Assembly (NCBI GenBank): GCA_018715545.1
Contig: DVLK01000098.1
Coordinates: 9,101 to 73,100 of the forward strand
Direction: 5' to 3'
DNA from: Candidatus Caccovivens faecavium
Lineage (GTDB): Bacteria; Bacillota; Clostridia; Christensenellales; UBA1242
Length of the DNA stretch: 64,000 bases
The notes under the pieces are model-generated. The model was not told where the DNA came from. It worked only from the letters and a program-made list of their open reading frames with translations, and did not search any database. The translations under genes were made by a program, and so were the position numbers. Positions within the stretch are counted from its first letter, which is position 1. Every line of letters starts with the position of its first letter. This document shows, piece after piece, positions 1-64,000 of this stretch.

Positions 1-2
1 CA

Positions 3-3000
3 GCTGATGAAACTCCTGACGATAATCAGCAGGATGAAAACTTAGTGATTAAAACAGAAACTGTAAGAGTACATATAAGTGTTATACCTATGACAATGGG
101 CTATTTCTCAATTAGTTATTATAATTATGGAACGCTAATGACGCAAGATGATATTGGGGCTGGTATTAGTGCTCCAATGGATATAGGAACAACCACTACT
201 ATAACCATGACAAGAGATAGAGAAGATGCGAGGGAGTTTTTAGGCTGGTACAATGCATCTACTGATGCTAGATTAACAACAAGTAGAACATATTCTTGGA
301 CAGTCAATACTAACTTAACTAATATAGAGGGGAGATATTACAGGCCACCTGCCGTTACTACTTACTACATAACCTATAATTCTAACTATCCATCGGGGAC
401 AAACAGTACAAGTTCTCAAAGCGTGAATTCTAACTCATCAGTTATAATAAGAGATGTTGATGATGTGGGATTTGGTTACACGGGTTACTTATTTAAAGGG
501 TGGAATACAAATTCAAGTGGAACGGGAACATCGTATTCACCTGGAACTAGATACTATGGTTCATCAGGTAGTAAGACTTTATATGCTATTTGGGAAAGGG
601 ATTCTGTAAATCCTGTTATATCACGCGTGACATATGCGCAAAATGATGGCAAAAGCTATTATGTTTATGCATATGCAACTGATGCTGACACAGGTATACA
701 GAGTGTACAATTTCCTACTTGGACGGAGTATGATTGGCAAGATGATATAATTTGGCATGATGGTGTTGCTGGAAATTGGTCAGTTGGTGGACAAACATAT
801 AACTATCGGTATTTAGTGCAAGCATCTGAGCATAATAATGAGTATGGAAAATACATAACTCATGTATACGCGTATGACTATGCTGGAAATAGTGTGGGAA
901 ATGGTGAAATGACCAATATTTATATTAATTTTAATGTTGTGGTTAATCCTAATGGTGGAAGCTATAATGGAACAACATCGAACACCACACTTTCAAATAA
1001 AAATGGAGGGGATGTTGTCAATCTTAATTTTACGCGCACGGGCTATGAGCTTACAGGAGCTTCTACAACGGCTGGTATAATAAGCAAATCTCTTTTGCCT
1101 TCTACCTCGCGAACTTTTAGTGGTTCAAATTATCTTGCTCTTGGCAGAACATATATGTACTCTGATAAAATCACATATGCCTTATATGCATATATGGACA
1201 ACTGGTCACAATATCAATCGGGTAATATGAGAATGATAAGTTGCACGCAAAGCGGAGGATTTAACATAGAGCCAAATGGTTCTACTGTTCGTTTTGCGGT
1301 CTATGACGGAGGTAAAGGAGGGTACAATTCCATAACCACTTCCGTTCAATGGTCAAGCTTAAGTGGTTGGGTGCATTTTGCAATGGTGTTTGATGGTGTA
1401 CACGCAACAGGGTATATAAACGGACAACAGGTTGGGCAGTCAGCAGAGTTCCAAGGTAATATCGGTTATCATAACAGCAATGGCATCTTCATAGGTGCTG
1501 AGGCTGGCACAAACACGACTAAACCGGCAGGAAACTATTTTAAGGGGCAAATAAGAAATGTCCATATCATTCATGATGTTGTCAAGCCAAGTGAATTGAT
1601 GAAGCTAGACTGTCCACTTGCTCTCATTTGCAGTGGCGCAGGAACAGTGACAGCACAATGGCAGGTAGGAACTTATAAAATAACCTATAATGCAAATGGT
1701 GGTACTTTAAGAAACTACAATGTCGGCATAAGGACAGCTAATTATAGTAATGGCAACAGTGCAGGATTGAATATTCAATACGATGCGACAACAAATATCA
1801 CAACTATTAACGGAACTATGACAGGGAACTCTGTTTTAATTAGAAATGATATAGAATTATCTGCTGGAACTTATACAGTTGGCTATGATGTGATTTCTGG
1901 TAGCATGACCGCTGGGACAGGCAATTTCACATTTGAAGTCTATAATTCATCAGGAAGTGCATTAAGTCCTAGGGCGTCAGTTGGTATTTGGGAAGCTCCT
2001 CTATATGCACAAACGACATTGACGCTATCTGAAACTCAGGCTTCAAATTCTGGTAGATTACAGATATGGTTATGGCGAAGCACGCAGGGTTATTCTTTCA
2101 ACAACTTAAAATTGCGATTTTACTTTTACCTTAATAGTCCTGCGATAAGCACTCAAAATGTAACATACGGGCAATCAGGAACGAGCATGGCATATGCTAC
2201 AAAAGATGGCTATTATTTCAATGGATGGAATACGCGTGCAGATGGAAGTGGGACATACTATGGACCTGGTAATATGGGGACTATAACATCAAATATAACT
2301 CTTTATGCCATCTGGACAGCGAGGAATCCAGTGCATTATGATAGCGCTGGTGGCTATTACTATTTTGAATGTGGCAAGATGCCACAGAGCAAGGTTAGCG
2401 GTTCACTTAAAACAACTTTACAATCGCAATGGAGCTCATTATCCAATGGTTCAATATATAATATATCTCTTGGAGATATAAGTAGTTTTCAAGCAAAGGT
2501 GTATAACGGAAATGAGTATTGTTTGTATAATAATGAATATTATCTAGTCGAGCCAATTAGATGGAGATTGCAAGGAAATTCAAATCAAAAATCTGGCTAT
2601 GGCACAACAACCGACACGCTGGCGATTATGGACACAATTGTGTATGTTGGCAGGTATTCGTCGGGCGCAATAAACGCGGGAGATGGTTATCAAACAAATG
2701 CAGCTTGGGCGTTAAGAACTAATCAGTTTGATTACACATTTGTAGCTGAATGGACGCAGTCAATGCCGACTTTTGGCACGACATCACTTTATGGCACACC
2801 TGAGAATTTTACAGCGAGTATATTTGTTTCTTCGGTTGACGAGATAAACACGGTTGCTGGCTCTGGTAAAGTGAAGTTTTCCGATTTAGTAAAAGATTAT
2901 CTAAAATCAACAGGTAATGGCATGCTATACTATACGCGTGATTTAGGAACGAACTATAACAATATCATCTGTCTAAACGGAAACGGTGACAGAACTCAAA

Positions 3001-3074
3001 GAAAACCTGACTTAAATGCCAACCGTTTGGGCGTACAGTTTACAATTAAAGTGACGGAATATGCGTGCGTGTAA
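3..3074 (+). CDS. Large secreted/cell-surface repeat protein, 5'-truncated by the window edge (Listeria-Bacteroides-type repeats, GBS Bsp-like repeat, LamG/concanavalin-like lectin domain, C-terminal DUF6273-like region)
   Basis: The frame is open from nt 3 (ADETPDDNQQDENL...). There is no RBS before the GTG at 45 used by the ORF track, so the gene probably starts upstream. Repeat signatures: GYLFKGWNTNSSGTGTSYSPG...LYAIW and GYYFNGWNTRADGSGTYYGPG...LYAIW. A Bsp-like block reads VQFPTWTEYDWQDDIIWHDG...HVYAYDYAGN. A LamG-like block reads WVHFAMVFDG...YINGQQVG...FKGQIRNVHI. No C-terminal sortase signal was seen. Confidence 0.6.
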   Translation, partial: ADETPDDNQQDENLVIKTETVRVHISVIPMTMGYFSISYYNYGTLMTQDDIGAGISAPMDIGTTTTITMTRDREDAREFLGWYNASTDARLTTSRTYSWTVNTNLTNIEGRYYRPPAVTTYYITYNSNYPSGTNSTSSQSVNSNSSVIIRDVDDVGFGYTGYLFKGWNTNSSGTGTSYSPGTRYYGSSGSKTLYAIWERDSVNPVISRVTYAQNDGKSYYVYAYATDADTGIQSVQFPTWTEYDWQDDIIWHDGVAGNWSVGGQTYNYRYLVQASEHNNEYGKYITHVYAYDYAGNSVGNGEMTNIYINFNVVVNPNGGSYNGTTSNTTLSNKNGGDVVNLNFTRTGYELTGASTTAGIISKSLLPSTSRTFSGSNYLALGRTYMYSDKITYALYAYMDNWSQYQSGNMRMISCTQSGGFNIEPNGSTVRFAVYDGGKGGYNSITTSVQWSSLSGWVHFAMVFDGVHATGYINGQQVGQSAEFQGNIGYHNSNGIFIGAEAGTNTTKPAGNYFKGQIRNVHIIHDVVKPSELMKLDCPLALICSGAGTVTAQWQVGTYKITYNANGGTLRNYNVGIRTANYSNGNSAGLNIQYDATTNITTINGTMTGNSVLIRNDIELSAGTYTVGYDVISGSMTAGTGNFTFEVYNSSGSALSPRASVGIWEAPLYAQTTLTLSETQASNSGRLQIWLWRSTQGYSFNNLKLRFYFYLNSPAISTQNVTYGQSGTSMAYATKDGYYFNGWNTRADGSGTYYGPGNMGTITSNITLYAIWTARNPVHYDSAGGYYYFECGKMPQSKVSGSLKTTLQSQWSSLSNGSIYNISLGDISSFQAKVYNGNEYCLYNNEYYLVEPIRWRLQGNSNQKSGYGTTTDTLAIMDTIVYVGRYSSGAINAGDGYQTNAAWALRTNQFDYTFVAEWTQSMPTFGTTSLYGTPENFTASIFVSSVDEINTVAGSGKVKFSDLVKDYLKSTGNGMLYYTRDLGTNYNNIICLNGNGDRTQRKPDLNANRLGVQFTIKVTEYACV

Positions 3075-3091
3075 AGACAATATATTTCTAC

Positions 3092-3133
3092 CATATATAG
3101 AGTAGTGCGCAACACATAATACACTATATATAG
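3092..3133. repeat. Copy 1 of a small palindromic post-stop element (core CATAATACACTATATAT)
   Basis: The 17-nt core at 3115-3131 is identical to 44402-44418 and matches 56626-56641 at 15 of 16 positions (A-to-G at the tenth base). It has a partly complementary left arm (tatatagagtagtg). Confidence 0.4.
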
Positions 3134-3281
3134 TTTTGTACTATAATTAATGATAAAATAAAAATTTATTTGAACAATGGTAAGTTCTTTTTAAATCATA
3201 AAATACCAAAAATATAATGATAGTATTATTAATATTCTTTTTTGTGTTTTTTGAGCTATTTAATCATTTTTATAAATTTAC

Positions 3282-3310
3282 TTGACAAATAACAGAAAAA
3301 TTTGTATTAT
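3282..3310 (+). promoter_or_regulatory. Sigma-A-type promoter of the SRP RNA gene
   Basis: TTGACA (3282-3287), 17 nt spacer, TATTAT (3305-3310). Confidence 0.7.
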
Positions 3311-3314
3311 ATTC

Positions 3315-3590
3315 ATGCTGAGATAGATGGGGAGTTAGCGGTGCCCTGTAACCTGCAATCCGCTATAGCAGGATTGAACGCTTGCTTAGGAGTAATTTGG
3401 TTGAAGATGTGCGTAGGATAGGGGCGTTGAAATCAAGGTCTTATGCAATTGGTAACTCTGAACCATGTCAGGTCCTGACGGAAGCATCATTAAGGAGATC
3501 TATCGATGTGCCATAAGGTAGCTTTGGTGGAGTTTTTGTTCTACGAAACAGTCAGTCTTATTATTTCGAAGCATTCTCTCAGCCATCATC
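3315..3590 (+). ncRNA. ffs: Signal recognition particle RNA, large Bacillus type with Alu domain (scRNA/4.5S homologue)
   Basis: Conserved S-domain string GTCAGGTCCTGACGGAAGCA (~3466-3486). 5'-domain string CTGTAACCTGCAATCCGCTATAGCAGGATTGAAC as in Bacillus scRNA. 5' GCTGAGA (3317-3323) pairs with 3' TCTCAGC (3577-3583). Promoter upstream and terminator downstream. Ends are approximate. Confidence 0.9.
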
Positions 3591-3619
3591 AAAACAAGGT
3601 TAAAGCCTTGTTTTTTTGT
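3591..3619 (+). terminator. Intrinsic terminator after SRP RNA
   Basis: Stem AACAAGGT/GCCTTGTT with loop TAAA, followed by a T-run. Confidence 0.8.
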
Positions 3620-3730
3620 TTTAATCGCTTGTTTTATTTGAAGATAGTCATCAATGTCATTTTCTAAAAATATAGTTATACAGTAGTTAAAATTTGGTGC
3701 TTTAAAAAGTAATTTTATGCAAGGACAAAG

Positions 3731-3780
3731 AAAAATCACACCAAGTCATCTTTAAAGGTAGATTTTGTGGTGTGATTTTT
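3731..3780. terminator. Bidirectional hairpin downstream of the minus-strand ytxH-like gene
   Basis: A perfect 13-nt inverted repeat AAAAATCACACCA / TGGTGTGATTTTT with a 24-nt loop. There are A/T runs on both sides. Confidence 0.5.
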
Positions 3781-3837
3781 TCTATGATGCCGAATGGTGA
3801 TTGTTTGCGTATTATGTAAGAGCATGAATTTGTGCGC

Positions 3838-4029
3838 TTACATCTTTTTCATTTCTTTTTTTATCTTTTCAATCTTTGGTTCGACCTTTTCTTTCATCTC
3901 GTTAATCTCTTTCTTTACCGCTTTTTCACCTTTATTGACCATAGATTTTGCGTCTTGCGAATGTTTGTAAAGAAGAGCGCCCGTTATCATGCCTGCACCA
4001 AAGCCTAGAAGTGTCATCAATTCTTTCAT
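3838..4029 (-). CDS. Small YtxH-like membrane-anchored protein (Gly-rich N-terminal helix plus Lys/Glu-rich tail)
   Basis: 63-aa ORF with strong RBS GGGAGGAAAATATG on the minus strand. N-terminal LLGFGAGMITGALLY is followed by a charged helix. Confidence 0.6.
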   Translation of the reverse strand: MKELMTLLGFGAGMITGALLYKHSQDAKSMVNKGEKAVKKEINEMKEKVEPKIEKIKKEMKKM

Positions 4030-4261
4030 ATTTTCCTCCCTATTTGTAGTATCAGCAAAAAAACGACAAAATATGCATAAAAAATGAAGAAAAGCCGTTG
4101 GCTTTCAAGTGAAAAAATCTTTGACTTTAAAGCAAAGAGAGGGCAGTGCTTTCCAGTGGAGCGGTGGAATTATAGAGTGCTTTTCTTTTTCGACAAAATA
4201 AGAAAATATTAGCTAAGTTAAAAAATTGTGCGCGCTCATATAGTGCTTTAAGGGGTGGACT

Positions 4262-5164
4262 ATGTTAAGCAAAATTCTTCCAGAAAAGATTGCACATATT
4301 GTTAACACAAAAATCAACTTAAAAAGCGTGAACGAGATTAGATTTCGTGCGGACAAGCCTATCATTGTGGCGGTGGGTGGGAAAAACTATTTTTTAAGCG
4401 AAAACGGGCTAACTTCATCGCTAAAAGACGCGTTATATTCATCTAAGATTGTCATTGAGGACATCATTTTTCGTGCAAGCGAGTGTTCAATATATTCTGT
4501 CAATGAGCAGATTAAAAAGGGGTATATTGTCACTGAAAATGGGCTAAGGATTGGTATTGGCGGAAATGTTGTGGAAGAAAACGGACAAGTTAAGACAATG
4601 ACAAATTTTAACAGCCTGAACATTCGTATTCCGCACGCCATTAAAAACTGCTCACTCTCATATTTTCCATATATCGTGCATGATAACACCATTGAAAACA
4701 CCCTTGTTATTTCTCCGCCAGGGTGCGGAAAGACCACTTTTTTACGCGATTTTGTGGCACAGTTAAGCGAACGAAATTTAACTTACAATGTGCTACTTCT
4801 CGATGAGCGTGGGGAACTGGACACTGAACTTAATGCCAACTTTTATGATAAAATCGCCTTTTCAAGTAAGAAAATGGGCTTTGAGAATGGGATTAGGTCG
4901 CTTTCGCCAGACCTCATAGTAACCGATGAAGTCGGGCAGGAAGAGGACATAGATGCTATTTTATACGCTTCGACCTGCGGGGTGAAGATACTTGCTTCCA
5001 CTCACGCTGATAGTATGGAAACCTTTATCAAAAAGGCACTTTTTCAAAAGTTAATCAAAGAAAAGGTGTTTAAAAGGTATGTGCTACTCTCCAAACGAAA
5101 TGGCCCTGGAACGAATGAAGGAATATATAACGAGAATTTTTCGCGGTTGTCATCTAGTTTTTGA
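4262..5164 (+). CDS. spoIIIAA: Stage III sporulation protein AA (ATPase)
   Basis: Walker A motif SPPGCGKTT and Walker B-like LIVTDE. It is the first gene of an 8-gene spoIIIA-ordered cluster. Confidence 0.9.
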   Translation: MLSKILPEKIAHIVNTKINLKSVNEIRFRADKPIIVAVGGKNYFLSENGLTSSLKDALYSSKIVIEDIIFRASECSIYSVNEQIKKGYIVTENGLRIGIGGNVVEENGQVKTMTNFNSLNIRIPHAIKNCSLSYFPYIVHDNTIENTLVISPPGCGKTTFLRDFVAQLSERNLTYNVLLLDERGELDTELNANFYDKIAFSSKKMGFENGIRSLSPDLIVTDEVGQEEDIDAILYASTCGVKILASTHADSMETFIKKALFQKLIKEKVFKRYVLLSKRNGPGTNEGIYNENFSRLSSSF

Positions 5165-5238
5165 TAAGTCTATTTTAGTTTAGTTATTGGCTTTAATTCT
5201 ATGAAAAGTTATTTATGTGCTTAAAAGGGGAGAAAGGA

Positions 5239-5733
5239 ATGAAATATGTCATCATTGCAGTTTTATTTGTGATTTGCCTTGTTGTTGGTTACACATTTTT
5301 TAGTAAGTATGATAAGCGGAAAAAGTTTTTTACTTCTCTTATCATGTTGGCGGAGAAACTTACAGTGGAAATCAATTTTTCGCGCGAGAGGCTTAAAGTT
5401 TTAATTGAAAATTTTGACAAAAATACAAAACAGAATTTGCTAGGCATAGATGAGGGCTTCATTTCTTATCTTGACAAAAAAACGGAATTAAACGAGAAAG
5501 AGATTTTTAAAAAGGCGGATGTTTTAAAGAAGAACGAAAAGGATTTTATTTTGCTATTTTTAAAGACGCTAGGGCGAAGTGATGTAGAAAACCAGACGAA
5601 GGAGATTGCAAGTTTCAACAAGCGTTTTCAAGAGATGAAGGCGTCAAGCGATTTGGAGTATAAAAAGTACGGCACGCTTTCACTTAAATTAAGTTTAATT
5701 GCAGGGCTATTTTTTGTGATTGTGCTTATTTAA
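5239..5733 (+). CDS. spoIIIAB: Stage III sporulation protein AB
   Basis: Position in the operon, with N- and C-terminal TM helices. I prefer the ATG at 5239 (RBS AAAGGGGAGAAAGG) over the ORF-track start at 5215. Confidence 0.8.
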   Translation: MKYVIIAVLFVICLVVGYTFFSKYDKRKKFFTSLIMLAEKLTVEINFSRERLKVLIENFDKNTKQNLLGIDEGFISYLDKKTELNEKEIFKKADVLKKNEKDFILLFLKTLGRSDVENQTKEIASFNKRFQEMKASSDLEYKKYGTLSLKLSLIAGLFFVIVLI

Positions 5734-5946
5734 CTGACTTTTCATGCTATGCACAAGTTTTGTAGCATTTACCATTTAACAAAAAACATTAGGCATTTAT
5801 TGTTTGTCATATAGCAAAGTAAAATTAGTCGCTATCTATCGCTGAACAAAACCATATTTGCTATTTAACACTGTTTGATTAAATTATAAAAACATGTTTA
5901 TTACGATTTTAACCTAAGTTGGAGATTTAGATAAAAAGGAAGATTT

Positions 5947-6141
5947 ATGGAGGTTGAAATAATTTTTAAAATTGCGGCAATCGGAATACTCACTGCTGTT
6001 GTCAGCCAAATTCTCAAAAACAGCGGTAAAGAGGACATTTCCACTCTTGCCACGCTTGCAGGAGTAGTTATTGTGCTTATTATGGTTATTAACCTAATTG
6101 CCGACCTGTTTGACACGATTAGAACGATTTTTAATTTCTGA
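5947..6141 (+). CDS. spoIIIAC: Stage III sporulation protein AC
   Basis: 64-aa two-TM protein (ILKNSGKEDIS...), with the typical SpoIIIAC size and position. Confidence 0.85.
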   Translation: MEVEIIFKIAAIGILTAVVSQILKNSGKEDISTLATLAGVVIVLIMVINLIADLFDTIRTIFNF

Positions 6142-6154
6142 AAGGAGGGCGAAT

Positions 6155-6547
6155 ATGGATTCTCTTTATAAGATTATTGGCATTGCACTTATAACCTGCA
6201 TTGCCACGCTTATCGTTAAGCCTGTTCGCCCTGATTTTGCCATCTTCATCTCTATTGTCGGCGGAGTGATAATTCTCTTTATGCTGGCAGGGTATTTAAC
6301 AGATATATTTGATGTTTTTAATCAAATTTTTAATTTCACAAATGTCAATTCTTCTCTCTATAAAATCATCTTCAAAATCATTGGCGTTGGTTATCTTGTG
6401 GAGTTCACCGCAAGTCTATGCTCAGACACAGGCAACAACAGCCTTGGCGATAAGGTGTTACTCGGCGGAAAGATAATAATACTCGTTATGGCACTTCCGA
6501 TTATCACAAGTATACTTGAAATTGTTATGGAGTTACTGCCGACATGA
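6155..6547 (+). CDS. spoIIIAD: Stage III sporulation protein AD
   Basis: Polytopic small membrane protein. The ATG at 6155 is preceded by GAAAGGAGGG. The ORF-track start at 6098 overlaps spoIIIAC and lacks an RBS. Confidence 0.85.
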   Translation: MDSLYKIIGIALITCIATLIVKPVRPDFAIFISIVGGVIILFMLAGYLTDIFDVFNQIFNFTNVNSSLYKIIFKIIGVGYLVEFTASLCSDTGNNSLGDKVLLGGKIIILVMALPIITSILEIVMELLPT

Positions 6548-7779
6548 AGAAAGATAAGAAATTATTGCGTAAAAAACGAAGGATCTTCATTATTGTTTTC
6601 ATCATCTTCATAGCTTCCTTCTTTGGCAGTTTCACGATTGATGGGTATGTTTTAAACACTCCTTTTGTTATGGCAGAAAGCGAAGAAGAAAGCTTAGAAG
6701 AGGAGTTAGAGATTGAGATTGGTGAGCAACTTGATGACCTTGATTTTTCCGATTTAGAAATATATATTAATAACCTTGAAAGCTCTGTTAAAGATATGTT
6801 CTCAGGTGGCTTTGTAAGCAAGGTGGAAAGTTTAATTAATGGCGAATATATCACTGGTGACAGTTTCCTTAGTTCTGTTTTCTCTCTTCTCTGGGATGGA
6901 CTACTTGATTTTCTACCGATAATTGCAAGCATAATTGCGATTTCCATACTAGGTGGAATGGTGGGTAACTTAAAGCCAAATACAGGCGGAAAGTCGATTG
7001 GAAACATTGTCCACTTTGTGACTTATGGTGTCGTCATCGTCTTTCTGGGGGCAACGCTTGTAGAACTTATCGCTTTGACAAGTAAGACATTGACAAGTCT
7101 AAAAAGTCTTATGGATATGATTTTCCCAGTGCTTTTAACCCTTCTCACTGCGGTTGGCGGAAGTGTGTCGGTAGGGCTATATCAGCCTGCGATAGCGCTC
7201 CTTGGCAATATCTTCATCTCTCTTATCACTTATTTTCTTATGCCATTATTTATCTTTTCAATAGTGTTCTCCATTGTCGGAAATCTCTCAAATAATGTGA
7301 AACTAGATAAGTTTGTAGCTTTTCTTCAAGGCACTTTCAAGTGGTCGATTGGTTTACTTTTCACTCTCTTTTTAGGTTTTATCACTATTCAGGGCATATC
7401 AGCAAGTGCTGTCGATGGACTTTCAATTAGAACGGCAAAATACACCATTAAAAGCTATGTTCCGATTGTAGGTGGTTATGTCAGTGACGGACTATCAATC
7501 ATCATGGCGTCAAGTATGCTGATTAAAAACGCGGTGGGAACGGCTGGGCTTCTTTTAATACTATTTAGCGTGATTTCGCCAGTTATAAGCTTGATACTCT
7601 TCATGCTTTCATTGCGCTTTATGGCAGGCATAATCGAACCGATAGGCGATAAAAAGACGGCGAATTTCGTTTCAGATATATCAAAGAGTATGAGTATGCT
7701 CATCGCACTAATTGTGGCAGTTTCCTTCATGTATATGGTGATGACAGGGCTTATAATGTGCAGTTGTAATTTGATTTGA
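6544..7779 (+). CDS. spoIIIAE: Stage III sporulation protein AE
   Basis: 411-aa polytopic membrane protein with an acidic N-terminal region. Position in the operon fits, and its start overlaps the spoIIIAD stop. Confidence 0.85.
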   Translation: MKKDKKLLRKKRRIFIIVFIIFIASFFGSFTIDGYVLNTPFVMAESEEESLEEELEIEIGEQLDDLDFSDLEIYINNLESSVKDMFSGGFVSKVESLINGEYITGDSFLSSVFSLLWDGLLDFLPIIASIIAISILGGMVGNLKPNTGGKSIGNIVHFVTYGVVIVFLGATLVELIALTSKTLTSLKSLMDMIFPVLLTLLTAVGGSVSVGLYQPAIALLGNIFISLITYFLMPLFIFSIVFSIVGNLSNNVKLDKFVAFLQGTFKWSIGLLFTLFLGFITIQGISASAVDGLSIRTAKYTIKSYVPIVGGYVSDGLSIIMASSMLIKNAVGTAGLLLILFSVISPVISLILFMLSLRFMAGIIEPIGDKKTANFVSDISKSMSMLIALIVAVSFMYMVMTGLIMCSCNLI

Positions 7780-7864
7780 AATATCGCTTGAATAAAAAAT
7801 GTTTTGCAAAAAGAGATATAAGTTGCAAGACTTCTCTTAACTTTTCACCTTTTAAGGAGTTTTT

Positions 7865-8368
7865 ATGAGCGGAATATCTGCGTGGTTATTATCTATCACT
7901 GGTGTAGTTCTATTATCTGTGCTTTGTGAGTTTATTTTGCCAGAAGGGCAGATTAATAGGTATGCGCGTGTAATTTTTTCCTTTGTCACGCTTTTTGTTA
8001 TCATCTCTCCGCTTCCCTCACTATTAAAAAAAGAAATCGACTTTTCCTTTCCAAATTATGACTACACGCTTCAAGAGGACTACCTATATGAGATAAACTT
8101 AAATAAACTAGATGCCATTCAAACTGACTTGCAAGAAGAGATTGAGGAAGCGGGAATATATAATATCAGAATTTCAATAAGTGCCAACGCTTATAGCGAA
8201 AATTTAGAGATTTACTCTATATATGTCGAACTTTGCGATATTTCATTTTCTGCTGATTTTGAAAATAAAAATAAAAGTGAGGCAAAGCGTGTGATAGAAG
8301 AGATTATTTCCTATATGCCAGCACTCAAAGATGTTCCAATTTCTTATGATGACACAAAGATTTTGTAA
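7865..8368 (+). CDS. spoIIIAF: Stage III sporulation protein AF
   Basis: Two N-terminal TM helices plus a soluble domain. Order in the operon fits. Confidence 0.8.
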   Translation: MSGISAWLLSITGVVLLSVLCEFILPEGQINRYARVIFSFVTLFVIISPLPSLLKKEIDFSFPNYDYTLQEDYLYEINLNKLDAIQTDLQEEIEEAGIYNIRISISANAYSENLEIYSIYVELCDISFSADFENKNKSEAKRVIEEIISYMPALKDVPISYDDTKIL

Positions 8369-8416
8369 AAAATGTGAATATAGGCAAACATCAGGGCTTA
8401 ATAAAAAGGAGTAGAT

Positions 8417-8932
8417 ATGGACAAACTTAAAGATTTCATTAAAAAGATAAAAGGTGTTAAGCACATAGAAATATATCTTGCAGTCATCGTTGGGCTTATA
8501 GTTATAATTTGTTACTTTCTCTTCGTTACAAAGCCTGAGGACAAAAAAGAAGAAAATTCGACAGAAAATTATTCTAATGCACAGGAATATGCGGACTACT
8601 TAGAGAATAAATTATGTAATGTATTGTCCGATATTACAGGCGTTGGCGATGTCAGTGCAATTATAACTCTTGACGGTGGATTTACTTACGAATATGCGGT
8701 GGATAGCGAAACCAACACAACAACCTCTGGCTCGTCAGAAACATCTGTCACTGTGGACACGACAATATTAGTAAACGGAGAACCTGTTGTTGTCAAAGTA
8801 ATTTATCCTGAAATAAAGGGGGTGGTGATTGTTGCCGATGGAAGCGAAAATTTTGCAATTAAGATGAACATTATGGAAGCGGTTCAAACACTTCTTGGTG
8901 TAGAAGCTAGTAGTATGACAATATTATCGTAA
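8417..8932 (+). CDS. spoIIIAG: Stage III sporulation protein AG
   Basis: Single TM helix and a C-terminal ring-building motif region (IKGVVIVADGSEN...). Order in the operon fits. Confidence 0.85.
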   Translation: MDKLKDFIKKIKGVKHIEIYLAVIVGLIVIICYFLFVTKPEDKKEENSTENYSNAQEYADYLENKLCNVLSDITGVGDVSAIITLDGGFTYEYAVDSETNTTTSGSSETSVTVDTTILVNGEPVVVKVIYPEIKGVVIVADGSENFAIKMNIMEAVQTLLGVEASSMTILS

Positions 8933-8955
8933 AAAGATTTTAAAAGGAGAATACA

Positions 8956-9420
8956 ATGAAAAAAAGAACGAAGATAATCATTCTTTCACTAATGATAGTC
9001 CTTCTAGGAGTGACAGGTTATTTAAATATTGTTTTAAACAATAATGTAAGTCCAACTACGACCACAACTACAACATCCTACTTTGTTTCATATAGAAATG
9101 ATAGAGAAACTTCACGCGACCAACAGATGTTATACTATGACGCTATTATCGACAGTGAAACATCTAGCGCGGAAGCTAAGACAAATGCCGAAAATGCAAA
9201 ACTTGCACTTATTGCTTCCATGGAAAAGGAACTTGACACTGAAAACTTAGTTAAGGCTTGCGGTTTTTCTGATTGCGTTATCTCCATAACCGATCCTAAT
9301 GTTAATGTAGTTGTTGAATGTGCTTCTATTACAGACGATGAAAATATCATAATAACTAACACTGTTTCTGAGGCATTAGGTATAGAACCAAGATATATTG
9401 TAATAATTCCTGTTGAATAG
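8956..9420 (+). CDS. spoIIIAH: Stage III sporulation protein AH
   Basis: N-terminal TM helix and a YscJ/FliF-like C-terminal region. It is the last gene of the cluster. Confidence 0.8.
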   Translation: MKKRTKIIILSLMIVLLGVTGYLNIVLNNNVSPTTTTTTTSYFVSYRNDRETSRDQQMLYYDAIIDSETSSAEAKTNAENAKLALIASMEKELDTENLVKACGFSDCVISITDPNVNVVVECASITDDENIIITNTVSEALGIEPRYIVIIPVE

Positions 9421-9472
9421 TTTGCTTTTTATAAAAATATGTGCTAAAATGATGCTGTAAAAGGGAGTTTTT

Positions 9473-9844
9473 ATGGCAGTAAAGTCTGAGGACAATAAAA
9501 ATAAGGGTAAAATAACCTTAGATAGAAATATACTTGTGTCTATCATCAACCTTGCAACTAAGGAGATAAACGGCGTTGAAAGCGTATGTAATAAGCATCG
9601 TCCGCTTTATAAGAGAATGTTCAACCGTTACGATGACGGAGTGGAGGTAAAGTTCGAAAAGAATGGCGCATTGACCATTGATGTGTATATAAATATATAC
9701 ATTGGCTTCAATGTGCCTGACATTGCCTTCCGCGTGCAAGAGAACATCCGTAATTCACTTGCAACCATGGTGGCATTAAAGCCAATGAAGATAAATGTTC
9801 ACATCGTAGATGTAGAGTGCGATAGAGAGGCTTCCGATGCGTAG
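9473..9844 (+). CDS. Asp23/Gls24-family alkaline-shock protein (yqhY-like)
   Basis: Family-typical start (ITLDRNILVSIINLATKEINGV). Its position before nusB matches Bacillus yqhY. Confidence 0.85.
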   Translation: MAVKSEDNKNKGKITLDRNILVSIINLATKEINGVESVCNKHRPLYKRMFNRYDDGVEVKFEKNGALTIDVYINIYIGFNVPDIAFRVQENIRNSLATMVALKPMKINVHIVDVECDREASDA

Positions 9845-10217
9845 AGATGCAAGAGAGGGTGCGTTTAAACTCATCTTTGAAACGCTATTTAAGGATGCGG
9901 AAGAGGAAACGCTTAACGAAGTCATTAGCCCACTTAAAAAGGAAGCGGACATAACCTTTTGTGAAGACATATTTAACGCTTATAAAGAACATAGAGAGGA
10001 GCTAGAAAAAGAGGTATCAACGCATCTTCAAAATTACGATGTTTCGCGCGTTTATCGCATTGACCTTGCACTTATTTATCTTGCGCTTACGGAAATAAAA
10101 TATCTTTCCACTCCAAAAGCTGTGGCAATCAACGAGGCGATTGAAATTTCAAAAAAATATTCGACCATCGACAGCAAAAGATTTATAAATGGAATACTTT
10201 CAGCGATAATAGGTTAG
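9837..10217 (+). CDS. nusB: Transcription antitermination factor NusB
   Basis: N-terminal RRDAREGAFKLIFE and C-terminal FINGILSAI motifs. Confidence 0.9.
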   Translation: MRRDAREGAFKLIFETLFKDAEEETLNEVISPLKKEADITFCEDIFNAYKEHREELEKEVSTHLQNYDVSRVYRIDLALIYLALTEIKYLSTPKAVAINEAIEISKKYSTIDSKRFINGILSAIIG

Positions 10218-10218
10218 T

Positions 10219-11424
10219 ATGAATGCATTAAGTGTCACAAAGTTTAATAGCATTGTTAGAGATATCTTTAACAGCGAGGAACTTCTCCACAACATAAGTA
10301 TTGTTGGAGAAGTTTTTGGCGTGTCAAGAGCAAAAACTGCCATTTATTTTTCGCTTAAAGATGAAGAAAGCTCCTTGCCATGTCTGACTTTTAATTTGTC
10401 GCTTTTTGATAACATTAAAGAGGGTGATATGGTGACCATTCAAGGTTCGCCAAATTACTATGTCAAAAGTGGTAGATTTAACTTTGTTACATACAGCATT
10501 GTGCCATCAGGGCTAGGATTACTCTATCAAAAATTTGTTGAACTTAAAAACAAACTTGAACAAGAGGGATTATTCTCACAAGAACACAAGAAAGAAATGC
10601 CAAAGAGTATTAAGCGTATTGGTGTTGTTACCTCTAAGGAAGGCGCAGTTATTCAAGATATTAAAAATGTTGCTTGGCGTAGAAATCCATCGGTTGACAT
10701 CGTGCTTTACTCATGTAAGGTGCAGGGTAACGGGGCTGAAAAAGAGATAGCGGAAGGAATTGACTTCTTTTCAAACTATGATAAGGTGGATGCTGTGATT
10801 GTGGCGCGAGGTGGTGGCTCTCTTGAAGATTTATCAGCATATAACACTGAAATTGTGGCGCGTTCGGCATATAACTGCAACAAATTTCTAGTTTCTGCGG
10901 TTGGTCATGAGGTAGATTTTACTATCATCGACTTTGTAAGTGATTTAAGAGCTCCAACACCGAGTGCGGCAGCAGAGCTAGTGACGGAAGATAGGCAAAA
11001 AGAAAAAATAAATTTCAAGCATATTTTAAATAAACTTACAAGAGATTTAGAAAATTATATCGGTGACAAATTAGAGGAGTATAACGATTTAACAGCATAT
11101 CTATTGACGCGCTGTGAAGATTATGTTGAAGATAAAAAAGAGCCGTTAAAATTTAATGCAAGTAAGTTATCTTATATTATTGAAAAACTATGTATGCAAG
11201 AGGAGCATAACTTAAAATTAAAACAAAGCATGCTTGACGGACTAAATCCTATGCGCGTGCTAGAAAGAGGCTATGCCAAAGTGGAACAAGGTGGAGTGGC
11301 AATAAATGATGCAAAAAGTGTGTTAGATAGTATGCCACTAGAAATTAATTTCTGTGACGGACAGGTAACGACCAGCGTTATGAAGAAAACAATATTTGAA
11401 CAAAAGGGAGATTTAAGGAGATAA
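10219..11424 (+). CDS. xseA: Exodeoxyribonuclease VII large subunit
   Basis: N-terminal OB region (SVTKFNSIVRDIF...), the VARGGGSLEDL motif, and the adjacent xseB gene. Confidence 0.95.
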   Translation: MNALSVTKFNSIVRDIFNSEELLHNISIVGEVFGVSRAKTAIYFSLKDEESSLPCLTFNLSLFDNIKEGDMVTIQGSPNYYVKSGRFNFVTYSIVPSGLGLLYQKFVELKNKLEQEGLFSQEHKKEMPKSIKRIGVVTSKEGAVIQDIKNVAWRRNPSVDIVLYSCKVQGNGAEKEIAEGIDFFSNYDKVDAVIVARGGGSLEDLSAYNTEIVARSAYNCNKFLVSAVGHEVDFTIIDFVSDLRAPTPSAAAELVTEDRQKEKINFKHILNKLTRDLENYIGDKLEEYNDLTAYLLTRCEDYVEDKKEPLKFNASKLSYIIEKLCMQEEHNLKLKQSMLDGLNPMRVLERGYAKVEQGGVAINDAKSVLDSMPLEINFCDGQVTTSVMKKTIFEQKGDLRR

Positions 11425-11426
11425 AT

Positions 11427-11645
11427 ATGGAAAAAGAACTCATTTATGAAGATGCCATAAAAGAATTAGAGGAAATAACAAATAAACTAGATAGTGAAAG
11501 TTTGCCACTAGCAAAAAGCGAGGAGCTTTTTAATCGTGCGCTATTTTTAGCTAAATTTTGCCAAGAAGAACTTTCAAAATCTTCTAAAAAACTCTTTGAA
11601 ATTAAAAAAGAGTTTGACAGAATTCAAGAGGAGGAGAGCGAATGA
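11427..11645 (+). CDS. xseB: Exodeoxyribonuclease VII small subunit
   Basis: 72-aa helical protein (YEDAIKELEEITNKLDSE) immediately after xseA. Confidence 0.9.
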   Translation: MEKELIYEDAIKELEEITNKLDSESLPLAKSEELFNRALFLAKFCQEELSKSSKKLFEIKKEFDRIQEEESE

Positions 11646-13369
11646 AACTAAGTAAACTTGTCGGCGAGAGATATAAAGAAACGCCAAACGGAGCACAACT
11701 AAAAAGTCATATCTTACTTCTTCGTGCGGGCTACATAAAGCAGGTTAGCACGGGTATTTTTTCCATGCTTCCACCGGCACAGAGAGTGAGCCAAAAAATT
11801 CAAAATATCATCCGCGAAGAGATGAACGCCATCGGCGGTCAAGAGGTCTTATTCCCTGTTGTTATGCCAAGAGAACTTTGGGAGATGTCTGGGCGCTATC
11901 AAACTATACAAGAGGAATTACTCCGCTTTAAAGACAGAACTGGTCATGATATGCTTTTAGGCATGACGCATGAAGAGGCCGCCGTTCACATGGTTATGAA
12001 CACCGTGAAAAGTCATGACGAGCTTCCTTGCATGATTTATCAAATTCAAACAAAATATCGTGATGAGGCGCGCCCACGCGGTGGACTTATTCGCGTTAAA
12101 GAGTTTTTGATGAAAGACGCATACTCTTTCCATACCTCTCAGGAAGATTTAGATAGTTATTATAAAAAAGTCTATGACGCTTACAACAGAATTTACAAGC
12201 GTATAGGGCTTAAAAATTTCATTTCTGTGAAGTCTGACAGTGGCATCATGGGCGGTAAGGTGGCGGACGAGTTTATGCTTGTCACCGACAGCGGAGAAGA
12301 TAGGCTTGTGCTTTGCGATAAGTGTGGCTATAAGGCGAACATGGAGGTTGCAAGTGGCGTCAAAACTCCAAATGCTGAGTGCGAGATGAAAGAACTTGAA
12401 GAGGTGTTCACAGGTAACGCAAAGACGATTGAAGAACTTTGCCATTATCTTAATATTAAGCCAGAAGAGACCGTCAAGGCGGTGTGCTATGTGACAAGTG
12501 AGGAGAGGCTAGTTGTCGCGTTTCTTCGTGGTGACTATGATATCAACGAAAAGAAACTAGCGAAACTTTGTAAGAGCGAGATTAAAGTTGCCGACACTGA
12601 CAAATTTGGCTTAGTGGCTGGCAATATCGGTTGCGTGAACTTGACCGTGCCAGAGGACGCACTTGTTTTCTATGATAATTCGCTTGAAAATTTAAACAAC
12701 TTTGTGACAGGTGCAAATAGAGAAGATTACCACTTAAAAAATGTGTGTGCTTCGCGTGATTTAAGCGATGTCGTTTTTGACGATATTGCGCTTGTGAAAG
12801 AGGGCGATTATTGCCCTGTATGCGGGGAAAAATTGAGGCTCACGCGCGGAATTGAAATCGGCAACATCTTCCAACTCGGCACAAAATACACAAAGTCTAT
12901 GGGTATGAAGGTTAGCATGCCAGACGGAAGCAGTATGGAGCCAATCATGGGTTGCTATGGCATAGGAATAGGCAGGGCGCTTGCCAGCATAATTGAAGAA
13001 AAGGGCGATGAAAAGGGTATTGTTTGGCCTATGACCGTTGCTCCATGGCAGGTGCATTTCTGTCCACTTCGTCTTGATGATGAGAATGTTTCGGCGGTGG
13101 CTGATGAACTCTATAAAAAGATGCACGACGCTGGCATTGAGGTGCTATACGATGACCGCGTTGTCTCCGCTGGTGTAAAACTCACTGACAGCGAACTTAT
13201 GGGCATGCCAATCCGTGTGGTGATTAGCCCTAAAACTATGGCAAACGGCACAGCCGAAGTGACCATGCGCGAAACTGGCGAAACAAACTTTATTCCTCTT
13301 CAAAATCTATTAAGCGAACTTAAAGCAATAATCGAAGATGAGGTCGGCGAGATAGAAAAAAATCTTTGA
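11642..13369 (+). CDS. proS: Prolyl-tRNA synthetase (bacterial type with editing insertion)
   Basis: Class II motifs (FRDEARPRGGLIRVKEF; GCYGIGIGR) and a length of 575 aa. Confidence 0.95.
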   Translation: MKLSKLVGERYKETPNGAQLKSHILLLRAGYIKQVSTGIFSMLPPAQRVSQKIQNIIREEMNAIGGQEVLFPVVMPRELWEMSGRYQTIQEELLRFKDRTGHDMLLGMTHEEAAVHMVMNTVKSHDELPCMIYQIQTKYRDEARPRGGLIRVKEFLMKDAYSFHTSQEDLDSYYKKVYDAYNRIYKRIGLKNFISVKSDSGIMGGKVADEFMLVTDSGEDRLVLCDKCGYKANMEVASGVKTPNAECEMKELEEVFTGNAKTIEELCHYLNIKPEETVKAVCYVTSEERLVVAFLRGDYDINEKKLAKLCKSEIKVADTDKFGLVAGNIGCVNLTVPEDALVFYDNSLENLNNFVTGANREDYHLKNVCASRDLSDVVFDDIALVKEGDYCPVCGEKLRLTRGIEIGNIFQLGTKYTKSMGMKVSMPDGSSMEPIMGCYGIGIGRALASIIEEKGDEKGIVWPMTVAPWQVHFCPLRLDDENVSAVADELYKKMHDAGIEVLYDDRVVSAGVKLTDSELMGMPIRVVISPKTMANGTAEVTMRETGETNFIPLQNLLSELKAIIEDEVGEIEKNL

Positions 13370-13382
13370 AAATAAAGCTTTT

Positions 13383-13532
13383 AGCGAAGAGCGAAGGCAA
13401 GTCGTTGGCTCGCAGTGAAAAACTGAGAAAAGATTATATAAGCTGGTGTTGTTTTGAGCAAAAGAGCGTAGCGATTGCTGTCGAAACATCTCAAAAATCA
13501 AGCTGTCCTCTCTTAGATCCTTCGACTACGCT
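13383..13532. repeat. Long-range inverted repeat with a CGAAGG/CCTTCG core inside the proS 3' non-coding region
   Basis: AGCG-AAGAG-CGAAGG (13383-13397) is complementary to CCTTCG-ACTA-CGCT (13519-13532) apart from an internal loop. The region is locally GC-rich in an AT-rich genome. Confidence 0.3.
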
Positions 13533-13654
13533 CAGGATGACAGAAATAGTGAAAAAGTTGGATATTTTTTGAGAGTTTTGCCGTAACGCCGTAGCTTTGT
13601 TAGTTTAATTAGTTTATTTATTCTAAATGATACCTTATTTGAATAAAATATTCT

Positions 13655-14194
13655 ATGAAAAAGGGTTCGGTTCGGTGGGCGTTTAAAGTCTTTGTGCTTT
13701 CACTTTCACTCTCCATTGTTTTTAGTTTAATGTCGCAAAGTTTGTTGCCGACATTATCTTCTTTTTTCTCTATCTTTGTAATTATCTTTTTTATCTTTGT
13801 GGCGGTGGTGTTTGATATGGTTGCGGTGGCATTCACAACGATAAGCGAAGATAAACTTTTGCCATACAAAGACGAAAAGGGCTACAACATGGCTCTCTCA
13901 CTGTGTCGAAACGCCGACAAGGTTTCCTCTTTTGGTGGAGATGTTGTGGGCGATATTTGTGGAATATTGAGCGGAGCTGGCGGTGTAAGTTTGGTTCTTA
14001 ATATGCACCTTGAAGGCAGTGAGCTTAACCTTCTTGTGACTTGTTTAGTAAGCAGTCTTATTGCAGGTGTCACAATCTTTTGTAAGGCGATTATGAAAAG
14101 TTATTCCATTGAAAATTGCGGCAAAATTGCTATAAAAACAGGCTCGTATTTGGAGTTTGGAAGAAAAAATCGAAAAGAAAAAACTAAAAAGTGA
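13655..14194 (+). CDS. Hypothetical polytopic membrane protein
   Basis: 179-aa ORF with about 4 hydrophobic segments and a basic C-terminus. No family was recognised. No SD sequence; TAAAAT lies 5 nt upstream of the ATG. Confidence 0.6.
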   Translation: MKKGSVRWAFKVFVLSLSLSIVFSLMSQSLLPTLSSFFSIFVIIFFIFVAVVFDMVAVAFTTISEDKLLPYKDEKGYNMALSLCRNADKVSSFGGDVVGDICGILSGAGGVSLVLNMHLEGSELNLLVTCLVSSLIAGVTIFCKAIMKSYSIENCGKIAIKTGSYLEFGRKNRKEKTKK

Positions 14195-14304
14195 AAAAAG
14201 TCGATGGAAGAGGAAAGGGTTGGGAAACCAATGGAGTAGCCGTTAGAAAAGTTCACTTTTCGTGCCGGCGTTAAGCGTAGTTGGTGTCCGCAACAAAAAA
14301 TTGC

Positions 14305-14333
14305 TTTACAAAGTGTTATCAAAATGCTATAAT
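14305..14333 (+). promoter_or_regulatory. Promoter positioned for a leaderless transcript of the 14341 gene
   Basis: TTTACA (14305-14310), 17 nt spacer, TATAAT (14328-14333), 7 nt, ATG (14341). No SD sequence. Confidence 0.55.
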
Positions 14334-14340
14334 ATCGTGT

Positions 14341-15357
14341 ATGGAAAATTTTTATGATGCAATTTTGGATGCGTTAGTGGATGTTTTCAAGATGATGCCT
14401 ATTCTCTTTTTGGCATATCTTCTTGTTTCATACCTTTCACACGACCATAATCATAAATTTTCTGGCTTTCTCAGCAAAAAGAAAAGGACGAGCGTGCTTT
14501 ACGCTTCCTTTTTAGGTTGTGTTCCTCAGTGTGGATTTAGTTCGGTTATTGCCGACCTATATTCAAGGCAAAAGGTGACACTCGGCACGCTGGTTGCGGT
14601 GTTTGCAGCAACAAGTGATGAGGCAATTCCTATCATGATTGCCACGCCGAGCCAAATTTTAAATATGCTCCTTTTAATCGGCATAAAGATAGTTTTGGCG
14701 CTCCTTTGGGGCTATGGCATCGACTTTGTTGTTGAAATTTTCTCTAAATTAAGAAAGAAAAAGGTGGCAAATGCTACGGCGAAAAATTTGGTCGGTGAAG
14801 ATGCCAGCAAAACAAAGGAATTTTCTCATGCGGAAAACGACCATGTTGCTAATCACGAGTTAAGCGAAGGTCATCATGAACACCATATTCATGAGTGTGG
14901 GCATATACACAGTGACACTTGTGATGAACATTGTCACCATGACGAACAATGCTGTGTTGACAACATCTTTTTGGACGCTTTTAAACACACAATGGAAATT
15001 GCTATTTATGTTTTCATTGCAACTTTTATCATAAATCTACTTATCAACTATTTCACGCTTGATATTTTTACAACAATACTCACAGACAATGGTATTGTCC
15101 AAATACTTATTGCGTGCGTTGTAGGTCTTATTCCAAACTGCGCTTCATCTGTTTTACTTGTCGAACTCTTCACAGTCGGCGCGCTTTCATTTCCAGCACT
15201 TGTTGCAGGACTTTCTACGGGCGCAGGCGTTGGACTTATCATTCTTATTACCAAAAACAAGCATCCGCTTAAAAATATAGGCATACTGCTTTTGCAGTTC
15301 GCTATCGGTGTTGTGAGCGGTTTGATAATTTATGGCATCTTTCAATTAGTTATTTGA
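14341..15357 (+). CDS. Predicted polytopic metal-ion transporter (ArsP_2 / 'putative manganese transporter'-like) with a His/Cys-rich loop
   Basis: Membrane protein with FLGCVPQCGFSSV and LIPNCASSVLL motifs in two halves. The central loop reads HAENDHVANHELSEGHHEHHIHECGHIHSDTCDEHCHHDEQCC. I prefer the start at 14341 (MENFYDAIL) over 14281. The family call is from memory. Confidence 0.5.
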   Translation: MENFYDAILDALVDVFKMMPILFLAYLLVSYLSHDHNHKFSGFLSKKKRTSVLYASFLGCVPQCGFSSVIADLYSRQKVTLGTLVAVFAATSDEAIPIMIATPSQILNMLLLIGIKIVLALLWGYGIDFVVEIFSKLRKKKVANATAKNLVGEDASKTKEFSHAENDHVANHELSEGHHEHHIHECGHIHSDTCDEHCHHDEQCCVDNIFLDAFKHTMEIAIYVFIATFIINLLINYFTLDIFTTILTDNGIVQILIACVVGLIPNCASSVLLVELFTVGALSFPALVAGLSTGAGVGLIILITKNKHPLKNIGILLLQFAIGVVSGLIIYGIFQLVI

Positions 15358-15404
15358 TTGGGTTATGTAGAAATATATAAAACTAAAATTTTAAGGAGGT
15401 AAGA

Positions 15405-15914
15405 GTGTCTTTTGAAACTAATCGCGTGTCGCAAATTAAATTATATATAATACTTGATTCGTTTGTATTAATCTTACCATTTTTAATTGGATTACCAATT
15501 ACATTAGCAGAAAAGCGGTATGATGATTTATTTATCATGTTAAGTATTTGTATCCCTCTTTGTATTGTTGTTATTGTTCAATTTATACTTTTACGAAAAT
15601 ATTATTTAGGAAAAGTTTTTGTAAATGAAGAAGGCGTTGGATATAAATATAAAAACAAAACATATAAAATTTTTAAATGGGAAGAAATTATAAAAGTTAG
15701 TATTGGGAATGCGTATTTCGTTTTTTATAAGGATGAAAAGATAAATCGAGGCAAAAATATAGTAGAAATGAAGTATTCGTCAACAAATAAAAATTATTCG
15801 AAAATCATGGATACCTGCAAAGAAATATGTAAACTTATAGATTCAAAACAAAAAGAAAATGGCTTTCAAGTTCAATATACCAGTGAAAATGTTAGGAAAA
15901 TTTTTGAAAAATAA
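15405..15914 (+). CDS. Hypothetical membrane protein (2 TM helices plus a small cytoplasmic domain)
   Basis: GTG start 6 nt after AAGGAGGT. Very AT-rich. No family was recognised. Confidence 0.55.
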   Translation: MSFETNRVSQIKLYIILDSFVLILPFLIGLPITLAEKRYDDLFIMLSICIPLCIVVIVQFILLRKYYLGKVFVNEEGVGYKYKNKTYKIFKWEEIIKVSIGNAYFVFYKDEKINRGKNIVEMKYSSTNKNYSKIMDTCKEICKLIDSKQKENGFQVQYTSENVRKIFEK

Positions 15915-16111
15915 AATAAAAACTGCTTAGAAATTAAACGGTTTTACGCTTTGAGATGGTATTGCCACTTTTTGTTAAAAAATGAATTTGAACAAAAACA
16001 TAAGAAGCAATAATGTTGCGTGACATCGTCACTTTCAATAGGCAGAAAAATTAAGTTTGAATTTAAAAACATTAAACATCCAAAATTTGTTTGGTTTGTT
16101 TGGTAAAACGC

Positions 16112-16140
16112 TTGCAAAATATATTTCTATATGTTATAAT
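16112..16140 (+). promoter_or_regulatory. rpsB promoter (extended -10), giving a ~170-nt leader
   Basis: TTGCAA (16112-16117), 17 nt spacer, TGtTATAAT (16132-16140). Confidence 0.65.
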
Positions 16141-16319
16141 CATTCCGTCATTGGACAAATAAGCACTCAAAGCAAATTTTTAAACAGGTTGCCTGAACGC
16201 TTGCAAACTTTGGTTTTATGTTTTAAATTATGAATTTGTTTGCAGGTAAAAGAGTAATCTTGGGTTGGTTTAAAGAGTTAAAACTTTGGGGAAGGACAAA
16301 AACTAGGAGGTAAAAAATT

Positions 16320-17228
16320 ATGTCAGTTATTTCAATGAAACAACTTCTTGAAGCTGGTGTTCATTTCGGTCACCAAACAAGAAAGTGGAACCCTAAGATG
16401 AAAGAATACATCTTCACTGCAAGAAATGATATTCACATCTTAAATTTGGAGCTCACATCAGAGCAAATCGACAAGGCATACAGCTTTGTTCGCGATGTTG
16501 TAGCTTCTGGAAAGAGCGTGCTTTTTGTTGGAACAAAGAAGCAGGCGCAAGAAGCAGTTAAGGAAGAGGCAGAGAGATGCGGAATGTTCTACATCAACAC
16601 TCGTTGGCTTGGCGGAACTTTAACTAACTTCAAAACAATTAGAAACAGAATTGAGAGATTAAATAAACTCAATCAAATGGAAAAGGTTGGTGAATTTGAC
16701 CTTCTTCCAAAGAAAGAGGTTGCTCTCTTAAAGCAAGAAAGAGATAAGCTTGAAAAGAACCTCGGCGGAATTAAAGATATGCACGAACTTCCAGGTGTAC
16801 TTTTCGTTGTTGACCCAACCAATGAAAAAATCTGTGTTCATGAAGCAAACATCTTAAACATTCCAGTAGTTTCACTTGTTGACACAAACTGCGACCCATC
16901 AAATGTCACAATTGTAATTCCAGGAAATGATGATGCTATTCGCTCTGTTAAGCTCATTGCAAGCGCAATTGCAGACGCTGTTATTGAGGCAAGAGAGGGC
17001 GTTTCTATGCAGAAGAATGAAGAGGAAGACGAGAAGGTTGACCTTGAAAGTTTACTCACAGAAGCTAAGCCTAGCTTAGAGCTTGCTGAGGCTGGCGAGG
17101 AAGTTAAAAAGACAAACAAAAAACCTAAGAAAAAACCAGCCAAGAAAGTAGAAAAAACTGAAAAGGTTGAAGAAAAGAAAGAAGAAGTAAAAGAAGAAAA
17201 AGTTGAAGAGAAAAAGGACGCTGAATAA
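16320..17228 (+). CDS. rpsB: 30S ribosomal protein S2 with a ~70-aa Lys/Glu-rich C-terminal extension
   Basis: N-terminal [22 protein letters not shown]. The tail reads [40 protein letters not shown]. Confidence 0.97.
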
Positions 17229-17280
17229 TCTAAATACTTAGCGTTTCAAGAAAAAATTTAAAATCAAAAAGGAGATAATT

Positions 17281-17937
17281 ATGAGTTTTACTGCACAAGA
17301 TGTTGCAAAATTAAGACAACAAACAGGCGTTGGTATGATGGAGTGCAAAAAGGCACTTACCGATGCTAATGGAGATTTTGAAAAGGCAATTGTTCTTCTT
17401 CGTGAAAGAGGACTTAAAGCGGTTGACAAAAAGCAAAACAGAATAGCTTCCGAAGGCGCTGTTGCTTCTTACATCCACATGGGCGGAAAGATAGGCGTTT
17501 TGGTTGAAGTTAACTGTGAAACCGACTTCGTTGCAAAGAGTGACGATTTCCAAGTTTTGGTTAAAGACATTGCTATGCAAATTGCTGCTGCAAATCCTAA
17601 GTATGTTCGTGAAGAGGAAGTTGACCCTAGCGAACTTGAAAAGGAAAAGGAAATTTTGAAAGTGCAAGCGCTTAATGAGGGCAAGCCTGCAAATATCGTT
17701 GAAAGAATGATTGAAGGAAGAATTAAGAAGTATTATGAAGATGTCTGCCTTCTCAATCAACCATTCGTTAAAGATAGCAGTAAAACAATTAAGGACATCT
17801 TAACAGAAGCAACTTTAAAAATCGGAGAGAAAATCTCTGTTAGACGCTTTGTTCGTTATGAGCTTGGCGAGGGACTTGAAAAGAGAAATGATAATCTTGC
17901 AGAAGAAGTTGCAAAACAGATGGCAAATATTAAATAA
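17281..17937 (+). CDS. tsf: Elongation factor Ts (short form)
   Basis: VAKLRQQTGVGMMECKKAL plus VEVNCETDFVAK. Confidence 0.97.
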   Translation: MSFTAQDVAKLRQQTGVGMMECKKALTDANGDFEKAIVLLRERGLKAVDKKQNRIASEGAVASYIHMGGKIGVLVEVNCETDFVAKSDDFQVLVKDIAMQIAAANPKYVREEEVDPSELEKEKEILKVQALNEGKPANIVERMIEGRIKKYYEDVCLLNQPFVKDSSKTIKDILTEATLKIGEKISVRRFVRYELGEGLEKRNDNLAEEVAKQMANIK

Positions 17938-17940
17938 TTT

Positions 17941-17970
17941 AAAGAATAGGTTTTCCTATTCTTTATTTTT
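17941..17970 (+). terminator. Intrinsic terminator after tsf
   Basis: Stem AAAGAATAGG / CCTATTCTTT with loop TTTT, followed by a T-rich tail. Confidence 0.8.
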
Positions 17971-17974
17971 ACTA

Positions 17975-18003
17975 TTGACATGTAAAATCAAATATATTAG
18001 AAT
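17975..18003 (+). promoter_or_regulatory. Promoter of the ThyX-like gene
   Basis: TTGACA (17975-17980), 17 nt spacer, TAGAAT (17998-18003). Confidence 0.6.
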
Positions 18004-18023
18004 ATTGTCAAGAGAGGTGTTAT

Positions 18024-19199
18024 ATGGAAGTTAATATTGTTGCGTCAACAAAGGTGAATTATAAGGCAGACAAAGAGGAACTTGATAGATTTGGAGGAAT
18101 AAGTGCGGGAATTTGTTATTCTCCAAATGGTTTTGAAAGTTTGCTAAGCGAAAATAGTGAAGCTACACAAAAAAGAATTGAAAGGACAAAAAATAGTGGG
18201 CACCATAGCGTCTATGGGCATGGTGAAGTATCTTTGATTTTAGAGGGTGTCCCTAAGGCTCTTGCAATGTTTTTGAATAATGAAAAGGAGTATAACACAA
18301 GCGAGCGCTCGGCAAGATACACCAAGATGAAACTTCAAGGAGAGGAAGAGGAAATCTATAATAAATGGGTGGGTATTTTTAAGAACAAAATTATGTCTAG
18401 ATATGCTGGTGTTGCACCTAATTTCTTTACCGAAAGAAAGATAACCACTTTGGCACAGGAGAATGCAAGGTATTTGATTTCAGTTTTCACTTTGACTACC
18501 CTTGAATATACCACTTCATATAGGCAACTTAATTACATATATGGCTTCATGCAAAAGGAAATACATAGAGAAAATCCTCTTGTTTTCGACAAGATGATAA
18601 GACCATATTTTATCGAATTTTGTGAAAAACTTAAACAGCTTAACCTCATAGACGAAAGGTTGCAAAATAATGGTAAGGGGAGAGAATTTAGCTTAATTGA
18701 CAGGGATGGCACGCCTCTAACAAAGTATTTTGGTGATGTGTATGCAACGAGTTACAAGGGCTCATTTGCTGAGCTTGCACAGGCACAAAGGCATAGAACG
18801 ATTGATTATAGTTTTAAATTTACAGATGAAAGTTTCTTTATTCCTCCAATAATTAAAGATGACGAAAAATTGGTAAAAGAATGGCTTAATGATTGTGCAA
18901 AGCAATATAATGTCTTTCCGCAAGGAATGTTAGTTGAAATTGAAGAGCGGGGAACATATAAAAACTTTATTTTGAAAATGCAAGAGCGCCTTTGCTCGTG
19001 CGCGCAACTTGAAATCAACAAGCAAACGCTTGAAACATTGCGCGAATATAAACAAGCGCTCCTTGCAAGCAATCATCCAAGATATGCTGAACTCAAAGAC
19101 TTTGATGCTTCAAGATGCACATTTCCAGATAAATATAAGTTTGACTGCAAAACGCCTTGCGTTTTTTATGAAGGCGTGACAGGAGAAAGAGAGATATAA
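18024..19199 (+). CDS. Divergent, double-length ThyX-like (FAD-dependent thymidylate synthase family) protein
   Basis: SGHHSVYGHGEVSL resembles the ThyX HxS..EH..F motif. SERSARY (aa 93-99) resembles S-x-RY but is not preceded by RHR. AQAQRHRTIDYS (aa 251-262) resembles ARQxxRHRxxS. RLCSCAQLEI (aa 322-331) resembles R....AQ.EI. Confidence 0.5.
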   Translation: MEVNIVASTKVNYKADKEELDRFGGISAGICYSPNGFESLLSENSEATQKRIERTKNSGHHSVYGHGEVSLILEGVPKALAMFLNNEKEYNTSERSARYTKMKLQGEEEEIYNKWVGIFKNKIMSRYAGVAPNFFTERKITTLAQENARYLISVFTLTTLEYTTSYRQLNYIYGFMQKEIHRENPLVFDKMIRPYFIEFCEKLKQLNLIDERLQNNGKGREFSLIDRDGTPLTKYFGDVYATSYKGSFAELAQAQRHRTIDYSFKFTDESFFIPPIIKDDEKLVKEWLNDCAKQYNVFPQGMLVEIEERGTYKNFILKMQERLCSCAQLEINKQTLETLREYKQALLASNHPRYAELKDFDASRCTFPDKYKFDCKTPCVFYEGVTGEREI

Positions 19200-19276
19200 A
19201 CACAGGTGTTTGAGCGAAAAATGAAAAAATTAAAATTTAAGAGATGCTTTGTTTTAATTGTCAATTAATTTATTTA

Positions 19277-19311
19277 TAAAAAAATTGAACGATCGTGTCG
19301 TTCAATTTTTT
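19277..19311. terminator. Bidirectional terminator between the ThyX-like gene and rpmB
   Basis: Stem TTGAACGA / TCGTTCAA (19285-19292 / 19298-19305) with an A-run upstream and a T-run downstream. Confidence 0.8.
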
Positions 19312-19486
19312 AGTTACCTTTTTTCTTAGCAGTCTTAATGCATTTTGTGCAAGCTCTTACTCTTTTTCCGTTAATTTCTGTTTCTTGAAGATTAACATTA
19401 TATTTTCTTGGAGCTTTGTTATTGGCATGGCTCACTGTTTTTCCGTCCATTTTGCCTTTTTCGCAAATTTCGCAAACTCTACTCAT
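19310..19486 (-). CDS. rpmB: 50S ribosomal protein L28 (58 aa; absent from the ORF track because it is under 60 aa)
   Basis: The minus-strand translation is MSRVCEICEKGKMDGKTVSHANNKAPRKYNVNLQETEINGKRVRACTKCIKTAKKKGN. RBS AAAGGAGAAGGG. It is divergent from asp23-yloV, as in the Bacillus rpmB/yloU-yloV arrangement. Confidence 0.85.
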   Translation of the reverse strand: MSRVCEICEKGKMDGKTVSHANNKAPRKYNVNLQETEINGKRVRACTKCIKTAKKKGN

Positions 19487-19807
19487 TTCCCTTCTCCTTT
19501 TATTATTTTTATTTACGGGCTTTATTTTATCATACTTTTAATAAAAAATCAACTATTTTTTCTATTTTGTTTTTAATTTTACTAATCGACTCATAATAAT
19601 AGCTGTAATAAAGAATTGTGTTTTAACTTCTTTATAAATGAATAAAAGGTATTTTTATACGCATATAAATAAAAGAGGCGCTTATATTAATTTTGCGAAA
19701 TTTTGAACTCAAATTTTAAATAAAATTTACAAAATTTAACAATAATCGTTAAAGGAAAAATATTTTTGAATTATTTTTGAAAAAAATATTTTTTTGTTTA
19801 ATTTTAC

Positions 19808-19836
19808 TTGCGAAAATTTAGATAATGGTGTATTAT
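19808..19836 (+). promoter_or_regulatory. Promoter giving a ~235-nt structured leader for asp23-yloV
   Basis: TTGCGA (19808-19813), 17 nt spacer, TATTAT (19831-19836). Confidence 0.55.
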
Positions 19837-19866
19837 ATAGCTAGGTGTAGGGCTCTCAATGTTCCC

Positions 19867-20011
19867 AAAGCCTATATTATCGGAAGCCTAGTCAAGCACA
19901 ACGAAGTTGTATTTGAGCGAGGCTGATGGTTATACAAACTGTGGTGGTGCAATTCATTGCACATTTTGTGTTAACAAAATTAAAATTTAACTTGTTAAAT
20001 TTTAACATCAC
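19867..20011 (+). repeat. Copy A of a ~145-nt structured intergenic element
   Basis: Aligns by eye with 24129-24273 at roughly 70 percent identity. Shared blocks are ATATTAT, CAAGC, CATTTGAGCGA, ACATTTTGTG and AAAATTTAACTTG-TTAA-TTTTAACATCA. Contains hairpins GTGCAAT-tc-ATTGCAC and TTAAAATTTAAC-tt-GTTAAATTTTAA. Confidence 0.6.
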
Positions 20012-20077
20012 TATTATCGAAAATTTATTTATAAAATTTTCGGGCGAATTGATGCATTGTTTTTTTGGAGGAAACTT

Positions 20078-20428
20078 TTGACAGTAGATACCAATAATTA
20101 TTATGGTAAAATTTCAATTAGCGACAAGGCGATACGCACTGTCGCTGGTTTTGTCGCCATGGATTGTTATGGTGTCGTTGACCTTGTTTCTAAGAGCATA
20201 AAAGACAGTGCGCGTGAGTTTTTTAAAAAGGAATCCTATTCTCGTGGGGTTTCAGTAAATCATATCGACAACCGTATATATATTGACATACACTGCATTT
20301 TAAAGTATGGTGTTTCTATTTCTGCGGTTGCTGAGTCACTTAAAAAATCAGTTAAATACACAATTGAAAATTTCACAGGCATGATTGTTGACACTGTGAA
20401 TGTTCACGTTGTGGGTGTTAGAGTGTAG
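20078..20428 (+). CDS. Asp23/Gls24-family protein (yloU-like)
   Basis: ISISDKAIRTVAGFVAMDCYGV is typical of the family. I prefer the TTG start at 20078, 6 nt after GGAGG (20067-20071), over the ORF-track start at 20057. Confidence 0.85.
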   Translation: MTVDTNNYYGKISISDKAIRTVAGFVAMDCYGVVDLVSKSIKDSAREFFKKESYSRGVSVNHIDNRIYIDIHCILKYGVSISAVAESLKKSVKYTIENFTGMIVDTVNVHVVGVRV

Positions 20429-20440
20429 GAGTTAATTATT

Positions 20441-22075
20441 ATGCAGAAAACGATTAATGGTGTGTCCTTTCGTAAGATGGTTCTTGCGGGGGTTAGCCTT
20501 TTAGAGCAAAATAAAGAATATATTGATTCGCTTAATGTCTTTCCTGTTCCAGATGGAGACACAGGAACAAATATGTTTCTAACGATGAAGTCCGCTATGA
20601 CAGAGATAAATAAGTGCATGAATAACGATATTTCTTCTCTTTCAGAAGCTTTCAGCAAGGGCGCTCTTCGTGGCGCGAGAGGAAATAGCGGTGTTATTAC
20701 TTCTCAGATTTTTAAAGGGTTTTGTTCTGTAACAAGTGGATGTAAAGAGATTACAACAAAAGATTTTGCAAAGGCTATGCAAGAGGGCGCGACCATTGCA
20801 TACAAAGCTGTCACAAAGCCAAAAGAGGGGACTATCTTAACTGTCATTCGTGTTATGGCTGAAAACGCCGTTTCTCTTGCGAAGAAGCATGAAGATTTTG
20901 AAGTGTTCTTAAAGAAAGTGATAGACACAGGTGAAGAAATTTTAAAACAGACGCCTGAAATGCTTCCTGTGCTTAAAAAGGCGGGAGTTGTGGACTCTGG
21001 TGGTAGAGGTATTCTTGTTATCTTCACAGGATTTTATCGCTACATCATGGGCGATGAAGATTTAGAAATAACATTTGAAGATGACAAACAACCTCAAAGT
21101 CTTGACGATGTGATTGCGGACATAAATAATCTTGGCGATATTGAATTCGGTTACTGCACTGAGTATATGATTATCCATATGCACAAAAAGACGACAGAAG
21201 CAGATATTGATAAGCTAAGAGAAAAACTTATGGAAATCGGCGACTCTGTCATCTGCATCGGTGACCTATCGCTTGTCAAAGTGCATGTGCATACAAACGA
21301 ACCTAACAAAGCTCTCGGCTATGCGCTTGAACTTGGTGAACTTTTCAACTTGAAAATAGAAAATATGCGTGAACAAAACAGAGAACTTAAAAAGAAAGCA
21401 CAAGTTGTTGAAGAAAGCAAAGAAATGGGTATGATTTCTGTCGCTCCTGGTGATGGACTTGCATCAATATTTAAAGATTTAACAGTTGATGAAATTATTG
21501 TTGGTGGTCAAACTATGAACCCAAGTGCTGAGGACATTGCTACCGCTGCCGACAAAGTGCCTGCAAGAACCGTTTTTGTTTTTCCTAATAATAAGAATAT
21601 CGTTTTAGCAGCAGAACAAGCAAACGATGTGACAAATAAAAATTTAGTCATCATTCCAACCAAAAGCGTTCCAGAAGGAATTTCCGCAGCTATCGCTTTC
21701 AATCCCGAGGCCAGTGTTGAAGAAAACAAGACGGCTATGCTTGACGCGATAAAGTCTGTCCGCTCTGGACAGGTGACTTATGCAGTTCGCGACACTCATG
21801 TCGATGGTTTTGACCTTCGAAAGGGAGAGATTATTGGACTTGACGACAAGGCAATCTTGGCGAAGGGTGACTTAGTGGGCGACACCACAGAAAAACTTAT
21901 CGAAACGATGTTTAATGACAGCGTTATCAACATTACACTGTTCTTTGGCGAGGATATTAGAGAGGATGAAGCAAATAAATTGCAAGAAAAACTTGCTGAA
22001 AAATATCCTGAGTGCGAAGTAACGGTAGCTAATGGCGGTCAGCCAGTATATTATTACATCATTTCACTTGAATAA
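20441..22075 (+). CDS. yloV: DAK2-domain fusion protein YloV
   Basis: N-terminal Dak2 motifs (NVFPVPDGDTGTNM; ARGNSGVI). The 544-aa length and its position after the Asp23 gene also fit. Confidence 0.9.
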   Translation: MQKTINGVSFRKMVLAGVSLLEQNKEYIDSLNVFPVPDGDTGTNMFLTMKSAMTEINKCMNNDISSLSEAFSKGALRGARGNSGVITSQIFKGFCSVTSGCKEITTKDFAKAMQEGATIAYKAVTKPKEGTILTVIRVMAENAVSLAKKHEDFEVFLKKVIDTGEEILKQTPEMLPVLKKAGVVDSGGRGILVIFTGFYRYIMGDEDLEITFEDDKQPQSLDDVIADINNLGDIEFGYCTEYMIIHMHKKTTEADIDKLREKLMEIGDSVICIGDLSLVKVHVHTNEPNKALGYALELGELFNLKIENMREQNRELKKKAQVVEESKEMGMISVAPGDGLASIFKDLTVDEIIVGGQTMNPSAEDIATAADKVPARTVFVFPNNKNIVLAAEQANDVTNKNLVIIPTKSVPEGISAAIAFNPEASVEENKTAMLDAIKSVRSGQVTYAVRDTHVDGFDLRKGEIIGLDDKAILAKGDLVGDTTEKLIETMFNDSVINITLFFGEDIREDEANKLQEKLAEKYPECEVTVANGGQPVYYYIISLE

Positions 22076-22079
22076 TTTT

Positions 22080-22108
22080 AAAAGCGCTTAATTTAAGTGC
22101 TTTTATTT
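22080..22108 (+). terminator. Intrinsic terminator after yloV
   Basis: Stem AAAGCGCTTA / TAAGTGCTTT with one G-U pair and loop ATTT, followed by a T-run. Confidence 0.75.
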
Positions 22109-22193
22109 TACATGCTTTTAGTTATTATATCATAATTAAATAAATATTTTTATTTTAAAGGTCGAAAAAAGTTTAATATTTTTATTGGCAATA

Positions 22194-22221
22194 TTGACAA
22201 AATTAATTTTTGTGGTAAAAT
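22194..22221 (+). promoter_or_regulatory. Promoter of the 629-aa orphan (extended -10)
   Basis: TTGACA (22194-22199), 16 nt spacer, TGgTAAAAT (22213-22221). Confidence 0.65.
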
Positions 22222-22238
22222 AGTTTTAAGAGGTGAAT

Positions 22239-24128
22239 ATGAATAACTTAGCCTATGAAGGTGAGATTGTACGCTTGGCCACAAAATACTTTGCAATGAG
22301 TGAAGATGAAATAGCTAGCGCGCTTATAAGAGCCAAGAAGAAAAAAGATTTTAGCGAAAGTTATTTATATTCTATTTTAATTTCGGCTGAACCTTATTTT
22401 GCTAGATATATTAAAGATACTCCGATCGACTTACAAAGGAAAATTGGTAGGGTGGCATTTGATGGTTTAAATTATTCAACCTTTCCTCTCTATGAAACGC
22501 CGTCAGAAATGAGGTATAGACTTGCTGAGTTCTTTAACATGGCAAGTAATTATGGTATAAATCCATACAAAATTTTTTATTCCACTGTCATTTCAAAGGC
22601 TCATCTGTTTTTTAATAAAGAGGGAAAATATAGTAATTACAAGCGTGATATTAGTAATTTTGAGGTGGTTTCAAGGGCTATTGAAGAGCAACTTGGGCTA
22701 GATAGAACTAAGGTTGCGAAAATGTATGAGCGCTGTTCTTCTCTTTCCTATAAAGTTGACACAGAAAAGGTTGCCAAAAACTACCGTGCAATCAGGAGGT
22801 TGAGTTATAATTCTGAATTTGTATTCAATATGGTAGATGTCAAGGAAATTTTGAGAAATAATCCTACTTTATATTCTTGTTCTGAAAATCAAATAGAAAG
22901 TGCTTTTAATTATCTTAAAAAGAAAGCTGAAATTTATAAGCATAGAAATAAGGACACAAGATTTGTAGAAGATATTTTAAATAGCTGGATAAAGAACAAT
23001 TCTTCATCACTTGCTATCAATGTTGAAGGAATGAAAAGTAAAGAAAGAGCGTTGTATAGCTTTTTGACTACTATTGCAAGTAAAGATGAAGTAGCTAGTG
23101 TTTTGTACTCTACATTTGATAATCCGACTAGTATTTCCACCATAAATAAGATTTCTAGTGATACATTTTTTAGACACGACAATTATATGAAAGTGATAAA
23201 GACGCTCATCTATTATCTGGACAATCCAAGTAAAGAGAAATATCCTATAAACGCCTTAAACTACTTAAAACATTCAAAACTTGTATATTCTATTGACCAT
23301 AAGAGGTTAAATGCTTTTTTAGATAAAGTTAAAAATTGTGACATTCAAGATAATACAAATTTAATCCAAAAATTTGTTGAAAAGGGCGATGCTATCTATT
23401 CCTATTTCGACAAATATACTGATGACGAAATAATAGAAAAACTTAGAACGAACAAGATTTTATTCCGCATAAAACTCTATAACATGACTAAATCAATGAT
23501 TGCGCATAAGTTTTACGAGGTATTTTCGCATAATCCTGACGAAAAGTTTAATTATTTGAATGACCTTTTGCGTGAAAATTATAACTTAGAGCTTATCTGT
23601 CTTCATATCAATGATGCAGAAAGAAGTTTATTAAATTTGAAAGTTGCTTTAAAAAAAGAAGAAAAAATCTTACCTTTTGCAAAGGCAATTGAAGAGTTTA
23701 CTAGTAGCTTTATGGGTGTATATTATCAGTACGAAGAAAAATATTTAAAAACTAGTTTTAGTGAAGCTATGAATTTGTTTTTAAAAAGGGTTGACCGCGT
23801 GAAAGAAGAGATTGACACTCTTTATAATGAAGGGGTTGATGAGGCAAAGAAACGATATGATAATGTTGAAGCTTTGTATAACGCTTTTAAGCAAAATACG
23901 GGAGAAAAGTTATCAAAAAATAACAATCCTATAACAAGGCGCGAGGATTTTAAAAATCAATTAAATGAGGTTATAGAGAGCTTAGAAAAAGAAGTTGGAA
24001 CAAAACAACTTTCCATCTATGATTATAAAGATGAAGATGACGACAAATATGAAGCTTTAAATATATTAAAGGGCGTGCGAGCTAGATTTAACACTTTTGA
24101 TAGCCATGTAGAGAAAGAAAAATGTTGA
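22239..24128 (+). CDS. Hypothetical 629-aa Lys-rich, predicted all-helical protein
   Basis: Long clean ORF. The ATG at 22239 lies 5 nt after AAGAGG, whereas the ORF-track GTG at 22233 overlaps the RBS. No nucleotide-binding or catalytic motif was recognised. It has repetitive helical segments. Confidence 0.7.
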   Translation: MNNLAYEGEIVRLATKYFAMSEDEIASALIRAKKKKDFSESYLYSILISAEPYFARYIKDTPIDLQRKIGRVAFDGLNYSTFPLYETPSEMRYRLAEFFNMASNYGINPYKIFYSTVISKAHLFFNKEGKYSNYKRDISNFEVVSRAIEEQLGLDRTKVAKMYERCSSLSYKVDTEKVAKNYRAIRRLSYNSEFVFNMVDVKEILRNNPTLYSCSENQIESAFNYLKKKAEIYKHRNKDTRFVEDILNSWIKNNSSSLAINVEGMKSKERALYSFLTTIASKDEVASVLYSTFDNPTSISTINKISSDTFFRHDNYMKVIKTLIYYLDNPSKEKYPINALNYLKHSKLVYSIDHKRLNAFLDKVKNCDIQDNTNLIQKFVEKGDAIYSYFDKYTDDEIIEKLRTNKILFRIKLYNMTKSMIAHKFYEVFSHNPDEKFNYLNDLLRENYNLELICLHINDAERSLLNLKVALKKEEKILPFAKAIEEFTSSFMGVYYQYEEKYLKTSFSEAMNLFLKRVDRVKEEIDTLYNEGVDEAKKRYDNVEALYNAFKQNTGEKLSKNNNPITRREDFKNQLNEVIESLEKEVGTKQLSIYDYKDEDDDKYEALNILKGVRARFNTFDSHVEKEKC

Positions 24129-24273
24129 AAGCAATATTATTAGAAGTTACTACCAAGCGTGTTAAAGTCACATTTGAGCGAAATTAATGTTCACTCAAAT
24201 ATTGAGTGTGTAATTTATTGTACATTTTGTGGTTATAAAATTCAAAATTTAACTTGGTTAAGTTTTAACATCA
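24129..24273 (+). repeat. Copy B of the ~145-nt structured intergenic element
   Basis: Starts directly after the stop codon at 24126-24128. Its hairpins GTGTAAT-tt-ATTGTAC and AAAATTTAAC-tt-GGTTAAGTTTT keep pairing only through G-U wobbles on the + strand. It also has mutually exclusive hairpins TTTGAGCGAA/TTCACTCAAA and CACTCAA/TTGAGTG. Confidence 0.6.
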
Positions 24274-24352
24274 TATAGATTATTTGCAACACATGTTTAA
24301 ATTTCAAATTCAAGTGTTTTTAATAGATATTTTCGAAATTTAAGCATTTTGT

Positions 24353-24381
24353 TTGCAAATATTTTTCTTTTATATTATAAT
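24353..24381 (+). promoter_or_regulatory. frr operon promoter
   Basis: TTGCAA (24353-24358), 17 nt spacer, TATAAT (24376-24381). Confidence 0.65.
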
Positions 24382-24404
24382 AGACTTGTTTTAAGGAGAT
24401 TTAT

Positions 24405-24971
24405 ATGAATGAGATGGTGGATGAAATTTTTTCATCGCTTAAAAATGACCTAGAAAAAGCATATTCTCATCAACAAGATGAATATCTTTTAATAAGAGCG
24501 GGTCGCGCTAATCCTCATATCTTAGATAAGGTTATGGTGGAATATTATGGTGTTATGACCCCAATCAATCAAATGGGAACTATTTCCGTTTCTGAGGCTA
24601 GGATTTTAAATATCAATATTTGGGATGCTAGTCAAATAAAAAATGTTGTTAAAGCTATTAATCAGGCAGATATTGGAATTTCGCCAACAGATGACGGCAA
24701 AACAATAAGACTTGTTTTTCCAGCGCTAACCGAAGAGCGTAGAAAAGAAATTTGTAAGAATGTCAAAAAGATTTGTGAAGAAACAAAAATTGCAATGCGT
24801 AATGCAAGACGCGATAGCCTTGATATGCTTAAAGATTTAAAAAAGGACAATGTGCTATCTGAGGACGAACTTTCAAGTTGTGAAAAAGATGTGCAAAAGA
24901 TGATAGATAAATATACGGCTCTTGCGGATAGTTTAGCAATTGAGAAAGAAGACGAGGTTATGAAAGTTTAA
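24405..24971 (+). CDS. frr: Ribosome recycling factor
   Basis: LIRAGRANPHILDKVMVEYYG and a C-terminal helical region. Confidence 0.95.
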   Translation: MNEMVDEIFSSLKNDLEKAYSHQQDEYLLIRAGRANPHILDKVMVEYYGVMTPINQMGTISVSEARILNINIWDASQIKNVVKAINQADIGISPTDDGKTIRLVFPALTEERRKEICKNVKKICEETKIAMRNARRDSLDMLKDLKKDNVLSEDELSSCEKDVQKMIDKYTALADSLAIEKEDEVMKV

Positions 24972-24982
24972 TTTGGAGTTTT

Positions 24983-25669
24983 ATGAAAAAATTACCTACT
25001 CATATCGCATTTATCATGGACGGCAATAGGCGCTGGGCAAAAAAGCGTGGGCTTAACAAGATGTTAGGGCATAAGAAGGGCGCTGAGGTGCTTGTAAGTG
25101 TAATTAAAGAGCTTAATAAGATAAATGAGATTAAATATGCTTCATTTTTTGCGTTTTCAACTGAGAATTGGAATAGAGAACAAAAAGAAATTGATGCAAT
25201 TTTTCATCTTATTGAAGAGATGTTTGAGAAAAATGAGCAGGAATTTAACAACCTTAACATAAAATTTGTAGTTATGGGTGATATATCGCGTTTTCCGGTA
25301 GTAATGCAAGAAAAACTTATAAAAGTTCAGGAAAACAGCAAGAATAATAGTGGACTTACTGTGCTTCTTGCTTTAAACTATGGAGGAAGGGATGATATTG
25401 CACAAGCAGTTAATAAACTGTTAAAGGCAAATTTCAAAAGTGTCACAGAAGAAGATATAAAGCGAAATTTATTGTCCTATCCAGCGCCAGATATTGATTT
25501 TCTTATAAGAACAAGTGGTGAGCAGAGAGTTTCAAATTTTATGCTATTTCAACTTGCTTATAGTGAGATGTATTTTCCAAAGTATTGTTGGCCAGCGCTT
25601 ACTAAAAAACGCCTCTATAAGGCATTAAAAATTTATTCAAAAAGAAACAGAAGATTTGGAGGGAATTAA
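24983..25669 (+). CDS. uppS: Undecaprenyl diphosphate synthase
   Basis: HIAFIMDGNRRWAKKRG; FAFSTENWNR; IRTSGEQRVSNF. Confidence 0.95.
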   Translation: MKKLPTHIAFIMDGNRRWAKKRGLNKMLGHKKGAEVLVSVIKELNKINEIKYASFFAFSTENWNREQKEIDAIFHLIEEMFEKNEQEFNNLNIKFVVMGDISRFPVVMQEKLIKVQENSKNNSGLTVLLALNYGGRDDIAQAVNKLLKANFKSVTEEDIKRNLLSYPAPDIDFLIRTSGEQRVSNFMLFQLAYSEMYFPKYCWPALTKKRLYKALKIYSKRNRRFGGN

Positions 25670-26631
25670 TGAAAAAACGAGTTTATTCATCAGTGTTAAT
25701 AGTGCTACTTTTAGCAATCTTATTTGTGCTTAAAATTTTTGTTAGCGACTATTTCTTTGACGCGTTTTTTGGAATAATTGCATGCATCGCTTCATTTGAG
25801 ATGTCAAGATTGCTTTCTAAAACTAAGCGTTATAATTTTCAAATATTGTCAGTAATTTTTCCAGCGCTCATCCTAGCTTGTCATTTGATTTGTGCGCATT
25901 ATGCTAGCGCGCTTGGTGATATTTACTGGATTTTGTGGGCAATACTTATAGATTTTGCACTCATGCTTGTGGTACTTGCTGGAACTTTCTTAATTCAGCT
26001 TATTCGCAAAAAGAAAGTGCTTGAAGAAATGACTACGCGTGATGTTAAAAATATGTCAGTCGCAAAATTTGCTTTCAAAAAATGTTTGAACACCCTTATT
26101 GTCTTTGTTTATCCTGCATTTTTCTTCCTATTTATGGTGTTTGTCAATCACATGGGCGACTTGCCATTATCAAAACTCACAGATGTAGCGGTAGATTTCT
26201 CTATCTTCATTTTAATGACAGCAATCTTAATTCCTATGTTTTCAGATACCTTTGCAATGCTCACAGGTTCTCTTATTGGCGGAAAAAAATTATGTCCAAG
26301 AATAAGTCCAGGAAAAACAATATCTGGCACAGTAGGCGGTGCTGTTTGGACTCTTCTTCTTATGTCAGCTGTTTGGCTAATCTTTGCTAATATCAACGGC
26401 TTTGATTTTATGTGGTCAAGTTTTCCAATTTGGGCATATCTCATCATCGTTTTAATAGGAGTCGGTATAGCGGTTGCGGGCGACCTGTTTGAAAGTATCT
26501 TAAAACGCCATTCAGGAGTTAAAGATAGCGGTAGACTAGTTCCGGGGCATGGCGGAATACTTGATAGAATAGATTCATATATCTTTATTGCACCATATAT
26601 TATGCTTGCATTCTGGATTTTTGCTCTATAA
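25669..26631 (+). CDS. cdsA: Phosphatidate cytidylyltransferase (long N-terminal membrane extension)
   Basis: SPGKTISGTVGG and FESILKRHSGVKDSGRLVPGHGGILDRIDS. Confidence 0.9.
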   Translation: MKKRVYSSVLIVLLLAILFVLKIFVSDYFFDAFFGIIACIASFEMSRLLSKTKRYNFQILSVIFPALILACHLICAHYASALGDIYWILWAILIDFALMLVVLAGTFLIQLIRKKKVLEEMTTRDVKNMSVAKFAFKKCLNTLIVFVYPAFFFLFMVFVNHMGDLPLSKLTDVAVDFSIFILMTAILIPMFSDTFAMLTGSLIGGKKLCPRISPGKTISGTVGGAVWTLLLMSAVWLIFANINGFDFMWSSFPIWAYLIIVLIGVGIAVAGDLFESILKRHSGVKDSGRLVPGHGGILDRIDSYIFIAPYIMLAFWIFAL

Positions 26632-26727
26632 TAATGTAAAATCTTGATGGTTAACAAGCTAATTTTGGATGAATTTTTCAAATGCGAATGATTTTTTAGG
26701 TACTCATGAAATCATAGGAGTAAGATT

Positions 26728-27912
26728 ATGACGACATTTTTATATGTGCTACTTGCGATTGTGGTTCTTTTATTCATGGTTATGGTTCATGAGCTTGGAC
26801 ACTACATCGCAGGAAAAATTTTAAAATTTAAGATAACTGAATTTTCAATAGGCTTTGGAAAGGCTATCTTTTCTCATACCTCTAAAAAGACAGGCGAAAA
26901 GTTTTCTCTTCGCATTTTTCCACTTGGAGGCTACTGCTCATTCTACGGTGAGGAAGATGACGGTACGGCGGAAAACTTAGATAAGAGTGACAAAAATATA
27001 GTTGATATACAAAACAATGACGGAGTGCCTTTTAACAGCCAAAAACCATGGAAAAGAATAATCGTCTTTTTAGCTGGCGTGACTATGAATTTTTTGACCG
27101 CCATCCTCTTTTCTTGGATACTTCTTTGCACAGTTGGTTACGATGTTCCACAGATTATTGATTATAGCTCAACTATAAATGTTGATGAGAATGGGCAAAG
27201 CATTTTCCAAGAAGGGGATGTTATCACTCATGTAAATGGGCAAAAAATTGATTTCGCCTTTGGTGTCAATTTTAACACAGCTATCTCTAACCAAAAAGAA
27301 GCTGCAAAAGAATTTTATGAAAGCGACAACTATACGGGTGGAGATTATGTTTTTGATATGACTGTTCGCCGTGACGGAGAGAGTATTGTTTTAGAAAATG
27401 TGAAGATAGTTCAAGAGGTTGTGACAGAAACAGATAGCGAAACAGGTGAAGTTAAAACAAGTTATGTTTATCTTATGGGCTTAGAAAGCACAGAGGACAA
27501 AGTTTGCACACAGGCTTATAAATATGGCTTCTTTGAGGGGCTTGGTCGCTCGTTTTCTATGGCGTTTGGCTTTGCTTGGGTTGTGCTTAAAAGTTTATGG
27601 ATGCTTATAACCTTCCAAATTCCTATTACTGAGATGGGCGGAACGATAACAACCATTGCCACAATGGCAGAATATACTGCAATAAACCCTGCAAATCTTT
27701 TAATCTTTATACCACTAATATCTGCCAATCTTGCCATATTTAACCTGTTGCCGTTTCCAGCGCTTGACGGGGCGCATGTTCTGTTTACGGTAATTGAATG
27801 GATACGAGGGAAGCCGATAAATCGAAAAGTGGAGAACACCATTCACTTTGTTGGTATTTGCATACTCTTTGCCTTTGTCGTCATTGTAGATATACTGCAT
27901 TTTTTACTTTGA
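26728..27912 (+). CDS. rseP: RIP site-2 metalloprotease RseP/RasP
   Basis: HELGHY zinc motif, a PDZ-like middle region, and NLLPFPALDGAHV. Confidence 0.9.
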   Translation: MTTFLYVLLAIVVLLFMVMVHELGHYIAGKILKFKITEFSIGFGKAIFSHTSKKTGEKFSLRIFPLGGYCSFYGEEDDGTAENLDKSDKNIVDIQNNDGVPFNSQKPWKRIIVFLAGVTMNFLTAILFSWILLCTVGYDVPQIIDYSSTINVDENGQSIFQEGDVITHVNGQKIDFAFGVNFNTAISNQKEAAKEFYESDNYTGGDYVFDMTVRRDGESIVLENVKIVQEVVTETDSETGEVKTSYVYLMGLESTEDKVCTQAYKYGFFEGLGRSFSMAFGFAWVVLKSLWMLITFQIPITEMGGTITTIATMAEYTAINPANLLIFIPLISANLAIFNLLPFPALDGAHVLFTVIEWIRGKPINRKVENTIHFVGICILFAFVVIVDILHFLL

Positions 27913-27931
27913 AGATAGACAAAAATATTTA

Positions 27932-27966
27932 GAAAAACTCTATGTCGAAAAACATTAGAGTTTTTT
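27932..27966 (+). terminator. Intrinsic terminator after rseP
   Basis: Stem AAAACTCTA / TAGAGTTTT followed by a T-run. Confidence 0.7.
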
Positions 27967-27968
27967 AT

Positions 27969-27997
27969 ATTGACAAAATAGATATTTTTGTTTATAA
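27969..27997 (+). promoter_or_regulatory. Promoter of the 188-aa orphan
   Basis: TTGACA (27969-27974), 17 nt spacer, TATAAT (27992-27997). Confidence 0.65.
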
Positions 27998-28015
27998 TTT
28001 GCGAAAAAGGACGAA

Positions 28016-28582
28016 ATGGAAAGAAAAACGATTTTAAAGCTTAAAGAAGTGTTTTCGCACGGCTACGCGTGGACAAGAGGCTGTGAGCATTATAGTTATG
28101 TTTTAAATAATGGTTATAATGTGGCTTATATAATAAATTGCTTTGGGCATGCATGCTTTAATTTAACCAACAAACAACTTGACAATCTGAATTTCAACAT
28201 GACAGACTATTATGCACTAAGAAATTTTTATAAATATAAAAACGAAACGAAAAGAGAGGTTTCAGAAGAGTTATTTTCTTTTGTCGAACAGGCGGGCATC
28301 AAGGTGAGTAGTTTAAGTCGAGGAATACTTAAACGCAACCAAACGGTGGTGGCGCTTTATATTGACGAAAAATATAAAGATATCCACTTTATCAAGCTGG
28401 ACGAATATGGCTGGTCGAGTAAATTAGGTATTACTCCGGGAATTAAGCTATATGAAAATGTTCCGGAAAAAATTTCGCCTTTTTATGAGTTTTATGATAG
28501 CTATATTTTAACCAACAAAAAAGCCGATGGGGATGGGGTGACAAAGAATATTGTTGACAACAATCCCGTTCTCATTCTATAA
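28016..28582 (+). CDS. Hypothetical 188-aa protein with a possible Cys...His (papain-fold-like) pair
   Basis: NCFGHACFNL near the N-terminus and DIHFIKLDEYGWSSKLG later, a pattern reminiscent of Cys/His hydrolases. No confident family call. Confidence 0.5.
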   Translation: MERKTILKLKEVFSHGYAWTRGCEHYSYVLNNGYNVAYIINCFGHACFNLTNKQLDNLNFNMTDYYALRNFYKYKNETKREVSEELFSFVEQAGIKVSSLSRGILKRNQTVVALYIDEKYKDIHFIKLDEYGWSSKLGITPGIKLYENVPEKISPFYEFYDSYILTNKKADGDGVTKNIVDNNPVLIL

Positions 28583-28589
28583 AAACAAC

Positions 28590-28618
28590 TTGACAAATTA
28601 TGTCATATTTTATAAAAT
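28590..28618 (+). promoter_or_regulatory. Promoter positioned for a leaderless mini-PolC transcript
   Basis: TTGACA (28590-28595), 17 nt spacer, TAAAAT (28613-28618), 6 nt, ATG (28625). No SD sequence. Confidence 0.6.
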
Positions 28619-28624
28619 GATAAC

Positions 28625-30154
28625 ATGAATTTTGAACAAGAGTTTAATAAAAAGTTTGGAGAGAGATTTCCTGATTTATATCTAAAAAATGTTGTTGTAG
28701 ATAAGGACACTTGCACAGTGACTTTTCTTTATCCATCCACTGATGAAACGCTTACCGATGTTGAAAAAGAGGAAATTATAAAGTTTATAGAAGAAAAACT
28801 TTCGCTTGTCTTTTTACATCTTAAAGTTAAATTCATGAAGGCCTATGTTGAAGAAAAACTCATAAGAAAGACGCTTTTTAATATACTTGAAGATAAATTT
28901 AAATTACTAAAAACATACATTCATGATGAAGATATCAAGGTTGAGATAACAAATATTGATTGTACAATCACCTTTGATGTCAGTCCGCGTCTTGCACAAT
29001 TTTTTGCTGATAATAAGGCGTCAGTGTATATTGCAAAGGCGCTAAAAGAAAATTTTTTAATTAATTTTAACATCAACTTGAATTTACTTGATGATAAGGT
29101 TGACGAAGTTGATATTGACAATATAGAGATAAAAACGACCGCGCGCAAAACTCAGAGATATGATGTATTGGTAATTAAAGAGGTGATTGGAAAAGATATT
29201 CCGCCAAAGCCAGAATATATTATAAATATTCAATCGCCTAAATCCTCGGTAATTTTAGCGGGCTACATTGGAGATTTGGAACGCAAAGATTTTGTCATTA
29301 AGAAGGGGGCGCGTGCAGGTCAGCAAAAAGCTTATTATAAATTTAATCTATTTGACGGCAAGGGTAAAATTGAGTGCTTATATTTTTGTCCAAAAAAATA
29401 TGAAAGAGATATGGATGCCTTAGAGGAGCATATGTTCCTACTTCTACATGGTGATGTGAAGTTAGGACTAAATGGCAAGTTGACACTATATATTGATAAG
29501 CTTGCTCTTGCAAGTGAAACTGAGCAGAAAGAGGTTGAAAAGCCTCGCGAGCAAGTTAAGGAAGTGGAAATAGAGAGGCTTGGAGCGCTTGAACAGGACA
29601 ATATGTTTGGTGAAGTTGAAAAATACAACCATAAGGTTATGGACCATAATATTGTGGTATTCGATGTTGAAACCACAGGCTTAAATCCTGAAACGGACCA
29701 AATAATTGAGCTTGGCGCTGTAAAAATTGAAAGGGGAAATATCGTTGAAAAATTCTCTACTTTTGTGAAGCCTACTATTGAAATTCCGTATGAAGTTACA
29801 GAGCTTACACATATCACAAATGAAATGGTGGAAAGTGCACCAAATATAGAAGATGTTATCAGGCAATTTTATGAATTTTCCAAGGACTGTGTGCTTTGCG
29901 GACATAATATTATAAACTTTGATATTAAGTTTATTAGGCGCTTTGGTAGTTACCAAAATTTGGATTTTAATAACGACTTAATCGACACAATGAACGAGGC
30001 GAGAGTATCACGCTTGAAAATTTCTAGGTTCAATCTTGGAACAGTGACAAAGGCGTTAGGTATTGAACTAAAAGGAGCGCACCGAGCGTGGAATGACGCG
30101 TTTGCAACTGCTCAGGTACTTTTAAAACTAAATGAAGCAGGAAGAAAGCTGTAA
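28625..30154 (+). CDS. PolC-derived exonuclease: PolC-like N-terminal region plus OB fold plus DEDDh 3'-5' exonuclease, with no PHP or polymerase domains
   Basis: Exo I VVFDVETTGL (aa ~345), Exo II GHNIINFDIKF (aa ~426), Exo III HRAWNDAFAT (aa ~486). An OB-like segment at aa ~205-295 (SSVILAGYIGDLERKDF...YKFNLFDGKGKIECLYF...LLLHGDVKL) is arranged as in PolC. It occupies the polC slot between rseP and rimP. Confidence 0.7.
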   Translation: MNFEQEFNKKFGERFPDLYLKNVVVDKDTCTVTFLYPSTDETLTDVEKEEIIKFIEEKLSLVFLHLKVKFMKAYVEEKLIRKTLFNILEDKFKLLKTYIHDEDIKVEITNIDCTITFDVSPRLAQFFADNKASVYIAKALKENFLINFNINLNLLDDKVDEVDIDNIEIKTTARKTQRYDVLVIKEVIGKDIPPKPEYIINIQSPKSSVILAGYIGDLERKDFVIKKGARAGQQKAYYKFNLFDGKGKIECLYFCPKKYERDMDALEEHMFLLLHGDVKLGLNGKLTLYIDKLALASETEQKEVEKPREQVKEVEIERLGALEQDNMFGEVEKYNHKVMDHNIVVFDVETTGLNPETDQIIELGAVKIERGNIVEKFSTFVKPTIEIPYEVTELTHITNEMVESAPNIEDVIRQFYEFSKDCVLCGHNIINFDIKFIRRFGSYQNLDFNNDLIDTMNEARVSRLKISRFNLGTVTKALGIELKGAHRAWNDAFATAQVLLKLNEAGRKL

Positions 30155-30299
30155 GTCACATTTTTAACTGTAACTTGTGGCAATGTCATTTAAATTAGAA
30201 AATATTTGCTGTAAATATGTTTAAATTTGGCTTAATTGGCTAAATATGTTATTAATTTTAAATTATTTATAGATTTTTTGAAAAATATATTAAAAAATC

Positions 30300-30328
30300 T
30301 TGCTTTTTTTAAATTTATCGGTTATAAT
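30300..30328 (+). promoter_or_regulatory. rimP-nusA-infB operon promoter
   Basis: TTGCTT (30300-30305), 17 nt spacer, TATAAT (30323-30328). Confidence 0.6.
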
Positions 30329-30347
30329 AATCTTATCTTGTGGCAGG

Positions 30348-30378
30348 GAGTGGGCAATGTTTGCTCACTCTTTGTGTT
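30348..30378 (+). promoter_or_regulatory. Leader hairpin plus U-rich tract (candidate attenuator) in the rimP-nusA 5' UTR
   Basis: 10-bp stem GAGTGGGCAA / TTGCTCACTC with one G-U pair and loop TGT, followed by TTTGTGTT and then the rimP RBS. Confidence 0.45.
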
Positions 30379-30392
30379 AATAGGAGGAAAAT

Positions 30393-30851
30393 ATGGCAAA
30401 AGTCAAAGAGATAAGTGAAGCAAAAGTAAGACCTATAATTGAGGGAATGGGCTATGAACTTGTGGATGTGGAATACAAGAAAGAGTTTGATGGTATGAGC
30501 CTTATCTTTACAATTGACAAAGAAGAAGGTGTGACAATTGACGACTGTGAAAAAGTAAATAAGGCGATTGACCCAATTATTGATGAGCTTAACCCGACAG
30601 ATGATGAGCCTTACACTTTGGTTGTTTCTAGCCCTGGACTTGATAGACAGCTTAAAACGGACAGAGATTTAAAGAGAACTCTCAATAAGGATGTGACATT
30701 AACTCTCTTTTCAAAGCTCAATGGGAAGAAGAACTTTGAAGGTACGCTTGTAAATTTTGACGATAAAACGGTCACGATAAAGATAGATGACGAGGAAAAA
30801 ATATTTGACAGAGATAAGATTGCTGGCTTAAAACTTGTCATAAAATTTTAA
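30393..30851 (+). CDS. rimP: Ribosome maturation factor RimP
   Basis: Typical size, YTLVVSSPGLDRQLK motif, and position before nusA. Confidence 0.9.
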   Translation: MAKVKEISEAKVRPIIEGMGYELVDVEYKKEFDGMSLIFTIDKEEGVTIDDCEKVNKAIDPIIDELNPTDDEPYTLVVSSPGLDRQLKTDRDLKRTLNKDVTLTLFSKLNGKKNFEGTLVNFDDKTVTIKIDDEEKIFDRDKIAGLKLVIKF

Positions 30852-30871
30852 GGAAGAATAAGGAGAAAATA

Positions 30872-32032
30872 ATGGTAAATAAAGATTTTTTTAAGGCATT
30901 AGAAGAATTAGAACAAGAGAGAAATATAGATAAAGACACTTTCATTCAAACGCTTGAAACTGCTTTGACATCTGCTTATAAAAAGATGTATGGCGAAGCT
31001 AAAAGTGCTATGGTAAAGCTTTATCCAGAACGCAACACTATAAGGATTTATTCCTATAAGACTGTTGTAGACAATGTTGAAGATGAGGACAAGGAAATTT
31101 CTCTTGAAGAGGCGAGAAAAACAAAAAAATCTTACAAAGTCGGCGATATTGTTGCCGTTGAGGAAACTACCAAAGATTTTGGAAGAATTGCCGCTCAAAC
31201 TGCAAAGCAAGTTGTTATGCAAAAACTTAAAGAGCTTGAAAGACAACAGGCTGCAAGCGAATTATCTGAAAAAGAGGATGAACTTTTAACGACCATTGTT
31301 AAGCGTATAGATGGAGATAATGTTTTTGTAAGTATTCCAGGCACGAACACAGAAGGTGCACTTATGAAACAGGATCAAATTCCAGGCGACAAATTTCAAG
31401 TTGGCGACAGAGTGAAAGTTTATGTAAAAAAGATTAAGGAATCTTTCCGTGGCCCTCAAATTCAAGTTTCAAGAAGCAATATTGGCTTTGTAAGAAAGCT
31501 TTTTGAACTGGAAATTCCTGAGATTGCAAGTGGCGAGGTGGTGATAAAAAATATCGCACGCGATGCAGGCAACAGAACAAAAGTGGCAGTTTATAGCGAT
31601 AAGCCAAATGTTGATGCTGTTGGAGCATGTGTTGGAAATAGGGGTTCAAGAATTAACACTATTGTCAATGAACTAAACGGCGAAAAGATTGATTTAGTCG
31701 AATATTCTAGCGATCCTCTTGAATATATTGCAAGAGCGTTAAGCCCAGCAAAAGTGCTTTCAGTTGAAACAAATGACAGCCTTAACATGAGCCAGGTTAT
31801 AGTTCCTGATGACAAGCTTTCCTTAGCTATTGGCAAAGGCGGTGTTAATGTTAGACTAGCCGCAAAACTTACAGGCTGGAAGATTGATGTTAAGCCTGAA
31901 AGCTACGTTAAGCCAGTTAAGGATGAAAAAGAACCTGAATATGAACTTACAGAGCTTACTGATGAAGATTCTTTCGATACAATGAGTGATCTTGATGACC
32001 TTGAAGAAATAAACGGAGATGATGAAAACTGA
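30872..32032 (+). CDS. nusA: Transcription termination/antitermination factor NusA
   Basis: N-terminal FFKALEELEQERNI, S1 domain and two KH domains (ACVGNRGSRINTIVNEL; AIGKGGVNVRLAAKLTGWKIDV), and an acidic tail. Confidence 0.97.
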   Translation: MVNKDFFKALEELEQERNIDKDTFIQTLETALTSAYKKMYGEAKSAMVKLYPERNTIRIYSYKTVVDNVEDEDKEISLEEARKTKKSYKVGDIVAVEETTKDFGRIAAQTAKQVVMQKLKELERQQAASELSEKEDELLTTIVKRIDGDNVFVSIPGTNTEGALMKQDQIPGDKFQVGDRVKVYVKKIKESFRGPQIQVSRSNIGFVRKLFELEIPEIASGEVVIKNIARDAGNRTKVAVYSDKPNVDAVGACVGNRGSRINTIVNELNGEKIDLVEYSSDPLEYIARALSPAKVLSVETNDSLNMSQVIVPDDKLSLAIGKGGVNVRLAAKLTGWKIDVKPESYVKPVKDEKEPEYELTELTDEDSFDTMSDLDDLEEINGDDEN

Positions 32033-32289
32033 TGCAAGAAAGATTAAGAATGTGTATCGTCTGCCATGGTCGCAGTGACAAAAAGGAACTTGTCCGCTTA
32101 GTTAAAAATAAAGATGGCGAAATCTTCTTGGACAAAACGGGCAAGGCTAACGGCAGAGGTGCTTATGTCTGCAAGTCAAAAGATTGTTTTGATAAGCTTA
32201 AAAAGACTAGGGCGTTAAATCGTGCTTTTAAGTGTGAAATACCACTTGAAATATATGAAAAACTTGGAGAGGAAATTGAAAACTCTTAA
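32032..32289 (+). CDS. ylxR: YlxR/RnpM (DUF448) RNA-binding protein
   Basis: RMCIVCHGRSDKKELVRLV...GRGAYVC. The TGATG sequence overlaps the nusA stop. Confidence 0.9.
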   Translation: MQERLRMCIVCHGRSDKKELVRLVKNKDGEIFLDKTGKANGRGAYVCKSKDCFDKLKKTRALNRAFKCEIPLEIYEKLGEEIENS

Positions 32290-32563
32290 CGGAATTATTA
32301 ACATTTGCCGAAAGGCAGGATATCTCATTATTGGCGGGGAAAATATTAAGAATAATCCGCATAAAATGTATCTTATATTAATTGATAAATCTAGTGGTGC
32401 TTCTCTTAAAAGAGAGATAAATCATTTAATAGCCTCGCGAAACATTCCATTTTTGGAAGTTGAAGAACTTGCAAAAACGGTCGGAATAGAAAATTGTAAG
32501 GCAGTGGCAATAAAAAATAAGGCACTAAGTGCTGAAATAAGCAAAATGATAAAAGGAGAGTAA
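32255..32563 (+). CDS. ylxQ: L7Ae-family ribosome-associated protein YlxQ
   Basis: NICRKAGYLIIGGENIK is family-typical. The start is uncertain: candidates are 32222, ATG 32255 and TTG 32276, none with a good RBS. Confidence 0.75.
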   Translation: MKNLERKLKTLNGIINICRKAGYLIIGGENIKNNPHKMYLILIDKSSGASLKREINHLIASRNIPFLEVEELAKTVGIENCKAVAIKNKALSAEISKMIKGE

Positions 32564-32564
32564 T

Positions 32565-35024
32565 TTGGCAAATCAATTAAACGGACTTAAAACAATAAAC
32601 AACTTACAGAGAGATGGCTCTTTGCAGAATTTATTATTATCTATCAAAAATTCTAAGCTTGAACTTGATACTTTTTCTAAAAAATTGCAAGAGAAAAAGC
32701 AGATTTTACAGGCAAAGCTGAGAGAGGAAGAAAAGGTAAAGGCTGAGGAAAATTTAAAAGCAAACACTATTGAAGAAAAACAAAAGGAAACACCCATAGT
32801 TACATCAACAACTTCAAAGCCTATTGAGGAGAAGAAGGAGTTTAAGCCAGGCGAAAATAAAAATAATTTCCGAAAGTTTGACAATAAGTTTGATAAAGAT
32901 AAGTTCCAGAATAGGAATTTTGCGGGAGCCAAGCCACAAAACAAACCTCCTTTTAACAAAAACGCACAGCAAAAGAATGGCAACAAGCCTTTTGTTTCAA
33001 CCAAAGCTAATAACTATAAAAGCTTTGCTCCAACTGAAAGCAGTGCCGTTTTAGCTCAACCAGAACGCAACTTTGGCAATAAGAATAAGCGTAGAAATGT
33101 TGAGGAAACTAAAAAGCAAAATCAGAAGCAAAAGAATATGGAGCGTTACGCTGGCAAAGATAACAATATCTATGTGCTTGATGATGAGAACGGCTTTGAA
33201 GAAACTATAATGGGTTCACGAAAACTTATAAAGAAGAAAAAAGAGGTGCAAATGGTTATTGCTCCTAAAATTACTCATGCTGTTTTAACATCAAGAGAAA
33301 TAACAATCAAAGATTTGAGTGAAAAGATAGGTAAACCTGTTTCAGAATTAGTTAAAAAGTGTATGCTTCTTGGCATCATGGCAACAATTAATAGCACCAT
33401 TGATTTTGATACGGCAGAACTTATTTGCTCTGATTTTGGTATAACGCTAGAACTTAAACTTGATAAATCTTATGAAGAAAAACTTATTGATATTTCAAGT
33501 GAAGATGATGATAAGAATATGGTTAAGCGTCCACCTGTTGTAACTGTTATGGGGCATGTTGACCATGGTAAGACATCCCTCCTTGATGCTTTCAGAAAAA
33601 GCAACGTGGTTCTTGGCGAAGCGGGAGGTATAACACAAAAAATAGGCGCATATCAAATTACATTCAATAATGAAAAAATTACTTTCATAGACACACCAGG
33701 TCACGCAGCATTTACAAAGATGCGTGCGCGTGGTGCTGAGGTGACTGATATTGCTATTTTGGTGGTTGCGGCGGATGATGGTATAATGCCTCAAACTGTG
33801 GAAGCAATAAATCACATTAAGGCTGCAAAAGTACCAATGATAGTGGCAATAAATAAAATGGATAAGCCAGGCGCTAATCCAGATCGAGTTATGCAACAAT
33901 TGACCGAACATGGTATTTTACCTGAAAAATGGGGTGGTGAAGCAATATGTATTCCTATTTCGGCAAAAACAGGTATGGGGCTTGATGAGCTTAAAAAGAT
34001 GATACTCTTGGTTGCTGAAATGGAAAACCTAAAAGCTAATCCTAACCGTAAAGCAACCGGTGTTGTTATCGAAGCCGAACTCGATAAATCGCGCGGACCA
34101 GTGGCAACAGTACTTGTTAAAAATGGTACGCTTAAAGTTGGAGATTCCATCATCAGTGGTATAACTTATGGTAAGGTTAAGGCGATGTTTGATGAAAACG
34201 GTAAGCAGGTTAAAAAAGCTCCACCATCGACACCTGTCGCTGTTATGGGCTTTAATGATGTTCCATCGTCTGGTGACCAAGTTTATGCTGTGGAAGATAG
34301 CTTATCTAAACAGGTTATTAACGAAAGAATTAATAAGATTAAAGCAGAGCGCGCAAAACAAACCTCAGGTGTTAGTGCAGATGACTTTATGTCAAGAATA
34401 CATGAAGGAAGCTTAAAGAACTTAAATATCATAATAAAAGCTGATACGCAAGGTTCAGTTGAAGCGTTACGAGGCTCATTAGAGGCTATTAGAAACGAAG
34501 AAGTAAAGGTTGTTACAATTCATAGCGGTGCGGGGGCAATCACAGAAAGTGACTTAATTTTGGCTCAAACAACAGGTGCTATCGTCATTGCATTTAACAT
34601 AAAAACACCGTCTAAAATCATGCAAATGGCTGAATCTCTCAAAGTTACAGTTTTTGAAACACGCATAATTTATGAAGCAATTGATGAAATAACCAAACTA
34701 TCGAAAGGCATGATGACAACAAAATATGAAGAGAAATATATCGGAAGTGCAGAAATTAGAGCGGTATTTAAACTTTCTAGCGCAGGAAAGATTGCAGGAA
34801 GCTATGTTACTGACGGTAAAATTCAGCGTAATTCTATTGCAAAAATCAAGCGTGGCAATGAAACAATCGCTGAAACCACTGTTGAATCTCTTAAAATTGT
34901 TAAAGATGAAAAAGCAGAAGTTGCAAAAGGCTTTGAGTGTGGTGTCAAATTTAAAGATAATGTTGATTTTGAGGAAGGAGATATGGTGGAATATTATATT
35001 AAAGAAGAGGTTAAGAGAGATTAA
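32565..35024 (+). CDS. infB: Translation initiation factor IF-2
   Basis: TTG start after AAAGGAGAG. G-domain motifs GHVDHGKTSLLD, DTPGH and NKMD. Low-complexity K/N/Q-rich N-terminus. Confidence 0.97.
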   Translation: MANQLNGLKTINNLQRDGSLQNLLLSIKNSKLELDTFSKKLQEKKQILQAKLREEEKVKAEENLKANTIEEKQKETPIVTSTTSKPIEEKKEFKPGENKNNFRKFDNKFDKDKFQNRNFAGAKPQNKPPFNKNAQQKNGNKPFVSTKANNYKSFAPTESSAVLAQPERNFGNKNKRRNVEETKKQNQKQKNMERYAGKDNNIYVLDDENGFEETIMGSRKLIKKKKEVQMVIAPKITHAVLTSREITIKDLSEKIGKPVSELVKKCMLLGIMATINSTIDFDTAELICSDFGITLELKLDKSYEEKLIDISSEDDDKNMVKRPPVVTVMGHVDHGKTSLLDAFRKSNVVLGEAGGITQKIGAYQITFNNEKITFIDTPGHAAFTKMRARGAEVTDIAILVVAADDGIMPQTVEAINHIKAAKVPMIVAINKMDKPGANPDRVMQQLTEHGILPEKWGGEAICIPISAKTGMGLDELKKMILLVAEMENLKANPNRKATGVVIEAELDKSRGPVATVLVKNGTLKVGDSIISGITYGKVKAMFDENGKQVKKAPPSTPVAVMGFNDVPSSGDQVYAVEDSLSKQVINERINKIKAERAKQTSGVSADDFMSRIHEGSLKNLNIIIKADTQGSVEALRGSLEAIRNEEVKVVTIHSGAGAITESDLILAQTTGAIVIAFNIKTPSKIMQMAESLKVTVFETRIIYEAIDEITKLSKGMMTTKYEEKYIGSAEIRAVFKLSSAGKIAGSYVTDGKIQRNSIAKIKRGNETIAETTVESLKIVKDEKAEVAKGFECGVKFKDNVDFEEGDMVEYYIKEEVKRD

Positions 35025-35035
35025 TCTCTTTTTTA
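35014..35035 (+). terminator. Small hairpin plus T-run overlapping the infB stop
   Basis: Palindrome AGAGAGATTAATCTCTT followed by TTTTT. Confidence 0.5.
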
Positions 35036-35081
35036 TTTAATTTCCTTTGTTTTTTTGAAGAAATTTTATATAATAGATACA

Positions 35082-35169
35082 GCGAAAGAATATAGTAGCT
35101 AGACAAAGTTTTAAAAGAGATAATTTAATCTTATTAAAAAACTTTTTGTTAAAGTCTTTATTCCTTCGC
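35082..35169. repeat. Long-range inverted repeat (GCGAAAGAATA ... TATTCCTTCGC) in the infB-rbfA spacer
   Basis: 11-nt arms with one mismatch enclose ~66 nt of AT-rich, internally self-complementary sequence. Confidence 0.35.
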
Positions 35170-35214
35170 TTTCGATAAACATACTAAAAACAATAGTAGT
35201 ATTATGGAGGTAAT

Positions 35215-35583
35215 ATGTCTAACAGGCAGGAACGCGCAAATAGCGAAATTCAAAAATGTTTAATTGAAATAATACAGGAGAAGATGAACGACCCAAGGCT
35301 CAACAAGATTATAAGTGTGACAGAGGTTAAAGTTAGCCCTGATTTTAAATATTGTAAAGTAAAAATCAGTGTGCTTGATGTCAAAGATATTGAGGCAGTA
35401 ACCAGTGTCTTACAAAAGTCTGAGGGGTATATTAAAAAGGAACTTGGTAAAATGCTTGATATGCCATATATGCCAAAACTAAAATTTGAGGTCGATAAAG
35501 GCGCGATAAGTACATTGCGCGTGGAAGAAATCTTAAAAAATTTAAACATTCCACCTAAGGAGGAGGAAAGTGACGGCGAATGA
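35215..35583 (+). CDS. rbfA: Ribosome-binding factor A
   Basis: RQERANSEIQKCLIEII...DPRL...VTEVKVSPDFKYCKV. Confidence 0.95.
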   Translation: MSNRQERANSEIQKCLIEIIQEKMNDPRLNKIISVTEVKVSPDFKYCKVKISVLDVKDIEAVTSVLQKSEGYIKKELGKMLDMPYMPKLKFEVDKGAISTLRVEEILKNLNIPPKEEESDGE

Positions 35584-36520
35584 AATAAAAAATAAGATTT
35601 GTGAAGCTAAAAACATTGCCATCTTTGGGCATCTTCATCCAGATTTAGATTGTTTTGGGGCGATGTTCGGAGCGAAGTTTCTATGTGAAAGCTTAGGCAC
35701 TAAATGCGATATGTTTAGTAATTTTTCTGATGACTTATTTTTACTTAATATTTTTCCAAAGACAGCATTTAAAGAAGAATTTAAAGAGAAAAAATATGAT
35801 TTAATCTTAATTGTTGATTGCAACTCGCTAGCTAGAATAGATGAATTATATCGTGATAAATTAATAGGTAAAAGGCTTCTCATTATCGACCATCATGAAC
35901 AGAATGAGCAAGAGGACAATGCAGATTTTTATATTAAGCCTCAAAAGTGTTCAGCGAGCATAATCATCTTTGAACTAATGGAAAAATTTGATATACAATT
36001 GACGGCGGAATATGCTACGTATTTATTCTCTGGGCTTGTTGGTGATACTGGAAGATTTTTGCATACAAATACGGATGCTAGCGCTTTTATTTGCGCGTCA
36101 AAGCTTTTAAAGGCTGGCGCTGATATTCAAAAGGTATATGATGTTATATATCGTTCACTTACTATGAAACAAGCAAGGCTAAGAGATTTTATGTTTGCAA
36201 ATTTAAAAGATAATGGTAAAAGAGTTTGCTATTTAGCTGTAAGCGAAGAAGATTTAGTGAAACTTCATGCATCTGTCGAGGACTTAAAGATGTTTGTGGA
36301 TGATATAAATAAGATTAAAGATTACGATGTAGTTATGCTTGCTTATGAGGTTAAGCCTAAGGAATTTAAAGTTAGTCTTAGGTCAAAAAATGGAGTAATC
36401 GTATCAAATATAGCAAATAAATATGGCGGTGGTGGACATAAAATGGCTGCGGGCTTTAATCTAATAGGCAATAAATATTCGATTACAAAAAAATTGAAAG
36501 CTATATGTGAGGAATTTTAA
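35570..36520 (+). CDS. nrnA: DHH/DHHA1 phosphoesterase (NrnA-like oligoribonuclease/pAp phosphatase)
   Basis: GTG start after AAGGAGGAGG. Motifs HLHPDLDCFG, IIDHHE and GGGGHKMAAG. Confidence 0.8.
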   Translation: MTANEIKNKICEAKNIAIFGHLHPDLDCFGAMFGAKFLCESLGTKCDMFSNFSDDLFLLNIFPKTAFKEEFKEKKYDLILIVDCNSLARIDELYRDKLIGKRLLIIDHHEQNEQEDNADFYIKPQKCSASIIIFELMEKFDIQLTAEYATYLFSGLVGDTGRFLHTNTDASAFICASKLLKAGADIQKVYDVIYRSLTMKQARLRDFMFANLKDNGKRVCYLAVSEEDLVKLHASVEDLKMFVDDINKIKDYDVVMLAYEVKPKEFKVSLRSKNGVIVSNIANKYGGGGHKMAAGFNLIGNKYSITKKLKAICEEF

Positions 36521-37368
36521 TGCTAGAAAGTGGAATAATTTTAATAAATAAGCCAAAGGGAATTTCATCAAACAAGGTTGTAAATATTGTTAAGGCGACA
36601 CTTCACGCAAAAAAGTGCGGACATCTTGGGACCTTGGACCTTGAAGGGGAAGGGTTACTCCCGATAACAGTAAATAGCGCAACAAAGCTTTTTGATTATT
36701 TTCTAAAAAAAGATAAAACTTATGAAGCTAATTTTGTCTTTGGCTATGAAACTGACACTTTGGACACCTCAGGTACGATAGTAAAAGCTAAGGAGGTAAA
36801 TTTTACCGAAGCAGAACTAGAAGAGGCTGTAAAAGGTATGATAGGAAAATATGAGCAAATGCCACCTATTTATTCCGCCAAAAAAGTAGGAGGAAAAGTA
36901 GCGTATGTTGAAGCGCGAAAAGGGCAGGAGGTGAATTTGTCACCAAAGGAAGTTGAAATAATCTCCTTCAAAATTCTAGGCAAGGTAGGAGAAAATACAT
37001 ATCGTTTTGAAATCTCTTGTTCGAGTGGCACTTATATTCGAAGTATTGCACGCGACCTTGCATACCACCTCGGCACATATGGTAGTATGCAATGCATACT
37101 ACGCACAAGATGTGGAAAGTTCTATCTTAAAAACGCTGTAACTCTGGAAGAATTCAAAAAGGGGAATTTTAAATTAATTTCCACTGATTGCGTTTTTAAC
37201 TATGAAAAATTAGAACTAAGCGATGATGAATTTTTTAGGATTGAAAATGGGCAAACGCTTCAAAAAGAGGTGTTGGATGGAAAGTATAAACTTTATAATT
37301 CTTCCACCTTTTTAGGAATTGGAGAGTGCTATCGTAACAGTCTAAAATTAACGCTAAGGCTATTTTAA
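36520..37368 (+). CDS. truB: tRNA pseudouridine-55 synthase
   Basis: GIILINKPKGISSN, KCGHLGTLDLEGEGLL, and a PUA-like C-terminus. Confidence 0.95.
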   Translation: MLESGIILINKPKGISSNKVVNIVKATLHAKKCGHLGTLDLEGEGLLPITVNSATKLFDYFLKKDKTYEANFVFGYETDTLDTSGTIVKAKEVNFTEAELEEAVKGMIGKYEQMPPIYSAKKVGGKVAYVEARKGQEVNLSPKEVEIISFKILGKVGENTYRFEISCSSGTYIRSIARDLAYHLGTYGSMQCILRTRCGKFYLKNAVTLEEFKKGNFKLISTDCVFNYEKLELSDDEFFRIENGQTLQKEVLDGKYKLYNSSTFLGIGECYRNSLKLTLRLF

Positions 37369-37456
37369 TTTTATGTTAGAATATTAGAAAATTATAAAAA
37401 TGTATCAATTTAAAATTTAATTAAAAGAAGCAAAAATTTAATAATAGGAGATAAAT

Positions 37457-38320
37457 ATGTCTAAAATTTTATTTGGACCTGCGGGCAACAGTCAGTCATT
37501 TTTTGATGAAGGACACTCTACCACTTTGGAAACTCCAAAATGGATTAGTGAGCGTGGGCTTGACCTCTTTGAATATAGCTTTGGTCAAGGCTATCGCATG
37601 AGCACGGAAACAGCGATTAAAATTGGGGAAGAATTTAAAAAATACAACATTGAAATGTCAGTTCATGCTCCATACTTTATCAATTTTGCCAACCCTGACG
37701 AAGAGATGTATGCAAAAAGTGTCGGTTATCTCACAACAGGTATCAAATTCTTAAAAAATTTTGGCGCAAAGAGAATGGTGTTTCATCCTGCTTCCTGCGG
37801 AAAACTATCGCGCGAAGAGGCGGTGAAACTTATGACAGATAGACTAAAAGCCACTATGCCAAAACTTGAAGAGGAACTAGGGGACGAGCTTTATCTCTGT
37901 CCTGAAACGATGGGAAAAACTATGCAGATTGGCACTTATAAGGAGATAATTGACCTTTGCACTATTTCTCCGCGTCTTCTTCCTACTTTTGATTTTGGAC
38001 ATATAAATGCTCTGACGCAAGGCACTTTAAAATCGGCAGATGATTATAAACGCATTTTTGATTATGCTTTTGAAAAGTTAGGAGATAGAACAAAAATAGC
38101 ACACATTCACTTTTCAAAGATACAATATGGAGCTAAGGGTGAAATCAGGCATTTGACTTTTGAAGATGATATTTATGGACCTAAATTTGAAGATTTGGTC
38201 AATGTTTTAATTGATTATGACCTTTCTTGTCATGTAATTTGTGAGTCATCTGGCACAATGGCAGAAGATAGCAAAACGATGAAAGATATTTATCTTAAAA
38301 CGCTTGCAAATCATAAATAG
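37457..38320 (+). CDS. AP-endonuclease family 2 (endonuclease IV-like) TIM-barrel protein
   Basis: The Nfo-like motif series is VHAPYFINFAN, FHPAS, PETMGK, FDFGHINA, HIHFS and ICES. Confidence 0.6.
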   Translation: MSKILFGPAGNSQSFFDEGHSTTLETPKWISERGLDLFEYSFGQGYRMSTETAIKIGEEFKKYNIEMSVHAPYFINFANPDEEMYAKSVGYLTTGIKFLKNFGAKRMVFHPASCGKLSREEAVKLMTDRLKATMPKLEEELGDELYLCPETMGKTMQIGTYKEIIDLCTISPRLLPTFDFGHINALTQGTLKSADDYKRIFDYAFEKLGDRTKIAHIHFSKIQYGAKGEIRHLTFEDDIYGPKFEDLVNVLIDYDLSCHVICESSGTMAEDSKTMKDIYLKTLANHK

Positions 38321-38343
38321 GTATGTTATAATAAATAAAGTTG

Positions 38344-38372
38344 TTGGTGTCACAAAACACCGATTTAAATTT
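38344..38372 (+). terminator. Intrinsic terminator after the nfo-like gene
   Basis: Stem TTGGTGT / ACACCGA with one U-G pair and loop CACAAA, followed by TTTAAATTTT. Confidence 0.5.
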
Positions 38373-38453
38373 TATCAAAGTATTTGGCATAGATATTATA
38401 ATTTGTCAATTTGTACTAGATGAAATAAAAATTTATAGATAGGAGAAAAAAAT

Positions 38454-39014
38454 ATGGTATCAGCAGGAGATTTTAGAAAAGGAACAACTTTCGAAATGGA
38501 CGGAGCAGTTTACAGCGTCGTTGACTTTTTACATGTAAAGCCAGGGAAAGGCTCTCCATTTGTTAGAGCAAAGATTAAAAATGTTATGACAGGGCAAGTT
38601 AGAGAAGATACATTTAACCCTAGTGATAAATTCCAAGAGGCAGTGATTGAAAAGAAAGATATGCTTTATCTTTATAACGATGGCGATTTATACTACTTCA
38701 TGGACAACGAAACATTTGAGCAAATGCCACTCAACAAGGATGTAGTTGCAGATGTTCTAAATTTCGTTACAGAAAACATGAACACTACCATGTATATGTA
38801 TAAGGGCGTGCCTTTCGCAGTTTATCCACCAACATTTGTAGAACTTGAAGTGGTTGACACAGAGCCTGGTATTCAAGGCGATACTTCAAAGGCTTCAAAA
38901 AAGCCAGCTAAACTCATTACAGGTTATACTATCAATGTTCCACTTTTTGTCAATATCGGCGACATCATAAGAGTGGACACGCGTGACGGCTCATACATGG
39001 AAAAAGTTAAGTAA
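38454..39014 (+). CDS. efp: Elongation factor P
   Basis: [37 protein letters not shown]. Confidence 0.97.
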
Positions 39015-39219
39015 TTTTTTTGTTTAACTTTAACCTTTATACTTTTGAATTAATGTATAAAAACAATTTAATTTATGATAAAGATTAATCATTTAAGATT
39101 AGTCTTTTTTGTATTATCTTAAAATTTACTTGATTTATTTTTATATTTATTTTATACTTATCTAGTATATTGTGTGCTAATATTCGGCATGCAAAGATTT
39201 GATTTAATAGAGGGATGAT

Positions 39220-41643
39220 ATGTTAGATAAAAAATACAACATTCAAGAAAAAGAAGCAAAGTGGCAAAAATATTGGCAGGAAAATGGAATATATAAATTT
39301 GACCCAAAATCTAATAAGCCTACCTTTTCCATTGACACACCTCCACCAACTGTCAGCGGTAAGCTTCATATCGGACACATTTCTGGCTTCACACAGGCAG
39401 ATATGATTGCTCGTTATCATCGTATGCAAGGGAAAAATCTTTTTTACCCTCTTGGATTTGACAATAATGGGCTTCCAACAGAACTACTAGTAGAGAAAGA
39501 GAAAAAAATCCGTGCTCATACATTGCCACGCGAAGAATTTACTGAAATTGCACTTGAACTAGTTTCTAAATATAACCAATCATATCGTGATATGATGGTA
39601 AAAGCTGGTATGTCTTGCGATTTAGATTTAGGTTATAACACGATTGACAAGAAAAGTCAAAAGACAAGCCAAAAGTCTTTTATCGAACTTGCAAAGAAAG
39701 GGATTGCATACCGCGCAAATAAGCCTTCGCCTTGGTGTTGTAAGTGTAGGACAAGTGTAGCAGAATTAGAGCTTGACGATAAAGAACTTGATAGTATATT
39801 TAACTATTTGAACTTCAAATTGGCGGATGGCTCAGGAACTATTCCTATCGCCACAACGCGTCCTGAGTTTTTGCCAGCATGCGTAGCTATCTTTGTTAAT
39901 CCAGAGGATGAAAGATATGCAAAGCTTATCGGTAAAAAAGTTAAAGTGCCACTTTTTGAAGAAAACGAAGTGACTGTGCTTGCAGATAGCAAGGTTGGAA
40001 TTGACAAAGGAACAGGCATAGTTATGTGTTGCACTTTCGGTGACCAAACTGATGTTGAGTGGTGGAGAGAATACAAACTCCCGCTTAAACAAGCGATCGA
40101 CGAGGGTGGCAGAATGACAGAAATTGCGGGCAAATATGCCGGCATGAAGGTGCTTGAAGCGAGAAAAGCAGTTATTGAAGATTTGAAGGCGGAGGGGTAT
40201 ATATATAAACAAGAGCCTATAAAGCACTCAGTTAAAGTTCACGAGAGATGCGAAGAACCTATCGAATTTCTCTCTAAAAAGCAGTGGTTTATTAAAACTT
40301 CCACGCCGGAACTCAAAAAGAAATGGGCAGAGCTTGGCGAGGAACTCATTTGGCATCCAGAGAGTATGAAAGTGAGATATATGACTTGGGTGAATAACTT
40401 AAATCAAGATTGGTCAATCTCGCGTCAACGCTATTTCGGCGTGCCATTTCCTGTGTGGTATTGTGCTGATTGTGGCGAGCCTATATTTGCTGATGAAAAA
40501 GATTTACCAGTTAATCCTCTAACAGATAAGCCAAAGGATGCAGTTTGCCATAAGTGTGGCTCATCAAACTTCATTCCAGAAAGCGATGTTATGGACACTT
40601 GGGCAACATCTTCTGTTACTCCACAAATTAATTGTAATTGGGCAGATGATGAAGAGGGTTGCAAGAAGCGTATGCCAATGGATATGCGCTTTTGCGGGCG
40701 CGATATTATCACAACTTGGAGTCTTAGAACGATAATTAAGGCGTATTATCACCAAAACTGCCTGCCTTGGAAGATGCTTATAGTTAACGGTTGGGTTATG
40801 GCAGATAAAGGTATAAAAATTAGCAAACACCTATCAAATTCAAAAATGGACTTGCAGGAAATTCTTTCCACTTATGGGGCAGATGTCGTTAGATATTGGT
40901 GCGCAATCGGAGCATATGGCAGAGATGTTATGTTCAGTGATGACGGACTAAAAGACGGCTACAAGCTTTTAAATAAGCTTTGGAATGCATCAAAATTTGT
41001 GCTTTCATTCTTAGAGTATTATACTCCAAATAAACCTAAGACAATTTTGCCAATGGATAGGTATATCATGCATAAGTTTAATGATGCCTATAAAAAGACT
41101 TGTGCACAATATGATAATGTCGAAATGGGATATGCTAAGGCAGAAATTGAAAAGTTCTTTTGGAATTTCTGCGATAACTACATTGAGCTTGCTAAAAATC
41201 GTCTATATAAGCCAGAAGTATATGGAGAGGACACAAAAGCTTCTGCGCAGTGGGCTTGCTATAATGTGCTTTTAGGCATGCTAAAACTTTTCGCTATAAC
41301 AATGCCTCATATAACGGAAGAAATTTATCAAGATTATTTCAGGAAATTTGAAAACGAAAAGAGTATTCATCTTTGCGTATTAAAGCCAATTGAAATTGAA
41401 AATGAAGATAACATTATTGAAAATGGTGATGAAGTATTAGATATTGTTTCAAGGGTAAGACAGTTCAAAAGCGAAAATAAGCTCAGTCTTAAAACGGAAA
41501 TTGAAAATATGACCATTCAAAGCGAAAAAATTTCGTTCATCAAAGAGTGTGAGGACGACATCAAGGCGGTTACCTCAGTGCGTGAGCTTAAATATAAGGA
41601 TGGAGATTTTGCAGTTACAATTGGCAAAGTGATAGAAGATTAA
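39220..41643 (+). CDS. valS: Valyl-tRNA synthetase (short form without the C-terminal coiled coil)
   Basis: PPPTVSGKLHIGH (HIGH motif), ATTRPEFLPACVAIFVNPEDERY, and KISKHLSNS (KMSKS-like). Confidence 0.85.
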   Translation: MLDKKYNIQEKEAKWQKYWQENGIYKFDPKSNKPTFSIDTPPPTVSGKLHIGHISGFTQADMIARYHRMQGKNLFYPLGFDNNGLPTELLVEKEKKIRAHTLPREEFTEIALELVSKYNQSYRDMMVKAGMSCDLDLGYNTIDKKSQKTSQKSFIELAKKGIAYRANKPSPWCCKCRTSVAELELDDKELDSIFNYLNFKLADGSGTIPIATTRPEFLPACVAIFVNPEDERYAKLIGKKVKVPLFEENEVTVLADSKVGIDKGTGIVMCCTFGDQTDVEWWREYKLPLKQAIDEGGRMTEIAGKYAGMKVLEARKAVIEDLKAEGYIYKQEPIKHSVKVHERCEEPIEFLSKKQWFIKTSTPELKKKWAELGEELIWHPESMKVRYMTWVNNLNQDWSISRQRYFGVPFPVWYCADCGEPIFADEKDLPVNPLTDKPKDAVCHKCGSSNFIPESDVMDTWATSSVTPQINCNWADDEEGCKKRMPMDMRFCGRDIITTWSLRTIIKAYYHQNCLPWKMLIVNGWVMADKGIKISKHLSNSKMDLQEILSTYGADVVRYWCAIGAYGRDVMFSDDGLKDGYKLLNKLWNASKFVLSFLEYYTPNKPKTILPMDRYIMHKFNDAYKKTCAQYDNVEMGYAKAEIEKFFWNFCDNYIELAKNRLYKPEVYGEDTKASAQWACYNVLLGMLKLFAITMPHITEEIYQDYFRKFENEKSIHLCVLKPIEIENEDNIIENGDEVLDIVSRVRQFKSENKLSLKTEIENMTIQSEKISFIKECEDDIKAVTSVRELKYKDGDFAVTIGKVIED

Positions 41644-41695
41644 TCTTCAATAATCATTTTAATAATTCTTTTTGCAAGCAAATTTTGAACATTAA

Positions 41696-41726
41696 AACGC
41701 TTTGACTTTGGTCAGAGTGTTTTTTA
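41696..41726 (+). terminator. Intrinsic terminator after valS
   Basis: Stem AACGCTTTGAC / GTCAGAGTGTT with wobble pairs and loop TTTG, followed by TTTTTT. Confidence 0.7.
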
Positions 41727-41819
41727 ATGGTTATAATTTAGATTATATGTATATTTTTCTTAAATTCAAGCACAATATTACTAACAAGGAAACATCCTTG
41801 GGAAAACGGGAGGTAAACT

Positions 41820-41966
41820 ATGTTCGGAAAGAAAAAAGCGTCCAGAAAGAACGCTAATTCAGAAGCATCCAGCGAGAGTGCTTCAAGAGCAAAGAGCTGT
41901 GAGGCAGGAAAAGAAGCTAAATCTAGCAAAAACTGCAAAAGTTCTAGTGCGAAAAACTGCAAATAG
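41820..41966 (+). CDS. Unlisted 48-aa basic Ser/Lys/Ala-rich peptide with three Cys
   Basis: ATG lies 7 nt after GGGAGG. The translation is MFGKKKASRKNANSEASSESASRAKSCEAGKEAKSSKNCKSSSAKNCK. It ends 15 nt before a strong terminator. The ORF-track entry 41738..41962 is antisense to it. Confidence 0.55.
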   Translation: MFGKKKASRKNANSEASSESASRAKSCEAGKEAKSSKNCKSSSAKNCK

Positions 41967-41980
41967 TTGTTTCTCGTAGA

Positions 41981-42007
41981 AAAAACGCTTTTAAAAAGCG
42001 TTTTTTT
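41981..42007. terminator. Bidirectional terminator shared by the small ORF and the convergent rluA-family gene
   Basis: Palindrome AAAAACGCTTTTAAAAAGCGTTTTTTT. Confidence 0.85.
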
Positions 42008-42009
42008 AT

Positions 42010-42981
42010 TTATCTTAATTTTTTTAACACATTTTTAAAGTCTTTTGGATGTGGAACGCTAAAAACAAAGTCCTTGTTTAGTTCGTTATTATGAAATTTC
42101 ATAGTTTTTAGGTGCAAGTAGCTATGAGAATATAGGTCATTAGCGCCATACAGTTTATCGCCAATCAGCGGATGATCTATTGAGGAGGCGTGTAGGCGTA
42201 TTTGGTGGGTGCGTCCTTTAAATATTTCTGCCTTGACCAAAGTTAAAGAATAATCTCGCTTAGCGCTTAAACCGTTCCTTTTTTCACTCAAAGCTATTTT
42301 ATTTAAGACGGCACGAAAGTTCTTTAATAATTTGCATCTAAAATTTAAGTACTTCATATCTTTTAAATGCTTAATAGGTGTAAAGGTCGTCTTTGCATAT
42401 TGACCAAAGGGAGAAATGATGCGTTTTCTATTGTTTATGCCGTTTTCAATGATAGTATAGATAGGCGCTTCAACAACTGTTTTTCTTGTTATATCTCCAT
42501 GACAAATGGCATGATATTCCTTTTCAATATTGACTGTGTTTTGATAGGTGATCGTGTCCTTTGCAACAAGAATAATTCCAGAGGCGTCTTTATCTAATCT
42601 ATTCATTATTCTAAGCGTAAATTCGCTGTCATTGATATATGCACAAATCATACCAGCAAGATTATTGTGATAGTGACTCTTTGATGGTGTCGTTGGAAGA
42701 AGCGATGGCTTATTGATAACAAGATAGTAATCATCTTCATAGATGATGTCGAGTGGAGCATAGATTTTTTCAATTTCAGTGCCTTTAAAAGGATTTCTAT
42801 CAATTTTAAGAATGTCGCCAAATTTAAGAGGATGACTTATATTTTCTGGCTTGCCATTTATCATGATTGCGCCAAAATATGAGCGCAAATTTTTTATAAA
42901 ATGCTCACTGAAATTCTTTTGTTTTAAACATATATAAACGCTTTCGTAACTTTTTTCTATTTTTATCTCTAAGTATTTCAT
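42010..42981 (-). CDS. RluA-family (RluD-like) pseudouridine synthase with an internal ~35-aa basic insertion
   Basis: MNRLDKDASGIILVAKD and KGRTHQIRLH motifs, with an N-terminal S4-like segment. Confidence 0.85.
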   Translation of the reverse strand: MKYLEIKIEKSYESVYICLKQKNFSEHFIKNLRSYFGAIMINGKPENISHPLKFGDILKIDRNPFKGTEIEKIYAPLDIIYEDDYYLVINKPSLLPTTPSKSHYHNNLAGMICAYINDSEFTLRIMNRLDKDASGIILVAKDTITYQNTVNIEKEYHAICHGDITRKTVVEAPIYTIIENGINNRKRIISPFGQYAKTTFTPIKHLKDMKYLNFRCKLLKNFRAVLNKIALSEKRNGLSAKRDYSLTLVKAEIFKGRTHQIRLHASSIDHPLIGDKLYGANDLYSHSYLHLKTMKFHNNELNKDFVFSVPHPKDFKNVLKKLR

Positions 42982-42989
42982 ATCAGCTT

Positions 42990-43017
42990 ATTTTAACATT
43001 TTTTACGCATATATCAA
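42990..43017 (-). promoter_or_regulatory. Promoter positioned for a (near-)leaderless rluA-family transcript
   Basis: On the minus strand: TTGATA, 16 nt spacer, TGtTAAAAT, 8 nt, ATG. No SD sequence. Confidence 0.55.
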
Positions 43018-43036
43018 AATAAATAAGGCAATTTAC

Positions 43037-43065
43037 TTGACAAAATTTTATCGTTATTTTATACT
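43037..43065 (+). promoter_or_regulatory. Promoter of the pheST T-box leader
   Basis: TTGACA (43037-43042), 17 nt spacer, TATACT (43060-43065). Confidence 0.7.
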
Positions 43066-43071
43066 ATCAAT

Positions 43072-43308
43072 GTAAAAACGATGATGAAAGACTAGTAGGC
43101 TTGTGGTTTTTCTTACAGAGAGTCCTTTTTGCTGAGATAGGGCAGAAAAAGCAGGTTGAATTCACTTTCTAGTTGCACCTTGAAAGATTTTCGAGTAGGG
43201 GTTGTCGCGTGGGCAGGCGTAATTGTCATAATGAGGTGCTTATATAAGCATGAAATTAGGTGGTAACACGATTAATAATCGTCCTAATATTTTTAGGGCG
43301 ATTTTTTA
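43072..43308 (+). promoter_or_regulatory. T-box riboswitch leader, Phe specifier (UUC)
   Basis: Stem I GA-motif CGATGATGAAAGACTAGTA and AGAGA box (CAGAGAG). Specifier context GAA-TTC-A with TTC at 43161-43163. T-box sequence AAATTAGGTGGTAACACG (43253-43270). Terminator AATCGTCCTAA / TTAGGGCGATT (43277-43303) plus a T-run. Confidence 0.9.
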
Positions 43309-43361
43309 ATGCAAGAACAACATGATATAACACGAGTGTTTTCTTATGAGGAGAGGGGAGT

Positions 43362-44381
43362 ATGAAAGAAAAACTTGAACAGATTTTAAAAGATGCACAA
43401 TGCGAAATTGAAAAGTGTGACGATGTTAAAACGCTTGATGAAGTTAGGGTTAAATTTTTAGGCAAGCAAGGGGAGTTAACTTCAATTTTACGAAATATGA
43501 AAGAAGTGCCACCAGAAGAGCGAAAAACTGTTGGTATGCTTGCTAATGGTGTTAGGGAGAAGCTTGAAGCTGCGATAAGTAAGAAAAGCGAAAAGCTTGA
43601 AGAAGAAGCTCTTTTAAAGGCTATGGAGAAGGAGAAGATTGATATCACCATGCCAAGCAAAGGAGTGAAAAGAGGCGCGCTTCACCCGCTCACTAGGTTC
43701 AATAATAAGTTTATGGATATTTGTGTTGAAATGGGCTTTACCGTTATCCAAGGCCCTGAGATTGACACAGATTACTATAACTTTGAAGCACTAAATGTGC
43801 CAAAAAATCACCCAGCACGCGATATGCAAGATTCTCTATACATTACAGACAATATTCTTTTAAGAACACAAACCTCAAATATGCAAGTACATGCCATGGA
43901 AGAATTAAAGCCTCCATTTAAGATTGTTTGCCCAGGAAGAGTATATAGAAACGATGATGATAGTTCTCATTCGCCAATATTTAACCAATTTGAAGCACTT
44001 GTTGTCGATGAAAATGTTGGATTAAAAGACTTGATGAAGATGATTGATGTCATATTAAAGAAACTATTTGGCGAAAATGTGAAGATGAGAGTTCGCCCTG
44101 CATATTTCCCATTTACCGAGCCTTCCATCGAAATTGATGCCACTTGTCAGATGTGCCAAGGCAAGGGTTGTTCTCTTTGCAAAGGTACAGGTTTTTCTGA
44201 GGTATTTGGCGCAGGCGTGGTCAATCCAAAAGTGTTAGAGATGTCGGGAATAGACAGCAAAAAATATAGCGGTTTTGCGTTTGGTCCTGGAATTGATAGA
44301 AGCGTGATGGTGACCAATAAAATTCCTAACATCAAATATCTGTTTAGAAATGATATGCGTTTCTTAAAGCAAATGCGCTAA
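43362..44381 (+). CDS. pheS: Phenylalanyl-tRNA synthetase alpha subunit
   Basis: HPLTRF, NHPARDMQDSLY and FRNDDDSSHSPIFNQFE, plus class II motif 3. Confidence 0.97.
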   Translation: MKEKLEQILKDAQCEIEKCDDVKTLDEVRVKFLGKQGELTSILRNMKEVPPEERKTVGMLANGVREKLEAAISKKSEKLEEEALLKAMEKEKIDITMPSKGVKRGALHPLTRFNNKFMDICVEMGFTVIQGPEIDTDYYNFEALNVPKNHPARDMQDSLYITDNILLRTQTSNMQVHAMEELKPPFKIVCPGRVYRNDDDSSHSPIFNQFEALVVDENVGLKDLMKMIDVILKKLFGENVKMRVRPAYFPFTEPSIEIDATCQMCQGKGCSLCKGTGFSEVFGAGVVNPKVLEMSGIDSKKYSGFAFGPGIDRSVMVTNKIPNIKYLFRNDMRFLKQMR

Positions 44382-44383
44382 AT

Positions 44384-44418
44384 GGTGTAGTGTTATGCTT
44401 GCATAATACACTATATAT
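44384..44418. repeat. Copy 2 of the small palindromic post-stop element
   Basis: GGTGTAGTGTTATGC-tt-GCATAATACACTATATAT starts 3 nt after the pheS stop, and its arms are largely complementary. Confidence 0.45.
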
Positions 44419-44534
44419 TGATTTATTGTATATTTTGATATTTGCTGATTGGCGTTTAATGTTGATTGTTATATCGCCAATTAAAAAATTTAAAATTAAG
44501 TAGAAAAACTTTTAAATGGTTTAAGGAGAAAGTT

Positions 44535-46931
44535 ATGAAAATTTCTTATAGTTGGCTTAAAGATTTTGTAGATATAAATATATCACCAGAGGAGCTCGCT
44601 GAGAAGCTTACCGTTTCTGGTTTTGAGGTGGAAGAGGTTATCTATCAAAATGAACATCTCCATGATGTATATGTAGGAAAAATCACAAGAATTGAAAAGC
44701 ATAAAGATGCAGATAAATTACAAGTTTGTACAGTCGATGTTGGAGATAAGATTGTGCAGATTATAACATCGGCAACAAATGTGTTTGAAGGCGCGCTTGT
44801 GCCTGTGTCACTCGAAGGTGCTGACTTATGCAATGGTGTAAAAATTAAGCCTACCAATTTTAGAGGCGTTAAGAGCGATGGCATGTTCTGCTCTGGTGAA
44901 GAACTCGGTATTGACGAAAATTATATTGAAGGTGGCGGGGTTAACGGCATTTTGATTTTGCCTGAAAATACGAAGATAGGCGCAAAAATTGAGGATGCTC
45001 TTCTTCTCAACGATGTTGTGTTCGATGTCAATGTCACACCAAATCGTCCAGATTGCAACAGTGTGATAGGAATTGCGCGTGAAGTTTCGGCTATCTATGA
45101 TGTGCCTTTAAAAGATGTTGATTATTCCTATAAGACATGTGGCGGAAATGTCAATGATTATATAAGTGTGGAAGTAAAGACAAAGAAGTGTCCGCGCTAT
45201 ATGGCGTCATATATAAAAGACTTAAATCTTTCGCGTTCTCCACTTTGGCTTAGGTCTAGACTTTTTGCTTGTGGAATTAAGCCGATAAACAAGATTGTTG
45301 ATATAACAAATTATGTGCTTGTTGAGCAAGGTCAACCTATGCATGCGTTTGAATATAATCATCTTGCTGGCAAGAAGATTGTTGTGCGCGATGCAAAGAA
45401 AGGTGAGAAAATTGCTGTTTTAAATGGTAATACCTATGAACTTGATGAAAATGACATGGTTATAGCTGACAGCGAAAAGCCTGTTGTTATTGCAGGTATC
45501 ATCGGTGGAGTTAATTCTTGCGTAGAACCTAGCACAAAAGAAACTGTCTTTGAATGTGCTGTTTTTGACCTAAAAAGTGTAAGACTTACAAGTAGAAAGA
45601 TTGGAGTTAGCACTGATTCGTCAATGAGATATTCAAAAGGCGTCTATGTTGACACGCCAGTAAAAGCCTTGAAGCGTGCTTTACATCTTGTAAATGCTTT
45701 GGATGCTGGAAAGATTGTGGATGGTATTATTGATAAATGCGATGTAAAATCAAAAGTTCGCTTTTTCACGGCTTCAATGAGTAAAATAGACAAAATCTTA
45801 GGGGTTAAGATTGACAGAGATAGGGTTTTACAGATTTTAAACAGCTTAGGAATAAAGTCCACTTTGAATGGCGACAATCTTCATGTTGAGCCTCCATACT
45901 ATCGTGAAGATATCGAATGTGAGAATGATATCGCAGAAGAACTCATCCGTATCTATGGTTATGATATCTATAACAATCTTGAAGGCGAGGCTTTTGAAAA
46001 TTCTTCTGTAACTGTCGGAGCTTATGAACCAAGACTTGTTTTTGAAAACAACTTAAAAAATGAACTTGTAGATTTTGGTTTCTATGAAACTTTAAATTAC
46101 TCTTTATATTCGTCAACAGCTTGCGATAAGCTTTTAATCGACGATGAAAGAAAGAATGTTATAAAAATAGCAAATCCTATAAGCGAAGAGCTTTCAACTG
46201 TAAGAACGGTTATGGCTCACGCATTACTACTTGATATAAAATTTAACCTTTCGGTTGGAAATAAAGATTTACGCTTTTTTGAAGTCGGAAAAGTTTATCA
46301 GCCAAAAGCTTTACCTCTTACAGAACTACCTGTTGAAAATAACAGATTGTCAATCGCTGTGTGTGAGGACGGTTATGACTTCTTTATGCTTAAAAATGTC
46401 ATTGAAAATTTACTAGTTACAACATCATTAAAGTATAAATTAGAGCGTTCTACTGAACCATATCTTCACAGTGGTGTCAGCGCTGATATCATCGCAGAGG
46501 ATGGCAGAAAGGTTGGATACTTTGGAAAAATTCATCCAAAGGTGTTAAAGAACTACGATATCTCTCATGATGTCTATTATGCCGAGCTTGACACAGACTA
46601 CCTATCAGGCTTGAAAGAAAAAACATATAGCGTTAAAGAAGTGTCGAAATTCGCTGAGGTTGAGCGTGATATTGCGGTTGTAGTTGATGAAGAAGTTACA
46701 AATGGAGAACTCACTTCTGCAATAAAGTCTGCTTGCGGAAAGTTGTTTGTAAAAGCAGAACTTTTCGATGTGTATAGAAACATAAGTCTTGGTGAAAATA
46801 AGAAGAGTATGGCTTATAAAATTCATCTATTAAATGAAGAAAAAACTATGACCGCTGAGGAAATTAACGCTGTTATAAATAAAGTATTGAAAAGTTTGGA
46901 ATATCGCTATAAAGCAAAACTTCGTGCATAA
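44535..46931 (+). CDS. pheT: Phenylalanyl-tRNA synthetase beta subunit
   Basis: The canonical start MKISYSWLKDFV is at 44535 after AAGGAGAAAG. The ORF-track start at 44466 is an upstream in-frame extension. Confidence 0.95.
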   Translation: MKISYSWLKDFVDINISPEELAEKLTVSGFEVEEVIYQNEHLHDVYVGKITRIEKHKDADKLQVCTVDVGDKIVQIITSATNVFEGALVPVSLEGADLCNGVKIKPTNFRGVKSDGMFCSGEELGIDENYIEGGGVNGILILPENTKIGAKIEDALLLNDVVFDVNVTPNRPDCNSVIGIAREVSAIYDVPLKDVDYSYKTCGGNVNDYISVEVKTKKCPRYMASYIKDLNLSRSPLWLRSRLFACGIKPINKIVDITNYVLVEQGQPMHAFEYNHLAGKKIVVRDAKKGEKIAVLNGNTYELDENDMVIADSEKPVVIAGIIGGVNSCVEPSTKETVFECAVFDLKSVRLTSRKIGVSTDSSMRYSKGVYVDTPVKALKRALHLVNALDAGKIVDGIIDKCDVKSKVRFFTASMSKIDKILGVKIDRDRVLQILNSLGIKSTLNGDNLHVEPPYYREDIECENDIAEELIRIYGYDIYNNLEGEAFENSSVTVGAYEPRLVFENNLKNELVDFGFYETLNYSLYSSTACDKLLIDDERKNVIKIANPISEELSTVRTVMAHALLLDIKFNLSVGNKDLRFFEVGKVYQPKALPLTELPVENNRLSIAVCEDGYDFFMLKNVIENLLVTTSLKYKLERSTEPYLHSGVSADIIAEDGRKVGYFGKIHPKVLKNYDISHDVYYAELDTDYLSGLKEKTYSVKEVSKFAEVERDIAVVVDEEVTNGELTSAIKSACGKLFVKAELFDVYRNISLGENKKSMAYKIHLLNEEKTMTAEEINAVINKVLKSLEYRYKAKLRA

Positions 46932-46947
46932 CTAACAAAGGAGAAAT

Positions 46948-48069
46948 ATGATTTTTCTTGACAATGCGGGAACAACAAAGATGTTTTCTGAATGTGTGAC
47001 AACATATTCTCATTTTGCGTGCGAGGAATTTTACAATCCTTCTGCTGTATCTCGAAAAAGCGCTTTTGTGCATGCCAAACTTGAAGAGGTTAGAAGAGAT
47101 TGTTTGAAAAAGTTAGGCGCGTTAAAGGGGACTGTCATCTTTACGGGCGGTGCAACTGAGAGCAACAATCTGGCAATAAAGGGCGCAGTCAAAAATGACG
47201 ACTATGAGTATGTCTTTTCAAATGGTGAACATCCTTCTGTTTTTAACATTGCGCGAAGTTTGGAAAATGATGGAAAGGTCGTTAGGTTCGTAGGGCTAGA
47301 TAAGAATGGCAAGGTAAATTTAGATGAACTTGAAAATATGCTAAATAAAAGGACTAAGCTTATAAGTTGTATGCTTGTCAGCAACGAAACGGGCGCCATA
47401 AATGATGTAAAAAAAATTGTTGCACTTAGAAATGAACTTGCTCCGAACGCGCTTGTGCATATTGACGCGGTGCAAGGCTTTATGAAAATACCTTTTTCGG
47501 TCGAGGATTTAGGCGTTGATATGCTTTCGTTTAGCGCACATAAATTTCATGGACCAAAAGGTGTCGGAGGTCTATATGTTCGGTCGCTACAATTAATAAA
47601 AAACATAATTGACGGCGGTGGACAAGAATATGGGCTTCGTTCTGGCACGGAGAATGTTCCGGGTGTTATGGCTATGCAAACGGCACTTTTAAAAATCGAT
47701 GTGAAAGAAAATTTTAAAAACGTGTCAAGACTAAAACAAATTTTTAACGACATAGTGGCTACTGAGAATGGTATAAAGATATTAGATTTTCATGGTTCGC
47801 CATATATTGAGGTGCTTTTATTTAGCGGAGTGAAAGGTGAAACTATGCTTCATGCCTTAGAAGAAAATGGTGTGATTGTCGGACTTGGTAGTGCTTGCTC
47901 TGCAAAAAAAGCAGGAAATCGCATTTTGGAAAACATCGGTTATAGTAAGGAAGAGATAATTTCCTCTTGTAGAATTAGTTTTAATGCGTATATGAATGAA
48001 AGTGAAGTAAAAGAGGCGGGCAAGATAATAATTGAAACTTATAGAGAGATGTTAAAGAGGCTAAACTAA
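46948..48069 (+). CDS. Class V aminotransferase / cysteine desulfurase (NifS/IscS-like), partner of ThiI
   Basis: The PLP-lysine context is SFSAHKFHGPKGVGG. A GSACSAK Cys loop is present. Its stop overlaps the thiI start (TAATG). Confidence 0.85.
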   Translation: MIFLDNAGTTKMFSECVTTYSHFACEEFYNPSAVSRKSAFVHAKLEEVRRDCLKKLGALKGTVIFTGGATESNNLAIKGAVKNDDYEYVFSNGEHPSVFNIARSLENDGKVVRFVGLDKNGKVNLDELENMLNKRTKLISCMLVSNETGAINDVKKIVALRNELAPNALVHIDAVQGFMKIPFSVEDLGVDMLSFSAHKFHGPKGVGGLYVRSLQLIKNIIDGGGQEYGLRSGTENVPGVMAMQTALLKIDVKENFKNVSRLKQIFNDIVATENGIKILDFHGSPYIEVLLFSGVKGETMLHALEENGVIVGLGSACSAKKAGNRILENIGYSKEEIISSCRISFNAYMNESEVKEAGKIIIETYREMLKRLN

Positions 48070-49268
48070 TGGAAGAAAGAAAGGTGCTGTTACTCAAATT
48101 TGGTGAACTGTTTTTAAAAGGTAAAAACAAGCATGAATTTGAAAAATTATTGATGAATAATATTAGGCGTAAACTTAACGGCTATTATTTCTCTTTGCAG
48201 TATACAAGTGGAAGAATAATCCTTGAAAACTATGATGAGTTTGAAGAAAATATCATAATTCAAAAACTGAAAACGGTGTTTGGGCTTATTGGTGTTGCTA
48301 AGGCTGTTGAAATTGACGCTGATTATGAAAATATAAAAAAGTTTGTTTCTGGCATAAAAATATCTGGAACTTTCAAGGTTGTTGCAAAGCGTGCAGACAA
48401 GCGCTATCCACTTACCTCAGTCGAGCTTGAACGAAAGTTAGGTGAGGTGGTTTTAAATTCAAATGAAACGGCAAAGGTAGATTTGCACACTCCAAACACC
48501 ATTCTTTACGCGGAAGTGCGTTTTAATGAAAAGTGCTACATATATTATGAAAACATAAAATGCGTAGGAGGACTTCCTCTTGGTTCTGGCGGAGAGGCAC
48601 TGTTGCTTTTATCTGGTGGTATCGACAGCCCTGTGGCAGGCTACCTCATGGCGAAACGCGGATTGAAACTCGAAGCCGTGCATTTTCATTCCTATCCTTA
48701 CACAAGTGAGCAGGCAAAAGAGAAGGTTATAGAGCTAGCAAGAGAGCTCACAAACTATGTTGATGAAATTAAATTACATATTGTTTCTTTCACGAAAATT
48801 CAAGAACAGATACATATGAACTGCGATGCGGAATACATGATAACTATCATGCGAAGAATTATGATGAGAATTGCAGAAAAAATTTGCAAAAAGGAAAACT
48901 TGGGCGCAATAATCACAGGCGAAAGTTTGGGGCAGGTGGCAAGTCAGACAATGCAAAGTATCAATGTGACAAACTCTGTTGTTACCCTTCCTGTCTTTCG
49001 TCCGCTAATTGGTTTTGACAAAGAAGATATTATGGATATTGCAAAGAACATAGGCACCTATGAAACTTCCATTCTTCCTTATGAAGATTGTTGCACGGTG
49101 TTTTTGCCGAAATATCCGGTCATAAAGCCAACAATAAAAAGAGCTGAACATCTTGAAAAGTTTTTAAATATCGACCTCTTAGTAAACGAGGCGATTAATA
49201 ACGAAGAGGTGGTAGTTATTAAAAATTGGTTTATAGAGCATGGCGAAAGTATGCAAGTCTTTCTATAA
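48069..49268 (+). CDS. thiI: tRNA 4-thiouridine synthase ThiI (THUMP plus PP-loop, no rhodanese domain)
   Basis: LLKFGELFLKGKN start and the PP-loop LLLLSGGIDSPVAG. Confidence 0.92.
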   Translation: MEERKVLLLKFGELFLKGKNKHEFEKLLMNNIRRKLNGYYFSLQYTSGRIILENYDEFEENIIIQKLKTVFGLIGVAKAVEIDADYENIKKFVSGIKISGTFKVVAKRADKRYPLTSVELERKLGEVVLNSNETAKVDLHTPNTILYAEVRFNEKCYIYYENIKCVGGLPLGSGGEALLLLSGGIDSPVAGYLMAKRGLKLEAVHFHSYPYTSEQAKEKVIELARELTNYVDEIKLHIVSFTKIQEQIHMNCDAEYMITIMRRIMMRIAEKICKKENLGAIITGESLGQVASQTMQSINVTNSVVTLPVFRPLIGFDKEDIMDIAKNIGTYETSILPYEDCCTVFLPKYPVIKPTIKRAEHLEKFLNIDLLVNEAINNEEVVVIKNWFIEHGESMQVFL

Positions 49269-49321
49269 ATATAATTTTTAAAAACATAAATTTCCACTTT
49301 TTTAAATTTATATAAAAAATT

Positions 49322-49363
49322 AATGAATAAATATGCAAAATTTCACTTGCATATTTATTAATT
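49322..49363. promoter_or_regulatory. Pair of inverted ARG boxes overlapping the argR promoter
   Basis: AATGAATAAATATGCAAA (49322-49339) and its near-perfect inverted copy CTTGCATATTTATTAATT (49346-49363). These compare with the consensus TNTGAATWWWWATTCANW. The promoter is TTGCAT (49347-49352), 17 nt spacer, TATAAT (49370-49375). Confidence 0.6.
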
Positions 49364-49469
49364 TTATTGTATAATAATTAAAACAACCTGAATAAGTATA
49401 AATTTATATTTATGCAAAAATCTTTACAAGTGCCTAAAATAGGCGCATGTAGCTGATAAGGAGAGAAAT

Positions 49470-49922
49470 ATGGCAAGAAGTTTAAGACAATCAAAAATCT
49501 TAGAGCTTATCTCTGTGAAGGAGATTGAAACTCAGGATGAGCTTGCGAAAGAGCTAAAAAATGCCAATTTTGATATCACGCAAGCCACAATTTCCAGAGA
49601 TATTAAAGAGCTTGGACTTACCAAAATTTTATCTTCTAGCGGTAAATACAAGTATGCGATTTTGGGTAACGAACAGCAGGGCGTGTCGAGCAAATATATA
49701 AATATTTTTAAGGAATGTGTCATCTCTGTTAAAAACGCTCTTAATCTTGCCGTGATTAAAACTATCAAAGGTATGGGAGGAAGTGTCGCTTCTTTTATCG
49801 ACAAGCTTAATCTTATTGACCTTATGGGAACCACCTTTGGCGACGACACCGTGCTTTTAATTTTTCCGTCAACCGCGCTTTCTAGTGAGGCGGTTGTTAC
49901 ACTTAACAATATTTTAGTTTAG
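49470..49922 (+). CDS. argR: Arginine repressor ArgR/AhrC
   Basis: RQSKILELISVKEIETQDELAKELKNANFDITQATISRDIKEL, with recN immediately downstream as in Bacillus. Confidence 0.93.
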   Translation: MARSLRQSKILELISVKEIETQDELAKELKNANFDITQATISRDIKELGLTKILSSSGKYKYAILGNEQQGVSSKYINIFKECVISVKNALNLAVIKTIKGMGGSVASFIDKLNLIDLMGTTFGDDTVLLIFPSTALSSEAVVTLNNILV

Positions 49923-49930
49923 GAGGAAGT

Positions 49931-51583
49931 ATGCTTTCTTCTCTTTTTATTTCTAACTTTGCTCTCATTAAGACTTGCGAAATTAATTTTAATAAAGGCT
50001 TTAATGTCATTTTAGGTCAGTCAGGTGCTGGCAAGAGTATTCTTATTGATGCTATAAGTTTTGTTTTAGGCGCAAAGGCAGATAAGACGCTCATGCGAAC
50101 AGGCGAAAACTTAATGAAAGTCGAAGCTGTGTTTGATAATATAAGTGAAAAAACAAAGAAAAAACTTGAAGATATTGGAGTGGAATGTGATGACGAACTT
50201 ATCATATCGCGTTCCCTAAACTCTGACGGCAAAAGTGTAATACGCGTCAACGGATCAGTTGTGGTCTTAAAAAATCTTAGAGATATCACTGAGGACTTTG
50301 TTGATTTTTGTGGTCAGCATGACAGTGTAGGGTTAATAAATGTAAATAACCATCTTGCTCTTTTAGATAGTTTTATTGGGCGCGAGGCAGAGGAACACTT
50401 AAAAACTCTCAATTCCTATTTTGATGAGCTTCAAGAAATTGATAAAAAAATTAAAGCGTTAGGCGGGGATGATGCTGAGCGAAACAGATTAAAGGAAATT
50501 TTAAAATTCCAAATAGACGAAATCGAAAACGCCAATCTCATAACTGGTGAGGAAGAGGAGCTTAAAGAGAAGTTCAACTACATATCAGCTTCTGAAAAGA
50601 TAAGCGAAAATCTAAGTTTAGCACTTAATTATTTGGAGCGTGAAAGTGTTTCAGCTTCTGGACTTGTCTTTGATGCCAAAGCTCTTTTATCGTCACTATC
50701 TGAGTTTGATAACATTTCTGATTGTCAAGATAGGCTAAACAGTGTTTACTACGAGCTTAAAGATATTGCGGAAACCTTGGAGAATATTCTTGATAACACT
50801 GATTATGACCCAGTAAGTTTAGAGCGAATTGATAAACGACTTGATTTAATTAAAGATTTGAAACGCAAGTATGGAAAAAATATTGAAGAAATTTTAAAGT
50901 TCTTGAAAGACGCCAAAGGCAAGTTGGAAGAGTTAAATAACGGCGAAGAGCTTTTAACTCTTTTAGACAGGCAAAGAAGCGAGCTATTAGGAAAAATTGA
51001 GGATGCATCTTCCAAGCTTTCTGCATTAAGAAAGGAAAAGGCAAAGGCTTTTGAAAGTAAGCTTGAAAAAGAATTAAATGACCTACAAATGAAAGGCACA
51101 AGTTTTAAAGTTAATTTTGAGAAAGGCGAGCTATCGCGAAAAGGTCAAGACGAGGTTAAGTTTGTCTTTTCCGCAAATATCGGAGAGGAGCTTAAAGATT
51201 TATCTAAAACGGCATCTGGCGGTGAACTTTCAAGGCTTCTTCTTGCTTTTAAAAATATTATGCTTGATAAAGAAAGTACGGTTATCTTTGATGAAATTGA
51301 CTCAGGTATAAGCGGTCAGACAGCAGGAAAGGTAGCCGAGAAGCTAAAAAATATCTCAAAATATCTTCAAACAATCTGTATAACACATACGCCAGTGGTT
51401 GCAAGTAAGGGCGATGAGTTTATTTTGGTTACAAAGGAAAGTGGTAATGGCGAAACAGTTTCTAATGCACAGATAATTCATGGCGATGAAGTTGTCAGAG
51501 AAATCGCCAACCTAATTGATGGAAGCGAAAAAATTTCAAAAACAGCCATAAATCACGCCAAAGAATTGTTGTTGAAGAAGTAA
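49931..51583 (+). CDS. recN: DNA repair protein RecN
   Basis: Walker A GQSGAGKS, a long coiled coil, the signature SGGELSRLLLA, and Walker B VIFDEIDSG. Confidence 0.95.
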   Translation: MLSSLFISNFALIKTCEINFNKGFNVILGQSGAGKSILIDAISFVLGAKADKTLMRTGENLMKVEAVFDNISEKTKKKLEDIGVECDDELIISRSLNSDGKSVIRVNGSVVVLKNLRDITEDFVDFCGQHDSVGLINVNNHLALLDSFIGREAEEHLKTLNSYFDELQEIDKKIKALGGDDAERNRLKEILKFQIDEIENANLITGEEEELKEKFNYISASEKISENLSLALNYLERESVSASGLVFDAKALLSSLSEFDNISDCQDRLNSVYYELKDIAETLENILDNTDYDPVSLERIDKRLDLIKDLKRKYGKNIEEILKFLKDAKGKLEELNNGEELLTLLDRQRSELLGKIEDASSKLSALRKEKAKAFESKLEKELNDLQMKGTSFKVNFEKGELSRKGQDEVKFVFSANIGEELKDLSKTASGGELSRLLLAFKNIMLDKESTVIFDEIDSGISGQTAGKVAEKLKNISKYLQTICITHTPVVASKGDEFILVTKESGNGETVSNAQIIHGDEVVREIANLIDGSEKISKTAINHAKELLLKK

Positions 51584-51675
51584 ATAAAAATTGGAGCATT
51601 AATTATTTTACCGAGAAGCTTGACAAAATAATTTAGAGTTTATATCATGTTTTCAGGTAAATTAAGGAGGTTTGT

Positions 51676-52317
51676 ATGGAAATTTTTGTTTCAGGAGAAG
51701 GGAGAAAAGAGCTAGCGCCAAATTTAATTGGCTTAGATTACACATTTAAGGCAAAAGAAAAAACTTATGAAAAGGCAGTTGAGATAGGTACAAAAATAGT
51801 AGCTGATTATTTGCAATTTTTAATTGGCGAAGGCTTTGATAAAAGGGAATTTAAAACATCTAGTATGCGTGTAAGCGAAGCTAGTACTTATGACGGAAAA
51901 ACTAAAAAATACATAAAAGATGGGTATCTTTTTGTCCAAGAAGCGAGCATTGAATTTGATTATGACTTAAAGCGCATGGCAAAAATAATTGAAGCAACTT
52001 CAAAACTAAAAACGCCACCAACCTATAAAATAGTTTTCGATATTAAAGATAAAGCACAAATGGAAGATGAAATTGTCACGCTTGCAGTCCTTGATGCAAA
52101 GCATAAAGCAGAAAATATCGCAAAGGCAATGGGCAAGCAGATTAAAGAATGTAAAAGGGTGGAATATTCTGCAAATGCTAGGGGATTTTCTGGGCACTAC
52201 GATATGATGGAATGTCGAATGATGTCAAAAGAAAGCTCCGCTCAAAACATAGAACAGGTATTTGTGCCAGAAGATATAGTATTGACGAAATCGGTTAATT
52301 GTGTTTTTGACGCTTAG
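51676..52317 (+). CDS. SIMPL (DUF541)-like protein, no signal peptide seen
   Basis: The start MEIFVSGEGRKELAPNLIGLDYTF resembles the SIMPL pattern (I.V.G.G...V.PD.A....V). The size of ~210 aa also fits. Confidence 0.5.
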   Translation: MEIFVSGEGRKELAPNLIGLDYTFKAKEKTYEKAVEIGTKIVADYLQFLIGEGFDKREFKTSSMRVSEASTYDGKTKKYIKDGYLFVQEASIEFDYDLKRMAKIIEATSKLKTPPTYKIVFDIKDKAQMEDEIVTLAVLDAKHKAENIAKAMGKQIKECKRVEYSANARGFSGHYDMMECRMMSKESSAQNIEQVFVPEDIVLTKSVNCVFDA

Positions 52318-52331
52318 AAAAATTTAAAAAT

Positions 52332-52380
52332 AAAAGAGAGAAAGTTGTAAGCTATATGGTTAAAATTTCTCTCTTTTTTT
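52332..52380. terminator. Hairpin between the convergent SIMPL-like and JAB-like genes
   Basis: AAAAGAGAGAAA / TTTCTCTCTTTT arms with a 23-nt loop, followed by a T-run. Confidence 0.5.
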
Positions 52381-52391
52381 AATTTTAGCAT

Positions 52392-53156
52392 TTAGTTGTT
52401 TATATTTCTATACATTTCTTCGTTAATTAAATATTTATTTGGAGTGTATGAAGGCAATCGTTCGTTTCCCCAGTATATATTTGGATGCTTATATAGTTTA
52501 TAGCCATTTCCAAAATTTTGGTAGGAAATAACATCAAAATCAGGAACACTGTTAATTAATATATTTCCAAACTGCACATTTTTACCAAATTGCTTGCTTA
52601 TTCTTTCCACTTCTTTTGTTGTTTCAATTAAACCTTTAATATCACACCAACTAGCGTTTGTTCCACTGGCAAAAGGAGAATTTGGACCATACACAGGGGC
52701 TAAATTTGGATGTGTATGACCTTGAAAAAGAACAGGTTTTTTATAATTTGAATGCTTTATAAATTCATTTACCCTTTTATTTATTAGTTGAAAAGAAGGA
52801 GTGTCCCTGTATTCATCTTCAAATGCTGTATTGCTTTTTCGACCTTGCCTGATTGCAGTATAGTATTCATCATAGTTTGGAAGAATGTCTGTAATCATCA
52901 CATCACCATTATCTAATTCATAACCAAACATAAAAAATCCTAATTCATTAGCAGTGTTGCGTTTGGCATTTTCACCTAATGTGTTTATTATGTTAGTTAA
53001 TTCTTTGCCTAAATCTTTTGATATAATAATTTTCCCATGTAAAGTAGGAAACATATTTTGAGAAACTAAATTTATCTCTTCATCCGAAGCGACTTTACCT
53101 TTTTCGGCAACATAGCCTAAACCTTGATTTTTTAATACTTGTTCAACAATATGCAT
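52392..53156 (-). CDS. Hypothetical protein with a possible JAB/MPN (JAMM) metalloprotease motif
   Basis: RBS AGGAG. ELGFFMFG (E71), GHTHP (H147/H149) and SWCD (S169/D172) are in JAMM order, but with a ~12-aa longer H-to-S spacing than canonical. Confidence 0.4.
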   Translation of the reverse strand: MHIVEQVLKNQGLGYVAEKGKVASDEEINLVSQNMFPTLHGKIIISKDLGKELTNIINTLGENAKRNTANELGFFMFGYELDNGDVMITDILPNYDEYYTAIRQGRKSNTAFEDEYRDTPSFQLINKRVNEFIKHSNYKKPVLFQGHTHPNLAPVYGPNSPFASGTNASWCDIKGLIETTKEVERISKQFGKNVQFGNILINSVPDFDVISYQNFGNGYKLYKHPNIYWGNERLPSYTPNKYLINEEMYRNINN

Positions 53157-53277
53157 AAATAACTCCTATTAATTATAGTACCATAAAAAATTATAATTAG
53201 CAAGTAGTTCGAATTATCTTTTTATAAAGATAGTATCTCATATTTCAATCATATATCGCGCACTTATGCCATTTCAT

Positions 53278-53306
53278 TTGACAAAATCGTCAAAATATTT
53301 TAAACT
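53278..53306 (+). promoter_or_regulatory. Promoter positioned for a leaderless ruvC transcript
   Basis: TTGACA (53278-53283), 17 nt spacer, TAAACT (53301-53306), 6 nt, ATG (53313). No SD sequence. Confidence 0.55.
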
Positions 53307-53312
53307 TAATGT

Positions 53313-53801
53313 ATGAGAGTTTTAGGTATTGACCCTGGCTATGCAATTGTCGGCTACGGGATTATTGAAACAAGCGAAAATAACAAGGTTATCGACTATG
53401 GGGTTATCGAAACGCCAAAAGAGGATCCATTGCCTATAAGGCTTCAACATATCGACGAGGCGCTTAGGGTTATTTTTGAAACTTATAGGCCAGATGAAGT
53501 TGCTATTGAAGAGCTTTTTTATTTCAAAAATCAAAAAACTGTCATTCAGGTGGCACAGGCGAGAGGGGTGATTGTGCTTGCAAGTCAAAAATATTGCGGA
53601 CGCACCTTTGAATACACACCAATCCAAATCAAGCAGGCGTTAACAGGTAATGGACATGCCGAAAAAAGGCAGATGCAGTATATGGTTAAAAATGTACTTG
53701 GGCTTAAAGATATACCGCGTCCAGACGATGCAGCAGATGCGCTTGCCGTAGCGATATGCCATGGACAAATAAATCCTAGACTGAACTTTAATATGATGTG
53801 A
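53313..53801 (+). CDS. ruvC: Holliday junction resolvase RuvC
   Basis: MRVLGIDPGYAIVGYG, plus EELFYFKN and PDDAADALAVAICH. Confidence 0.95.
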   Translation: MRVLGIDPGYAIVGYGIIETSENNKVIDYGVIETPKEDPLPIRLQHIDEALRVIFETYRPDEVAIEELFYFKNQKTVIQVAQARGVIVLASQKYCGRTFEYTPIQIKQALTGNGHAEKRQMQYMVKNVLGLKDIPRPDDAADALAVAICHGQINPRLNFNMM

Positions 53802-53909
53802 ATAAGGTTTCTTTTTAGATATTTATAAAAATTTACAGATAATATCTAGTTAAATTTACTGAAAGCTTATACTACTTAAAACCTTTTGATAAATTTTATG
53901 TGAGGCGTT

Positions 53910-54515
53910 ATGATTTCATTTTTAGTGGGAACAATTGAAGAAAAATACGAAAATACTCTTGTTTTAGATGTTAATGGAGTTGGCTATGAGCTTCAAATTT
54001 CTAATAATTCGCTTGTTGCTTTACCAAATGCTAATGAAACAACAAAAGTTTATACATATCTTCATGTGAAGGAGGATGGCATTGCTTTATTTGGCTTTGC
54101 CACGCAAGAAGAAAAAGGAATATTTATGAAACTCATCACCGTTTCGGGTGTTGGACCTAAAATGGCAATATCTATTCTTTCAGGCATGAAGATAAGCGAC
54201 CTAATTGTGGCAATTTCGCGCGAAGATGTTTCTCTTCTATCTAAAATCAAGGGCTTAGGAAAAAAAACCGCAGAGCGCATATGCTTGGAGCTTAAAGACA
54301 AGATTTCGGTTGTGGGTTACGGCACAGACTTATTTAATTATAAAGAAAATCTTGACAACTTCTATGATGAAAATGCTCTTAATGACGCCGTAGAAACTTT
54401 AATTAACCTTGGTGTTAATAAAAATGAGGCGTATAGACTAGCACGCGCTAACGCTGGGGATGGTGCAACTGCGGAAGAGATAATCCTAAAAGTTTTGCGC
54501 TTCTTAGGAAGGTAA
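53910..54515 (+). CDS. ruvA: Holliday junction helicase subunit RuvA
   Basis: MISFLVGTI... and the HhH motifs GVGPKMA and GLGKKTAERI. Confidence 0.95.
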   Translation: MISFLVGTIEEKYENTLVLDVNGVGYELQISNNSLVALPNANETTKVYTYLHVKEDGIALFGFATQEEKGIFMKLITVSGVGPKMAISILSGMKISDLIVAISREDVSLLSKIKGLGKKTAERICLELKDKISVVGYGTDLFNYKENLDNFYDENALNDAVETLINLGVNKNEAYRLARANAGDGATAEEIILKVLRFLGR

Positions 54516-54527
54516 GTGAGGTGAAAT

Positions 54528-55526
54528 ATGGAAGATAGATTTATAACCAGCACAAAAAATTGGACGGATGCAGAAATTGAAACTTCCCTTCGTCCAACAA
54601 GCTTAGATCAATATGTTGGGCAAGATAAAATCAAGGAAAGTTTGAGAGTCTATATTCAGGCGGCGAAAACGCGAAAAGATGCGCTTGACCATGTGCTTTT
54701 ATATGGACCTCCTGGCTTAGGCAAAACCACTCTTTCGCACATCATTGCGAAGGAACTAGGCTCGCAAATTAAAATTACATCAGGACCAGCGATTGAGCAC
54801 GCTGCTGACCTTGCTGCAATACTTACTAATCTTAATAAAAATGATGTTTTATTTATAGATGAAATTCATAGGCTTAATAAGACTGTTGAGGAAATACTTT
54901 ACCCTGCCATGGAAGATTTTGCGCTTGACTTCATAGTTGGAAAAGGTCCATCGGCTAAAAATATGCGACTTAAAATTCAACCTTTTACGCTTATCGGTGC
55001 AACTACAAAGGCGGGTATGCTTACAAGTCCACTTCGCGATAGGTTTGGAGTAATCTGCCGTTTGGAACTTTATACAGATACAGATTTACAAGTAATCATA
55101 AAGCGTTCTGCTGATATTTTAAATATCAAAATAGACGATAGTGCCAGTCTTGACATCGCTAAGCGCTCACGAGGAACGCCAAGAATTGCCAATCGTCTTT
55201 TAAAGCGTGTGAGAGATTACGCTGAGGTTCTTGGCTCTGGCGAAATCACAAAAGAAATTACGGACCAGGCGCTTGCCAAAATGGAAATTGATGAATTAGG
55301 ACTTGATTTTATAGATAGAAAGATTTTAGAAAGCATTATTTATAAATTTGGTGGTGGTCCTGTTGGCTTAGATACATTGTCTGCAACAATTGGAGAAGAT
55401 GCAGGCACGATTGAAGATGTCTATGAGCCATATTTAATGCAATTAGGATTTATTGCAAGAACTCCACGCGGGCGAATTGCAATGGAAAACGCATATCATC
55501 ATCTTGGACTAGACTACAACAAGTAA
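54528..55526 (+). CDS. ruvB: Holliday junction helicase subunit RuvB
   Basis: [29 protein letters not shown] and [15 protein letters not shown]. Confidence 0.97.
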
Positions 55527-55585
55527 TGGATGAGCGAAAAAAAGGTACTGCTCTGATTTTTTAGATATAATACAAAAGGAACATT

Positions 55586-56626
55586 ATGCAAAGAGAATTA
55601 TTAAGATCTACTTATCACTATGATTTGCCAGAGGAGCTTATTGCTCAAACTCCGATTGAACCACGCGACTCTTCGCGTCTTTTATGCTATAACAGAAAAA
55701 CAAAAATGGTTAAAGATTTACATTTTTATGATATATACAACTTTTTAAATAAAGGCGATGTATTAGTTATCAATAACACGCGTGTTTTGCCAGCTAGACT
55801 TTATGGCTATAAGCATACAGGTGCAAAGATTGAGATACTTCTTCAAAAACGAATTGACCTTACTCATTGGGAAGTGATTGCAAAACCATTTAAGCGTTTG
55901 GATGAGGGGACTGAAATTGTTTTTAACGAAAACATTTTTGCTGTTGTTGTTAGTAAGGAAACTTATGGTTCTTGTGTCATTGAATTTAAGTATGACTTAA
56001 ACAAGACCTTTGAAGAACATCTGATGGAAATTGGAACCGTTCCACTTCCGCCTTATATTAAAGAAAAGTTAAAGGACCCTGAGCGCTATCAAACCGTATA
56101 TGCCAAAGTTGAAGGTTCAAGTGCAGCGCCAACGGCGGGGTTACACTTTACAAAGGAACTTTTGAAAAAATTACAAGATAAGGGTGTTGAAATTTGTGAG
56201 GTGCTACTTCATGTCGGGCTTGGCACTTTTAGGCCAGTCAAAGAGGACAATATTTTAGAACATAAGATGCATAGTGAATATATAGAGGTCACAGAAGAAG
56301 TGGCAAAAAAATTAAATAAGGCAAAAGCTGAGGGCAGGCGTGTAATAGCTGTTGGAACTACATCTGTGCGAGTACTTGAAAGTGCAAGTGATAACAATGG
56401 AATGATAAAAAGTGTTAAAAAAGAAACTGATATTTTTATCTATCCACCATATAAGTTTAAATTTGTTGATGCATTAATTACTAACTTTCACTTGCCAGAA
56501 TCAACACTCATTATGCTCGTTTCTGCCTTTATTGGAGATATTGACAAAACACTTGAACTATATCGCCACGCAGTGAATGAAAAATATAGATTTTTTAGTT
56601 TTGGTGATGCTATGTTTATTGAATAA
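55586..56626 (+). CDS. queA: S-adenosylmethionine:tRNA ribosyltransferase-isomerase
   Basis: YHYDLPEELIAQTPIEPRDSSRLL and GSSAAPTAGLHFT. Confidence 0.95.
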   Translation: MQRELLRSTYHYDLPEELIAQTPIEPRDSSRLLCYNRKTKMVKDLHFYDIYNFLNKGDVLVINNTRVLPARLYGYKHTGAKIEILLQKRIDLTHWEVIAKPFKRLDEGTEIVFNENIFAVVVSKETYGSCVIEFKYDLNKTFEEHLMEIGTVPLPPYIKEKLKDPERYQTVYAKVEGSSAAPTAGLHFTKELLKKLQDKGVEICEVLLHVGLGTFRPVKEDNILEHKMHSEYIEVTEEVAKKLNKAKAEGRRVIAVGTTSVRVLESASDNNGMIKSVKKETDIFIYPPYKFKFVDALITNFHLPESTLIMLVSAFIGDIDKTLELYRHAVNEKYRFFSFGDAMFIE

Positions 56627-56652
56627 TACACTGTATATGGTGTAGTATGCAA
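56624..56652. repeat. Copy 3 of the small palindromic post-stop element (arms in permuted order)
   Basis: TAATACACTGTATATGGTGTAGTATGC overlaps the queA stop. ATAATACAC pairs with GTGTAGTAT. Confidence 0.4.
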
Positions 56653-56712
56653 ACTAAGCGCTACAAGATATGCTATTTTTGTTGTTTATATTTAGAATAG
56701 TTATTTTAATGA

Positions 56713-57840
<1,128 letters not shown>

Positions 57841-57863
57841 TTATAGAAATTTTTAAAAATAAA

Positions 57864-57890
57864 AAAATGCACCATTGCTGTGCATTTTTT
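57864..57890 (+). terminator. Intrinsic terminator after tgt
   Basis: Stem AAATGCAC / GTGCATTT with a 7-nt loop, followed by TTTTT. Confidence 0.8.
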
Positions 57891-58070
57891 GCATATATTT
57901 AACTTAAATGCTAGATTTTTTAATAAAATTGACAAAATTAGACATCGTTCGCTAAAAATATTTGTTCATAATGTTTGCATTTTGGCGCTGTATGTGTTAC
58001 AATAATGCCAGTATATCACGCATTAGATATATTATATAATTAATTATAAATAATAAAAGGGAGAAAAATT

Positions 58071-59339
58071 ATGCACGAATTTACTTTAAAAGACAACATT
58101 GTAACTCTTAAAATTAAGGTTTCACAAAAAGAATGGGAGGAAAAACTCCAAGAAGCATATGAAACAAATAAAGGAAGATTTTCTATTACTGGTTTTAGAA
58201 AAGGTCATGCGCCAAGAAAAGTGATTGAAAAAACTTATGGCGATGATATTTTCTATGAGGACGCTGTACAAAATATTGCCAATGTTGAAATGATTGAATT
58301 TATCACAAAAAATCCTAAAATGGAGCCTCTTCAAGCACCAAATATCACAAATGTGGTTATGGACAATGTTGGACTTACATTTGATTTAAACTTTGAAATA
58401 ATGCCAGAAATTAAGCTTTGCAAATACACTGGTTTAGAGTTTAAAAAACTTTCAACAAAGGTTACAGATGAGGACATCAACCACGAAATTGAACATCTAT
58501 TAAATGATAATGCCACATTTAAAGATGTAGATAGGGCAAGCAAGAACGGTGACCAAGTTGTAATTGATTTTGTCGGATATGTGGACGGTAAGCCATTCGA
58601 GGGCGGGAGAGCAGAGAATTTTCCTCTTGACTTAGGTTCTCACACTTTCATCGAGGGCTTTGAAGAGCAACTCGTTGGCAAGAAAAAGGGCGAAGATGTT
58701 AAAGTTGACATCAAGTTCCCAGACAACTATGTTGAATACTTGGCGGGCAAGAGCGGTTATTTTGATGTAAAAATCAAAGAGGTTAGAGAAAAAACTCTAC
58801 CTGTTCTTGATGACAAATTTATTTCCAATGCGACAGAATATGAGAACTTAGAGGAGTATAAAAAACATTTACAAGAGCATATTCAATCTATGAAGGAAGA
58901 TCGTTCGGTTGCAAGGTTGAAGTCAGATATCTATGAGTATCTTCTTAAAAATACGAAAGTTGTTGCACCAAAGTTCATGGTAGATAATGAAGTTCACGCT
59001 GAAATGCACGAAATTGAGGACAGAGCAAAGAGTTTTGGTATGACACTACAAGAGTATTTTGACGCAGTCAAGATGCCTATGGAAGAATATAGACAGATGT
59101 GCGAGGAACGCGCTGACCGTTCTATCAGAATGCACTTCATCTTTGAACAATTTTTCGATGAGCTAAAAATTACAGCTTATGAGGAAGAAATTAAAGCACA
59201 AATTGACAAAATGAAACTTGAAAGAAATGACGAAAACGCAAGACTTCAAGCAATTCACATGGTTAAGGTTAATAAGGTGTTTGATTATCTTTGCAAAAAC
59301 AACAAGCTTGTTGAAGTGAACACTGCCGAAGAATTATAA
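58071..59339 (+). CDS. tig: Trigger factor
   Basis: ITGFRKGHAPRKVIEKTYG and the FKBP-like GDQVVIDFVGYVDGKPFEGG. Confidence 0.95.
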   Translation: MHEFTLKDNIVTLKIKVSQKEWEEKLQEAYETNKGRFSITGFRKGHAPRKVIEKTYGDDIFYEDAVQNIANVEMIEFITKNPKMEPLQAPNITNVVMDNVGLTFDLNFEIMPEIKLCKYTGLEFKKLSTKVTDEDINHEIEHLLNDNATFKDVDRASKNGDQVVIDFVGYVDGKPFEGGRAENFPLDLGSHTFIEGFEEQLVGKKKGEDVKVDIKFPDNYVEYLAGKSGYFDVKIKEVREKTLPVLDDKFISNATEYENLEEYKKHLQEHIQSMKEDRSVARLKSDIYEYLLKNTKVVAPKFMVDNEVHAEMHEIEDRAKSFGMTLQEYFDAVKMPMEEYRQMCEERADRSIRMHFIFEQFFDELKITAYEEEIKAQIDKMKLERNDENARLQAIHMVKVNKVFDYLCKNNKLVEVNTAEEL

Positions 59340-59478
59340 CTACATTTGTTAGACTTATAATAAACATAAGCATTTACGAGAAAGCAAAAGCTTTTAAGCA
59401 TTGTTAAGTTGTATTGTTAAATAATCATTTAAAACTTATAACCCTATTGAAAATGGTAAAATTAATTAGGAGGTAAAT

Positions 59479-60066
59479 ATGTTAATACCTATGGTTGTTG
59501 ACCAAACAGGAGCAAATGAAAGGTCATATGATATTTATTCAAGACTACTAGAAGATAGAATTATCTTTTTAGCGGGAGAAATTACAGATGATAGCGCAAA
59601 TTCAATTATAGCTCAATTAATCTATCTCGAAGGGAAAAATCCAGATAAGGACATCTTCATTTATATTAATAGCCCGGGCGGTTCTGTAAGTGCTGGAATG
59701 GCAATTTATGATACCATGAACTATATTAAATGTGATGTTTCCACTATCTGTGTCGGGCTTGCTGCATCAATGGGCGCTTTTCTATTGTCTAGCGGGGCGA
59801 AAGGAAAGAGATTTGCTCTTCCAAACAGTGAAATTATGATACATCAACCACTTGGTGGAGCACAAGGTCAAGCAAGCGATATTGAAATACAGGCACGCCA
59901 TATTCAAAACATCAAAGCAAAATTAAACAAGATTTTAAGCGAAAACACAGGTAAGCCTCTTGATGTTATAGAAAAAGACACTGATAGAGATAATTATATG
60001 ACGCCAGATGAAGCAAAAGAGTATGGGTTAATTGATAATATTTTTAAAACAAGAAAGGCAAACTAA
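59479..60066 (+). CDS. clpP: ATP-dependent Clp protease proteolytic subunit
   Basis: [18 protein letters not shown], the catalytic context [11 protein letters not shown], and MIHQPLGG. Confidence 0.97.
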
Positions 60067-60135
60067 TTTTGCGAAAATTTCGTTTTGCATATAAAGACTT
60101 GACGAGTTTATAGTTACTTGTATTAAAGGAGTTGT

Positions 60136-61416
60136 ATGAAAGATATTGAAATGTATTGCTCTTTTTGTGGAAAGCCACAAAGTAGCGCCAAAAAACTAAT
60201 TGCAAGCCCTAATGGTGATGCGTATATTTGTGACGATTGTGTCAGGATTTGTCTTGATATTGTTAAACAAGATAGCTTGAAAATCAAAGTCTATAAGGAC
60301 CTTGAAATTCCTTCTCCTAAGGAAATAAAAAAGCAACTTGATAATTATGTGATAGGTCAGGACCAAGCAAAGAAAGTACTTTCGGTCGCTGTATTTAATC
60401 ACTATAAACGAATTAATTACAATAATCATCTTAAACTTGATGGTAAGAAAAAGAAAAATGAAAGTAATGTAGAACTTGAAAAAAGTAATATTCTGATGAT
60501 TGGACCAACTGGTTCAGGAAAAACACTTCTCGTTAAAACTTTGGCAAAAATACTAGATGTTCCTTTTGCTGTGGCTGATGCTACAACCTTGACAGAAGCT
60601 GGTTATGTTGGTGAAGATGTTGAAAATGTACTCTTAAAGCTCATACAAAATGCAGATTATGACATCTCGCGTGCGGAAAGAGGTATTATTTATATTGACG
60701 AAATTGATAAGATTTCAAGAAAGAGCGAAAATCGCTCAATAACCCGTGATGTCGGTGGTGAGGGTGTACAACAAGCTCTACTTAAAATCATTGAAAGCAC
60801 TATTGCATCCGTTCCTCCACAGGGCGGTAGAAAACATCCTCATCAAGAGATGCTTCAAATTGACACAACAAATATTCTTTTTATTTGCGGAGGGGCATTT
60901 GTAGGCTTAGACGATATCATTTATAAGAGAATGGCGTCCTCAGCTCTTGGCTTCAATGCCGAAATAAAAAATTCATCTGAAAGAGCTAAAATTAACTATT
61001 CACAAGATGTTCAGCCTGACGATTTAATAAAGTTTGGTTTAATTCCTGAGTTTGTGGGAAGATTGCCGATAATTACAGGGCTAGATAACTTAGATGCTAA
61101 TGCGTTAGAAAAAATCTTGGTTGAGCCTAAAAATAGTCTGATTAAGCAATATACTGAGCTTTTCAAAATGGATGGCTTTGAGCTCGAATTTGAAAAAGAC
61201 GCAATAGGCTATGTTGCTAACAAAGCATTGGAACTCAAAACGGGAGCAAGAGGGATTAGAACCATAATGGAAACACGAATGACTGAACTTATGTATGATT
61301 TGCCTGACCCTAAGGTGTATGAAAAAGTCATTATAACCAAGGATTTTATGGAAAAAGGAGCAGAGCCAAAACTAATTCGAAGAGTGGAAACCGAACCTAA
61401 GGAAAGTGTTGGCTAA
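60136..61416 (+). CDS. clpX: ATP-dependent Clp protease ATP-binding subunit ClpX
   Basis: Zinc ribbon CSFCGK...CDDC, Walker [11 protein letters not shown], and IYIDEIDK. Confidence 0.97.
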
Positions 61417-61423
61417 TTTTTAG

Positions 61424-61539
61424 GGCGGGCGAAAGAGCGCCTGTGAGGGCGCTTGGCGCGTTACGCGCTAAAATTTTACTTGCAATTTTGAAATAAAAAA
61501 CTAAAAAGTGTTTAAAAGTAAAATTTTCTTTCGCCCGCC
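61424..61539. repeat. Compact four-helix (cloverleaf-topology) palindromic element downstream of clpX
   Basis: P1 GGCGGGCGAAAG (61424-35) pairs with CTTTCGCCCGCC (61528-39). P2 AGCGCC (61436-41) pairs with GGCGCT (61448-53). P3 GCGCG (61456-60) pairs with CGCGC (61464-68). P4 AAAATTTTACTT (61470-81) pairs with AAGTAAAATTTT (61516-27). The helices abut with 0-2 nt linkers. Confidence 0.6.
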
Positions 61540-61637
61540 AATTACAAAAGAAGATATATTTAAGATAAATACAAATATTTAACATCATTAATAAATAGAT
61601 TTAAAAGTAAAATTTTTAAAAATGTTTGTCAAAATAG

Positions 61638-61666
61638 TTGACATGCATAAAATATTGTGCTATAAT
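61638..61666 (+). promoter_or_regulatory. infC-rpmI-rplT operon promoter (full consensus, extended -10)
   Basis: TTGACA (61638-61643), 17 nt spacer, TGcTATAAT (61658-61666). Confidence 0.8.
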
Positions 61667-61673
61667 CACAAGC

Positions 61674-61805
61674 GTATGAAAGTAGAAGTTCCCTTCTCGC
61701 CTGTCGAATTTTGTTTTGACATGGTCACAAAATTTAATAATGATTTATTATATTTTGGTAGGGAGCATTCTTTCTGCCAAAATTTTTTTAAAGGAGATTA
61801 CGACA
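61674..61805 (+). promoter_or_regulatory. Candidate L20-responsive leader with attenuator hairpin upstream of infC
   Basis: A ~130-nt leader. The hairpin GGTAGGGAG-catt-CTTTCTGCC (61757-61778, includes G-U pairs) is followed by AAAATTTTTTT just before the infC RBS. The position matches the Firmicute L20 leader. Confidence 0.5.
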
Positions 61806-62321
61806 ATTTTTAAGGAACAATTAACAAACGAACAAATCACCGCTAGCACTGTGAGATTAATCGGCGAAGACGGTGAGCAATTAGGTGTTATGCCTATTGA
61901 AAAAGCAAGGCAAATAGCTGAAAATGAAGGACTTGACTTAGTTTTAATGTCTGGAAATTCAAATCCTGCTGTTTGCAAAATTATGGATTATGGTAAATAT
62001 CGCTTTGACAGCATTAAGCGCGAAAAGGAATTGAAAAAAAATCAGAAGATAGTAGAGCTTAAAGAGATACAGCTCACTATGCGAATTGACCAATATCATA
62101 TCAATTTCAAGCTTAAAAATGCGCAAAAGATATTACAAGACGGTGACAAAGTTAAAGTGTCACTTAGAATGAAAGGGCGTGAACAAGCATATTCAAAAAA
62201 TGCTGTTGAGGTTGTTGAAAACTTTGTTAACGCGCTTAGCGAATTTGGCTCAGTTGATAAAAAGCCAGAGATTGTTGGAAGAAATGTAATCGTTGTAATC
62301 AATCCAAAAAAGACAAAATAA
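61806..62321 (+). CDS. infC: Translation initiation factor IF-3, probable ATT start codon
   Basis: AAGGAG (61791-61796), 9 nt spacer, ATT (61806). The protein then reads (M)FKEQLTNEQITASTVRLIGEDGEQLGV, a normal IF-3 N-terminus. The ORF-track ATG at 61716 adds 30 hydrophobic residues with no RBS. Confidence 0.85.
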   Translation: MFKEQLTNEQITASTVRLIGEDGEQLGVMPIEKARQIAENEGLDLVLMSGNSNPAVCKIMDYGKYRFDSIKREKELKKNQKIVELKEIQLTMRIDQYHINFKLKNAQKILQDGDKVKVSLRMKGREQAYSKNAVEVVENFVNALSEFGSVDKKPEIVGRNVIVVINPKKTK

Positions 62322-62334
62322 AAGGAGAAAAGTT

Positions 62335-62529
62335 ATGCCTAAGCAAAAAACACACAGTGGTGTAAAGAAGCGTTTTTCACTCACTGCAACAGGAAAGGTT
62401 AAGTATGCAAGACCTGGCAAAGGTCACTTCTTAACGGTTAAAAACAAAAATCGCAAGAGAAAACTTAGAAAGGGGTCTTATATTGCTGGAAAGAATGCAG
62501 ACAACATTAAGACGCTTCTTTGCAAGTAA
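62335..62529 (+). CDS. rpmI: 50S ribosomal protein L35
   Basis: MPKQKTHSGVKKRF... Confidence 0.97.
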   Translation: MPKQKTHSGVKKRFSLTATGKVKYARPGKGHFLTVKNKNRKRKLRKGSYIAGKNADNIKTLLCK

Positions 62530-62541
62530 TGGAGGAGTAGT

Positions 62542-62889
62542 ATGAGAATTAAAAGAGGTGTAAACGCAGTTAAAAAGCGTAGAAAAATCTTAAAATCTGC
62601 CAAAGGTTATTTTGGTGCAAAAAGCAAGCTTTATAGAACAGCAAGAGAGCAAGTTATGAAATCTGGTCAATATGCTTATATTGGCAGAAAACAAAAGAAG
62701 AGAGATTTCCGCGCTCTTTGGATAACAAGAATTAATGCTGGATGCCGTCAAAATGATATTTCTTATTCAAGATTTATCTCTGGGCTTAAAAAAGCAAATG
62801 TAGCTCTCAACAGAAAGGTACTTGCTGATATCGCTGTTCGCGAACCAGAAACTTTTGCTAAACTTGTAGAAACAGCAAAGAAGGCTTAA
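62542..62889 (+). CDS. rplT: 50S ribosomal protein L20
   Basis: [25 protein letters not shown]... Confidence 0.97.
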
Positions 62890-63611
62890 TGGAAAGGGCG
62901 AGCAGAGATTTAATTTTAAATTTAAAAAAGCAAAAACGCGAAAAGTCTTTGCTTTTTTTAGATAATGTTAAAATTATTAAAGACGCTCTATCAAACATAA
63001 AAGCTATTTTAATTTTAACTACAATTGAACCATTGCCTTTTGATACGGGTGATGTCAAAGTTTATAAGACAGATGCTAAAACTATTGAAATGCTTGCCGA
63101 TACCGTCACTCCACAAGGAGTGCTTTGTGTAGCGGAATTAAAACAACAAGAGCTTACTGTTCCAAAAGATAACTTTTTGGTTCTTGACAATCTTCAAGAT
63201 CCTGGTAATATGGGCACTCTTATAAGAACATCTGTTGCTTGTGGATTTTCAGCAGTATTCGCTATTAACTGTGTGCGCATTACAAATTCAAAGCTAATAA
63301 GAAGTTCAGTGGGTGCTGTCTTTAATCAGAAAATATATGAAATGTCAAAAGAGGAATTTATTAAATTTGCGAGTTTAAATAATTTACCTCTTGCTAAATG
63401 CGACATGAACGGCGAAAATATATTTACAAAAAAATTTGACAAACCTATTGGAATAGTTATTGGCAATGAGGGACAAGGAGTAAGCGAAGAGATTTCCAAA
63501 CTTTGCAAAATATCTCTTTCAATACCAATGAAAGGTGATATCGAAAGTTTAAATGCAGGCGTTAGTGGGTCAATAATCATGTATCAAATAGCCAAAGAAA
63601 ATTTAATTTAG
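62889..63611 (+). CDS. TrmH/SpoU-family RNA 2'-O-methyltransferase
   Basis: [24 protein letters not shown] and [21 protein letters not shown]. Confidence 0.85.
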
Positions 63612-63621
63612 GAGGTGTAAT

Positions 63622-64000
63622 ATGTCAGGTCACTCAAAATGGCACAATATTCAAGCGCGTAAGGGCAAGTCCGATGCTGCGCGCGGAAAAATCTTTACAA
63701 AGATTGGACGCGAAATCGCTGTATGCGTTAAAGCAGGTGGACCTGACCCGAACACAAACAGCAAACTTCGTGATATTATCGCAAAAGCAAAACAAAATAA
63801 TATGCCAAGTGACAATATCGAACGCTCTATTAAAAAGGCGTCTGGCGAACTTAGCGGAATTAATTATGAAGCTATAACCTATGAAGGCTATGGCGTTGGT
63901 GGTTCTGCGGTTATTGTTGAATGTCTAACTGACAATAAAAATAGAACAGCAGGAGATGTTCGTCATGCTTTTGATAAACATGGTGGAAGTTTAGGCTCTT
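63622..64000 (+). CDS. yebC: YebC/PmpR-family regulator, 3'-truncated by the window edge (absent from the ORF track)
   Basis: The ATG at 63622 lies 6 nt after GGAGGTG. The translation is [53 protein letters not shown]... The frame is open to nt 64000. Confidence 0.9.

Follow-up and report, generated by a model that had tools for sequence, protein, structure and literature searches.

Genomic locus and expression signals

The 64-kb stretch of DNA analysed here (the window) carries, at positions 18024 to 19199 of the plus strand, an open reading frame with an ATG start (stop codon included) encoding a 391-aa fused two-module protein resembling the flavin-dependent thymidylate synthase ThyX (FDTS). 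The upstream tsf gene is closed by a terminator-like hairpin in which an 11-pair stem is followed by a T-run (17940–17965, plus strand). Between this hairpin and the coding sequence lies a sigma-70-type promoter-like site on the plus strand, TTGACA-17 nt-TAGAAT (17975–18003), which was assigned by consensus match alone (11 of 12 positions) and is the top-scoring site of its kind in the region. A ribosome binding site read from the sequence, GAGAGG (18012–18017, plus strand), is located 6 nt before the ATG. On the other side, rpmB (19310–19486, minus strand) converges on the fused ThyX gene, and a hairpin with a T-run between the two genes (19279–19311) is likely to act as a shared terminator. 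At the consensus level, the gene can be said to possess its own promoter and terminator, as had been proposed for it. An Rfam scan of the upstream region revealed no RNA element of the riboswitch or leader type. Within the window no pathway partner accompanies the gene, whose neighbours are tsf and rpmB, and no thyA, thyX or folA has been found in these 64 kb.

Two ThyX-fold modules in one chain

The original prediction described a double-length protein with two ThyX-like modules and proposed a search with the Pfam Thy1 profile (PF02511) as a means of telling one domain from two. In this search the whole protein was matched in two stretches (E=8e-15, 55.6 bits, gathering cut-off 24.8), a score which places it in the Thy1 superfamily. 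Scanned alone, the N half aligned over aa 27–173 with profile positions 16–162 (E=1.5e-9, 38.4 bits) and the C half over aa ~247–344 with positions 67–187 (E=1.4e-4), the latter at 22.1–22.7 bits, slightly below the cut-off. Among isolated C modules of relatives, 19 of 35 matched Thy1 unaided, the best at E=3e-9. The matches of the two halves overlap at profile positions 67–162, which indicates a duplication and not an insertion, and a single ThyX domain carrying an insertion is thereby ruled out. The N module (aa 1–215; 18024–18668, plus strand), defined by the Thy1 profile and hhalign, comprises a ThyX fold which has lost the RHR and R174 motifs, and the C module (aa 216–391; 18669–19196, plus strand), defined by the Thy1 profile and the fold match of the lone module, comprises a truncated ThyX fold with a cysteine-rich tail.

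The full-length AF2 monomer model is compact (pLDDT 89.4, pTM 0.87), and at E<=1e-3 a Foldseek search with it retrieved no chains other than those of ThyX and PolB. When modelled alone (pLDDT 92.6), the C module retrieved ThyX structures only, with 144 matches at E<=1e-3 and about 150 of its 176 residues aligned at a TM of 0.50–0.55. As modelled, both the full protein and the C module have the three-dimensional fold of ThyX. The description of a double-length protein is borne out by the Thy1 match of each half together with the exclusive ThyX matches of the lone C-half model. The fold common to both modules is that of the canonical homotetrameric enzymes from Thermotoga maritima (TM0449), Mycobacterium tuberculosis, Helicobacter pylori and PBCV-1, which have one module per chain whereas the fused protein has two.

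Comparisons by sequence are less even. The N module aligned with T. maritima ThyX in hhalign (probability 92%, 130 columns), and profile alignments of this module were also made to the PBCV-1, H. pylori and M. tuberculosis chains. When the whole-family profile was compared with the PDB, the N module alone was aligned; a C-module profile gave no significant sequence match there. The C module matched one ThyX sequence weakly, and its assignment leans mainly on Pfam and on the fold. Comparing the N module with the C module in hhalign gave E=0.18, with no significant mutual similarity, so that an internal duplication is not directly evident from sequence alone; what speaks for two modules is that each of them separately matches Thy1 and ThyX.

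The NCBIfam thyX equivalog model (TIGR02170) matched aa 17–111 only, at 31.4 bits compared to a cut-off of 87.9, and by NCBI criteria the protein is therefore not an equivalog. A score so far under the cut-off is one of the observations that would suit a protein with the ThyX fold and other chemistry, namely a flavin/folate-dependent modifier of pyrimidine nucleotides that is not a dTMP synthase, such as a PolB-like UMP C5-methylase, a 5-hydroxymethyl-dUMP or dCMP-modifying enzyme, or a nucleic-acid uracil methylase. PolB, the ThyX-like UMP/dUMP C5-methylase of polyoxin biosynthesis (PDB 4P5A/4P5B), has the ThyX fold, and its structures score about equal to ThyX in the fold search. Flavin/folate-dependent methylation at pyrimidine C5 would also be common to PolB and to the chemistry proposed for the fused protein. 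However, PolB is a homo-oligomer of single-module chains and its gene belongs to an antibiotic cluster, whereas the fused family is found in housekeeping thymidylate and folate contexts.

Distribution of active-site residues between the modules

In canonical ThyX the active site draws on three subunits: in H. pylori numbering, the RHR motif and Arg174 are supplied by subunit A, Arg66, Ser84, Arg86 and Tyr87 by subunit C, and Ser50 and Arg165 by subunit B (PMC6514825). In the T. maritima enzyme, H53 is located on a third monomer and S30 contacts the flavin (PMC11940539). The corresponding positions of the fused protein were located in alignments, and their conservation is given below as counts among 350 unique relatives, with identity down to ~34%; all motifs lie on the plus strand.

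In the N module, ThyX alignments identify GHHSVYGH (aa 59–66; 18198–18221), where H60 (347/350) corresponds to T. maritima H53 and S62 (338/350) to H. pylori Ser50 and M. tuberculosis Ser71. The predicted HxS..H block, GHHSVYGHGEVSL, is present at aa 59–71. The position of the canonical RHR is occupied in the alignments by NNE (aa 85–87; 18276–18284), as had been read initially, and with N85 found in 345 and N86 in 300 of the 350 relatives, the replacement of RHR is itself conserved. The dUMP/active-site loop is retained as TSERSARY (aa 92–99; 18297–18320, from alignments), and includes the expected S-x-RY element, SERSARY, at aa 93–99; E94, S96 (347), R98 (349) and Y99 (344) are equivalent to T. 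maritima E86, S88, R90 and Y91. Further along, hhalign equates ENAR (aa 146–149; 18459–18470) with T. maritima E144...R147, with E146 conserved in 347, N147 in 345 and R149 in 349 of the relatives.

In the C module, alignment places the FAD-binding half of the ThyX signature, RHR, at aa 256–258 (18789–18797), preceded by Q253; the counts are 346 for R256, 343 for H257, 345 for R258 and 337 for Q253. The ARQ-like block of the original prediction, AQAQRHRTIDYS, is indeed present, although it spans aa 252–263 and not 251–262, and the segment said to follow it, FKFTDESFFIPP, occupies aa 264–275. A later motif of the form R....AQ.EI had also been noted, and is found as RLCSCAQLEI (aa 322–331; 18987–19016), in which the Thy1 alignment equates R322 with T. 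maritima R174; R322 is conserved in 347, C324 in 349, Q328 in 345 and E330 in 349 of the 350 relatives.

The contiguous RHRxxSxxxxSxRY of canonical ThyX is carried by neither module. In the N module the sequence is NNEKEYNTSERSARY, with NNE in place of RHR ahead of the SxRY element, and the C module reads RHRTIDYSFKF, an RHR from which the SxRY loop has been deleted in the alignments, in agreement with the earlier reading. In the C module the initial ~65 residues of the canonical fold and the H53 helix are also missing, and the R174 motif is absent from the N module. Nonetheless, the canonical residues H53, Q75, R78-H79-R80, E86, S88, R90, Y91, E144, R147, R165 and R174 are all likewise present in the fused protein, and the complete set of FAD- and dUMP-contacting residues is found across the two modules at 97–100% conservation, with at least 97% for the key split residues; the exception is R167, at 82%. 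Residues K78, S96, R98 and Y99, equivalent to the dUMP-holding Arg66, Ser84, Arg86 and Tyr87 of H. pylori, occur in the N module only, as do S62 and R167, equivalent to the third-subunit Ser50 and Arg165, and the FAD-holding residues (RHR and the R174 equivalent) occur in the C module only. As aligned, the residue split follows the subunit roles of canonical ThyX.

That each module by itself is without part of the signature, and that the TIGR02170 model fails, might point to a degenerate or regulatory ThyX paralogue without catalysis, for example a nucleotide- or flavin-binding sensor. We consider this highly improbable, as the losses of the two modules complement each other exactly and the catalytic residues that remain are 97–100% conserved down to ~34% identity. 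Such a combination is the mark of selection acting on a composite site that works; the spread of the family over many species and its operon context with tmk, glyA and folD, described below, argue in the same sense. The near invariance of every canonical dUMP- and FAD-contacting residue somewhere in the chain also speaks against a ThyX fold with other chemistry, although the conserved NNE, together with an invariant cysteine set, does reveal constraints specific to this family.

Invariant cysteines and a candidate metal site

Compared with canonical ThyX, the family has four extra invariant cysteines: C324 (349 of 350 relatives), located two residues after R322, and C365 (343), C375 (349) and C379 (347), which form a C-terminal C365-x9-C375-x3-C379 motif (19116–19160, plus strand) recognized by its conservation. 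These residues are found neither in the canonical enzymes nor in the long fused family discussed below, and a comparison of the cysteine tail with solved structures by sequence gave no match. Their pattern suggests a candidate Zn or Fe-S site, and the four cysteines probably bind a metal which would anchor the C-terminal tail beside the R322 loop. The place of T. maritima Ser30, which contacts the flavin, is taken in the alignment by a fifth invariant cysteine, C31, which is more likely to be an active-site residue than a metal ligand. None of these five cysteines had been mentioned in the original prediction.

A more tentative proposal, to which we attach rather low probability, is that the four cysteines ligate a [4Fe-4S] cluster near the flavin, and that the strictly anaerobic gut Firmicutes carrying the protein could reduce this flavin via ferredoxin or flavodoxin, and not NADPH. 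If this were true, the protein would constitute the first iron-sulfur flavin-dependent thymidylate synthase, one in which the fusion of two half-dead subunits that complement each other would also hard-wire half-of-the-sites asymmetry. A redox-active cysteine site would change the view of flavin reduction in ThyX.

Family distribution and gene neighbourhood

A homologue search returned 4,268 clusters of proteins with a length of about 390 aa. Members were located in at least 545 species, all of them uncultured gut or rumen Firmicutes, with carriers including Christensenellales and reduced-genome Bacilli. A literature search brought up no work on ThyX in fused or duplicated form or on ThyX with a metal, and no structure, assay or paper on this family. 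One apparent mention of a 'two-domain' ThyX was discarded, as the phrase refers to the tree of life (PMC9931769).

A dTMP-kinase-family gene (tmk) adjoins the fused ThyX gene on the same strand, with gaps of 1–53 bp, in 21 of 79 loci, being located upstream in Clostridia loci and downstream in Bacilli loci. In loci of the Bacilli type, present in some Bacilli MAGs, the order is folD-glyA-fused ThyX-tmk, with serine hydroxymethyltransferase (SHMT) and FolD encoded immediately upstream; the SHMT neighbour scored 633 bits compared to a cut-off of 335. NrdD and NrdG are encoded nearby in about 8–11 loci. These neighbourhood counts were taken over related MAGs and are not independent in the phylogenetic sense, although three or more distinct arrangements are represented. 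Some loci have the fused gene behind tadA or close to translation genes, as is also the case in the window, a context which would be compatible with other chemistry. A 147–149-aa deaminase is encoded directly upstream in 8 loci. It was considered as a dCMP deaminase, an assignment that was rejected given 126 bits with NCBIfam TadA versus 32 bits with ComEB; as a TadA it has no bearing either way on a role in dTMP synthesis.

Within 10 kb of 86 related loci, no thyA, thyX or folA was found. A canonical thyA or thyX in the same genomes would make a different role likelier.

Around the family loci, no biosynthetic cluster or phage context was detected. Taken as a whole, the gene context supports true dTMP synthesis, a pathway context (tmk, glyA, folD) that is in common with canonical ThyX. 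The original prediction had offered a different nucleotide-modifying activity as its alternative. Recurrent operon-like sets with dTMP kinase, serine hydroxymethyltransferase and FolD on the same strand, in housekeeping chromosomal contexts, disfavour it, and a ThyX fold devoted to other chemistry is in our estimate unlikely.

A second, long fused ThyX family in cells and phages

A second, very distant family of fused ThyX proteins, of 460–590 aa, has been identified in both cells and phages. Its members also contain two modules, with the same split and order: the N half has a single GHxS and a single S-T-R-Y/F, and the C half has a single RHR. A fold alignment to this family covers both modules (475 columns, E=2e-11), and hhalign aligned the N module alone (probability 84%). 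The 'putative thymidylate synthase' of Microcystis phage Ma-LMM01 (BAF36111), a member of the long family, shares the two-module order and split, and one cellular member adjoins tmk, dcd and ndk. Matches of 525–531 aa are present in the family. Chlamydial ThyX proteins, of about 530 aa, have been shown to be active.

The two families nonetheless differ. Proteins of the long family have 70–200 additional residues, are devoid of the cysteine tail, end in a conserved ...EFFDRS and occur in hosts other than those of the ~390-aa family; the window protein shows neither full-length homology to them nor the ...EFFDRS tail. A tblastn search of a phage collection with the window protein gave no match. 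Large phages also encode fused ThyX-like proteins, among them Bacillus phage SP-15, which carries a hypermodified thymine, and the presence of such proteins in phages counts towards a ThyX fold with other chemistry. Both the four invariant cysteines and the existence of a second fused family with the same split are new relative to the original prediction.

Proposed assembly and activity

The two diverged ThyX-fold modules of the fused protein, with their complementary half-sites, probably constitute a flavin-dependent thymidylate synthase. The protein may have originated by duplication and fusion, after which each module would have kept part of a composite active site. The C module would supply the FAD-holding and dUMP-activating residues (Q253, R256-H257-R258 and R322), and the N module would supply the dUMP-holding loop (K78, E94, S96, R98, Y99, E146 and R149) as well as the third-subunit residues H60, S62 and R167. 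One site would then need two N-type modules and one C-type module, so that two chains are predicted to pair as a pseudo-tetramer (N, N, C, C) in which two of the active sites are complete and the other two degenerate. Canonical ThyX is a 222 homotetramer with four equivalent sites, whereas the fused protein is predicted from its sequence to be a dimer with two. The chemistry is expected to be identical to that of the canonical enzyme, with dTMP being made from dUMP and 5,10-methylene-tetrahydrofolate via reduced FAD.

A monomeric arrangement, in which the two modules of one chain form one complete active site as a self-contained pseudo-dimer, would be in keeping with the compact and confident monomer model and with the fact that fusion commonly fixes one interface. 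However, the canonical site uses three subunits, and the dUMP-holding and third-subunit roles both reside in the N module. As there is one N module per chain, both roles could not be played by one chain without a rearranged geometry, and we regard this arrangement as very unlikely. Assembly of two chains into a pseudo-tetramer has a parallel in work by Leduc et al. (PNAS, 2004; cited in PMC3498832), in which ThyX active sites were reportedly reconstituted heteromerically from differently mutated subunits. The principle is shared, with subunits defective in different residues complementing one another; those subunits were engineered as separate chains, whereas in the fused family the complementation has been fixed by evolution in one polypeptide. 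The original prediction had considered complementary motif retention in a fused pseudo-dimer to be plausible, and this proposal gains support from the two modules, the role-wise residue split, its conservation and the second fused family.

Significance

ThyX is essential in many bacteria and has been pursued as an antibiotic target, and to our knowledge it is absent from humans. Debate continues over its mechanism and its physiological reductant. A fused ThyX whose half-sites complement each other amounts to a natural dissection of which subunit contributes what, and the obligate two-site enzyme predicted here, with asymmetry built into it, would allow half-of-the-sites behaviour and communication between subunits to be tested directly. 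The fused protein also offers a clean example of subfunctionalisation following duplication and fusion. In hundreds of uncultured Firmicutes species of the gut and rumen, dTMP is probably made by this fused family. Many of its members are labelled hypothetical and the NCBI equivalog model misses the family, and this missed annotation affects metabolic reconstruction and predictions of folate and thymidine auxotrophy for the organisms that carry it.

Two ThyX-Fold Modules in One Chain

The ORF at 18024-19199 (plus strand) encodes a 391-aa protein which, judged by profile and by predicted fold, is a member of the Thy1/ThyX superfamily. The Pfam Thy1 profile (PF02511) matches the whole protein in two stretches with E=8e-15 and 55.6 bits (cut-off 24.8). 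With each half scanned alone, aa 27-173 of the N half correspond to profile positions 16-162 (E=1.5e-9) and aa ~247-344 of the C half to positions 67-187 (E=1.4e-4). Since both stretches span positions 67-162, they indicate a duplication and not one domain carrying an insertion. Isolated C modules of relatives have also been matched by Thy1 unaided (19 of 35, best E=3e-9).

A full-length AlphaFold2 model (pLDDT 89.4, pTM 0.87) searched against the PDB matches only ThyX and ThyX-like PolB, each over a length close to that of one module, and the two-module architecture is found in no solved structure. The C module modelled alone (pLDDT 92.6) matches ThyX chains only, 144 of them at E<=1e-3, with ~150 of 176 residues aligned and TM 0.50-0.55. 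The N module aligns with Thermotoga maritima ThyX by hhalign (probability 92%, 130 columns), and the family profile places it on the ThyX chains of PBCV-1, Helicobacter pylori, Mycobacterium tuberculosis and T. maritima. Together, the Thy1 stretches and fold matches confirm the original prediction of a double-length protein with two ThyX-like modules. No sequence similarity is detectable between the N and C modules (E=0.18); their common origin is suggested by the relation of each to ThyX. The curated thyX equivalog model TIGR02170 gives 31.4 bits, far below its threshold of 87.9.

The gene lies in an ordinary chromosomal stretch (~35% G+C, positive GC skew, nearly all genes on the plus strand), preceded by rpsB-tsf and followed by a convergent rpmB. 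Consensus matches comprise a hairpin and T-run ending tsf (17940-17965), a near-consensus promoter TTGACA-17-TAGAAT (17975-18003), the ribosome-binding site GAGAGG 6 nt before the ATG, and a second hairpin and T-run downstream (19279-19311); at this level they agree with the earlier claim that the gene has its own promoter and terminator. The downstream hairpin, with A-runs to one side of it and T-runs to the other, touches the 3' end of rpmB (19310-19486, minus strand) and is probably a bidirectional terminator serving both genes. Unrelated to the ThyX finding, the window also holds a bacterial large SRP RNA (3318-3582, plus strand, 160 bits) and a T-box leader (43072-43289, plus strand, 119 bits) upstream of the ORF at 43362-44381.

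Division of the Active-Site Residues Between the Modules

In solved ThyX tetramers, three subunits contribute to each active site. Subunit A, the FAD holder, provides the RHR motif and Arg174 in H. pylori and T. maritima, Arg174 also contacting dUMP (PMC6514825). Subunit C, the dUMP holder, provides H. pylori Arg66, Ser84, Arg86 and Tyr87 (PMC6514825), or S88, R90 and Y91 in T. maritima, while the third subunit, B, provides H. pylori Ser50 and Arg165 (PMC6514825); T. maritima H53 is likewise a third-monomer residue (PMC11940539). Alignments place the A role in the C module (R256-H257-R258, R322 and also Q253, equivalent to Q75) and both other roles in the N module: K78, S96, R98 and Y99, with E94, E146 and R149, for dUMP; S62 and R167 for the third subunit; and H60 as the H53 equivalent. 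The losses complement each other in the aligned sequences. The N module reads NNE at the RHR position and has M176 at the R174 position; the C module has the SxRY loop deleted, has no R147 equivalent and lacks ~65 residues from the start of the fold, the H53 helix among them. Each module thus keeps whole roles, a pattern which is not that of random decay, and the chain almost certainly consists of two ThyX-fold modules whose retained residues complement each other role by role. The main earlier interpretation, a fused pseudo-dimer whose modules keep complementary motifs, is supported, with the split now seen to track published subunit roles; the motifs then quoted are all present, one of them (AQAQRHRTIDYS) being displaced by a residue, to aa 252-263.

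The retained residues are strongly conserved among 350 unique family members aligned with the family HMM. R98, R149 and E330 are kept in 349 of these, H60, K78, S96, E146 and R322 in 347, R256 in 346, R258 and Q328 in 345, Y99 in 344 and H257 in 343. Even the replacement residue N85 at the RHR position is conserved (345/350). A deep alignment with members down to 33-36% identity shows no substitution at R98, N147, R149, C324, E330, C375 or C379. Such conservation speaks for selection acting on a functional composite site.

At 90% identity the family forms 4,268 clusters, and 610 representatives remain at 50%, almost all of them ~390 aa long; the source names are 'FAD-dependent thymidylate synthase' or 'hypothetical protein'. 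A genome scan detected it in at least 545 GTDB species. Among the matches listed, all carriers are uncultured gut or rumen MAGs, either Clostridia (Christensenellales, 'Catabacter', Caccovivens and similar) or reduced-genome Bacilli labelled Tenericutes, Onthocola or Clostridium sp. CAG:524.

Proposed Assembly

A complete site would require one A-role module, of the C type, together with two N-type modules, one in the B role and the other in the C role. As each chain has a single N module, at least two chains must assemble. If the modules are placed on the 222-symmetric ThyX tetramer, N at two positions and C at the remaining two, the three two-fold operations would generate four candidate sites. 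Two would be complete, with a C module at the FAD-holder position and N modules in the other two roles, and two would be dead, their FAD-holder position being taken by an N module with neither RHR nor R174. Published subunit assignments and the alignments thus make a homodimer mimicking the ThyX tetramer, with two active sites, a fairly likely arrangement.

Conserved Cysteines

An addition to the original observations is a set of five near-invariant cysteines: C31 (345/350), C324 (349/350), C365 (343/350), C375 (349/350) and C379 (347/350). C31, replaced only by Ser, aligns with a Cys of H. pylori ThyX and, in the same register, with T. maritima Ser30, which lies in the folate loop and forms a hydrogen bond with the flavin C4=O (PMC11940539); C31 is therefore probably an active-site residue. 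The other four all lie in the C module, C324 two residues past R322 and C365-x9-C375-x3-C379 in a C-terminal tail that is mostly coil, though confidently modelled (block pLDDT 78-93). Given four invariant cysteines in a cytoplasmic enzyme of an anaerobe, the simplest reading is a putative Zn(Cys)4 or [4Fe-4S] site that fastens the tail to the loop beside the catalytic arginine. A metal site of some kind is considered likely, while a redox-active Fe-S cluster is an improbable form of it. The motif is absent from canonical ThyX and from the long fused family described below; the tail matched no solved structure by sequence, and no mention of a metal site in ThyX was found in the literature.

A Second Fused Family

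A fold search against viral models revealed double-length ThyX-like proteins aligning over both modules, the best being a 491-aa protein of Microcystis phage Ma-LMM01 named 'putative thymidylate synthase' (AB231700, locus L087, 15717-17192, minus strand; 475 aligned columns, E=2e-11). This long fused family (further entries are proteins P0294-P0330 and locus L088, 4001-5578) measures 460-590 aa and occurs in cells and in large phages, including Microcystis, Microcoleus, Tunturiibacter and Vibrio jumbo phages. Essentially every member has a single GHxS and a single S-T-R-Y/F, both in the N half, and 35 of 37 have a single RHR, in the C half. The motif split and its order are those of the window family; the long family has no cysteine tail and ends in a conserved ...EFFDRS. 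Tblastn found no link between the two families, which are too distant, and by hhalign the N modules alone align. The same split in two very distant fused families makes complementary retention a recurrent, or very old, solution among fused ThyX proteins.

In the ~390-aa family, R389, two residues from the C-terminus (family end ...R-x-I), is kept in 319 of 350 members, and the ...DRS ending of the long family is likewise conserved; a C-terminal arginine may reach into an active site or an interface. One 525-aa cellular member of the long family has tmk divergently adjacent, with dcd, ndk and a NUDIX gene within 3 kb. Chlamydial ThyX proteins, ~530 aa long and shown to be active, may belong to the long family. 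A two-module ThyX-like 'thymidylate synthetase' of 413 aa also occurs in Bacillus phage SP-15 (BFVD A0A127AWA5). This phage carries a hypermodified thymine; on that basis, the product of some fused ThyX-like enzymes may be a modified pyrimidine nucleotide and not dTMP.

Gene Neighbourhoods and Function

For the window protein, dTMP synthesis is the expected function and is already annotated on some records. No pathway neighbour lies beside the gene within the window itself, and neighbourhoods were read at 79 genome loci. In 21 of them, the immediate neighbour on the same strand is a gene of the dTMP-kinase family (gaps of 1-53 bp), upstream in Clostridia-type and downstream in Bacilli-type loci, which indicates at least two independent arrangements. 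In Bacilli-type loci, the genes for serine hydroxymethyltransferase (SHMT; 633 bits, cut-off 335) and FolD directly precede the thyX-like gene; the resulting order folD-glyA-gene-tmk-queA (e.g., locus L083, 4117-8068) lines up the supply of the methylene donor, the methylation itself and the kinase that acts next. In ~8-11 loci, NrdD and NrdG, genes of the anaerobic ribonucleotide reductase, are found close by. Canonical thyA, thyX and folA were found neither within the 64-kb window nor in the surroundings of 86 loci, out to 10 kb (1.39 Mb altogether). The kinase and SHMT/FolD neighbourhoods support true thymidylate synthesis; the protein is likely a genuine dTMP synthase, one that probably works like ThyX.

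The adjacent kinases (~227 aa; locus L026, 9292-9975, and 20 other loci, neighbour cluster 162) fall under both NCBIfam dTMP-kinase equivalog cut-offs (118 bits vs 193, 66 bits vs 83), so that the partner kinase is also divergent in these lineages. Eight loci of one Clostridia sub-clade (among them L019, 9463-9912) have a co-oriented gene for a 149-aa deaminase as their immediate upstream neighbour, 3-58 bp away. The product could readily be taken for a dCMP deaminase, an assignment rejected since it is a TadA-like tRNA adenosine deaminase, and the gene therefore provides no pathway evidence. In two Hadza-derived contigs (L001, 7418-13164; L002, 7506-13164), T4SS/conjugation genes, including a TraG/TrwB-type coupling protein and T4SS pilin-like genes, immediately follow the tmk-thyX pair, which hints at the insertion of an integrated conjugative element beside this locus.

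Relation to Known ThyX

The window protein departs from canonical ThyX in failing its contiguous signature and probably also its definition as a four-site homotetramer. No structure, biochemistry or paper on a split fused ThyX was found in the literature; the closest precedent is an engineered experiment in which ThyX subunits with different mutations complemented each other (Leduc et al., 2004, cited in PMC3498832). Large and unstudied, the family escapes current equivalog models, and its fused architecture dissects the ThyX active site cleanly.

Follow-up and report, generated by a model that had tools for sequence, protein, structure and literature searches.

A dispersed family of small, folded and probably mobile non-coding repeats in uncultured low-GC Firmicutes

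Introduction

The Correia/NEMIS elements of Neisseria and the RUP elements of pneumococcus are MITEs with terminal inverted repeats that match an IS and with TA duplication, and they can be co-transcribed with their neighbours and alter UTRs. BOX, ERIC and REP-type repeats are dispersed as well, form stem-loops as part of mRNAs, and occur in modular or tandem form and in either orientation; REP units, palindromes of 20-40 nt, owe their movement to RAYT transposases, while BOX is built from A-B-C modules. Closest to the subject of this study is bcr1, a non-coding chromosomal repeat of ~155 bp with a predicted secondary structure, which is present in tens of copies together with many partial ones (PMC6542083, PMC6199540). 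The positions of bcr1 vary between strains, no transposase is known for it, and its mobility has been tied to a flanking AT motif, TTTAT, that may be duplicated on insertion (PMC6542083, PMC6199540); copies on plasmids have also been reported (PMC6542083).

Here we analyse a 64-kb stretch of DNA (hereafter, the window) in which a preliminary description had noted a ~145-nt element, present twice in direct orientation and bracketing a block of asp23, fakA (yloV) and an orphan gene, and had offered three readings of it: a genome-specific structured repeat, a cis-regulatory RNA, or the scar of the rearrangement that inserted the block. The evidence presented below favours, with a probability that we put at roughly 0.72, the hypothesis that the two copies (A and B) are independent insertions of a small (135-156 nt), non-coding and non-autonomous mobile repeat. 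On our best reading, the family to which they belong populates the intergenic DNA of a clade of uncultured low-GC Firmicutes.

Results

The repeated element proved to be real by several measures. A blastn search of copy A (19871-20023) against the window returned copy B (24131-24286) as the sole other match, and the two are homologous (102 nt at 77.5% identity, E=6.5e-16). Their local alignment score of 88 compares with a mean of 18 and a maximum of 32 over 500 shuffles, the kind of shuffled control against which the initial claim of repeat identity was to be judged; a repeat search of the window found 85 ungapped nt shared at 71% plus 29 nt at 79%, and the covariance model of the family detected exactly two copies in the 64 kb, A with 137.5 bits and B with 97.5 bits. 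As for the boundaries first proposed, the 5' ends hold to within a few bases, whereas the 3' ends (20011 and 24273) were ~12 nt short. The coordinates of the copies, their parts and their neighbours are collected in Table 1.

Table 1. Features of the two copies and of the surrounding genes, in window coordinates.
Feature	Position	Strand	Description
asp23-fakA promoter (predicted)	19808..19836	+	TTGCGA-17-TATTAT; upstream of copy A, would read through A
TATATT motif, 5' edge of copy A	19873..19878	+	target-derived, not inserted DNA (empty vs filled alleles)
Copy A, inserted element	19879..20017	+	ATCGGAAGCC ... AACATCAC plus 3' TATTAT; covariance-model match
Copy A, 5' domain	19885..19924	+	stem AGCCU/AGGCU around variable hairpin; RNAfold
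Copy A, 3' domain	19941..20011	+	four-way junction; closing stem GUGGUG/CAUCAC around H1, H2, H3
Copy A, H1	19947-19962	+	hairpin inside closing stem
Copy A, H2	19963-19980	+	hairpin inside closing stem
Copy A, H3	19980-20005	+	hairpin inside closing stem
Hairpin CGAAAATTTATTTATAAAATTTTCG 3' of copy A	20018..20043	+	by-eye alignment with empty alleles
asp23	20078-20428	+	Pfam Asp23; flanking gene
fakA/yloV	20441-22075	+	Pfam Dak2, FakA middle and C-terminal domains; flanking gene
Gene of 629-aa protein (orphan)	22239..24128	+	no family; always upstream of frr; flanking gene
Copy B	24133..24285	+	AATATT target motif, then ATTAGAAG ... AACATCATATAGAT, then TATTT; covariance-model match
frr promoter-like site	24352..24381	+	downstream of copy B

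Within the family, A and B each rank among the copies furthest from the other: A shares 95.7% identity with a copy at a different locus (L030:171-323) and only 74.5% with B. Copy A is a member of a young subfamily and has lost ATAGTT from its 3' tail. Copy B, the most divergent family member, folds weakly (MFE z-score of only -1.06) and has shrunk to 29 nt in one strain, which carries a deletion allele (L053); it is an old, degenerate copy in decay.

The surroundings of both copies are as they had been described: the predicted promoter that precedes copy A is conserved in relatives (L004, L006, L010 and L060-L067), and B comes just after the TGA stop codon of the orphan (24126-24128). A lies in an asp23-fakA leader of ~235 nt, compared with ~90 nt in the relatives. 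B occupies part of the 3' UTR that follows the 629-aa gene and precedes an frr promoter-like site, which is itself inside a block 97% identical in relatives without B. Two direct copies flanking a 4.1-kb block that breaks the usual tsf-pyrH-frr order could suggest that they are the direct repeats left when asp23-fakA-orphan came, by rearrangement or insertion, to lie between tsf and frr, or the outcome of a local segmental duplication. However, the same relatives keep the order rpmB/asp23-fakA-orphan-frr without A or B (in one of these genomes, one full copy and one remnant lie at other places; L061 and L039 represent a single contig), the closest relative of A is found at a different locus, and the linkage of orphan and frr is older still, the pair coming after tuf in L008. 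The empty orthologous sites already refute the reading of the copies as a rearrangement scar bracketing the block, and we assign next to no likelihood to any version of it.

Comparison of filled with empty sites also defined the ends of the element. At the copy A site, the empty allele reads AAAGCCTAGATT followed directly by TGAA, and the filled allele AAAGCCTATATT followed by ATCGG...CATCAC TATTAT and then CGAA; at the copy B site, the window reads GCAATATT, the element and TATTT, in place of which one relative (L004) shows just one GCTTATATT. The element proper starts with ATCGGAAGCC and finishes with ...TTAAATTTTAACATCACATAGTT, sits directly 3' of TATATT, and is followed by a second TATATT after its 3' end. 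In the consensus, the 5' edge is TTTATATT followed by ATCGG and the 3' edge is ...AGTTTATATT, both of which contain TTTAT. It is important to note that these boundaries are good to a few bases only, since they come from two insertion sites whose empty alleles belong to a sister species with ~78% identity in neutral DNA; the ruvC site (L047 vs window 53060-53335) was left out of the comparison because its flanks are too diverged. The hairpin CGAAAATTTATTTATAAAATTTTCG that follows copy A is probably pre-existing leader sequence outside the element, as ~14 of 22 positions align by eye with TGAATTTTTTATTTCAAATGTT of the empty alleles.

TATATT flanks single copies and arrays on both sides, empty sites carry one, and the motif is identical at all copies, with the variants CTATATT or AATATT in some. 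The flanking pair may have arisen by genuine duplication of the target; alternatively, the 3' motif may be the end of the element itself, brought in beside a preferred target, or what is left of a further unit. No terminal inverted repeats were found among 18 aligned members (5' ATCGGAAGCCGAAC vs 3' AACATCACATAGTT(TATATT)). A candidate segment for internal guide pairing with TATATT, GGTTATAC, is not conserved, and the likeness of the unit junction to a dif/Xer site was set aside, the similarity being too short and the copies dispersed.

Searches beyond the window placed A and B in an unannotated family of elements of 135-156 nt, with ~24 copies on ~20 metagenome or MAG contigs from uncultured low-GC Firmicutes. 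A pattern scan of genomes yielded three copies in one MAG (CASDQU01), a scan of metagenomes yielded 25 loci of which 18 are real, and the covariance model (R1) gave 24 matches of 53-163 bits. Because the pattern scans demanded an exact match either to H2 plus H3 or to hairpin H3 by itself, ascertainment accounts in part both for H3 looking invariant and for 5'-truncated copies being in excess. Most matches in genomes (L011-L016, L018-L020, L022 and L023) and seven H3 matches in metagenomes (L031, L032, L035, L037, L040, L041 and L048) were unrelated sequences matched by chance.

The copies are single or in head-to-tail arrays (L017, L030, L038, L042 and L043) in which each unit junction has one TATATT in common; truncated copies occur at L025, L029 and L039. 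They sit in both orientations between unrelated housekeeping genes, with neighbours that include parB, rubrerythrin, tdk, RNase R, mreB, cysS, fba, degV, metK, plsX and ruvC, and contigs often break at them, so that many matches are at contig ends. The element is non-coding: a 49-codon ORF in A (from the ATG at 19926) is stopped in B after 8 codons in the same frame, and the differences are not synonymous, which rules out a small peptide. A phage or plasmid origin was also rejected, as blastn of a consensus-like copy found no match in plasmid and phage collections (72,556 plasmids) and a scan of viral contigs turned up nothing beyond chance matches to H3, none above 28 bits. Diversity-generating retroelements, retrons, CRISPR and type III antitoxin arrays were considered and rejected as well, with no reverse transcriptase or toxin nearby, a unit of the wrong size, and dispersed copies.

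All copies share a common fold on one strand, in which a 5' stem surrounds a variable hairpin and a closing stem surrounds three hairpins. The 5' stem changes within the family from AGCC/GGCU to AGUC/GACU, GGUC/GACC or AGUU/AACU, the closing stem is GCGGUG/CACCGC in L043, and H1 covaries from GUG/CAC to ACA/UGU; when copies are folded one by one, H1 and H2 form in nearly all of them. Compensatory changes on both sides are seen in 16-17 of 38 pairs (reached in 0 of 500 shuffles), 91.5-92.9% of cells are paired vs at most 46% with partners slid, G-U exceeds A-C in the stems 41 to 12, and 17 of 18 copies have a lower MFE on the + strand than on the other, with the G-U counts, MFE differences and covarying cells all coming from related, non-independent copies. 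The G-U and MFE results favour the + strand of the window as the folded strand, in agreement with the suggestion, made from the two copies, that pairing is kept as + strand RNA. The substitutions underlying that suggestion, GTGCAAT/ATTGCAC in A (H1) vs GTGTAAT/ATTGTAC in B and TTAAAATTTAAC/GTTAAATTTTAA in A vs AAAATTTAAC/GTTAAGTTTT in B, are as described. Accordingly, of the three readings offered at the outset, the structured repeat is the one that these data support, now as a dispersed multi-copy family with a covarying fold.

The element matches no known RNA family. Scans with every family of Rfam release 15 gave no match to it: at the gathering threshold, the window contains only SRP RNA and T-box matches, both elsewhere; at E<=10, nothing overlaps A or B; and at E<=5, six family loci with nine or more copies yielded nothing but scattered matches due to chance. 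A hammerhead-like CUGAUG core was considered and rejected, as it is base-paired in the family fold and had no Rfam ribozyme match.

The fold and the position of A, on the sense strand of the asp23-fakA 5' UTR, could suggest a cis-regulatory leader, riboswitch or attenuator of asp23-fakA and, with B upstream of frr, of frr too; three contexts touch fatty-acid genes (fakA, degV and plsX). Against this, close relatives express the same operons without the element, many copies are antisense to both neighbours or downstream of genes, the neighbours are functionally unrelated with mixed orientation, and B is upstream of the frr promoter rather than in the frr leader. The two overlapping hairpins reported for copy B do exist (ATTTGAG/CTCAAAT and CACTCAA/TTGAGTG), but they are private to B, and the segment that they share is in the family the 5' strand of a long-range stem (TGTGATG/CATCACA); hence, the proposed switch is a by-product of the decay of B. 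A cis-regulatory role for the family is therefore very improbable.

A cellular function of the RNA is another possible source of the strong covariation. In that case, the family would be a multi-copy, partly tandem host sRNA gene spread by duplication and not by transposition, and its covarying multi-stem fold is indeed on one strand in all contexts. Tandem sRNA genes occur in other bacteria; moreover, each unit has at its 3' end a weak, outward promoter-like sequence (TTTAAA-18-TATATT) that would transcribe the next unit, and H1 with its U-run scores as terminator-like. Yet no promoter is conserved ahead of single copies, which are unrelated in their 5' flanks, and the terminator-like H1 is inside the covarying closing stem, which means that the folded unit must extend beyond it. 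Copies in UTRs and between convergent genes, contig breaks there, truncated remnants, presence or absence that varies between sister species and between strains, and the decay of individual copies are also difficult to reconcile with such a gene, which we regard as quite unlikely.

Finally, the absence of terminal inverted repeats together with subterminal hairpins, a strand-specific fold that tolerates G-T, and insertion directly 3' of a fixed short motif are all features of a PATE, i.e., an IS200/IS605 miniature that would move as ssDNA by a Y1 HUH transposase, insert 3' of TATATT without target duplication and have TATATT as its right end; head-to-tail arrays would be expected if the right end recreates the target. 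In IS200/IS605 elements, however, one TnpA binds similar hairpins at both ends, whereas the left and right hairpins here are unrelated in sequence, the right one (TTAAAATTTAAC..TTAAATTTTAA) being constant and the left one varying freely (CTTGCTTGCAAG vs CAAGCACAACGAAGTTGTATTTG and others). In addition, no tnpA or tnpB adjoins any copy in ~450 kb of loci, and the Rfam scans found nothing although Rfam has models for IS605-associated RNAs. We thus view membership in this class as unlikely.

Discussion

We favor the hypothesis of a non-autonomous mobile repeat. Under this hypothesis, the folded single strand, DNA or RNA, would be recognised in trans by an enzyme whose gene lies elsewhere, and repeated insertion at the regenerated TATATT motif would give rise to the head-to-tail arrays observed. 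The fold would be kept whatever the orientation relative to neighbouring genes, while inserted copies would drift and decay. That the fold is kept in any orientation and that copies decay, as B and its deletion allele in one strain do, leads us to infer that selection acts on propagation; it would not act on any service to the flanking genes. Copy A would be carried passively in the asp23-fakA 5' UTR, with any regulatory effect of A or B being incidental, although, from its position, a local side effect of A on the asp23-fakA operon is possible. No transposase, recombinase or full-length parent with the ends of the element was found in the loci examined, nor was a transposase among 20 scanned flanking proteins.

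It is tempting to hypothesize, by analogy with IS110 bridge RNAs or IS200/605 guide RNAs, that the two-domain fold is the active part and that the folded RNA or ssDNA directs a trans-acting recombinase or nuclease to TATATT sites, so that the element would programme its own insertion. We consider this improbable, but if true, the family would consist of miniature mobile elements that are RNA-guided yet encode no protein themselves.

The dispersed-repeat family is new, while the kind of element is already known. Recognising it removes a false lead, there being no riboswitch and no rearrangement scar here, and explains both the assembly breaks at copies in these uncultured gut-type Firmicutes and the extra 150 nt that the asp23-fakA leader and the orphan-frr spacer have over their counterparts in sister species. 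Bacterial dispersed repeats without inverted-repeat ends whose fold is under selection are few, and the family adds to them a well-defined one, for which boundaries, target motif and covariance model are available. To our knowledge, what moves bcr1 has gone unanswered for twenty years; the family described here, in which filled and empty sites are clear and units stand in head-to-tail arrays, represents a second system in which to seek the mobilising enzyme.

Compared to other known systems, the family resembles the Correia/NEMIS and RUP MITEs in being small, non-coding, multi-copy and intergenic with insertion polymorphism, but its ends, ATCGGAAGCC... and ...CATCACATAGTT, form no terminal inverted repeats, and no parent IS was seen in the loci examined. 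Like BOX, ERIC and REP, it is a dispersed, structured intergenic repeat, tandem and in both orientations, but with no sequence relation to them and another architecture. It shares with PATEs the lack of terminal inverted repeats, the strand-specific hairpins and the insertion 3' of a fixed short motif, whereas its end hairpins are dissimilar, no transposase is nearby and no Rfam family matches. In contrast to bcr1, which is restricted to the B. cereus group, the family is found in uncultured low-GC Firmicutes; it had no match among the 72,556 plasmids, an indirect test of relatedness by way of the plasmid copies reported for bcr1; and it has a two-domain fold with a four-way junction and commonly forms head-to-tail arrays. 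Functionally, nonetheless, it is bcr1 that the family is most like: in size, in being non-coding, in its complete and partial copies at variable positions, in its structure, in having no known transposase, and in the TTTAT at its edges.

Two similar copies and their surroundings

Queried against the whole window with blastn, positions 19867-20011 matched only themselves and 24172-24273 (102 nt, 77.5% identity, E=6.5e-16), and a repeat search of the window recovered the same pair. The local alignment of copies A and B scored 88, as opposed to a mean of 18 and a maximum of 32 for 500 shuffles of B. Hence, the resemblance noted by eye in the preliminary description is real and well above chance, and the hairpin differences listed there are present in the sequence as stated. 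Scanning A and B on both strands with the Rfam 15 covariance models matched no family even at E<=10, which rules out Rfam family identity for the repeat. Copy A lies ~35 nt downstream of its upstream promoter, and copy B starts 2 bases past the stop codon of the 629-aa gene (the orphan), upstream of the frr promoter.

Gene order and coordinates around copies A and B in the window
Feature	Position	Strand	Place
rpsB, tsf, then 391-aa ThyX-like gene			upstream end of local gene order
rpmB	about 19310-19486	minus	precedes copy A
promoter TTGCGA-17-TATTAT	19808-19836		upstream of copy A
copy A	19871-20023	plus	
asp23	20078-20428		directly after copy A in gene order
fakA/yloV	20441-22075		after asp23
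terminator	22079-22105		after fakA/yloV
629-aa gene without family (orphan)	22239-24128		between terminator and copy B
copy B	24131-24286	plus	
frr, uppS, cdsA, rseP			in this order, after copy B

The usual tsf-pyrH-frr run is broken at 17281-24971: pyrH is missing, and tsf is separated from frr by the gene for a 391-aa protein that has part of a ThyX (Thy1) domain, by rpmB, by asp23-fakA and by the 629-aa gene, an arrangement kept in the sister species. The 629-aa protein has no Pfam family (sole hit: sub-threshold mTERF, E=4.6e-4, residues 152-236) and is fast-evolving (79% identity in a comparison in which Asp23 and RRF do not differ); its gene is directly upstream of frr in every relative (contigs L004, L006, L007, L008 and L010). 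Between rpmB and the asp23 promoter, the intergenic stretch at 19487-19800 is ~78% identical to the sister species over ~390 nt; this is long for a divergent promoter region, and the stretch may hold an rpmB leader.

Elsewhere in the window, a 509-aa protein (28625-30154; also in L004, L006 and L008) stands alone where polC normally follows rseP/proS, with rimP-nusA directly after it. Its domain hits are OB-fold and RNase_T/DEDDh exonuclease, a polymerase domain being absent, and it may represent a PolC that has been split or has moved. A large bacterial SRP RNA (3318-3582, 160 bits) and a T-box leader (43072-43289, 119 bits) are ordinary Firmicutes features.

Relatives without the copies

Homologues of the 629-aa protein formed an identity ladder of 96, 79, 64, 57, 56 and 31%, and we compared the contigs of these relatives. 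The order rpmB, asp23-fakA-orphan-frr is kept in L004/L005 (78%), L006 (64%) and L010 (57%), whereas the rpmB-asp23 spacer is ~436-441 nt in L004 and L006 vs. 591 in the window, and the orphan-frr spacer 109-119 nt vs. 276. According to the alignments, the stretches missing from L004 and L006 are exactly A and B; the flanks can still be aligned, and the frr promoter block is 97% identical. Therefore, the proposals that the copies bracket the asp23-yloV-orphan block, or are the scar of a rearrangement that inserted it, are refuted. Read by eye, L010 shows a short leader before asp23 and no copy A in it, and its contig stops before frr, so that it informs on site A only. In L008, the relative at 31% identity, orphan and frr are found together after tuf; their linkage is therefore old and does not depend on asp23-fakA.

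L010 also carries several GTCATTCTGAGCGAAGCGAAGAATCTCGTCG-like units (100-150, 300-360, 5040-5090 and 5180-5240), upstream of asp23 and downstream of the orphan; this is a second intergenic repeat family in the clade, unrelated to that of A and B.

A dispersed repeat family

When genomes, one per species, were scanned with an exact pattern, three copies turned up in the MAG of an uncultured Firmicutes bacterium: one next to tdk, and a tandem pair flanked by parB and a rubrerythrin gene. Scanning metagenome contigs with the pattern common to all five copies known by then gave 25 loci, 18 of which were confirmed by a profile HMM; the other seven were chance pattern matches. Trained on 18 full-length copies, a covariance model (R1) matched 24 times among the collected loci (53-163 bits), recovered A and B alone in the window, and had no match in L004, L006, L008 or L010. 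Copies occur alone or head to tail in arrays (L017, L030, L038, L042 and L043), and many lie at contig ends, as expected since repeats break assemblies. They adjoin unrelated housekeeping genes (parB, rubrerythrin, tdk, RNase R, mreB, cysS, fba, degV, metK, plsX and ruvC) in both orientations. Copy A is 95.7% identical to a copy at another locus (L030:171-323) and 74.5% identical to B, which is the outlier of the family. Further, L061, empty at site A, and L039, which has a full copy between metK and plsX and a 35-nt remnant, are parts of one 235-kb contig; hence, the sister species has the family, only elsewhere. The suggestion of a genome-specific structured repeat is thus borne out as a multi-copy, positionally polymorphic family with a one-strand fold, and its further copies do occur in other genomes.

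Upstream of metK, L039 500-640 holds a structured, GC-richer leader with a terminator-like hairpin end (GACCGATGG...CCATCGG, then a T-run), which looks like a SAM riboswitch.

A fold conserved on one strand

Between two TATATT hexamers, the consensus unit reads ATCGGAAGCC, a variable hairpin, GGCTGATGG, TTATACAAAC, TGTGATG, G, hairpins H1, H2 and H3, C, CATCACA and TAGTT. The stems were supported by RNAalifold and by pair counts from a MAFFT alignment made without reference to structure. The 5' stem, around the hairpin of variable length, is AGCC/GGCU with variants AGUC/GACU, GGUC/GACC and AGUU/AACU. The closing stem, UGUGAUG/CAUCACA (UGCGGUG/CACCGCA in L043), encloses H1 (GUGCAAU/AUUGCAC or ACACAAU/AUUGUGU), H2 (AUUUUGU/ACAAAAU, UUUUGC/GCAAAA, GUUUGC/GCAAAC or, in L033, AAUUC/GAAUU) and the nearly invariant H3. 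On this alignment 91.5% of stem cells were paired (92.9% on the model-fitted alignment), falling to <=46% with the 3' partners slid, and the covariation looked for was found: 16 of 38 pairs changed on both sides (17 on the model-fitted alignment), a value that none of 500 shuffles matched. H1 and H2 form in almost all copies when each copy is folded by itself. The near absence of variation in H3 is partly an ascertainment effect, since both collection scans required an exact H3 or H2-H3 match. Stem cells held 41 G-U/U-G vs. 12 A-C/C-A, and in 17 of 18 copies the + strand gave the more stable fold of the two strands (mean difference 3.7 kcal/mol), both indicative rather than independent tests given that the copies are related. 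Overall, the fold is conserved on one strand, the + strand.

On the minus strand of L042, the 3' end of each unit (1042-1071 and 1178-1207) has a weak outward promoter-like site, TTTAAA-18-TATATT, to which the 3' arm of H3 and the closing TATATT both contribute; within an array, transcription from such a site would begin at the first paired residues of the following unit.

Decay of individual copies

Copy B folds weakly (z = -1.06 vs. -3.76 for A) and retains three of five closing-stem pairs. Its overlapping hairpins, described earlier as a possible switch, do exist; they are private to B and not a feature of the family. Strain L053 has the same flanks as the window, but a 29-nt remnant, TTTTATTAAATTTTAATATTACTCACTCA, in place of B (L053 1344-1372 vs. 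window 24130-24280). This remnant carries the family-consensus base A in H3 where B has G, and thus did not come from the present B by deletion alone. Truncated or 5'-domain-deleted members also occur in L025, L029 and L039, and copy A differs at several positions among four strains with no extra constraint apparent.

Insertion site

Additional alleles were collected by look-up of exact Asp23 and RRF proteins. Site A reads ...AAAGCCTAGATT / TGAATTTTTTATTTCAAATGTT / ATTATTGC in six contigs of the sister species and ...AAAGCCTATATT / ATCGGAAGCC...AACATCAC TATTAT / CGAAAATTTATTTATAAAATTTTCGGGCGA / ATTGATGC in four contigs of the window's species; comparing empty and filled alleles, the 5'-edge TATATT is a pre-existing target, the insert starts at ATCGG, and a second TATATT-like hexamer follows it. 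Site B has one GCTTATATT in L004 vs. GCAATATT, the element and TATTT in the window, and adjacent units of arrays have one TATATT in common. These data fit both insertion with duplication of a fixed 6-8-bp target and insertion 3' of a fixed target that the element's own right end recreates, and either accounts for the head-to-tail arrays.

In L030, one copy (3620-3660 / 3654-3800) lies right on the T-run belonging to an intrinsic terminator hairpin (AATCACCTATGCTATAGGTGATTTTTT), and hence T-rich terminator tails may serve as TATATT-like targets.

Propagation and comparison with known systems

The repeat is a multi-copy family with positional polymorphism and a fixed insertion motif, without coding capacity and without a link to any gene class. 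Individual insertions decay, yet the fold persists on the same strand whichever way the copies point; on this reasoning, the fold would be required for propagation, probably through a trans-acting enzyme that recognises the folded single strand. An IS200/IS605-type mechanism fits in part: it agrees with the fixed target, with the asymmetry between strands and with the missing inverted repeats, but not with the dissimilar end hairpins. A host small-RNA family is a less probable reading and fits the contexts of the copies poorly.

A classical MITE is ruled out by the lack of inverted-repeat ends, and identity with REP, BOX or ERIC was rejected. Among known systems, bcr1 of the Bacillus cereus group comes closest in function: it is a structured repeat of about 155 bp with tens of copies plus fragments, flanked by TTTAT that is possibly duplicated on insertion, and its mechanism is not yet known (PMC6542083, PMC6199540). 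While no sequence relation to bcr1 was detected (by an indirect test) and the hosts differ, the ends of the present repeat likewise contain TTTAT (TTTATATT). The repeat is a new family of an already known kind of element.

Follow-up and report, generated by a model that had tools for sequence, protein, structure and literature searches.

The spacer between clpX and the infC promoter of Candidatus Caccovivens faecavium raises the question of what kind of element the GC-rich, perfectly paired DNA within it represents and whether it occurs anywhere else. The sequence analysed here (hereafter the window) is a continuous stretch of 64,000 nucleotides. The lineage received its name from chicken-gut MAGs (PMC8035907), and HIT62792.1 of Candidatus Caccovivens faecavium has the same amino-acid sequence as the ClpX protein encoded in the window. 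The genes upstream are tig-clpP-clpX, and the element begins 7 nt past the TAA stop codon of clpX, i.e. at the eighth nucleotide. Because the promoter of the infC-rpmI-rplT operon is located downstream of the element, the element lies outside the infC leader; a match to the L20_leader model at 61674–61791, which remains below threshold, is also found 3′ of this promoter. Within 10 kb on each side of clpX, the Pfam matches include no transposase, no reverse transcriptase and no recombinase. The relevant features of the locus, all on the plus strand, are the following.

60136–61416, plus strand: clpX, assigned by ORF call and Pfam families; its 3′ end abuts the element
61424–61435, plus strand: 5′ arm of the closing stem P1, GGCGGGCGAAAG; the sequence-conserved terminus of the family
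61436–61453, plus strand: hairpin 1, AGCGCC-TGTGAG-GGCGCT, present in the minimum-free-energy fold
61456–61468, plus strand: hairpin 2, extended as (G)GCGCG-TTA-CGCGC(T) at 61455–61469, present in the minimum-free-energy fold
61470–61527, plus strand: P4, A/U-rich hairpin, AAAATTTTACTT (61470–61481) with AAGTAAAATTTT (61516–61527); 12-bp stem and 34-nt loop
61528–61539, plus strand: 3′ arm of the closing stem P1, CTTTCGCCCGCC; all 12/12 positions are shared with both the sister lineage and the L020 species
61600–61616, plus strand: second copy of the 17-mer TTTAAAAGTAAAATTTT, an exact repeat just upstream of the infC promoter and outside the element
61638–61666, plus strand: sigma-70-type consensus promoter of the infC-rpmI-rplT operon, TTGACA, 17 nt, TATAAT; 12/12 hexamer matches

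At 61424–61539 (116 nt), four helices tile the spacer with linkers of only 0–2 nt. The closing stem can be extended to GGCGGGCGAAAG(A) at 61424–61436 pairing with (T)CTTTCGCCCGCC at 61527–61539, which corresponds to 13 nt with 100% complementarity, and the P4 arms AAAATTTTACTT/AAGTAAAATTTT are 100% complementary as well. In hairpin 1, the addition of a U-G pair would leave a GUGA tetraloop. The predicted minimum free energy of the RNA is −53.6 kcal/mol compared to a shuffle mean of −30.7 (z = −6.87; 0/200 shuffles as stable), and the corresponding fold is exactly the four-helix topology. The coordinates and the four-helix layout after clpX, which a preliminary description had derived from the letters of this DNA, were all recovered on the sequence. 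The same applies to its remark that the GC-rich arms stand out in AT-rich DNA: the region 61421–61469 has 77% GC versus 35.6% for the window and includes the top 30-nt GC value in the 64 kb. An inverted-repeat scan of the window (GC-rich, perfect, at least 9 bp, spaced 40–160 nt) revealed only this element and one 9-mer, and the outer arm has no second site without mismatches within the window. Coding potential was considered for a 63-aa minus-strand ORF (61397–61588) and rejected, as indels in the sister lineage disrupt this ORF.

Searches against known RNA classes gave a consistent picture. That the element is not a tRNA, as already proposed, agrees with ARAGORN, which found no tRNA genes in the whole window, and with the Rfam tRNA model, which gave nothing at 61300–61900 even at E ≤ 10. 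At the gathering threshold, none of the 4227 Rfam models overlaps the element, either in the window or at seven other element loci, and the best sub-threshold match overlapping it reached 19 bits (E = 2.7). The covariance search against Rfam, which had been recommended as a check, hence yielded no family match to the element. In the searchable literature, the arm sequences gave unrelated matches only, and a literature search for a MITE together with a four-way junction returned nothing.

The clpX–infC spacer was compared among strains and relatives at increasing evolutionary distance. Within the species, ten metagenome contigs carry the element at 99% identity, and only two stem SNPs are found, namely C61438T (L001, L010) and C61450T (L005, L009); both are located in hairpin 1 and both give G-U on the clpX (plus) strand. 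A sister lineage (L035–L038), with 92% nucleotide identity in clpX and 63% at 4-fold sites, has kept the element. In comparison with the window copy, P1 is 23/24 identical, G61435 is A in L035–L038, and P4 including its loop is 97% identical, versus the 63% observed at clpX 4-fold sites. The block of the two hairpins is 70% identical, yet fully paired: the stem of hairpin 1 is kept with a loop changed from TGTGAG to TATT, and hairpin 2 has changed from GGCGCG-TTA-CGCGCT to GTGCGC-AGTC-GCGCAC with pairing retained. In a third congener (L020, L039–L043), ClpX shows 97% amino-acid identity and the clpX 4-fold sites are 33% identical, i.e. saturated. Here, the clpX–infC synteny is the same and the element is located 4 nt past the stop codon. 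Between the L020 species and the window species, P1 is 24/24 identical and the three inner helices all differ in sequence. Among L041–L043, the arms of hairpin 1 expand jointly, one growing from C4 to C8, the other from G4 to G7.

Other relatives are devoid of the element at this position. The congeners L033 and L034 share the synteny and have neither element nor terminator between clpX and the infC promoter, which also shows that a terminator is dispensable at clpX–infC. A fifth congener (L032) has no element after clpX, and a different repeat is found there. In distant relatives (ClpX 81–89% identity), clpX is directly followed by a canonical hairpin with T-tract, and the downstream genes are different ones. 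The comparison of orthologous spacers, again a check proposed beforehand, thus revealed the element in the sister lineage and the L020 species and its absence in L033 and L034. The preliminary description had reckoned with a spacer that might turn out to be unique and unconserved even in close relatives, which is not what we found.

An additional feature of the spacer is the 17-mer TTTAAAAGTAAAATTTT, which occurs twice and exactly, at 61511–61527 and 61600–61616, as had been reported before. In the sister lineage, the downstream copy is inexact and reads TTTAAAAACAAATTTTT or TTTAAAATCAAATTTT, with the hairpin arm unchanged; the exact duplicate is therefore specific to the window species. The suggestion that the second 17-mer enables an alternative pairing is not supported, as this pairing is not conserved given the sister copies (TTTAAAAACAAATTTTT/TTTAAAATCAAATTTT). 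L034, which lacks the element, still has AT-rich sequence related to the second 17-mer.

Is the element restricted to clpX? We scanned 185,579 species genomes for the two P1 arms at a spacing of 70–100 nt and obtained seven loci; five of them are located in three AT-rich MAGs of uncultured Clostridia, and two are GC-rich chance palindromes. The five MAG loci have the order P1, hairpin, hairpin, A/U hairpin in common, and an identical P1 12-mer closes the elements in L019, L020, L021, L023 and L024. A metagenome scan with the arms found two of the MAG loci again. The arms pattern had no match among viral contigs, and blastn against phages and plasmids returned chance fragments only. Two further copies emerged from an inverted-repeat scan of the fetched loci: one at L019 5677–5788, with the P1 variant GGCGAGCAAAAG/CTTTTGCTCGCC that includes two compensated pairs, and one at L032 15293–15414, with P1 TGGGCGGGCGC, between yebC and rny. 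Matches to the arms in Planctomycete, Acidobacteria and soil contigs (L022, L025–L027, L029, L031) were set aside as chance or unrelated palindromes because these genomes have 60–69% GC and the architecture differs. Other copies of the outer arms, for which a genome search had been advised, consequently exist at unrelated loci in related genomes. Their settings are listed below.

clpX–infC copy: 4–7 nt past the clpX stop codon, direct to the neighbouring genes
Copy after the ftsQ-like gene (L019): 0 nt past the stop codon, inverted to the neighbouring genes
Copy after gpr (L021): 0 nt past the stop codon, inverted to the neighbouring genes
Copy after the BNR-repeat gene (L019): 10 nt past the stop codon, direct to the neighbouring genes
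Copy upstream of the aminotransferase gene (L023/L024): preceded by a canonical terminator and followed by the next promoter, direct to the neighbouring genes
yebC–rny copy (L032): inside the intergenic spacer, direct to the neighbouring genes

Altogether, Ca. Caccovivens and related MAGs of uncultured Clostridia show the architecture at six or more intergenic sites that are unrelated to one another. The copy number is low, with one per 64 kb in the window and at least three in one MAG (CAKNGB01, two in L019 and one in L023). The L019 and L021 copies are near-identical and are found in different MAGs with unrelated gene neighbours. Conversely, a canonical terminator takes the place of the element after the ftsQ-like gene in L044, which is related to the L019 organism, and the yebC–rny site of the window species comprises only about 108 nt. 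The element hence belongs to a dispersed family that is gained or lost between congeners. In family members, the closing stem comprises about 12 bp and contains the P1 core GGCGRGCR, canonically GGCGGGCGAAAG/CTTTCGCCCGCC; it is followed by two GC hairpins of 6–9 bp that are variable in sequence but always paired, and by an A/U-rich hairpin, present in every member, whose stem measures at least 10 bp and whose loop is large. Linkers are 0–3 nt and the total length is 111–128 nt; the window copy shows all of these properties. A link to SRP RNA was also considered, as the neighbour protein in L023/L024 resembles the C-terminus of the window protein preceding the SRP RNA gene; it was discarded, there being no SRP RNA at L023/L024.

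The structure is retained throughout the family. For 13/13 copies, the minimum-free-energy fold has the same topology (z −6 to −9), and RNAalifold predicted 37 pairs for the non-window types, of which 9 show compensatory changes. When 11 distinct copies are aligned by their stems only, 338/338 cells pair and double changes occur in 22/31 pairs; 0/500 shuffles equal this result, and sliding the 3′ partners leads to 38–56% pairing. As the stems were hand-extracted to a common length, the alignment necessarily fits the structure, and its informative point is that each copy has four helices in the same order and of similar lengths. A plain MAFFT alignment of clpX-type copies, in which the hairpins are misaligned, gave no covariation with RNAalifold. 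In addition, a covariance model (R1), for which only copies from other loci and none of the clpX type were used, finds the window element with 55.7 bits (E = 3.6e-9); with filters off, it detects no other copy in the window.

P1 is the sole helix with conserved sequence, 6/9 of its core pairs being invariant. Between L019 and L030, one copy differs at 8–9 positions, all of which fall into loops or linkers, at a background divergence of 1–2%; among the eight yebC–rny strains, the differences are likewise found in loops and linkers. These comparisons show that the sequence of P1 is constrained across saturated divergence and that the inner helices are constrained in their pairing but not in their sequence. 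Such pairing could be upheld by DNA mutation alone, without selection on the RNA. The joint expansion of the hairpin 1 arms in L041–L043 looks like hairpin-templated DNA mutation, with hairpins forming in DNA, and template-switch mutation may help to keep the stems perfect.

With regard to known classes of repeats, the element has the size and termini of a MITE (116 nt, perfect 12–13 bp termini, no ORF surviving the sister-lineage indels) and is dispersed like one, with at least three copies in CAKNGB01 and absence at the orthologous L033, L034 and L044 sites. Neither a target-site duplication nor a common flanking motif was found at the six locus types, and due to the lack of target-site duplications strict MITE membership is not established. 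Among the roles that had been proposed for the element, that of a miniature inverted repeat is accordingly the best supported, based on the same termini and architecture at unrelated loci and on presence or absence among syntenic congeners, with the missing target-site duplication as the part that does not fit. Several other ideas were rejected or downgraded. A REP/REPIN origin disagrees with the lack of a GTAG head, a unit of ~115 nt with four helices and a single copy in 64 kb. An integron attC site disagrees with the termini GGCGGGCG.../...CGCCCGCC, which are not RYYYAAC/GTTRRRY core sites, and with the solitary position between housekeeping genes. The PD-(D/E)XK nuclease beside the L019 copies is a sub-threshold Pfam match only (E = 0.02). 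Finally, on present evidence the element is not a riboswitch, a ribozyme or another regulatory RNA of a new kind.

On balance, we consider it probable that the window element is one copy of an undescribed, low-copy family of dispersed structured repeats, similar to MITE, ERIC or BOX elements, and that it is co-transcribed with clpX. It would behave like a selfish or domesticated repeat of this kind, the termini of which are probably recognised by a trans-acting protein in a sequence-specific manner, and this would explain its spread. Copies have been gained or lost at single intergenic sites, typically at the 3′ ends of transcription units and often 0–10 nt past a stop codon. At clpX, the element may be co-transcribed with tig-clpP-clpX and may fold at the 3′ end of the mRNA into a very stable junction; such a junction would block 3′ exonucleases and act as a weak terminator or insulator before the infC promoter. 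The role of a 3′-UTR structure or stabiliser, which the preliminary description had listed, may thus apply as well. An empty site at high identity was not encountered, with the copy being present in every strain compared: 10 from the window species, 4 from the sister lineage, 6 from the L020 species and 8 from the L032 species. Since all strains carry their copy, the exact insertion boundaries are not definable, and since no empty site at high identity was found, mobility is deduced from the distribution of copies alone.

What is known about position and strand is suggestive of an action as RNA at mRNA 3′ ends. The copies start 7, 4, 0, 0 and 10 nt past stop codons, and at the element sites after clpX and the ftsQ-like gene distant relatives have a canonical hairpin with T-tract. 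For the two inverted copies, the strand that is co-directional with the neighbouring genes folds as well or better. Counting the changes by strand, about 5 G-U pairs speak for the clpX strand and 1–2 A-C mismatches against it, a difference that is not significant; the A-C mismatches are found in P1 of L035–L038 and in hairpin 1 of L048. The L023/L024 copy, which is located after a canonical terminator, argues against a simple 3′-UTR role.

Several rival explanations have to be weighed against this family of co-transcribed repeats. One of them is a plain clpX terminator in the form of an unusual compound hairpin, without any significance in terms of a family or mobility. The element is indeed located directly after clpX, where distant relatives have a terminator, and in four locus types the terminator scan picks up hairpin 2 together with the U run. 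At clpX, hairpin 2 with AAAATTTT passes this simple scan, but the scan operates at chance frequency in the window DNA (14 found versus 12.2 expected). The U's start 4–5 nt after the stem of hairpin 2 and are separated from it by an A-run in clpX-type copies, and no U-tract follows the closing stem, in line with the earlier observation that a T-tract is missing after the outer stem. Termination at hairpin 2 would also leave the 3′ arms of P4 and P1 untranscribed and thus cannot explain their conservation. With the same element at unrelated loci, also in inverted orientation, we regard a mere terminator as highly improbable. An independently transcribed family of small-RNA genes, trans-acting or protein-scaffolding and equipped with their own promoters, would be in agreement with the strong covariation in four helices and the conserved helix lengths. 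It would also suit the L023/L024 copy, which lies between a terminator and the next promoter and therefore outside an mRNA, and the two inverted copies, which are antisense to the neighbouring genes. However, no conserved promoter-like sequence is present upstream and no terminator after the closing stem, which leaves the independent sRNA role considered in the preliminary description unsupported. Outside the closing stem, none of the unpaired nucleotides is conserved and the loops are the most variable parts, so that there is no obvious seed or binding motif, and congeners do without the element. Small-RNA genes of this type appear improbable to us.

A different view would be that the element acts as DNA, i.e. 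as a folded single-strand substrate of recombination or transposition comparable to attC or REP/RAYT, with the RNA structure as a by-product. A structure-specific tyrosine recombinase or HUH enzyme would then read the closing stem and the junction geometry. This would be consistent with a P1 sequence that is conserved across saturated divergence and unlinked loci, next to inner helices that keep their shape only, and with the occurrence of both orientations; the absence of target-site duplications is expected of HUH or tyrosine-recombinase chemistry. The joint expansion of the hairpin arms implies that hairpins form in DNA, two opposed copies flank a 3.7 kb non-syntenic segment in L019, and an indel breakpoint is located 0–6 nt from the 5′ end of the element in the L032 species. 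Nevertheless, we rate a function as DNA as unlikely: a candidate enzyme gene is found beside none of the copies, no empty/filled pair with exact boundaries was found, most of the SNPs in the stems give G-T on one strand, in better agreement with RNA than with DNA, and the copy number is low. Retrons represent the last system to be mentioned here. Their msr-msd region is bounded by inverted repeats and contains short hairpins on the 5′ side and a long one on the 3′ side. The architecture of the element resembles this arrangement, and it could be read as an orphan retron-like non-coding RNA that is served by a distant reverse transcriptase, with P1 as a1/a2, the short hairpins as msr and the long hairpin as msd. 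But no reverse transcriptase (RVT family) is encoded within 10 kb of clpX or beside the other copies, the candidate priming G, located where the 5′ arm ends on its inner side, is A in L035–L038, and multiple dispersed orphan copies are, to our knowledge, not a known retron arrangement. A retron origin is therefore scarcely credible and was rejected.

A more far-reaching thought, which we put forward as quite unlikely, is that of a structure-dependent genetic element read by a dedicated trans-acting enzyme or, alternatively, of the RNA component of a ribonucleoprotein. In the former case, a recombinase, HUH nuclease or junction-specific nuclease would recognise the closing stem by its sequence and the folded single-strand four-way junction by its geometry. 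Mobilisation by this enzyme would leave no target duplications, and the element could also serve as a border at which gene segments are exchanged, an idea based on the two opposed L019 copies that bracket the 3.7 kb non-syntenic segment.

For the preferred reading, a dispersed family of structured repeats, the consequences are of a more practical nature. The family provides a candidate for Rfam or Dfam, as a well-supported covarying element from poorly studied, uncultured gut Clostridia. The conservation of P1 while neutral sites are saturated implies a trans-acting factor, which could be sought by its phylogenetic co-occurrence with the element. Repeats of this type are hot spots of insertion and recombination; they make MAG assembly more difficult and can be used to mark strains. 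At the clpX locus, the element may influence the stability of the clpX mRNA and read-through into infC-rpmI-rplT.

How does the family relate to repeats that are already known? With REP/REPIN and attC elements it shares a GC-rich composition relative to the genome, a location at gene 3′ ends and the absence of target-site duplications, and with attC also conserved ends around a variable folded interior. It differs in having no GTAG head, a length outside 20–40 nt, no arrays or cassettes and four helices rather than one, and no RAYT or integron integrase gene was seen beside the copies. MITEs such as Correia and bcr1 are likewise short, noncoding and dispersed, carry perfect terminal inverted repeats of 12–13 bp and show insertion polymorphism between related genomes. 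In contrast to MITEs, the element has no target-site duplication at any copy and no cognate insertion sequence was identified in the scan for arms at 70–100 nt spacing. Moreover, its interior shows compensatory evolution, which is not expected of a neutral MITE interior.

The BOX element (boxA-boxB-boxC) of Streptococcus pneumoniae is a modular intergenic repeat from the Firmicutes, the terminal modules of which pair around a multi-helix structure. It is noncoding, suspected to be mobilised in trans and can affect neighbouring genes. The element described here is also a noncoding repeat of the Firmicutes with a closing stem around several helices. BOX, however, is present in more than 100 copies per genome with conserved module sequences, whereas our family has few copies, only P1 is conserved, and it forms a near-perfect junction with linkers of 0–3 nt. 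ERIC is an imperfect palindrome of about 120 nt that resides in intergenic, transcribed regions near gene ends in both orientations. It has a low to moderate copy number, is present or absent between close species, is conserved above neutral expectation and is thought to fold in mRNA. Length, intergenic gene-end sites, both orientations, few copies, presence/absence and conservation above neutral expectation are properties that it has in common with the element; there is no sequence similarity, ERIC stems from a different phylum, and it is one long hairpin, whereas the element is a four-way junction in which only the termini are conserved in sequence and the inner helices vary. The family is absent from Rfam and we regard it as new; by analogy it appears to work most like ERIC or BOX.

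In the clpX–infC spacer of a congener (L032; ClpX protein P0123), the place held in the window by the four-helix element is taken by a copy of a second dispersed repeat family, which is larger than the four-helix family and occurs in several spacers:

L032 1798-2220, second-family repeat
L032 9634-9910, second-family repeat
L032 11300-11545, second-family repeat
L032 14776-14975, second-family repeat

Across the eight strains of this species with a four-helix copy between yebC and rny (L046-L053), this spacer is as short as 410 nt and as long as 1174 nt. One indel has its breakpoint within 0-6 nt of where the four-helix copy has its 5′ end.

At a locus of a related uncultured Clostridia genome (L019 1830-5801), a 3.7 kb segment is flanked by a pair of oppositely oriented four-helix copies. 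Besides a tRNA gene, the segment encodes a 397-aa protein without known identity, a BNR-repeat protein and a 165-aa PD-(D/E)XK-like protein, the last assigned by Pfam at E = 0.02 only. In a relative of this organism, the same ftsQ-like gene is followed by serS, ftsA and ftsZ in place of the segment. Arms of the closing stem also occur as strays: one copy at L019 has its 3′ arm in tandem duplicate (5777-5801; CTTTTGCTCGCC AATTTTGCTCGCC), and a solitary arm-like GGCGAGCGAAAA precedes another copy by about 170 nt (L023 7676-7687; L024 6271-6282).

Microviridae-like prophage genes (Phage_F, Chlamy_scaf, REP_ORF2-G2P) were found near the region in some strains and species, and are missing in the other contigs covering it:

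L003 17107-21281, strain of the window species, starting about 3 kb past the window's right end
L034 19015-21281, similar set at the syntenic position in a related species

Two further structured RNAs of the window are compatible with a Firmicute origin:

3318-3582, large bacterial SRP RNA (160 bits)
43072-43289, T-box leader (119 bits)

The AT-rich spacer that separates the element from the infC promoter (61540-61637) shares 91% identity with the sister lineage, whereas 4-fold sites of clpX show only 63%; judged from this difference, the spacer is under an unexplained constraint. Further downstream, a sub-threshold match to L20_leader (RF00558; 61674-61791; 38.2 bits versus a gathering score of 58.7) lies upstream of infC-rpmI-rplT and includes a terminator-like hairpin (61752-61783) followed by a T run. 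The only infC start given by the ORF tool is a TTG upstream of an in-frame ATT at 61806. This ATT, preceded at 9 nt by the ribosome-binding site AAAGGAG (both within 61790-61808), is probably the infC start, and an AUU start codon is the classical hallmark of IF3 autoregulation.
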